Shown here: one piece after another, positions 1 through 24,891 of the stretch | Numbering within the stretch: position 1 is the stretch's first letter | Layout of the letters: each line of letters begins with the position of its first letter | Source of the DNA: a virus | Taxonomy: Duplodnaviria > Caudoviricetes | Length of the DNA: 24,891 bases | IMG/VR virus record: IMGVR_UViG_3300005512_000310 | Span: 1-24,891 of that record | Reading direction: 5' to 3' (one strand) | Made by a program: the position numbers and the translations under genes | The notes under the pieces: model-generated | What the model was told of the DNA's origin: nothing | The model's database searches: none | What the model saw: only the letters and a program-made list of their open reading frames with translations

Positions 1-265
1 GGCACGACGAGCACAGCGTTTGACCGTTTGAAACGTCGTATCGCTCACCACCAAATGCAATTGGCGTGATGTGGTCAGCATGCGCCTCGAGCCGGTCGCC
101 GCACACTCGGCCGCAGGCCCGGCACCTCCAGGCGTCCCGAGTCAGCACGGCCTGCCGCCATTGCTTGTGGGCCTTGCTGCAGTATCCCCTCTCGGATGCG
201 GATGGTCGGTCACGCCGGGGCGTGCGTTGTCGCAGCGGGATATGGGGGGGGAGTCTCTGCGGCAT
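1..265 (-). CDS. HNH endonuclease (phage packaging-associated type), 3'-truncated by the window edge
   Basis: Not in the ORF track. Hand translation from ATG 265: MPQRLPPHIPLRQ...RGYCSKAHKQWRQAVLTRDAWRCRACG...HADHITPIAFGGERYDVSNGQTLCSSC. Contains CxxC, DH, GG, N and LCxxC motifs. Confidence 0.9.
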   Translation of the reverse strand, partial: MPQRLPPHIPLRQRTPRRDRPSASERGYCSKAHKQWRQAVLTRDAWRCRACGRVCGDRLEAHADHITPIAFGGERYDVSNGQTLCSSC

Positions 266-275
266 ACAGGGGGGG

Positions 276-632
276 CTATGACTTGAGGGCCACCACTGCA
301 CTGACGCCCGTGCTGTTGGTATCGCCGCTCACGATCTTGGCGAACGGCAACGCAAACGTGGCATCAGGCAGGGCATAGATGGTGCCCACTGAGGTAGAGG
401 GGGCCAATGTGATGTCAGCAGCTGAGCCGTCCGCACCATACACACGGCGGAAGGTAGCCGCCGCATCGTCGCTGCCGTAGACCTGCAGCGTGCTGGCTTC
501 GGTGCTGAGGGTGCCAATCGAGATGACGCCGCCTGCCATGTCATCCATACGGATGGTCTCGCAGGACGAGAGGGCGGTAGCCAGCGTGACGTTCACGCTG
601 CGAAGGCGACGCTTGATCTTGATCTCTGACAT
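276..632 (-). CDS. Hypothetical phage protein, beta-rich, possibly a virion protein
   Basis: 118 aa, AAGGAG RBS upstream, S/T/A/G-rich. Confidence 0.7.
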   Translation of the reverse strand: MSEIKIKRRLRSVNVTLATALSSCETIRMDDMAGGVISIGTLSTEASTLQVYGSDDAAATFRRVYGADGSAADITLAPSTSVGTIYALPDATFALPFAKIVSGDTNSTGVSAVVALKS

Positions 633-682
633 GTCTGCTCCTTGTGGCGCGGGTCTGGCCCGTCTCGTGGCCTGCTCCCAGG

Positions 683-850
683 CTACGCCTCGGCAGGCTC
701 ATCCTTGCAGTCCTGCCGCTCATAAAGCGGCACCACCTCGCCGTCGTGTGCGGTCTTCCACAACTCGACCCGCTCGGGATCGTCGAGGATGAACCTCGTG
801 CTGCCGTCGGGGTTCCGAAACAACCAGGCCACGGGTTCCTCGCTCACCAT
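683..850 (-). CDS. Small hypothetical protein (EPVAW...VVPLY type)
   Basis: Start overlaps the stop of the upstream gene at 844; phage-like small ORF. Confidence 0.6.
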   Translation of the reverse strand: MVSEEPVAWLFRNPDGSTRFILDDPERVELWKTAHDGEVVPLYERQDCKDEPAEA

Positions 851-1509
851 TCCGCCTCCAGCATCACAGATGGGTGGTCGTCCAGGGCGGTGCACCGCCG
901 GATAGCCTCCTGATGCCAAGCCACGCTCGGCCCGACCCCGGCCTTCAGCCAGCAGCCGATGAGCACGGGCTGCGGCAACGGCAGCCAGACGGGCTGACCG
1001 GAGTCGCCGCCGACAACGTACCGGGCCTCGGCAGTGTAGTCCGCTCCCAGTTCGACCACCGCTGTCTCATGCAGGCTCCCGCCAGCCTTTGTTCCCAGAG
1101 CACGCAACCGCCGCCGCAACCGTTCGCCCAGGGCGTCGGTCGGCAGGTGCCGCGACCAATCCCAGGGCAGATACCTCGCCGGCTCCACTGAGTCGGGCAC
1201 CGCCTGATCGAACGTGTAGATGGCGATGTCGCACTGGTTGTCGCCGGCCTTCTGCAACCTCGCCACGCGCCGCTCGCCCCAGCGGTAGCGGATCGTCGCC
1301 CCGACCTGATGCTGGTGGTGCCACGCGCCGAGAGCGTGCCACGGCGTAATGACGCATCCACCGTACTCGCCGAGGGCCACGCAATCTGGGATCGTCGCCG
1401 CCGCTGACTCGCAGCGGTCGTAGACCGTTCGCATCCGCTCCTCTAGGGCGGTAGTCCTGGCCTGGAGGCTGCGGATCTCGCCAAGGACGCGGTGGAGGAG
1501 TTCGCTCAT
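844..1509 (-). CDS. Trypsin-like (S1) serine protease with N-terminal coiled coil
   Basis: Triad in the correct order: ALGAWH (His), CDIAI (Asp), GGDSGQP (Ser). Confidence 0.7.
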   Translation of the reverse strand: MSELLHRVLGEIRSLQARTTALEERMRTVYDRCESAAATIPDCVALGEYGGCVITPWHALGAWHHQHQVGATIRYRWGERRVARLQKAGDNQCDIAIYTFDQAVPDSVEPARYLPWDWSRHLPTDALGERLRRRLRALGTKAGGSLHETAVVELGADYTAEARYVVGGDSGQPVWLPLPQPVLIGCWLKAGVGPSVAWHQEAIRRCTALDDHPSVMLEAEW

Positions 1510-1555
1510 GTCGCTCTACAGAACCTGTCGCTTTCTGTGATCTTCTGTTGACTCT

Positions 1556-1708
1556 TTATGTACGGTCACGCATTGACTCTGCCAAAACAATCGCCGCAGC
1601 CGCTGGGCCACCAAGCGTTGTGCCGGAACCAAAACGGCCATCAAGGACGCCGATGCAGTTGAGCGAGTCGCACCAGACGTAAACGGTTGCGGTCAAGATC
1701 ACGCTCAT
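1556..1708 (-). CDS. Small hypothetical protein
   Basis: MSVILTATVY..., ATGA overlap with the stop at 1705; coding status uncertain. Confidence 0.35.
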   Translation of the reverse strand: MSVILTATVYVWCDSLNCIGVLDGRFGSGTTLGGPAAAAIVLAESMRDRT

Positions 1709-1971
1709 CGCGTCCGCTCCAGCAGCCCCCGCAGCGTGGCGGCGGCGGTGTGTTCGTACCATCGCTCCGCAGCGTATGCAGCCCACTCAATCGCCTCCCG
1801 CTCCGCGTCGGTCAGGGTGAGGTTGTCTCCTATGCGAGACAGCCGCTCACACAACTCTGCGCCGATGTTTCGTTGTGCCTTGCTCATATCGTTACCGATC
1901 CTCTGCCTGGACGACCAATCGGCAGAGGTTTCATAACGGCTGAAACTTCCGCCTCTAGAGTCACTCGTCAT
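1705..1971 (-). CDS. Hypothetical protein with LTDxEREAI...ATLRGLLER helical motif
   Basis: 88 aa ORF coupled to both neighbours; alternative start near 1887. Confidence 0.6.
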   Translation of the reverse strand: MTSDSRGGSFSRYETSADWSSRQRIGNDMSKAQRNIGAELCERLSRIGDNLTLTDAEREAIEWAAYAAERWYEHTAAATLRGLLERTR

Positions 1972-2185
1972 CGTCCGGCAGCAGATAGTCGTTCACCGCA
2001 GGGTCATTGTCATCCGACACCCGGATGCCGTGCGGCTTGTGTTCGCTCATCCACCTCCAAAACTCGCCAGGATCGCTGACGAGGGACGGGTCTACCCAGA
2101 CGCCGCCAGCCCTGGAGTTGAAGAACACGCGGGCCGAGCGGCACTGGTCGCAAACGAGATAGTGGTCAAGAGCCATGCCCGCCAT
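1961..2185 (-). CDS. Small hypothetical protein with CxxC
   Basis: 74 aa, YLVCDQC...H, acidic tail. Confidence 0.6.
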   Translation of the reverse strand: MAGMALDHYLVCDQCRSARVFFNSRAGGVWVDPSLVSDPGEFWRWMSEHKPHGIRVSDDNDPAVNDYLLPDDDE

Positions 2186-2244
2186 CCTACCGACCTGGGC
2201 CAGCTAGTCTACGCCTGTTCTGTCCGTTCATTGTGCGTCTACGG

Positions 2245-2553
2245 TCACTCGGCAGGCAGCAACGCGAGAGCATCCGCCAGCGGCATCACCGCGATCTCGT
2301 CGAACCGGCTGGCGTCTAGGTGAGCGAACCCCGCAGAGTACATGCCGCCCGCTGAAACCTCCGTCAGAATGCTTGCGCAGTGATAGTACTGGCCTGTCGT
2401 CAAAGGCCCAGCCGGAAAAGCCGTGAACTGGGGGTTCCCATGCTCTGATTGCACCGATACCAGCCGGTCACGCAGTTCAGCAGAAAACACAAGAGCCAAA
2501 TGTCGCAGTTCCTCAGTACTTTTGGGATTCTGGAACAAGTCCACCAGCGTCAT
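2245..2553 (-). CDS. Hypothetical protein coupled to the upstream virion-like gene
   Basis: 102 aa, ATGA overlap at 2550-2553. Confidence 0.7.
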   Translation of the reverse strand: MTLVDLFQNPKSTEELRHLALVFSAELRDRLVSVQSEHGNPQFTAFPAGPLTTGQYYHCASILTEVSAGGMYSAGFAHLDASRFDEIAVMPLADALALLPAE

Positions 2554-3359
2554 GGTATGGCACTCCCTATGTCAGAGAGCAGCGTATTGACCCGCGTCCG
2601 AAGCAAGGCCATGTCTACGGCTGATCCAAGCGAATACCAAGCGATACGCCCAGGGTAGAACAAACTGGAAAGCGACAATGTGCGAAAGACATAGATGTTT
2701 CCATTGAATGGGGCCTGGCTAGTGCGAGACGACCCGGGGTCGCGGCTCAGTGTGCCGACACGCATTGCAAAGTTTGTGCTTTCGGAGCGCGACGATCCTA
2801 TGAAATCAGCAATGGTGTCGGGAGCGGTAGGGGAAAGGCCGTCTGACGTTCCAGACTGATTTCGAAACAGATAACTGCCTCCGCTCGTAAATATCTCGCT
2901 CGCGCCCGAACTCGTAAACCCTGCCCCCATTAGCCAATACGTGCTTGATGCGGGAACAGCACTAACACGTAGCGACATGTGGAAGTCATCCTGGGTAAAC
3001 GTGTTGCCGTTTACGTTTGTGTCCAGGTACTTTGTGTTGGCCGTCGATCCGAGAAGGCCGGTCTTGCGGTCGTAGTCAGCCGTTTCAAAAGCGTTCTGTG
3101 ATGGTGCTGTGCCCTTGAGCGGCTTGATCGCTCCCGCAATAGTGCGCGCACCTGCCAATACGCAGCAATGGTCAATGTCATCCCAAGTTGCGTCTGACTT
3201 AAGACCCTTGACGAAGTTGTCGATGGCAAGAGTGACATTGCTTTCTAGTCTCTGTCCATCGGCCTCCTCTACAGAAAGAACGTAAGCAAGCGCGTCTGCG
3301 TCAGTTGGTGCATAACGTCCACTTGCGAGTGGACGAAGCAGCCTGGGTGACATTGCCAT
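2550..3359 (-). CDS. Putative virion/adhesin protein (MSPRLLRP N-terminus, beta-rich C-terminal domain)
   Basis: Start moved to MAMSPRLLRP (3359) to avoid overlap with the upstream gene. S/T/G/aromatic-rich, lower GC. A lectin-like fold is inference. Confidence 0.6.
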   Translation of the reverse strand: MAMSPRLLRPLASGRYAPTDADALAYVLSVEEADGQRLESNVTLAIDNFVKGLKSDATWDDIDHCCVLAGARTIAGAIKPLKGTAPSQNAFETADYDRKTGLLGSTANTKYLDTNVNGNTFTQDDFHMSLRVSAVPASSTYWLMGAGFTSSGASEIFTSGGSYLFRNQSGTSDGLSPTAPDTIADFIGSSRSESTNFAMRVGTLSRDPGSSRTSQAPFNGNIYVFRTLSLSSLFYPGRIAWYSLGSAVDMALLRTRVNTLLSDIGSAIP

Positions 3360-3390
3360 CGGGGAGCGTCCGTAGAGTGGTGATGTCCGG

Positions 3391-3666
3391 TCAGTTGTCG
3401 CCGGCTGGCGTTTCCTTGACGTCAACGGTCCAGACTTCTTCGTTGACGTTCCGTTGTATCGCATACAGCAAGCGCGTCTGCTCGCCGACAGCGTCGGCAA
3501 TCTCCCGCTGGGTCTCGCGGACTTCCTTGAGCGTCAGGCGGTGCTCCTCCAGCAAGGGCAGCAGCAGATCCTGGCGGATGAAGAAGCCCAAGGCCACCGC
3601 CACCAAGGTTGGGAAACCGTATTTGCCGAGCAGTTCCATCATCGTGTCATGGGTCTCAGTCGTCAC
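3391..3666 (-). CDS. Holin-like single-TM protein with C-terminal coiled coil
   Basis: GTGA overlap start; YGFPTLVAVALGFFI hydrophobic segment followed by a charged helix. Confidence 0.55.
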   Translation of the reverse strand: MTTETHDTMMELLGKYGFPTLVAVALGFFIRQDLLLPLLEEHRLTLKEVRETQREIADAVGEQTRLLYAIQRNVNEEVWTVDVKETPAGDN

Positions 3667-4004
3667 CGCATCGCCTCCTGCCGCCAAACCAGCATCAGAA
3701 CCCGATTGGCACGACGCTCGAGCCACCACTTGAGCAAGAGCTCAATCACGGCCGACGCCAGAGCCGACAGCAGGATCGTCCACAGGAAGCCGTAGCCATC
3801 GGCTCGGATGCGTCGCCGCAGAGAGCCGGCGTTGGCCTGCATAACCTCATCAAAGTCGTCGTCGCCGCGGCATTGGCTCAGCACCTCGCAGGGCCAGTTG
3901 CGGATGGCCTGGTCGACGAGCTCGTCAATACGCTCTCGGGGCACCAGATGCTTCCGCATCGGCAGCCGAGCGTACACGTAGTCTCGGATCTCGGAGTGCG
4001 TCAC
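3663..4004 (-). CDS. Hypothetical membrane protein (C-terminal TM)
   Basis: GTGA overlap start; YGFLWTILLSALASAVIELLLKWW. Confidence 0.7.
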   Translation of the reverse strand: MTHSEIRDYVYARLPMRKHLVPRERIDELVDQAIRNWPCEVLSQCRGDDDFDEVMQANAGSLRRRIRADGYGFLWTILLSALASAVIELLLKWWLERRANRVLMLVWRQEAMR

Positions 4005-4309
4005 AGCTTGCAACTCCCGTCATTGCAAACCTTGGCGGGCGGGTGCTTGACGACCTTCTGCACCTTCCCGGTGCCATCGCACGGCAGGCACTTGGTCTTG
4101 ACGACACCGTCGCCGACGTAGCCCTTGCCCTTGCAGTTGGGGCAGACGTCGCCAGGCTTCGGGCCGGGCTCTGGCTGCGGGGCCGCTCGCATTCGCACGA
4201 TGGCACGAGATGTCTCAGCGGCCAGGTCGGCCGATATGGTGGCGTCTTGGATGGGCAGGCTCACGACACAGCCTGCGATGACGACGATAAACGACAGCAA
4301 GAACCTCAC
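4001..4309 (-). CDS. Putative lipoprotein with DnaJ-type zinc finger
   Basis: VRFLLSFIVVIAG-C lipobox; CPNCKGKG...CLPCDGTG. Confidence 0.7.
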   Translation of the reverse strand: MRFLLSFIVVIAGCVVSLPIQDATISADLAAETSRAIVRMRAAPQPEPGPKPGDVCPNCKGKGYVGDGVVKTKCLPCDGTGKVQKVVKHPPAKVCNDGSCKL

Positions 4310-5304
4310 AGCACGCCTCCTGTCCAATCGGGCAGCTGCTGAGCAGGCCAGCCGTAGACGCCCGAGAATGCAATGGCACGGCGGCGTTCCAGGTCGCTCC
4401 ATCGCGCCCAGAATGCCCCGTGCGGGATGTCGAGTGAGGTGCCCAGCACGCGGCGGCCGCCGCGGTTCCACTGGCCCCAAGAGTTTTGGACAAGCACCAG
4501 CGGCTCCCCGTACTGAGCGTGGATCTCGGGCCGGTCATCGACGCCGAGGTACGCCATGGCATGCGCCCAGCCCTGCCGGGTGCGTTCCGAAACACCGTTC
4601 TCGTCGCGGTCGTTGCTGAACGACTCGCCACCGCATGAGGTGATGGCGTAGCCGTTGGCCAGCAGGTCGCGGACCTCGACGAACGTGTTCGCTCGGGTAG
4701 CCGTGCGGACGAGGTGCTCTTGGCCGAAGGCCTCCACCTCGGCCGGCGGTGGCGTGCGGCCCCATCGCTCAGTCATCCGGCCGCTGTACTCGGTCAGGTC
4801 AAATCCGAGCTCCGGGTAGTTCTTACGAAGCCAAAGGCCCGATTGGCTCATCACCACCTCGGCCGAGTGCTCGCAGTTCCACCCATGGCCTGAGTGACCA
4901 CGCCACCAGTAAATCGGACTGACAGCCAACACCCCGTCCTCGCGGGCTTTCGTGCTGACCTGCGGTGCGCCCTCGAGCAGCCCTGTTACCTCGTCTGGCG
5001 TTCCGGCGGCGATCTCGCAGGCGAGCGTCCCCAGGCAGGCGTTTCGGGTTGAGTGAGCAACGCAATCGCCACGCTGTTGGGCCGATGCCGGCAGCGAGCC
5101 GGGGAATACCTTCTCGATGTAGTGCCAAAGCGGGCTCAGCTTGCCCTCGCCAGCCCCTGAGAGCCCGTACGTGGCACAGACGGTGCCGCCGTTGGGCGAC
5201 ATGCCCTGCGAGAAGACGAGCCGGTCAAAACGCTCTGAGGCGGCCGGGTCGTCGTAGGCCCCGACAAGCCCGGCGAGATACTCGGCCTGCGGATCCCACG
5301 ACAT
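4306..5304 (-). CDS. Papain-like (C1 family) cysteine peptidase
   Basis: QQRGDCVAH (oxyanion Gln and catalytic Cys), WAHAM (His), QNSWG (Asn); start MSWDPQ after a GGAGGT RBS. Confidence 0.85.
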   Translation of the reverse strand: MSWDPQAEYLAGLVGAYDDPAASERFDRLVFSQGMSPNGGTVCATYGLSGAGEGKLSPLWHYIEKVFPGSLPASAQQRGDCVAHSTRNACLGTLACEIAAGTPDEVTGLLEGAPQVSTKAREDGVLAVSPIYWWRGHSGHGWNCEHSAEVVMSQSGLWLRKNYPELGFDLTEYSGRMTERWGRTPPPAEVEAFGQEHLVRTATRANTFVEVRDLLANGYAITSCGGESFSNDRDENGVSERTRQGWAHAMAYLGVDDRPEIHAQYGEPLVLVQNSWGQWNRGGRRVLGTSLDIPHGAFWARWSDLERRRAIAFSGVYGWPAQQLPDWTGGVL

Positions 5305-5306
5305 GG

Positions 5307-5909
5307 CTACCTCCCGGCCCAGGCGATCGCCTCGGCGGCTGCCACGTAGGAGGCCCGGACGTCCGGCGTGACCGGCTTGGCGTCCATCCCGACCGCTGAT
5401 GCCAGGACGGCCTCGACTGCTTCTCTGAGGCCCTCCACGGAGCCGGGACGGTGGTCCCCGAGCCGACGCCACGCGATGTCCAATGCCACGGTCGTGAACA
5501 GCCGCAGGGCCGCGGTGTCCGTGAACACCGGCTGCGTCGTCGAGCCCTCTGCCTTGGCGACGGTGGCGGCCTTAAGCCACGTGGAAGCCCAGAGGGCCTT
5601 GTCGGCCGCAGGCAGCCCCTCGAGGGCCTCGGCCACCGGTGCCACGAGCCGGCGCATCTCAGCGTCCGGCTCGGGCACCTCGACCGGCGTGACGGCCGGG
5701 ACGGTTTGCAGTGTCGGCACCGGGATGACTCCCCAGGCAGCGGCGATGATTAGCCCCGCGGCTGCGAGCCGGCCGATGGCGACAATGTGCTCTTGGGCGG
5801 CGGTGTATCCCGCTTGGACAGCGTCAACCACCAGACGCCAATACGGCGCGGCCAAGATCGCCACGGCGAGCCCGACTGCTGCGGTGCGTAGGAGTGCGTC
5901 ATAGCTCAC
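5307..5909 (-). CDS. Membrane-anchored protein (two N-terminal hydrophobic helices, Pro linker, helical domain)
   Basis: GTGA overlap start; AAVGLAVAILAAPYW and LAAAGLIIAAAWGVI. Confidence 0.7.
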   Translation of the reverse strand: MSYDALLRTAAVGLAVAILAAPYWRLVVDAVQAGYTAAQEHIVAIGRLAAAGLIIAAAWGVIPVPTLQTVPAVTPVEVPEPDAEMRRLVAPVAEALEGLPAADKALWASTWLKAATVAKAEGSTTQPVFTDTAALRLFTTVALDIAWRRLGDHRPGSVEGLREAVEAVLASAVGMDAKPVTPDVRASYVAAAEAIAWAGR

Positions 5910-6208
5910 CGCAGGGCCTCCACCTGCGCCACGCACCACCGCACCAGCTTTTCCCCCTCCTCAGTCCGCAGGATGTCGCCGAGCAGGGCGACGAGCTCGT
6001 CATCGGCCTTGGCGTCGGTCTTGCTGGCCACCCACTCGACAGCCTCGGCAATCAGGATGCCCTTCCTGTACGGGTCAGCCTCAGCAAGGAAAGACTGCGC
6101 GTACGTGATGAGCGGGCTCCACGTCTGCAGCAGCTTGATCGCCTGCCAAATGTTGAGCGTGGCTCCGTATCGGTTGGCCTCTTCGGGCGTCATCTCATAC
6201 GACGGCAT
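5906..6208 (-). CDS. Hypothetical helical protein
   Basis: MPSYEMTPEE after a GGAGG RBS; coupled to neighbours. Confidence 0.7.
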   Translation of the reverse strand: MPSYEMTPEEANRYGATLNIWQAIKLLQTWSPLITYAQSFLAEADPYRKGILIAEAVEWVASKTDAKADDELVALLGDILRTEEGEKLVRWCVAQVEALR

Positions 6209-6210
6209 AG

Positions 6211-6474
6211 TCAGTCCTCCTCCTTTGAGTTTCCTTCCTCGTCCTCGTCCCTTGCAGTGCTGGGCCAGAGCACCGTGTCCTGCAGCCACTGGTAGGACTG
6301 GTCGAAGTACTCTTTGGCTTCCTCGGCAGACTCTCGAAAGTCGAGCGTGAACGGTTGCTTAAACGCTTCTTCTTCAAGCACCTTTCCGTCTTGGTCGGTC
6401 ATGTAGATGTAGGCGTACTTCCTGCCGTACTCGCAGACGATCCGACGATGCACGTAGTCCTTCTCAGCTGGCAT
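6211..6474 (-). CDS. Hypothetical acidic protein
   Basis: 87 aa, GGAG RBS. Confidence 0.7.
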   Translation of the reverse strand: MPAEKDYVHRRIVCEYGRKYAYIYMTDQDGKVLEEEAFKQPFTLDFRESAEEAKEYFDQSYQWLQDTVLWPSTARDEDEEGNSKEED

Positions 6475-6817
6475 CGGTCTCCTCCGGGGCCGGGGGCTGC
6501 ATGTCCCTCAGCGAGACGCGACGCACGCTCACCTGCTCGGTCTTGTAAACGGCCCGCTGCTCGCGGGTGGCCTCGCTCCAGGTCGACTGAATCCGCAGGC
6601 AAGCCGCCTCGATCTCGGTCGGCGTCGGGTCGCGGTGACGTCGGGGCTTGTGCCGTAGCCTGCGGTCGTGCCGCAGCGGCAACGCCCACACGTCACGCAG
6701 GCGAATCACCTGGTCCTTGGTGATCGTGTAGAGCTCGCACAGTTCCGAGATTGGCTTATGGTCAAGCCAATCCTGCCGGAACTGCTGCACGCTGATTGTC
6801 GCCGTCACGCCCGCCAT
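6464..6817 (-). CDS. HTH-like protein with DPTP motif
   Basis: W...ISELCELYTITKDQVIRL...LPLR...DPTPTEI; similar layout to 9233-9529. Confidence 0.6.
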   Translation of the reverse strand: MAGVTATISVQQFRQDWLDHKPISELCELYTITKDQVIRLRDVWALPLRHDRRLRHKPRRHRDPTPTEIEAACLRIQSTWSEATREQRAVYKTEQVSVRRVSLRDMQPPAPEETDAS

Positions 6818-7694
6818 CGTTGGGCTCCTCGTCGCCCTCATCCACCATCCACGTCATCACGCAACGCTGCGATGGGTTGAGGAAGATTGACCAGCCCTTT
6901 TTCTTTATCCTTGCATGGAACCACACGTGCTCGCAGTCCTCGCCGCTGTACTCGCTCGATAGATACGCCGCGGTTTTGTAAATCCCGAGCCCGCCGAAGG
7001 CACTGTTGACCTCGAGCGGTGGGTGACCGGGTGGCGGCAGCCAGAACGTGAACCACGGCCCGAGCCGCGGTGCCCATCCGTAGCAGCGATAGGCCCAGTT
7101 GTCGTAGTGGCACCACACTGCTTCCTTGCCAATGCGATACGCGCTGTGCCGGAAGAGCGACGTGCTCGCCATGCACCCGGCGTCCGGCAGACGCTCATGC
7201 CAGCCGATGCCGTTCATGACGCCGTGCGTGCTCCACCCGCCCCAGGCATCGAGGTCGACAACGATGACGTAGTCGCAGTCCCCGCAGTGCTTCTCGACGA
7301 GCTCGCGGCATCGGTTGCGGTAGCCGGCCATCGCCTCGGTACGGGCTTGCTCAAAGCCGTGCAGGTGCGGCTTGCCGTTGTCGCTCATCTCGACGATGAC
7401 ATGGTCACGCTGCCGGTAGGACCACTCGCTCAATAGCTCTTTCGTGCCGTCCGTGCTGTCGTTCTCGAGCACGATGGCCGACCAGTCCGCAAAGTGCCAG
7501 GCCGTCTGCTCGATACGCTCGATACTCAACGGCAGCACCCCGGCGATGTCGCGGGCCAGGCCAACAAAACACGCTTTACGCTTGGCGGCCAGCAACGCCC
7601 CCTCGCAGGTGACGTCGGCGTACAGGGCCGCAAACTCGGGATCGACCGGCAGCGCGTTGTCGGGCAGCCGGTCAGGCGTAATCGTGATATTCAT
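6762..7694 (-). CDS. GT-A fold glycosyltransferase (CAP59/GT69-like motifs)
   Basis: ENDSTDGT, MAGYRN, VVDLD (DxD), VNSAFGGLGIY, DCEH; ATGA overlap start. Confidence 0.8.
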   Translation of the reverse strand: MNITITPDRLPDNALPVDPEFAALYADVTCEGALLAAKRKACFVGLARDIAGVLPLSIERIEQTAWHFADWSAIVLENDSTDGTKELLSEWSYRQRDHVIVEMSDNGKPHLHGFEQARTEAMAGYRNRCRELVEKHCGDCDYVIVVDLDAWGGWSTHGVMNGIGWHERLPDAGCMASTSLFRHSAYRIGKEAVWCHYDNWAYRCYGWAPRLGPWFTFWLPPPGHPPLEVNSAFGGLGIYKTAAYLSSEYSGEDCEHVWFHARIKKKGWSIFLNPSQRCVMTWMVDEGDEEPNDGGRDGDNQRAAVPAGLA

Positions 7695-8272
7695 GGCTCG
7701 ACGAAAATCCACTCGTGGCCCTCGGCGGCATCCGGGTGCGGGTGCTTGATGAGGTGACATGTGACGTATCCCAGCCGCTGCAGCTGCTCGCCGACGCCGC
7801 TACTGACACCGTGCGACTCGATGAGCCACCGGCACCGTGAGAAGCATGGCAGCGTCGCGCCGGCCAGGGCCTCCACCTCGGCACCCTCGATGTCTACCTT
7901 GATGAAGTCGGGCGGGCCGTACTCGCTGGCCAAGTCGTCGAACGTCACCGTCTCCACCGTCACCTTCTCGACGACCTCGACCTTGGCCTTGCCGTCGCCG
8001 ATGCCGTGCTCAGGCAGCAGCGACGTCTGCAGGGCACTCGTCCGGCGGTAGAGCGTCTCCTCGCCGGTCTCGCTCCAGACGGCACGCCGGTCGTACTCAA
8101 CGCCGGCCGGCGGCTGGCATCGCTCGTCGGGCTCAAGGGACACCACAGACTCAAACATGCCCTTGAGCATGACCGTCCACTCGCCGGCATTCGCGCCGAC
8201 GTCCCACGCCATGCGGCGGGGGCACGCCTCGATGAGCGGCATCCACTGCTTGAGCCAGGGCTCTTGTCTCAT
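7691..8272 (-). CDS. FkbM-family SAM-dependent methyltransferase
   Basis: WDVGANAG motif I, SLEP, FIKVDIEGAE; ATGA overlap start. Confidence 0.88.
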   Translation of the reverse strand: MRQEPWLKQWMPLIEACPRRMAWDVGANAGEWTVMLKGMFESVVSLEPDERCQPPAGVEYDRRAVWSETGEETLYRRTSALQTSLLPEHGIGDGKAKVEVVEKVTVETVTFDDLASEYGPPDFIKVDIEGAEVEALAGATLPCFSRCRWLIESHGVSSGVGEQLQRLGYVTCHLIKHPHPDAAEGHEWIFVEP

Positions 8273-9225
8273 TGGTGCTCCCATCCTGCAATCACGCCGG
8301 ACAGCTTGCGCTCAATGCTCCGGTAAGCCTTTTGCTCAATAATCACCAGCTTGTACTGAGGAAAAAACTTCGCAAACCTCTTGAGCTTTCCTTTGCTTGC
8401 TGAATCCATCCAGCCTTTCACTTCATGAAACGCAACTGTTCCGTCACCTTCAACAACTTTGAAATCTGGCTTGTACGTGTACGGGCCGCGCTGAACGCCT
8501 TCAAACCGAAACGTGATAGGCTCGTATTCCCAAGCAGCAATTTCCCCGCGTTCTTCAAGCCACCTTAAATATCTTGCATAGTTTGCCTCCCACCTGCTTC
8601 TGACAAAGAATCCGAGATCATCCCGCATCCCGCGTCGGCACCGGCTGTATGCATTGCGACCGTTGTTTAATGCGTGAACGGGAGAGCCGGTTCCGTATCG
8701 CTCAATATTTGTCCCTACTTGCTGCTGTCGCCGAAGTTCTAAAAGCATTGGGCGTTTCCGCATTTCTGCCCACTGCTTGGCAGACTTTTTGCCGATCTTT
8801 TGGCGAGTTTTTTTTGAGTGCTTTAGGCCAAGAGCTCCTTTCGGGTGGCCTTTCTCAGCTATCTGCTTTTTCGAGCGTTTTGAAAGCTTTTCGAGCGAAG
8901 AAGTCAGAAGTACGCGCCGGTTTGATCTAGTCAGGCCAATGGCTCGAGCTTTACGGCATACGTTTGACTTGCAGCGGCCAAGTTCTTGTGCAAGTACTTC
9001 GAGGCGCAACGTGTCCTTTCCTCCTGCACCAGGCCTCAAGTACCACGAAACAAGCTTGGCCAACTCTTCGTCAGTCCAAGCATCGTCTCGTTTTTTCCAG
9101 CCATTTTTGCTGCACGCATTTCTCACTGCGTGATGGCTTACGCCGATCATCGCAGCAATTTGCTTGTGAGTGTGCGTGCGGTAGTGCCGCCGGATTGTTT
9201 CTAGCTGCTGCGAGTTCATAGCCAT
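8269..9225 (-). CDS. HTH + NUMOD3 + PD-(D/E)XK endonuclease (DUF1064-like C-terminus)
   Basis: Two HTH-like units, KHSKKTRQKIG, then RSRWEANYA...WEYEP...YKPDF...EVKG; lower GC than flanks. Confidence 0.75.
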   Translation of the reverse strand: MAMNSQQLETIRRHYRTHTHKQIAAMIGVSHHAVRNACSKNGWKKRDDAWTDEELAKLVSWYLRPGAGGKDTLRLEVLAQELGRCKSNVCRKARAIGLTRSNRRVLLTSSLEKLSKRSKKQIAEKGHPKGALGLKHSKKTRQKIGKKSAKQWAEMRKRPMLLELRRQQQVGTNIERYGTGSPVHALNNGRNAYSRCRRGMRDDLGFFVRSRWEANYARYLRWLEERGEIAAWEYEPITFRFEGVQRGPYTYKPDFKVVEGDGTVAFHEVKGWMDSASKGKLKRFAKFFPQYKLVIIEQKAYRSIERKLSGVIAGWEHQ

Positions 9226-9232
9226 GGCCCGA

Positions 9233-9529
9233 CTATGAGGCCGCTGTCAACTGCCGCCAGCGTCTCTTCCGGGTGGCCCGCTCGCTCTCGCCACGCCGCT
9301 CGGCGTAGTGCCGCTCCCGGCACTCTCGGGCACGCTCGCGGATCTGCTCTGGCGTCGGGTCGATTGCCGCAGAATGCACCGTCTCACGACGTGGCAGCCC
9401 TACCTTGGCCGCCACTTTGCTCAGGTACGACTGCGAGACGCCCAGTGCGATGGCAATCTCTCGCCGGCTTAGCGTCTTGTCATGCCACAAGCGGCAGAGC
9501 TTTGGCACGTCGATAGTTACTCGTGGCAT
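9233..9529 (-). CDS. HTH protein with DPTP motif
   Basis: LW...SRREIAIALGVSQSYLSK...GLPRR...DPTPEQI. Confidence 0.7.
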   Translation of the reverse strand: MPRVTIDVPKLCRLWHDKTLSRREIAIALGVSQSYLSKVAAKVGLPRRETVHSAAIDPTPEQIRERARECRERHYAERRGESERATRKRRWRQLTAAS

Positions 9530-9532
9530 CGC

Positions 9533-10642
9533 TCAGCCCTCCTGCGCCAGAGGCATGATGACGCCGGTATACGGCCCGCACCGCAGCAGCACCCGGCTAG
9601 CCGGGTCCGCAGCGTAGACGTCCACGTTGGGCTCCTCGTCCGGCGGCAGCGTCCGCAGGAAGTCGGCCAGATACCTTGGGTCGAGCTTCGTCGAGCTCGT
9701 CGAGCCGGCCACGACGACAGGGCACTTGACGGTGCTCTCGCCGTACTCGCTCGAGCGGCCTGAGATGACGAGCGTGTCGGCGGTCCATGCCAAGTCGACG
9801 CCCTTGGACTGCTCGCTCGTCACGATCGCCGCGGCCCGCACAGCCGGCAGCAGGTCGGCCACCTCTAGCACGCTCGGCTCACCGTCGACGTCGCCCACCA
9901 CGTCACGCCACCTTGGGAATCGGCCCTCGACGATCCGGCCGGTGACGGTGACGCTCCCGGCCTCGGCGACTACCTCGGTGCCGTTGGCCATGAACTGCAC
10001 GGAATCGGCACCGCTGACGCTTGCCACGATGTCCATGAGCCGCCGCGGCACCAGCACCTGCTGGTCGTCGACCGCCTGGTCGGTCTCAGTCTCAACGTAC
10101 GCCAGCCGGCGGCCGTCGGTGGCCACCCAGGTCGGGTTGCCGTCGAGCACCTCGACGAGCACCGCCCCAAGAGCGTAGCGGCTGCTCTCGCTGTCGGTTG
10201 CGTAAGTCGTGGCCTTGGCTGTGCGGGCGAACTGGTCGGCCGGCAGCCGGCAGACAGCCTGCAGATTTGCAGGTTCCCACGCCGGGAACTCGGCGACGTC
10301 TTCGGTGGGCAGCGTCCACGAGCCACCACCGCAGGTCACCTTCACGCTGCCGCCGGCCGGCTTCAGCGTCACGGTGTCGCCCGAGGCGGCCCGCAGAATC
10401 GAGAGCAGCCGCTCGCCCGGCAAGAGCACCGGGTCGCAGTGCTCGGCGATGGCGACGTCGATCCTGAGCTCGAGGTCGGTGGCGGTCACAAGCCCGTCGC
10501 CGATGCGGACGTTGGCCAGCACCGGCTTTGGGCCTCGGGCCTGCCATGCCGACTTGCACTGCACGACGGCGTCGAGCAGCTCAGTTCTTTGAAGGGTCGT
10601 GGTAGTACTGGAAGCCTTCGGCTTCGTAGCGGTTGCGGTCAT
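9533..10642 (-). CDS. dnaN: DNA polymerase III beta sliding clamp
   Basis: PVLANV, ATDLEL, AEFP, SSRYALGAV, VATDGRRLA, EGRFPRW, VIMP; 369 aa from MTATAT. Confidence 0.93.
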   Translation of the reverse strand: MTATATKPKASSTTTTLQRTELLDAVVQCKSAWQARGPKPVLANVRIGDGLVTATDLELRIDVAIAEHCDPVLLPGERLLSILRAASGDTVTLKPAGGSVKVTCGGGSWTLPTEDVAEFPAWEPANLQAVCRLPADQFARTAKATTYATDSESSRYALGAVLVEVLDGNPTWVATDGRRLAYVETETDQAVDDQQVLVPRRLMDIVASVSGADSVQFMANGTEVVAEAGSVTVTGRIVEGRFPRWRDVVGDVDGEPSVLEVADLLPAVRAAAIVTSEQSKGVDLAWTADTLVISGRSSEYGESTVKCPVVVAGSTSSTKLDPRYLADFLRTLPPDEEPNVDVYAADPASRVLLRCGPYTGVIMPLAQEG

Positions 10643-10757
10643 CGGTCGATTCCTTTCTTCGCTGACAAACACTGACGCCCACAGCAACGCCGAGGAAAAA
10701 CGTCAATACGTTAAAGAGCATCCCGAGCGAGATGCAGGTGAACTCGCTCACGCTCAT
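10581..10757 (-). CDS. Small single-TM protein (58 aa)
   Basis: Below the ORF-track cutoff. MSVSEFTCISLGMLFNVLTFFLGVAVGVSVCQRRKE...; ATGA overlap with the upstream stop. Confidence 0.6.
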   Translation of the reverse strand: MSVSEFTCISLGMLFNVLTFFLGVAVGVSVCQRRKESTDDRNRYEAEGFQYYHDPSKN

Positions 10758-11002
10758 GCGGCACCGCCCTTCTGGCGGCCGTACAGCTGATGGAACAGCA
10801 GTGCAGCGTCGCCCTCGGCCTGGTCCAGGTCGTGAGCCAGCTGGGCGTTACGGGCGCACAAGCCTCGCACGGTATCGGCCGCCCACTCGACGAGGCATCG
10901 GGTGTGGTCGTCGAGGTGGTCGGCCCACGCGTGCATGGCCAGCATGTTGGCGAGCACGAGCGGAGCCGGGGCCGGCTCGGGTGGTTTGCGACTTATGCTC
11001 AC
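10754..11002 (-). CDS. Hypothetical protein
   Basis: 82 aa, AGGAGG RBS, GTGA overlap. Confidence 0.7.
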   Translation of the reverse strand: MSISRKPPEPAPAPLVLANMLAMHAWADHLDDHTRCLVEWAADTVRGLCARNAQLAHDLDQAEGDAALLFHQLYGRQKGGAA

Positions 11003-11616
11003 GCGACGTCCTCCTGACTTGGTTGTGACCCGCCGGTCAAGCCGGCGGCGGAATCCACCTCCTCGATCTGACTGACCGGCTCGCCGCCGGCGGGCGCAGC
11101 ACCGCCGGCCGGCAGAGCCGCAGTGGAAGACTCAGTGGTAGTAACTGGACTACCACTGAATAAGACTGAATTGCGCGCACATAGTGTGCGCAGTCTGCGC
11201 ACGGGTCGTGTCCGGTCTGCGCACGGCTCGTGCGCAGTCTGCGCACCACTCGTGTCCGGACTGCGCACGGCTCGTGCGCGCGCCTGCGCACCACTCGTGT
11301 CCGGGGCGCGCACGGCTCGTGCGCGCTCGGCGATCCCGTAGAGCGTGCTCCCAGGGCCTCCCGTCTTTCCCAGAATCTCCAGAATCCCGCCGTCAACAAG
11401 CTGGGAAATGCCCCTCCTGACGGTGGTGGGATGCACTCCGAGCAGCCCGGCCACGCGCCGCATGGAAAACCTGACCTCGCAGGTCGTCCAATCGGCCGCA
11501 TAGAAGACGTACAGGGCCACCAGGCGGCCCTCGCTCCTCAGGCCGGCTAGCGAACCATCCTTGAGCATCGCCCGCCAGCGGCGTCGCAGGCGGCCTCTGT
11601 CGGGCTTGTCTGCCAT
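10999..11616 (-). CDS. Winged-HTH replication initiator-like protein with internal iterons
   Basis: FSMRRVAGLLGVHPTTVRRGISQLVDGGILE, followed by a repeat-encoded linker; TGATG coupling to the primase-helicase. Confidence 0.7.
   Translation of the reverse strand: MADKPDRGRLRRRWRAMLKDGSLAGLRSEGRLVALYVFYAADWTTCEVRFSMRRVAGLLGVHPTTVRRGISQLVDGGILEILGKTGGPGSTLYGIAERARAVRAPDTSGAQARARAVRSPDTSGAQTAHEPCADRTRPVRRLRTLCARNSVLFSGSPVTTTESSTAALPAGGAAPAGGEPVSQIEEVDSAAGLTGGSQPSQEDVA
11132..11159. repeat. Perfect 11-bp inverted repeat beside the iterons
   Basis: TCAGTGGTAGT-aactgg-ACTACCACTGA. Confidence 0.85.
11175..11324. repeat. Seven iterons (putative replication origin)
   Basis: GCGCAC-N5-GTG(CG/TC)C at 11175, 11197, 11219, 11241, 11263, 11286, 11308. 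Confidence 0.85.
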
Positions 11617-13379
11617 CAGAGGGCCTCCCATCGCTCGCCGGTTGTGTTCGACGAGAACTCAGGAAACGCTGGTATCTCAGTGGCATCCTCAAAGAACTGA
11701 TACTTTCCGTGGAAGTAGAACTCGACGTCTGCCATCTGCCCCTGTCGCAGTTTCTTGCACCGCCACTCGACTTTGATCTCGCCGTCCTGGCCGACCTCGC
11801 CGGCCCGGTGGCCGAAGAGAAAGTTGTCGACATCGAAGTCGATCTGATTAGAGCCCTTGCCGATGTTTCCGATCTCGGTGTTGGCATCGCAGCCCTTGGC
11901 GATGTTGGTCACCAGCAGCGTGGCCATGTTCCTCGAGGTCGTCATCTCTCGGAGCTTGAGAAGAACGTCGTTGATCTCGCCTGTCTTGTCCTGGAAGTGT
12001 CGGCTCGACCTGACCAGCTGGAGGTAGTCCACGACCAATAGGACAGGGTTGTCCTTGATGAGGGCTCGCTCAATACGGTCGATCATCAGCGGGGCCTCGA
12101 TCATCTTGAGCCGGGTGCCGATCACCTGGCCCAACTCAGTGGCCACCTGCTCAGACGGCTCACGCTTGTGGATGACGTCTTGCAGCGTGAGCTCGTGAGT
12201 AGCCCCGCCGAAGTTGGTGATTGCCCGGGCCGCCAGGGCCGCCCTGGTCATCTCGCCCAGGCACCAAGCCGCCACCATGTCGGGATTGTGGGCCAGGCAC
12301 TGAAGCACCAGCTGCAGGGCGAGAGCCGACTTGCCGACGCCGGGGGCCGCGGCGAGGGCCGTCATCTGCCCAAGCGGAAGGCCACCATCAAACAGTTTGT
12401 CGAGGGCCGGCAGTCCGGTCGGGATCGCAGGCGTCTCTTCCTGCTGCCGCCACGCCTCGATGGCGTCGAGGAGGGTTGGAGTCGGCAGCTCGTCCTCGGC
12501 GTCGGCCACGACCTGGGCTTCCTCGGCCGCCCCCAGCACCGGCAGCCTCGTCCGCTTCCAAGCGTTGGCGATCTGCCGCGGGCAGTCATCAAGGTCGTCC
12601 TGCCGGAGGCCCACGCGGCGCATCCGCTGCATGACGAGCTCGGTCGCCTCAGCAACTCCCCACCCCCGGGCCGCCAAGTCGCAGGCCACGGTGAACATGG
12701 TCTGCCGGCGGCCAGCCGTCAGCGTGAATCCCTCGTCAAGAAACCGGCGGGTCAAGTCGCTCATGCTCTTGGGCTTGACCACGACCGACTGCACGGCCTG
12801 CCGCTCAAACGCATCCATGCGGTAGACCCGCGTGGCATCGCAGTCGTAGAGGTGGGCCAGGGGCCGCTGCTCGTGCTTCCAGTTGATAAAGCCCGGGAGC
12901 CTCATGATCCTGGGCCAGTCGCAGATCGACTGATCAGACCCGAGGGCCGCCGCCATAGCCTTCATCCGAAGGTGCCAGAGCTCGGCGTCGTCCACCGGCT
13001 CCTCAAGCCGCCACCAGCAGTGCACCCCGCCGCCGCTCTCCAGGATCGCGGTCGGCATCGGGTAGCCGGCCGCCTTCACGCGAGACAGCGCGTCCTCTAC
13101 CACGACCCCGCCGTCAAAGTCGGCGAACAGGCAGCGGGCCAGGGCTACGCCTTCGGCCTGGCTGGCCCCGATGGATCGCCTAGGGTTGGCTCCGAAGTAG
13201 GCGTGCACCCGCTGGTTCTCGTCCTTGTTGACCCGCTCCAGCCAGTCAACGATGTCCGGGATCTCGGGCAGCGGTGCCCAGCGTCGGCCAGCGGCCGGCG
13301 GCAGCGGGCGGAACTCGATGATGTCCTCGGGCTCAAAGATGGCCCCGAGAAAATCAATGCACTGAGACAAGGTGTCCAT
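11616..13379 (-). CDS. Primase-helicase fusion (RepB/AEP-type primase + DnaB/SF4-like helicase)
   Basis: FADFD, ESGGGVHCWW, RIMRLPG; Walker A AAPGVGKS; Walker B LVVDYLQ; KKLRQG. Confidence 0.9.
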   Translation of the reverse strand: MDTLSQCIDFLGAIFEPEDIIEFRPLPPAAGRRWAPLPEIPDIVDWLERVNKDENQRVHAYFGANPRRSIGASQAEGVALARCLFADFDGGVVVEDALSRVKAAGYPMPTAILESGGGVHCWWRLEEPVDDAELWHLRMKAMAAALGSDQSICDWPRIMRLPGFINWKHEQRPLAHLYDCDATRVYRMDAFERQAVQSVVVKPKSMSDLTRRFLDEGFTLTAGRRQTMFTVACDLAARGWGVAEATELVMQRMRRVGLRQDDLDDCPRQIANAWKRTRLPVLGAAEEAQVVADAEDELPTPTLLDAIEAWRQQEETPAIPTGLPALDKLFDGGLPLGQMTALAAAPGVGKSALALQLVLQCLAHNPDMVAAWCLGEMTRAALAARAITNFGGATHELTLQDVIHKREPSEQVATELGQVIGTRLKMIEAPLMIDRIERALIKDNPVLLVVDYLQLVRSSRHFQDKTGEINDVLLKLREMTTSRNMATLLVTNIAKGCDANTEIGNIGKGSNQIDFDVDNFLFGHRAGEVGQDGEIKVEWRCKKLRQGQMADVEFYFHGKYQFFEDATEIPAFPEFSSNTTGERWEAL

Positions 13380-13936
13380 TAGCGGCTACCTACTTTCCAT
13401 CCGCACTTGAGGTTTGCGTTATGGCCTACTCGCCATCCAACTTTTTCGCCGTAACTTAAAAACGACAACATTGAGCTGCTGTTCAGGCTCAGTGTCAGGC
13501 GGCCGTGACGATCTTCACGTGCAACGCCGATTCTGCTTGCAGCCATTAACGATGAAACCGTTCCGCCACACTCTTCAAATCCAGGAAACAAAAAGGCCTG
13601 GTTCAAAGTAAAACGAACGCCAGAGTCAGGCAGCTGAAAAACTGCATCCATGTAGTCGCAAGCTTGGTTCAACGCATCGCCAGCGGCATGACCAGACTTC
13701 TTGATCTCTACGGCAGATACGCCGTAGTTCCAGCCGAGATCAAGCAACGGCTTTTTGGGCCACAAAATCCTGTCCGCACGGACCTTCTGATGCCCTCGAC
13801 GCGAAGACCAAAAATGCCCATTTACCTCGCGTGCCACCTTAAAAAAGTGATCCACGCCAGCTAAAAGCATGTCTAAGGCTGCCTCGGAGTCTTGCTCCGT
13901 CGCATATTCGCCCACAGTTTTTAGAGACGAAATCAT
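13379..13936 (-). CDS. PD-(D/E)XK restriction-endonuclease-like protein
   Basis: REV...RADRI...VEIKK...QACDY; lower GC. Start chosen at the ATG after GGAG; alternative start 13972. Confidence 0.6.
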   Translation of the reverse strand: MISSLKTVGEYATEQDSEAALDMLLAGVDHFFKVAREVNGHFWSSRRGHQKVRADRILWPKKPLLDLGWNYGVSAVEIKKSGHAAGDALNQACDYMDAVFQLPDSGVRFTLNQAFLFPGFEECGGTVSSLMAASRIGVAREDRHGRLTLSLNSSSMLSFLSYGEKVGWRVGHNANLKCGWKVGSR

Positions 13937-13964
13937 GATGGGCACTCCATTGCCTTGCCGCTGG

Positions 13965-14570
13965 TCAACCAACCCCGGCCTTTTCTCTAAACTGCACCTG
14001 GCCGCGTCCGCTGCGGACGTTGGTGTCGATCACAATCGCTGGCTTGCTGTAAGCACCTTTGCCGCGACCTGCGCCCTGCTCCCGGCCATCGGCCCCAACA
14101 TCTCCAGACCGAGTGCCTGTAATTTTGGCTTTCCTGCGACTCTTCCATCGCTTTTGCTTAGCCAACTTGCCATCGAGCGTGTAGCTAGGCCGCGGTGCTT
14201 TCAGAAGAAATCCAGCATCAGGTATCACCGACTTGCCTTGGTCAAAGTTTTCAACCAGATTTCGCATCTCGGGAGACATAGTAAATCGCTCGACACGCCT
14301 AGTCCCGTCAGGGCCAGGTAACTCGACATACGCCACGCTTTTCCAGAACATGACCTTGGTGGCAGCAAACTGACGCTTGCAGGCTTGTGCAAAAACGCAG
14401 CATCCAGGGTCTTTAGTTGTTGCTGATGCAACGTCTTGCGGCTGCACAAACACTCGCAAGTCATTTGCTGCGTCCACCACCTCAATGTCGCCCCAGTGCC
14501 TCCTAATGTGCTCGTATGATTTTGTGTTGCGGCTAGCAGAAGTGCGCTTGGCAAGTTTTGTCGGCATCAC
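13965..14570 (-). CDS. Basic hypothetical protein (DPGCCVFAQACKR motif)
   Basis: Strong AGGAGGT RBS, 201 aa, lower GC. Confidence 0.7.
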   Translation of the reverse strand: MMPTKLAKRTSASRNTKSYEHIRRHWGDIEVVDAANDLRVFVQPQDVASATTKDPGCCVFAQACKRQFAATKVMFWKSVAYVELPGPDGTRRVERFTMSPEMRNLVENFDQGKSVIPDAGFLLKAPRPSYTLDGKLAKQKRWKSRRKAKITGTRSGDVGADGREQGAGRGKGAYSKPAIVIDTNVRSGRGQVQFREKAGVG

Positions 14571-14641
14571 ATCACCTCCTATGTCTGTCTGTCAGCGTCC
14601 ATGCCGCAGGCCCACGCGAGCATCAGCGGCCAACCATCCAG

Positions 14642-14753
14642 CACCCGCCAGCGGACTTGCACCACTGCCGCCTGGGTTATGAGCCCAGGCTCACACTATG
14701 TGCGGGTTACCAGCCACCACGGAGGAAGGTTCGGGACACCGTGGCAGCGGGCG
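14642..14753 (-). ncRNA. tRNA-Met(CAU)-like element with non-canonical D-arm
   Basis: CTGGG-CTCATAA-CCCAG, GCGGC, AGTGG-TGCAAGT-CCGCT, GGCGGGT-G; no standard D-arm and no encoded CCA. Confidence 0.65.
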
Positions 14754-14761
14754 GTAATCAC

Positions 14762-15235
14762 TCAGAAGGGGATGTCGTCCGCCGGGCCTGAGACAGCAAC
14801 CTTCTGCGGCCTCGGACGACTCTTCTTCTGCTCAGCGGCCCCGGCCGTAGCCGGCACGTACCGCTTCACGACTGCCGAGACCTTGCCGGCCTTGCTCGTG
14901 TAGTGGCTGATCTCCACGTTCACGACCTGGCCGACGAGCTCCTCGGGCTTCAGACTCAGCCGGCCTCCGACCGGCACGATAGCCAGGGCCTCGGCCAACT
15001 GCTTCGCCCGCCATCCCAGGTGCTTCGGGATGTCGTCAAAGACGAACTTGTACATGCCGTCGACGGTCGAGAGACGCAGTTTGATGCACTGCCCCTCCGG
15101 GTTTTCGTCGCTGGTCTTGTACTGGTTCGGCCCCTCCTCGCAGTGCTTGATCGTCATCCGGTGCTGGCCGGCGGGCACGATCTCCCGCTCGACCATCGGC
15201 GGCTGACTCATCTCGTCTTCGATCACGAAGTCCAT
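14762..15235 (-). CDS. Phage single-stranded DNA-binding protein (DUF669-like)
   Basis: VPAG-H, ELVGQVVNV, C-terminal DDIPF; follows the Sak4-like gene. Confidence 0.75.
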   Translation of the reverse strand: MDFVIEDEMSQPPMVEREIVPAGQHRMTIKHCEEGPNQYKTSDENPEGQCIKLRLSTVDGMYKFVFDDIPKHLGWRAKQLAEALAIVPVGGRLSLKPEELVGQVVNVEISHYTSKAGKVSAVVKRYVPATAGAAEQKKSRPRPQKVAVSGPADDIPF

Positions 15236-15255
15236 CTCGTTCCTGTCCTTTCTGT

Positions 15256-16134
15256 TTAGGAGACTGCTCCGACTTCCGTTCCGATCTCTTCCACCCTGGC
15301 CAGGATGTCCTTGACCAGTTGGTCTGCTGTGGCTTGGTGGAACTTGCCCTCGCGGACACGCTCCGAGACCAATCGCCTGAGTTGATCCAGCCGCTCAACT
15401 GAGTCGGCCTCGATCACCGCCGCCTTGGCCTTCTCGACGAGCTCGGCGTCTTCGGCCGGCGGCGGCGCGTCCGACAGCCACGCTGCGAGGGCCTTGCCAA
15501 ACTCCTCGTCTGGCTTGTCGATGGTGCGATCCTGAAACCGGCCCGAGCGATCTTTGATCACATGAACGATGTGCTCAGGGCTAATCTCAAATAAGACGTC
15601 GAACTCATACTCGATGCCCTTGCCCTGCTCTGGGGCCAGCCCGACGCGAACGGGCCTGCTCTTGCCGGAGGAGTCGCTCGAGGTCTGCCACTCAGTCTTT
15701 GACCGCATCGTGGCAATCACGTGGCCGGGAAAGTCGAGAATCGCGTCGACCAACCGCCGCTGCTTGGGTGTGCCCTCGCTCCAGGCACTCCACGTGTTGC
15801 CACGGAACTTGGCATTGGCAAGCCGGTCAATCTCGGCCAACAGTTCGGCCCAGGCGTGCGACAGGCTGTCAATGACCAAGACGTCGTACTCGCCGGCCGC
15901 TTTGATCGTCTCGACGTACGAGTCGATGGTCTTGTCGGCAGGTTCGGCCACGTCAAAGTCAAACAGGTCGGCATACTTGGCCGCACTGCCACGCTCGGTG
16001 TCGATCACCGCGATCCGGCCGCCAAGGCCGGTGGCGATTCGCAGGCTTGAGAAGGTCTTGCCTGCTCCACTGGGTCCAAATATTGCAGCCCTCAGTTTGG
16101 CCTGAGACTTGGTTGCCTTCTGAAACACGCTCAT
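15256..16134 (-). CDS. Sak4-like AAA_24 ATPase (single-strand annealing recombinase)
   Basis: GPSGAGKT, IDTERGS, VLVIDSLSH, IEYEFD, KDR. Confidence 0.85.
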   Translation of the reverse strand: MSVFQKATKSQAKLRAAIFGPSGAGKTFSSLRIATGLGGRIAVIDTERGSAAKYADLFDFDVAEPADKTIDSYVETIKAAGEYDVLVIDSLSHAWAELLAEIDRLANAKFRGNTWSAWSEGTPKQRRLVDAILDFPGHVIATMRSKTEWQTSSDSSGKSRPVRVGLAPEQGKGIEYEFDVLFEISPEHIVHVIKDRSGRFQDRTIDKPDEEFGKALAAWLSDAPPPAEDAELVEKAKAAVIEADSVERLDQLRRLVSERVREGKFHQATADQLVKDILARVEEIGTEVGAVS

Positions 16135-16160
16135 GATTCATGCCTTTCTGTCGTTGCTGT

Positions 16161-16234
16161 GAAAAGCCGCTCCCCCGTCCCTGGGTCGGCGGCACCGTTC
16201 CGTCCTTGGCATCCCGGCTCCGCCGGGCCTCCTG
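16161..16234 (-). ncRNA. GGA-rich structured intergenic RNA (candidate CsrA/RsmA-binding element)
   Basis: 7 GGA in 62 nt, hairpins with GGA loops, ends GCGGC-TTTT. Confidence 0.5.
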
Positions 16235-16477
16235 TCAAAATCCCTCGCCATATCGAGCCTCTAACGCGTTGTCGTACTGGTCCTCGCAAGCCTCGGCCCT
16301 CGCCCGTCCTGCAAGCCCAAGAGTGGCTGGCGTCCGCAGCTCGGCCGGGATTGCGCACGGCTCAAGCGGCACGACGTCAGCGTCGTACTTGCGGTCGTAC
16401 GCGTCAGCGGCCTGGTCCTGCATGCGACGCACGCGGGCCTGCTCGATCTCGTACTCGCTAAGCTTCGGGCGACTCAT
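16235..16477 (-). CDS. Hypothetical early protein
   Basis: 80 aa, GGAGGT RBS, ATGA overlap. Confidence 0.65.
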   Translation of the reverse strand: MSRPKLSEYEIEQARVRRMQDQAADAYDRKYDADVVPLEPCAIPAELRTPATLGLAGRARAEACEDQYDNALEARYGEGF

Positions 16478-16755
16478 GACGCCACCTCCGACGTCGCGGC
16501 GTCGAGCAGCTGCTTGGCCTGCTCAAGCATCCTGGTGCCCATGTTTGCCACCTCTGATGCCTTGCTGGCCCGAGCCTGGGCAATGGTGTCAAACCACTCG
16601 TCACTGCGACGGTGCCGTACGTCGCCGATCTCCACCCATTCGCCACACGGCGAGACCGTGCCCTCGTGGCACCAGACGCGCGCTCCTTGGTGGTCGACAT
16701 ACATCCACGCGCGGTACGCCTTTTTCGTCTTGATTGTGTTCGGTGTTTCCCCCAT
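16474..16755 (-). CDS. Hypothetical early protein
   Basis: 93 aa, coupled to neighbours. Confidence 0.7.
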   Translation of the reverse strand: MGETPNTIKTKKAYRAWMYVDHQGARVWCHEGTVSPCGEWVEIGDVRHRRSDEWFDTIAQARASKASEVANMGTRMLEQAKQLLDAATSEVAS

Positions 16756-16758
16756 CGC

Positions 16759-16992
16759 TCAGCCCTCGACCCGCTCGCCGGTCCACCAAAGCTCTCGCGG
16801 GTAGTAGGCCAGCGTCTCGCCCTCAATCTCGACCAGGCAGTACGTGCCGTTGCTGGCCCGCACGATCCCTTTGGCCCGGTCGCCCTTGAAGGGCCGCTCG
16901 CCGATCACGACGTCACCCGGGCTCGGGCTCCAGCCGTACGTTTCAGACATCCCTGCCACCGCCGCGGCAGCCTCTCTCGTGTGCGCGTCCAT
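16759..16992 (-). CDS. Hypothetical early protein (possible SH3/KOW-like)
   Basis: 77 aa, PGDVV...GIV...LVEI; GGAG RBS. Confidence 0.65.
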   Translation of the reverse strand: MDAHTREAAAAVAGMSETYGWSPSPGDVVIGERPFKGDRAKGIVRASNGTYCLVEIEGETLAYYPRELWWTGERVEG

Positions 16993-17011
16993 TGCGTTGT
17001 TCTCCGATGGG

Positions 17012-17083
17012 CTATTCGCAGCAGCCGGCTGCGATGAGTCTCATGACCAAAACCACAAACTGAACCCAAAACTCGACGTTCAT
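17012..17083 (-). CDS. 23-aa hydrophobic peptide, first ORF of the early operon
   Basis: MNVEFWVQFVVLVMRLIAAGCCE; AAGGAGG upstream; directly downstream of a promoter. Confidence 0.6.
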   Translation of the reverse strand: MNVEFWVQFVVLVMRLIAAGCCE

Positions 17084-17103
17084 CCTTCGTCCTCCTTGAC
17101 GAT
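17084..17103 (-). promoter_or_regulatory. SD-in-hairpin-loop CsrA-type site
   Basis: TCGTC-AAGGAG-GACGA, followed by AGGATG. Confidence 0.55.
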
Positions 17104-17112
17104 GGTGGCAGG

Positions 17113-17142
17113 AGCGTAAATCCCCGATGGGAGATTCGTCAA
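17113..17142 (-). promoter_or_regulatory. Sigma70-type early promoter with operator-like dyad in the spacer
   Basis: TTGACG-18 bp-TACGCT with an A-tract upstream; the spacer AATCCCCGATGGGAGATT is an imperfect palindrome. Confidence 0.65.
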
Positions 17143-17175
17143 CCCCTGTTTTTTCGGAATAGCAAACCGCAGACT

Positions 17176-17427
17176 TTAGGCCGATTTGCGGCCTGTCGGA
17201 CGCCGGCCGCAGAGTTTGCCGGCCTTGCGGAGCTCGCCCTTCTCTCGAGCCAGCCGCTCGATCTCGTCGGCGTCGACCAAGAGCACCCGCTCAGACACCT
17301 TTTCGGACCAGATTTCGCCTCTGTCGGCCATGGTCCGAATGTGCCGCTGGCTGCAGCCGTAGAGCTCGGCAGCCTCGGCGGTGCCGCAGAGATTCCGTTT
17401 CGGGGGCAGTTGGACGGCCAACGTCAT
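17176..17427 (-). CDS. Excisionase/MerR-like HTH DNA-binding protein
   Basis: GTAEAAELYGCSQRHIRTMADRGEI; divergent from the integrase. Confidence 0.75.
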   Translation of the reverse strand: MTLAVQLPPKRNLCGTAEAAELYGCSQRHIRTMADRGEIWSEKVSERVLLVDADEIERLAREKGELRKAGKLCGRRPTGRKSA

Positions 17428-17470
17428 GGCCCTCTTTTAGCGTCTGCCGGCCATCCTGGCTAGCAGTTAT

Positions 17471-17500
17471 TTGCCCCGGCCGCCCCTGGTCCCGTAGGGT
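17471..17500 (+). promoter_or_regulatory. Possible integrase promoter
   Basis: TTGCCC-18 bp-TAGGGT; weak match. Confidence 0.3.
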
Positions 17501-17527
17501 TCAGATAGGCGGCCGAGGCTAGGTTCC

Positions 17528-17627
17528 AATGGCGGGGACACCATCTGAGGCATTAGCCCCCAAAATGGTGTCATGACTGAAACAACCTGACTTACCGGAC
17601 GCTAAATGACGTAAAAGGACGTAATAC
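17528..17627. other. Candidate attP/regulatory region
   Basis: tRNA-3'-like 13-mer, GACACCAT/ATGGTGTC inverted repeat, three 10-bp-phased GACG repeats. Confidence 0.4.
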
Positions 17628-17672
17628 GCCTGATTCGCACGGACGCGTGACCTATCTTCTGGAGGTGACGCG

Positions 17673-18581
17673 ATGACACTGCGAGAGTTTTTCAAGACGA
17701 CCTACAGGCCGCTGCGGCTGCGAGGCCGCAGCCCGAAGACCAGCACGCTCTACGAAGCGACATTCCGAGCGTTTGACCGCTGGCTCGTTGCCGAGGGCAT
17801 CGCCGACGAGTGCCGGATCGACCACCTCGACGAGCTCGTCCTGGCACGCTACCTTGAGCACCGGGCATCGACACGCAGCCCGTACACTGCCGAGCGCGAG
17901 CGGTGTGCTCTGATGGCGATCGCTCGGCTGGCCTGGGAGCGGCGTGTACCGGGCCTAGAGCGGATGCCGTCCTGCCCGCCGGGCCGGCTGCCGGACCGCG
18001 TGCCGACGGCCTGGACCGCCGAAGAGATGCAGCGGCTGTTCGCCGAAGCCGGCCGGGCGCAGCGATACGTCGGCACGATCCACGCCAGCGAGTGGTTCCC
18101 GGCCTCCATCCAGCTGGCATTCGAGACCGGCGAGCGCATCGGCGCCTTGATGTCCACGCCCGTCCGGTCGTACCAGCGGCCGACGTTGCTCGTCGATGCC
18201 GAGATCCGCAAGGGCGGCCGCCGGGGCCGGGTGTACCAGTTGTCTGAGCCGCTCTGCGACAGGCTGGACCGGCTTAAGGCCCACGGGTACGAGATGGTGC
18301 TTCCGTGGCCCGGCAACAAGTCGGCCGTCTACCGCAGGCTCAAGCTCATCATGAAGAGGGCCGGGTTGGCCGGCAAACGGATGGCATGGCATCAGATACG
18401 TCGCACTGCCATCTCACAGATTGCGGCCGCTGGAGGCGATCCTGTGGCGTTTGCGGGGCATTCCAGCCCGGCAGTCACCAAGCGGTGGTATCTAGATCCC
18501 AGGATGGCAGAGCGTGGCCCTCGGCCCCATGAACTGCTGCCGCCGCTGGAGAAGCCTGAGGAGGACAAGCCAGCTGCCTGA
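17673..18581 (+). CDS. int: Tyrosine recombinase/integrase
   Basis: ETGERIG (R), RKGG (K), WHQIRR (HxxR), AGHSS (H), RWY (Y); GGAGGT RBS. Confidence 0.92.
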   Translation: MTLREFFKTTYRPLRLRGRSPKTSTLYEATFRAFDRWLVAEGIADECRIDHLDELVLARYLEHRASTRSPYTAERERCALMAIARLAWERRVPGLERMPSCPPGRLPDRVPTAWTAEEMQRLFAEAGRAQRYVGTIHASEWFPASIQLAFETGERIGALMSTPVRSYQRPTLLVDAEIRKGGRRGRVYQLSEPLCDRLDRLKAHGYEMVLPWPGNKSAVYRRLKLIMKRAGLAGKRMAWHQIRRTAISQIAAAGGDPVAFAGHSSPAVTKRWYLDPRMAERGPRPHELLPPLEKPEEDKPAA

Positions 18582-18591
18582 GCCTGAGCAA

Positions 18592-18638
18592 GCGGGGAGG
18601 CCGCGGGGAAAGGACGAAAACCCGCAGCCTCAACCCGC
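18592..18638. terminator. GC-rich stem-loop between convergent genes
   Basis: GCGGG-GAGGC-c-GCGGG / CCCGC-a-GCCTC-aa-CCCGC with a 13-nt loop; no U-tract. Confidence 0.45.
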
Positions 18639-18646
18639 CGCCCGGC

Positions 18647-18814
18647 CTAGTGCTGCTCTCGCAGCCGTGCCAACTCCACCATCAGCCGCCGCCGCTCCTC
18701 GAGCAGACGCATGACGTCGGCCGCCAGCGTGCCGCTGGTGCCGGTCCAGGCCCCCTGGAACCGACGGGCTCGGTGCTCGATGCGGGCGATGTCATCGGCG
18801 GTCAGGGGCTCCAT
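18647..18814 (-). CDS. Small hypothetical protein (55 aa)
   Basis: Below the ORF-track cutoff. MEPLTADDIARIEHRARRFQGAWTGTSGTLAADVMRLLEERRRL...; AGGAGG RBS. Confidence 0.7.
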   Translation of the reverse strand: MEPLTADDIARIEHRARRFQGAWTGTSGTLAADVMRLLEERRRLMVELARLREQH

Positions 18815-19340
18815 CGTGCTCCTCCTGGTACAAGAGCAACGCTAGCAACGCGTAGGACGCCAGGTCTAGAAGGGTGTCCTCGACACCCTCGTGGCCGAGC
18901 CGGCCGGTGGCGTTAAAGGTGGCAAGCCGGGTCACCTTGTCGGAGAGCCGCACCATCGCGCCTTTCCAGGGTTCGATCCCGACGAACGTGGCCCCGTTGC
19001 GGATATTGGCCAGGGGATCCTTGCCGGACGGGCATCCGTAGTCGGTACTCTTGCTCTCGTGCATGGCCTTCAGCCGGTCGCAGAGGTCGTAGAACCGCTG
19101 GCTAGTCGGATGCGTCGGGCTGAACCGCTCGAGCACCTCGGCCGCACTCGGCCCCCGCTTGCCCTCACAGCAGCCGCCCTGCCACGCATCAGCGAGCACC
19201 CGTGCCGCAGCCTCCTCGGCCGGCTTGCAGCCCGCCAGCGGCCCCGGCCGGGACTCCTGCTCATTGGCCTCCTGGCGGTCGAGCCGCTCCCGCACTGCCG
19301 TCCTCATCGCCTCGTTGGCCTGCTCAAGCGTCTGGGTCAT
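18792..19340 (-). CDS. Nucleotide-modification-associated domain 1 (DUF1599-like) protein
   Basis: HESKSTDYG...ANIR...RLSDKVTRL...EDTLLDLASYALL. Confidence 0.75.
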   Translation of the reverse strand: MTQTLEQANEAMRTAVRERLDRQEANEQESRPGPLAGCKPAEEAAARVLADAWQGGCCEGKRGPSAAEVLERFSPTHPTSQRFYDLCDRLKAMHESKSTDYGCPSGKDPLANIRNGATFVGIEPWKGAMVRLSDKVTRLATFNATGRLGHEGVEDTLLDLASYALLALLLYQEEHDGAPDRR

Positions 19341-20419
19341 GTCTTCCTTTCTCGCAAGTCTCGGTCACAAAACAACGGGTAAGCTCGCGTCACCTCGTGC
19401 CGGCCGTGGTCCACGATTACCATCCCTTGGCATGGCCGCTCTGGTGATGCGACTCTCTCAGCGTATGGCGAGTGTCCAATCACTGAGCCGTTGGCAACGT
19501 AGCGAGCACCTCGCAGCCAGCCCCAGCAGTGGTAATGCCCGAAGATTGTCAAGTCGGCCCGTCGGCCGGCGTCCCATCGAGCGATAGCCTTGCTCGCCGG
19601 CAGTGCCAAGCCATAGACGCCCCCGGCGTATCGGATGCTGTGGCCGTGCGTAGTCCGCACCAAGAAGCCGTCGAGGTCGACGTAGCCGAGGTGGCCCTCG
19701 GCGATCTGCCACCGTACGTTTTTGTTCTGCTCCTCACGGGCCAGCGTGAAGTACATCAGCTGTTCCCATGAGTGGTCGAGCTCGGTGGCAATGCGGTTCT
19801 TCTCAGTGCTCCTGCCGTGGTTGCCGGCGTTGGTGCAGACAACCACCTCGTCGGCGGCCTGGGCGACGCGGTCAATGAGCCCGCGAAGCCGCTCAGCGAT
19901 CCACCGCGTGGCGTGCATCGGCGAGAGCTGGGCTACCTCGACGCAGTCCGGGTGAATGTGGCCGGTGATCAGGTCGCCTCCAATCCACACCAGCACCCGC
20001 CGGATGTCGGCCTGGTTCCGCTCGTGCTCAAGGCACGCTAGGAACCGCTCCTCGAGCTCGGCCATGCGTTGCTCGCAGACTTGGAGGCTGTAGTCGTTCT
20101 CGCCGTTGACTGTCTCAGGCAGCACCCGCTCCTCGCAGTGCACGTCCGAGAGCATCAGGATTGCGGTGGCCTGATGCCGGGCCGCCTTCTTGGCTTTGGC
20201 CTTCTTGGCGGCCGGGCGCGGTGTTACACCCTGCAACGCGGTGAAACGGTCGGACCGCTCTCGCTCGGCGTCGATAGCCTGCAGGGCCGCCTTGTATTTG
20301 CTCCGCAGCCCGGCCAACTCGGCCCTCAGCCTGGCGAGCTCGGCGTCGGTGGCCAGCTGCTCGTCGCTCGCCACCTCGCGCGCAAGCTCGGCTAGAACGC
20401 GGTCGGTCTTTTTAGCCAC
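19337..20419 (-). CDS. Calcineurin-like metallophosphoesterase with N-terminal coiled coil
   Basis: LSDVH, GGDLITG, AGNHG, HGH, FGHYH, NGS; start moved to the GTG of VAKKTD. Confidence 0.88.
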   Translation of the reverse strand: MAKKTDRVLAELAREVASDEQLATDAELARLRAELAGLRSKYKAALQAIDAERERSDRFTALQGVTPRPAAKKAKAKKAARHQATAILMLSDVHCEERVLPETVNGENDYSLQVCEQRMAELEERFLACLEHERNQADIRRVLVWIGGDLITGHIHPDCVEVAQLSPMHATRWIAERLRGLIDRVAQAADEVVVCTNAGNHGRSTEKNRIATELDHSWEQLMYFTLAREEQNKNVRWQIAEGHLGYVDLDGFLVRTTHGHSIRYAGGVYGLALPASKAIARWDAGRRADLTIFGHYHCWGWLRGARYVANGSVIGHSPYAERVASPERPCQGMVIVDHGRHEVTRAYPLFCDRDLRERKT

Positions 20420-20655
20420 GTGATTACCCCTTGCTGGCCGATGGTGATGCCGTACGTCTTGAGCTTGTCGCTGATGCGTCGGGCAGCGGTGATTTGTTTG
20501 GCACCCAAGCGGCCCGCCTTCCATGCGGCGTGAATCGCCTCGAGCAGCTCGTGGTGCTCGACGTCGACTCGCTCCCACCAGGGGCGTGCGCCGTGTGGGT
20601 TGCGGGGGATGCTGGCTGCCAACTCAGCCACGACGTCAGCCGGCGTCTGTGCCAT
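20392..20655 (-). CDS. Hypothetical protein (possible HTH)
   Basis: 87 aa, GGAGGT RBS. Confidence 0.7.
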   Translation of the reverse strand: MAQTPADVVAELAASIPRNPHGARPWWERVDVEHHELLEAIHAAWKAGRLGAKQITAARRISDKLKTYGITIGQQGVITWLKRPTAF

Positions 20656-20755
20656 CGCTCACCTCCAATCTGATGCGGCCGTCACCGTCCGGAGTCGGAT
20701 CCGCGTCCTCCTCGATCTCGTCCCAGTCCTCGCACGGATCGTCAATCTCGCTCAC
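20636..20755 (-). CDS. Tiny acidic peptide (39 aa)
   Basis: MSEIDDPCEDWDEIEEDADPTPDGDGRIRLEVSDGTDAG; bridges the two neighbours by overlapping both. Confidence 0.45.
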   Translation of the reverse strand: MSEIDDPCEDWDEIEEDADPTPDGDGRIRLEVSDGTDAG

Positions 20756-21017
20756 GGTATCCCAAGCTCCAGAGCGTGCGTCTCACCACCTTGGCCGCCT
20801 CGGTGACGGCCGACTCGCTCACGGTTGGCCCAAGGCTCGCGTGCAGCAGTTCATGGACGATGGTCTCCAGCCGGCCGCCACCTTTGAGACGCTCGTCGAT
20901 CAAAATCTTGGGCCGCGTCTCGTCCCAGTAAGTCCAGCCCCAGGCCGAGCCCTTTAGCCGGGTGAACCGCAGGAGCCACCTGCGGCCGTCAATCGTGACT
21001 TGATGGTCCTTTGCCAC
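20742..21017 (-). CDS. Small zincin (HEXXH) metallopeptidase-like protein
   Basis: WG...ILIDE...ETIVHELLHA...E. Confidence 0.75.
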   Translation of the reverse strand: MAKDHQVTIDGRRWLLRFTRLKGSAWGWTYWDETRPKILIDERLKGGGRLETIVHELLHASLGPTVSESAVTEAAKVVRRTLWSLGYRERD

Positions 21018-21056
21018 GGGCCTGCCTCTCGCCCGTAGTGTGGAGAACGTGTCAAC

Positions 21057-21335
21057 TCAGCGTTCGTAGAAGAGGGCGCGGAAGGCCATATAAAAGTATC
21101 GGCCAGAAATGATGAATCGCCGGCCAACACGCCCGTAAAGAAAACGCTGCCACTTTTCGTGCATCCAGTAACACGGCAACATTAGTCGATACTGCCAGCG
21201 ATAGCCCCACTGGTTCATGGCGGCCTGCCGCTTGGCGCAGCCGCAATCCTTCTTTTTGGTGACAGCTTGGACTCGCTCTTTCGTTATCCCAAAGAACCGC
21301 AAGCAAAGCTCAGTGATGTCGCCAATGGCAAGCAT
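21057..21335 (-). CDS. Hypothetical basic protein with CGC motif
   Basis: IGD...GITKERV...DCGCAKRQAAMN; abuts the upstream gene. Confidence 0.7.
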   Translation of the reverse strand: MLAIGDITELCLRFFGITKERVQAVTKKKDCGCAKRQAAMNQWGYRWQYRLMLPCYWMHEKWQRFLYGRVGRRFIISGRYFYMAFRALFYER

Positions 21336-22580
21336 TTATCCGCACCCGCAAGTGTCAGCGGAGTTGGCACATCCGTCCGGCGCAGTGCCGTTGCATGTAG
21401 GCAAGTCAGTTGGGTGAGCAACAAACTTCCTCGTGCAAGGCGAGGCAAAAAAGCTGCCTAGGGCAACGGTTGAGCAGGCCGCATCATTGAAGGTTGCGCC
21501 GTCGTTTACCCTGCCGCTAGTGCGGTTGCTGCTGCTGCCACTAAACGTCGCCCCGCCGTTTACCGTGCCAAACTGATTAAAGCTTGTGTCATTGAATGCC
21601 GCGCCGTTATTGACGGTGCCACCGTTCTGACTGCTGCCGTTGAATGTGGCACCGCCATTAATAGTTAAAGTGTTTAGCGCTGAGTCGCTAAGTGTTGCTC
21701 CGCCATTAATAACACCGTTATTATTGCATGTGCCTGAAAGAGTCGCACCCCCGTTGACTGTGCCGGCGCACACTGCACTGTCATTAAAAGTCGCGCCATC
21801 GTTAACTGTTCCGGAAACGGCGTTCAAGGACGTGTCATGAAACGTTGCGCCGCCGTTGATTGTTCCGACATTACCGCTATCATCGCTAAAAACAGCTCCA
21901 CCAGTTACAGTTCCATAATTTCCTCCGGAAAAGGGGGTAATAGTTGGGTTATCAAAAGTAGCCCCTCCGTTTATAGTTCCAACATTACGGGTTGCGTTGC
22001 TAAACACACATCCGCCGGAACTGTCATGGGCGGAGGACGTAGCGGTTAACTCTGACCCGGAAAGGAGATATGCAAAATCCCAAAAATAAGCCGCCTTTAC
22101 CGATCGAGGGTCGTTTGTATTTATGCTTGTATAAACATGAACAACGGCGTCATCTGGGGGCAAACGGGTTGCGCGCTTGTCAAAAGAATCGGCAAACACT
22201 GAAAACGGTCCTGGAGGAGGCGTCAAAGTGGAGGGAGCAGTCGTTTTGTTACTGTACCAATTGCAAATGTTGTCCCAATCTTGTTTTTCTTGGGTCGTCG
22301 CTATGCGGCCTGGCGCGCTGGTTTGATCCGACCCATAAAAAAACCAAGTCTCTCCGCTGTCGTCGCCAGGGTTGGCAGAAAACGTCCAAGTAACGCCTCC
22401 GGCTCCACGCCACGTGCCGCTGGGCACCCAGGTTCCTTCGTTCTTGGGGTCGGTCCGCGGCTTACCGTCGGCGACTTCGCAGCCTTGTTCGCAACATGGC
22501 AAGCATCCCCAAAAGAACGCAAACGGGCACATAGCCATAGCAGCGGCAAGTGCCACGAAGATCTGCCACACTCCATCCAT
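21336..22580 (-). CDS. Beta-solenoid repeat protein (putative tail-associated adhesin)
   Basis: About ten G-T-(V/I)-N-G-G-A-T-F repeats; Cys clusters at both ends; TGATG start; lower GC. Confidence 0.7.
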   Translation of the reverse strand: MDGVWQIFVALAAAMAMCPFAFFWGCLPCCEQGCEVADGKPRTDPKNEGTWVPSGTWRGAGGVTWTFSANPGDDSGETWFFYGSDQTSAPGRIATTQEKQDWDNICNWYSNKTTAPSTLTPPPGPFSVFADSFDKRATRLPPDDAVVHVYTSINTNDPRSVKAAYFWDFAYLLSGSELTATSSAHDSSGGCVFSNATRNVGTINGGATFDNPTITPFSGGNYGTVTGGAVFSDDSGNVGTINGGATFHDTSLNAVSGTVNDGATFNDSAVCAGTVNGGATLSGTCNNNGVINGGATLSDSALNTLTINGGATFNGSSQNGGTVNNGAAFNDTSFNQFGTVNGGATFSGSSSNRTSGRVNDGATFNDAACSTVALGSFFASPCTRKFVAHPTDLPTCNGTAPDGCANSADTCGCG

Positions 22581-22921
22581 CACGAGCACTCCGCGGCAAT
22601 CGCATACCACGCCGTGCCGTCTTTGGCGATTCCGACGTGCTTGATAACAGTCGTTGACGTCGAGCCGCTGATGTTGGCAAACACGTTGTACGCTGATACC
22701 GTGTTGGGCGTGTTTGTCACGTTGAGAAAAGTGCAGACTTTTTGGGTGTCAATGTCCCATGAACCGGTGAAAGTACACATGCGGAAGACTTTGCCACCGC
22801 CCCCAACCGTCCGCGGAGCCGGCGGCCGCCATCCCGTGTCGCGGTTGCCGGCCTCGACAGTCCGCACCACCTTGGCGATGCGCTCGGCACTTCCGGGCGT
22901 GAAGGTGACGCGGTCTGCCAC
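22580..22921 (-). CDS. Putative minor tail protein
   Basis: 113 aa, located in the tail operon. Confidence 0.6.
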   Translation of the reverse strand: MADRVTFTPGSAERIAKVVRTVEAGNRDTGWRPPAPRTVGGGGKVFRMCTFTGSWDIDTQKVCTFLNVTNTPNTVSAYNVFANISGSTSTTVIKHVGIAKDGTAWYAIAAECS

Positions 22922-22923
22922 GC

Positions 22924-23379
22924 TCAGTCTCCGATGACGAGCACCTGGACGCTGCAGGTGGCCGCGGTGGTGGTCGAGCGAATGTCGTAGCTGTTTTGGC
23001 TCCGCACGGGCACGATGGCCGCCTGACCCGGCCCGAGCTGTGCAAACGACGTCAGTGACGCCTCGGTCGTGTTGCTGGCACTGACGATGGCAGACGAGAC
23101 GGTGCTATTTCCTGCGTCCTGAATGTAGAGGTAAGCGTTAGTCGCCGTTCCGAACGTCGTCGGTGCGAGAATGGTCACGGAGTTAGTGTTCGCCGTAAAG
23201 CACTCAGCCACTACGCCTGCGACATTCGATGTGCCAAACGCGGCCAGCGACACCTGCAGTTTTGGCGGCGTCTGTGATGCGTTGCCTCCTGAGCAGAAGT
23301 CGATGTCGTAGTCGCCGCTCGAGACGGCAGGGAGCTCCTTGTCGACGGTAGCACGGACGCTGTAGGAAAACTCTGCCAT
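22924..23379 (-). CDS. Putative virion protein (beta-rich)
   Basis: 151 aa, S/T/A-rich, located in the tail operon. Confidence 0.6.
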   Translation of the reverse strand: MAEFSYSVRATVDKELPAVSSGDYDIDFCSGGNASQTPPKLQVSLAAFGTSNVAGVVAECFTANTNSVTILAPTTFGTATNAYLYIQDAGNSTVSSAIVSASNTTEASLTSFAQLGPGQAAIVPVRSQNSYDIRSTTTAATCSVQVLVIGD

Positions 23380-23386
23380 GTGTCAC

Positions 23387-24253
23387 CTAGTACCAGTTGG
23401 GTGTACCAAAGAATGAGCTAAACGCCACCTCGGGATTGACGCGGCGGTCGAGGATGTCGGGCAGGCTGCCGGCGGCCTTGAGGCTGCCGTCGCTGTTGAG
23501 GGCGACGGGACTCGACGACGGAACCTCTTCGTTGTTGTCGTTCAAAACAGTAGCCTGTTTCTTGTCACTGCCGTCGAGGTAGTGGTAGCCAACGTCCGGC
23601 AGCTGCAGGTTCCACCCGGTCTGCCGAAAGGCTAGCTCAATCGTCACGGTCCAGTAGTTGATCTCGACGTCGTTGACGACCTCGCTCTGCTGTTGGCCGC
23701 CGATGCCAACGCACTTCCACTGATGGGCTGACGCACCCAGGTAGCTATCGCTGTTTACGGTGTTAGTAACCGCAATGGCGGTAGCCAACGGAAATGTAGG
23801 CCGATTGCCATTTATGGTCGCACGACACTCAGCGGAATCCGTGGTAACACCCTCGAAATAATCGAAAGCTGAATTGACCAGCGGCTTTTGCGTCGCGCCG
23901 TCGTAGTAGAACAACGCAGGCACAGCGGCCCCGCTCGTCGAGAAACTCCAGATGTCCGGCCTGGCCAACGGGTTGGGGTCTCGCTCATCGGGCTCCAGGA
24001 GCTCGTAGCGGTACGTGACCTCGGCATGGAAAGGCGTCGGCGTGCCCTCGGTGACCTGGGCCTCAGTCATCACCAGAAACGGGTATTCTGGGTGCGGAGA
24101 GCCGTGGAAGATGCCGAGGACGTTGGCAATCTCTTGGACTGTCGGCGCGGTGTTGTCGAGCGTCAGGACGAACTTGAGCTCTGCCGTTGGGGCCTCGCCG
24201 AAGCGGTGCGTAAAGCTGCGGCCGACAACCTCGCGAAATGAAATGACGGTCAT
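23387..24253 (-). CDS. Putative tail tip/distal tail protein
   Basis: 288 aa, ATGA-coupled immediately after the tape-measure-like gene. Confidence 0.6.
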   Translation of the reverse strand: MTVISFREVVGRSFTHRFGEAPTAELKFVLTLDNTAPTVQEIANVLGIFHGSPHPEYPFLVMTEAQVTEGTPTPFHAEVTYRYELLEPDERDPNPLARPDIWSFSTSGAAVPALFYYDGATQKPLVNSAFDYFEGVTTDSAECRATINGNRPTFPLATAIAVTNTVNSDSYLGASAHQWKCVGIGGQQQSEVVNDVEINYWTVTIELAFRQTGWNLQLPDVGYHYLDGSDKKQATVLNDNNEEVPSSSPVALNSDGSLKAAGSLPDILDRRVNPEVAFSSFFGTPNWY

Positions 24254-24891
24254 CCGGCCCTCCCGGCACCGCCAAGGATCGCAACGGGCTGGGCAGCGTT
24301 GCGACGTTGCTGCTCAGTGTTGCGGTTGACGGCGTCAACAACGTCGGCGTTGGTGTCGCCCTCGGCGACAGTCTGGCCCGCGACGTTGGGTGCGTCAGGC
24401 TGGGCGTTTACGAGCGAGATGCCGTCTTGAATGCCTGCACTCAGGTCGGCGAAAAACCTCGCCGTCGTGGCACGGATTCCGCCGCTGCCGGATTCCAACT
24501 CTTCAAGACGACGACGATCTGCAGGCGACAACTCTCCGCCTAGCCGGTCGAGAGCCAAGGAGGCACCGCGTCGGTCGCGGCCGGACGATGCGTCGCGTCT
24601 TGCCTCGGCGTCGCGTCGTGCCCGCAACTGGTCGAGCTCGCGTTCATCTTCGGTCTGAAGATCAACGCCGGGAATCATGTCAATCGCTTTGCGGATATTG
24701 TCGGCAACGGAAATGATGGTATCGACGATAAATGCCAGTCCCGCCAAGAAGTTGTCCGCAAACGTCAGCAATGCCTCAGCCAAAAACTTGCCGATGTTCT
24801 CGACGCCCATGCCTTTGATAATTTCTTGAATCTTCTCAGCAAATGACGTCACGACCGGCGCAAGCGCAGACGTCACTTGGTTCACGACGTT
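24250..24891 (-). CDS. Tail tape measure protein, C-terminal part (5'-truncated)
   Basis: Frame open to the window edge; amphipathic helical sequence; position at the head of the tail-tip genes. Confidence 0.65.
   Translation of the reverse strand, partial: NVVNQVTSALAPVVTSFAEKIQEIIKGMGVENIGKFLAEALLTFADNFLAGLAFIVDTIISVADNIRKAIDMIPGVDLQTEDERELDQLRARRDAEARRDASSGRDRRGASLALDRLGGELSPADRRRLEELESGSGGIRATTARFFADLSAGIQDGISLVNAQPDAPNVAGQTVAEGDTNADVVDAVNRNTEQQRRNAAQPVAILGGAGRAG

What the first reader, a model, noticed from the sequence alone, without database searches (positions are those of the whole stretch)
14642..14753. Initiator-tRNA mimic with intact anticodon/T/acceptor half but a replaced D-arm
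Seen (minus strand): positions 27-73 fit tRNA geometry exactly. This includes GGG-CUCAUAA-CCC (three G-C pairs, the initiator tRNA hallmark), a 5-nt variable loop ending in C48, and a UGCAAGU T-loop. The acceptor strand GGCGGGU has two possible partners. ACCCGCA (14707-14701) leaves only 12 nt, i.e. a D-armless form. GCCCGCU (14752-14746) leaves 57 nt, including a GCCACGG/CCGUGGU hairpin. No CCA is encoded. Inference: a tRNA-like ncRNA that could be a decoy for anticodon nucleases, an RNase P/Z processing signal in the polycistron, or a two-state switch.
Basis: partly seen in the sequence, partly recalled or inferred. Interest (0 to 1): 0.7.

Follow-up and report, generated by a model that had tools for sequence, protein, structure and literature searches.

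The report
Miniature-D-arm initiator-type phage tRNA
This phage carries a conserved 66-base methionine tRNA-like gene whose D-arm is shrunk to a tiny predicted hairpin, a layout shared by many phage and tRNA-array copies that a standard tRNA finder mostly misses, and it likely serves as a spare start-codon tRNA built differently from the host's.

Summary
The tRNA-like half is real, but the D-arm is miniaturised, not replaced. The gene is 14707-14642 (minus, 66 nt): 6-bp acceptor, 3-bp D stem with UAG loop, 7-bp anticodon stem (CAU, three G-C pairs), 2-nt variable loop, 6-bp T stem, UGCAAGU loop. Relatives keep the body at 92-95% identity against 76-81% for the neighbouring gene, with compensatory pairs. 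The same layout recurs in unrelated phages (18 of 69 well-formed G55 initiator-type genes) and as a fixed slot in Planctomycetaceae tRNA arrays. D-loop and T-loop change together: AG with G55, GG with U55, in normal and miniature forms alike, which points to a kept elbow. The distal GCCCGCU partner is one strand of an upstream hairpin and is absent in sister elements; no switch is supported. Against a working initiator here: C2-G71, C4-G69, G73, no CCA, and folding models do not favour the cloverleaf in the precursor. Expression and charging are untested. Ten literature searches found no description; the layout resembles tRNA-Pyl. The scan had not noted it before.

The parts
14642..14707 (-). 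Miniature-D initiator-type tRNA-Met(CAU) gene body, positions 1-73 equivalent, 66 nt, CCA not encoded
   Evidence: model R1 scores it 77 bits (self-match)
14702..14707 (-). 5' acceptor strand (6 nt); position 1 varies A/C/U among relatives
14693..14701 (-). Miniature D arm: 3-bp stem, UAG loop carrying the AG that stands for positions 18-19; no connector to the acceptor stem
   Evidence: A-U to G-C compensatory change in sister elements; AG-loop hairpin in 14 of 18 short forms vs 2.1 in shuffles
14670..14690 (-). Anticodon arm: 7-bp stem ending in three G-C pairs, loop CUCAUAA, anticodon CAU at 14681-14679
14649..14667 (-). T arm: predicted 6-bp stem, loop UGCAAGU with G55 (14660)
   Evidence: A-U to G-U natural variant
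14642..14648 (-). 3' acceptor strand (6 nt) and discriminator G (14642)
   Evidence: 4:69 pair C-G in window type, G-C in sister elements
14709..14752 (-).
   Evidence: -21 to -28 kcal/mol in 6 window-type copies; 64-86% identity in four relatives
14762..15235 (-). Upstream 157-aa gene ending in an acidic DDIPF tail (SSB-like, recalled motif; only a weak PHROG hit of unknown function)
13965..14570 (-). Downstream 201-aa gene in a variable slot; relatives carry different genes here, the swap point lying just 3' of the tRNA

Best explanation
The element is a conserved methionine tRNA gene of initiator type with a miniature D arm, and it likely yields a small tRNA that the host charges with methionine and uses as a spare initiator during infection. 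Inferred steps: it is transcribed in the replication-gene operon; RNase P reads the 12-bp acceptor/T stack and the elbow and cuts before 14707, just behind the upstream hairpin; a 3' nuclease and the CCA-adding enzyme finish the end; the AG of the three-base D loop docks on G55/C56 of the T loop; the 3-bp D stem stacks on the 7-bp anticodon stem so the arm keeps about ten layers; MetRS reads CAU and the three G-C pairs direct it to the P site. Its altered D arm and elbow would let it escape host toxins or nucleases that recognise the normal initiator, which is the likely reason mobile elements keep it.
For: Body 92-95% identical in four diverged relatives versus 76-81% for the adjacent gene, 64-86% for the upstream hairpin, unrelated downstream. 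Pairing kept with compensatory changes: A1 87.7% of cells paired, A2 94.4%, A3 96.4%, each 0 of 500 shuffles (related sequences can beat these shuffles, but slid controls fall to 54% or less). Position 1:72 unpaired in 6 of 8 rows of A2. Elbow coupling: of 95 normal-length G55 genes 88 have AG without GG, 5 AGG, 2 other; of 107 U55 genes 107 have GG; among short forms 14 of 14 hairpins with G55 have AG and 2 of 2 with U55 have GG. Kin with encoded CCA among ordinary tRNAs in viral contigs (L010, L013, L017, L019). Fifteen short-D copies among the 24 best new loci in Planctomycetaceae genomes, 9 in a fixed slot of tRNA arrays, with 1:72 mismatch (G-U in one), G2-C71, C3-G70, G4-C69, A73 and invariant CAU. 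CAU is sufficient for E. coli MetRS (PMC9976931, passages); a quarter of bacterial initiator genes lack CCA (PMC5143459, passages); a tRNA with no connector, 4-nt D loop and long anticodon stem works in translation (M. alvus tRNA-Pyl, PMC7609411, passages).
Against: The window copy lacks three of four minor formylation determinants (C2-G71, C4-G69, G73) and has A1-U72 rather than a mismatch. ViennaRNA gives the proximal acceptor pairs only 0.30-0.45 in the window's 133-nt precursor and 0.18 or less in 7 relatives, and a shifted 5-bp hairpin competes with the D stem in the window type. Sister copies L532, L533, L552 have lost a G-C pair or altered the anticodon loop, and array copies have Y31-G39, not three G-C pairs. 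Short forms as a group carry A73 (9 of 18) and CCA (4 of 18) less often than normal G55 genes (45 and 30 of 50). 4 of 18 short forms show no clean hairpin. No expression or charging data. Escape from host defences is pure inference.
Confidence: 0.5

Rival explanations
1. It is a folded, processed but non-translating mimic of the initiator tRNA that soaks up anticodon nucleases or tRNA-modifying toxins aimed at host tRNA-fMet.
For: Anticodon loop and three G-C pairs are intact while formylation determinants and CCA are missing in this subtype. VapC toxins cut tRNA-fMet at the anticodon (PMC10264068, passage); a sponge role is proposed for array tRNAs (PMC8421152, passage).
Against: Array and CCA-bearing kin keep full acceptor identity; 1:72 stays weak or unpaired, which a pure decoy need not keep.
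Confidence: 0.25
2. It is a cis-acting RNase P/Z processing mark that splits the operon message between the SSB-like gene and the variable downstream gene.
For: Sits between co-oriented genes in all solo copies examined; 12-bp acceptor/T stack and elbow are what RNase P reads (recalled).
Against: Does not explain invariant CAU, the G-C pairs or the array copies; 73 more distant phages with the same AAA gene have no such motif in the fetched DNA.
Confidence: 0.1
3. It is a relic: a decaying tRNA or an attachment-site fragment kept as a recombination anchor at a gene-swap hot spot.
For: The phage has an integrase; the downstream gene changes right behind the element; tRNA fragments from integration are common (PMC9897764, abstract).
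Against: Higher conservation than the flanking gene, compensatory pairs linking 5' and 3' halves, natural variants only at position 1 or pair-preserving; 3 kb from the integrase; host-type initiators seen are canonical U55 (L324, L550, L551, L553, L554) and only 6 of 401 Planctomycetota genomes match the G55 pattern, 4 of them not tRNAs.
Confidence: 0.1
4. It is a two-state switch in which the 3' acceptor strand alternates between the proximal and an upstream partner.
For: A distal partner exists in 5 of 5 window-type copies, and folding models give distal pairing real weight.
Against: That partner is the 5' strand of the upstream hairpin, all its changes are C/U opposite G, it is missing in 4 of 4 sisters and 18 of 19 other members, 21% of windows have one by chance, and predicted distal registers differ between relatives.
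Confidence: 0.05

Closest known systems
Bacterial initiator tRNA-fMet (including phage and L-array copies)
   Same: CAU anticodon in a CUCAUAA loop, three G-C pairs, weak or unpaired 1:72, 12-bp acceptor/T stack, C3-G70.
   Different: D region 12-13 nt instead of 18-20, no U8 connector, AG instead of GG, G55 instead of U55, 7-bp anticodon stem, 2-nt variable loop, predicted 6/6 instead of 7/5, C2-G71 and G73.
tRNA-Pyl (especially Methanomethylophilus alvus) and type I mitochondrial tRNA-Ser(UCN) (PMC7609411, passages)
   Same: Zero or one connector base, very short D loop, elongated and sometimes bulged anticodon stem, short variable loop.
   Different: Methionine anticodon with initiator marks, found in phages and bacterial tRNA arrays with no dedicated synthetase seen nearby; D loop 3 nt; coupled AG/G55 elbow.
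allo-tRNAs with 8/4 or 9/3 acceptor branch (PMC5389517, passages)
   Same: Non-canonical split of a 12-bp acceptor/T branch, tetraloop-sized D loop, found in bacteria and phages.
   Different: Those have long variable arms and long D stems; here the split is 6/6 or 7/5, the variable loop is 2-3 nt and the D stem 3-5 bp.
Long tRNA arrays (L-arrays), e.g. Anabaena trn operon (PMC8421152, section 21 and passages)
   Same: Short-D kin fill a CAU slot in Planctomycetaceae arrays; 23 of 26 Anabaena operon tRNAs are charged in vivo.
   Different: The Anabaena operon's CAU tRNA is normal length with GG and U55, so those experiments do not test the miniature form; the window copy is solo.

Membership tests
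Bacterial initiator tRNA-fMet | CAU anticodon | tested here: met
   14681-14679
Bacterial initiator tRNA-fMet | Three consecutive G-C pairs in the anticodon stem | tested here: met
   feature per PMC8576571 passage
Bacterial initiator tRNA-fMet | No Watson-Crick pair at 1:72 | tested here: inconclusive
   A-U in the window; mismatched in 4 of 4 other window-type rows
Bacterial initiator tRNA-fMet | Minor formylation determinants A73, G2-C71, C3-G70, G4-C69 | tested here: not met
   only C3-G70 present (list from PMC9976931); all four met in array kin
Bacterial initiator tRNA-fMet | Methionylated, formylated and used in initiation | not testable with these tools
   needs biochemistry
Canonical cloverleaf tRNA | U8 connector, 7-11 nt D loop with G18G19, U55, 5-bp anticodon stem, 7/5 branch | tested here: not met
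D-armless tRNA (mitochondrial type III) | No D stem; connector loop only | tested here: not met
   3-bp hairpin with compensatory change
tRNA-Pyl / type I mt-tRNA fold | 0-1 nt connector, short D loop, extended anticodon stem, short variable loop | tested here: met
tRNA-Pyl | CUA anticodon and PylRS pathway | tested here: not met
   anticodon is CAU; no PylRS hit among 39 ORFs scanned
allo-tRNA | 8/4 or 9/3 branch and long variable arm | tested here: not met
attP tRNA fragment | Identical to the 3' part of a host tRNA, next to the integrase, no pairing 5' strand | tested here: not met
   the true host is unknown, so identity was tested only against Planctomycetota

The most novel reading that the evidence does not exclude
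Phages and bacterial tRNA arrays carry an undescribed class of naturally miniaturised initiator tRNAs that have dropped the U8/A14/G15 core, rebuilt the elbow as A18-G55 on a 3-4 nt D loop and lengthened the anticodon stem; the window's subtype adds a 6/6 acceptor/T domain. They initiate translation while being invisible to host defences that target the normal initiator.
Probability: 0.35. Interest if true: 0.82.

Novelty: new variant of a known kind. Interest (0 to 1): 0.62.

Why it matters
Shrunken tRNAs are known mainly from mitochondria and tRNA-Pyl. A recurrent miniature initiator in phages and bacterial arrays would show that the bacterial ribosome, RNase P and MetRS accept a rebuilt tRNA core. 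The strict AG/G55 versus GG/U55 coupling gives a directly testable alternative elbow. ARAGORN at default missed 35 of 38 loci tested, so phage initiator tRNAs are being undercounted. The 66-nt gene is cheap to test as a counter to tRNA-targeting defences and as a compact initiator scaffold.

Tried and rejected
Rfam and ARAGORN default: no call in the window. No RNA holder listed among sequencing runs; this says nothing on expression. Distant blastn against deposited phages and plasmids: only chance-level hits. Earlier scan notes by sequence and words: nothing that bears on this. Anabaena trn operon fetched hoping for a tested miniature copy: its CAU tRNA is normal length. The Fisher line printed is invalid (it assumed 0 of 29 short forms in the U55 control; one search shows 1 of 29) and is not used; an early note that the control had no short forms was wrong (2 genuine of 110). 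ARAGORN at -ps85 on 80 related loci gave mostly noise. Integrase search in 401 Planctomycetota genomes: 2 hits at 32% identity, no tRNA within 1.5 kb, so the integration target is unresolved. No sigma-70 promoter-like site and no terminator at the element. A D-arm intron or insertion reading of the 57-nt stretch was dropped: sisters and array kin lack the distal partner. PMC7912444 has no 'G55' or 'A18'.

Full report
Setting. The window is a virus record with an integrase at 17673-18581 (+), an excisionase-like gene, and a minus-strand replication module: AAA_24/Sak4-like ATPase, a 157-aa gene with a DDIPF tail (SSB-like, recalled motif), the element, two unknown genes, a primase-helicase and a beta clamp. 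The host is unknown; Planctomycetota is an inference from sister elements.

Observation. ARAGORN default and Rfam give nothing. The reading that fits relatives is: acceptor 14707-14702 with 14648-14643 (6 bp), no connector, D stem 14701-14699 with 14695-14693 around UAG, two linker bases, 7-bp anticodon stem, two variable bases, 6-bp T stem, discriminator G14642; 66 nt. A 7/5 reading with an A-G mismatch and a 2-bp D stem is possible but pairs less. The 71-nt piece folds with z about -1.8, so thermodynamics alone would not establish it.

Close relatives. Six of seven viral loci with a relative of the upstream gene carry the element; the one at 57% identity does not. Among the best 80 of 344 loci with a relative of the ATPase, the 6 at 92% identity or more that have downstream DNA all carry it, one is truncated, and 73 more distant ones show no such motif in the fetched DNA; the model R1 found none in the 56 of those 74 that I gave it. 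In four diverged copies the body is 92-95% identical to the window's, the last 300 nt of the upstream gene 76-81%, the upstream hairpin 64-86%, and the downstream DNA unrelated. Contigs from two runs of one study show variants inside the body only at position 1 and at two pairs that stay paired as G-U. The downstream gene differs between relatives, the swap falling just behind the element. This is selection on the RNA, not decay.

Sister elements. L179 (a Planctomycetaceae MAG contig), L041, L191 and L196 lie in a different gene context but have the same loop motifs (66 nt in the three laid out), with a 7-bp acceptor and 5-bp T stem. On alignment A2 (8 rows) 94.4% of cells pair; acceptor pair 4 is C-G in the window type and G-C in the sisters, the first D pair A-U versus G-C, and 1:72 is unpaired in 6 of 8. 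These double changes each reflect one event between two subgroups, so they are supportive, not numerous.

A wider class. A scan for three G-C pairs plus a G55 T-loop (54 of 64 parts of the viral collection) gave 100 distinct parsed genes, 69 well formed; 18 have a D region of 16 nt or less (31 rows dropped as ill formed, 2 unparsed). Fourteen of the 18 have a tight hairpin of 3-5 bp right behind the acceptor with AG in a 3-5 nt loop, against 2.1 (sd 1.3, max 9) in 2000 shuffles; with the loop unconstrained the same 14 loops all hold AG and 4 show no hairpin. Several kin encode CCA and sit among ordinary tRNAs (L010, L013, L017, L019). On alignment A1 (19 rows) the D, anticodon and T stems pair in 87.7% of cells. 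A covariance model from A1 run on 151 genomes of the family of G001 returned 24 new top loci: 15 short-D G55 copies, 3 more sisters, 2 normal-length G55 genes and 4 canonical host initiators. Nine of the 15 fill a fixed slot before tRNA-Leu(GAG) in long tRNA arrays; 6 are solo, one upstream of a lambda-type portal gene. They have a 4-bp D stem with a 4-nt AG loop, a 1:72 mismatch (G-U in one), G2-C71, C3-G70, G4-C69, A73, no CCA and Y31-G39; on A3 (14 of the 15) 96.4% of cells pair and CAU is invariant while positions 33, 37 and 38 vary (the model favours CAU by construction). ARAGORN default missed 35 of 38 loci tested, some redundant, but calls several array copies as Met, so some are probably annotated without comment.

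The elbow. Among normal-length CAU genes with G55 (11 of 64 parts scanned), 88 of 95 have AG without GG in the D loop, 5 have AGG, 2 other; among U55 controls (1 of 64 parts; includes elongator and Ile2 genes) 107 of 107 have GG. The two genuine short forms in the control, L207 and L290, have GG in their small loops. So the three-base loop keeps exactly the two bases that match the T loop. An A18-G55 contact replacing G18-U55 is inferred from this coupling, not shown.

The distal partner. GCCCGCU is the 5' strand of a hairpin (14752-14709) kept in all window-type copies; its variants are C/U changes opposite G. A full partner is present in 5 of 5 window-type copies, 0 of 4 sisters and 1 of 19 others, and 21% of 55-nt windows have one by chance. 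Against my reading, ViennaRNA gives the proximal acceptor only 0.30-0.45 in the window's precursor and 0.18 or less in seven relatives, often preferring upstream partners in differing registers, and a shifted 5-bp hairpin competes with the D stem in the window type. Such models omit tertiary contacts, but misfolding or a second state cannot be excluded.

Mechanism. Shown: sequence, conservation, pairing pattern, loop coupling, array membership of kin. Inferred: transcription with the operon, RNase P and 3' processing, CCA addition, L shape, charging, initiation, and escape from host tRNA-targeting defences. E. coli MetRS needs chiefly the anticodon; formylation needs the unpaired 1:72 with A73, G2-C71, C3-G70, G4-C69 as minor determinants (PMC9976931, passages). 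The window copy has only C3-G70 and an A-U pair, so it may be poorly formylated, and sisters L532, L533, L552 show looser anticodon arms. That keeps a decoy role at about one in four. Missing CCA is no defect in itself: initiator genes template it at 74% (PMC5143459, passages), and 53 of 111 control genes lack it. An attachment-site relic is unlikely: host-type initiators seen are canonical, and 6 of 401 Planctomycetota genomes match the G55 pattern, 4 not as tRNAs.

Known relatives and novelty. The fold resembles M. alvus tRNA-Pyl and type I mitochondrial tRNA-Ser (PMC7609411, passages), not D-armless tRNAs or allo-tRNAs (PMC5389517, passages). In the Anabaena L-array 23 of 26 tRNAs are charged (PMC8421152, section 21; one supplement search, figures unseen), but its CAU tRNA is normal length. 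Ten searches (listings only, except the papers named) and passages of PMC4758250, PMC12803027, PMC10264068 and PMC8576571, a term search of PMC7912444 and the abstract of PMC9897764 gave no description of a miniature-D initiator or of the AG/G55 coupling. The library lacks most subscription papers and bioRxiv supplements, so this is not proof of novelty. Verdict: a real, selected, structurally unusual initiator-type tRNA gene; a new variant of a known kind; interest 0.62.

Noticed in passing
window 17530-17540 (minus): Between the excisionase-like gene and the integrase lies an 11-nt stretch identical to positions 63-73 of planctomycete initiator tRNAs (L324, L554); also in L450. Possible attP core, which would mean the phage integrates at host tRNA-fMet. 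Integrase relatives found had no tRNA nearby.
   Followed up: partly
L555:1431-1501, L540:1413-1502: The array slot just before the miniature G55 tRNA holds a second odd tRNA with a short D hairpin carrying GG and a U55 T loop; CAU in L555, an expanded anticodon arm in L540.
   Followed up: no
L556:22007-22081 (minus), Anabaena pCC7120delta trn operon: The operon's tRNA-Glu(CUC) has a G55 T loop and an AG, GG-less D loop, so the AG/G55 pairing of loops is not confined to CAU tRNAs.
   Followed up: no
L336, L346, L349, L351, L355, L375, L387, L390, L398, L424, L433, L438: A recurring non-tRNA element in viral contigs holds GGGCUCAUAACCC inside a longer hairpin; model R1 does not match the two tested.
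   Followed up: no
window 14640-14570 (minus) and relatives L001-L006, L187, L189, L193, L201: The gene slot behind the element is exchanged between close relatives, with junctions within about 10-40 nt of the tRNA 3' end.
   Followed up: partly
L186:1490-1563: Variant with a 7-bp D stem on the same UAG loop and a 5-bp anticodon stem.
   Followed up: no
L324, L550, L551, L553, L554: Planctomycetaceae host initiator tRNAs seen have only two G-C pairs plus A-U at 29:41, whereas the phage copy has three.
   Followed up: no
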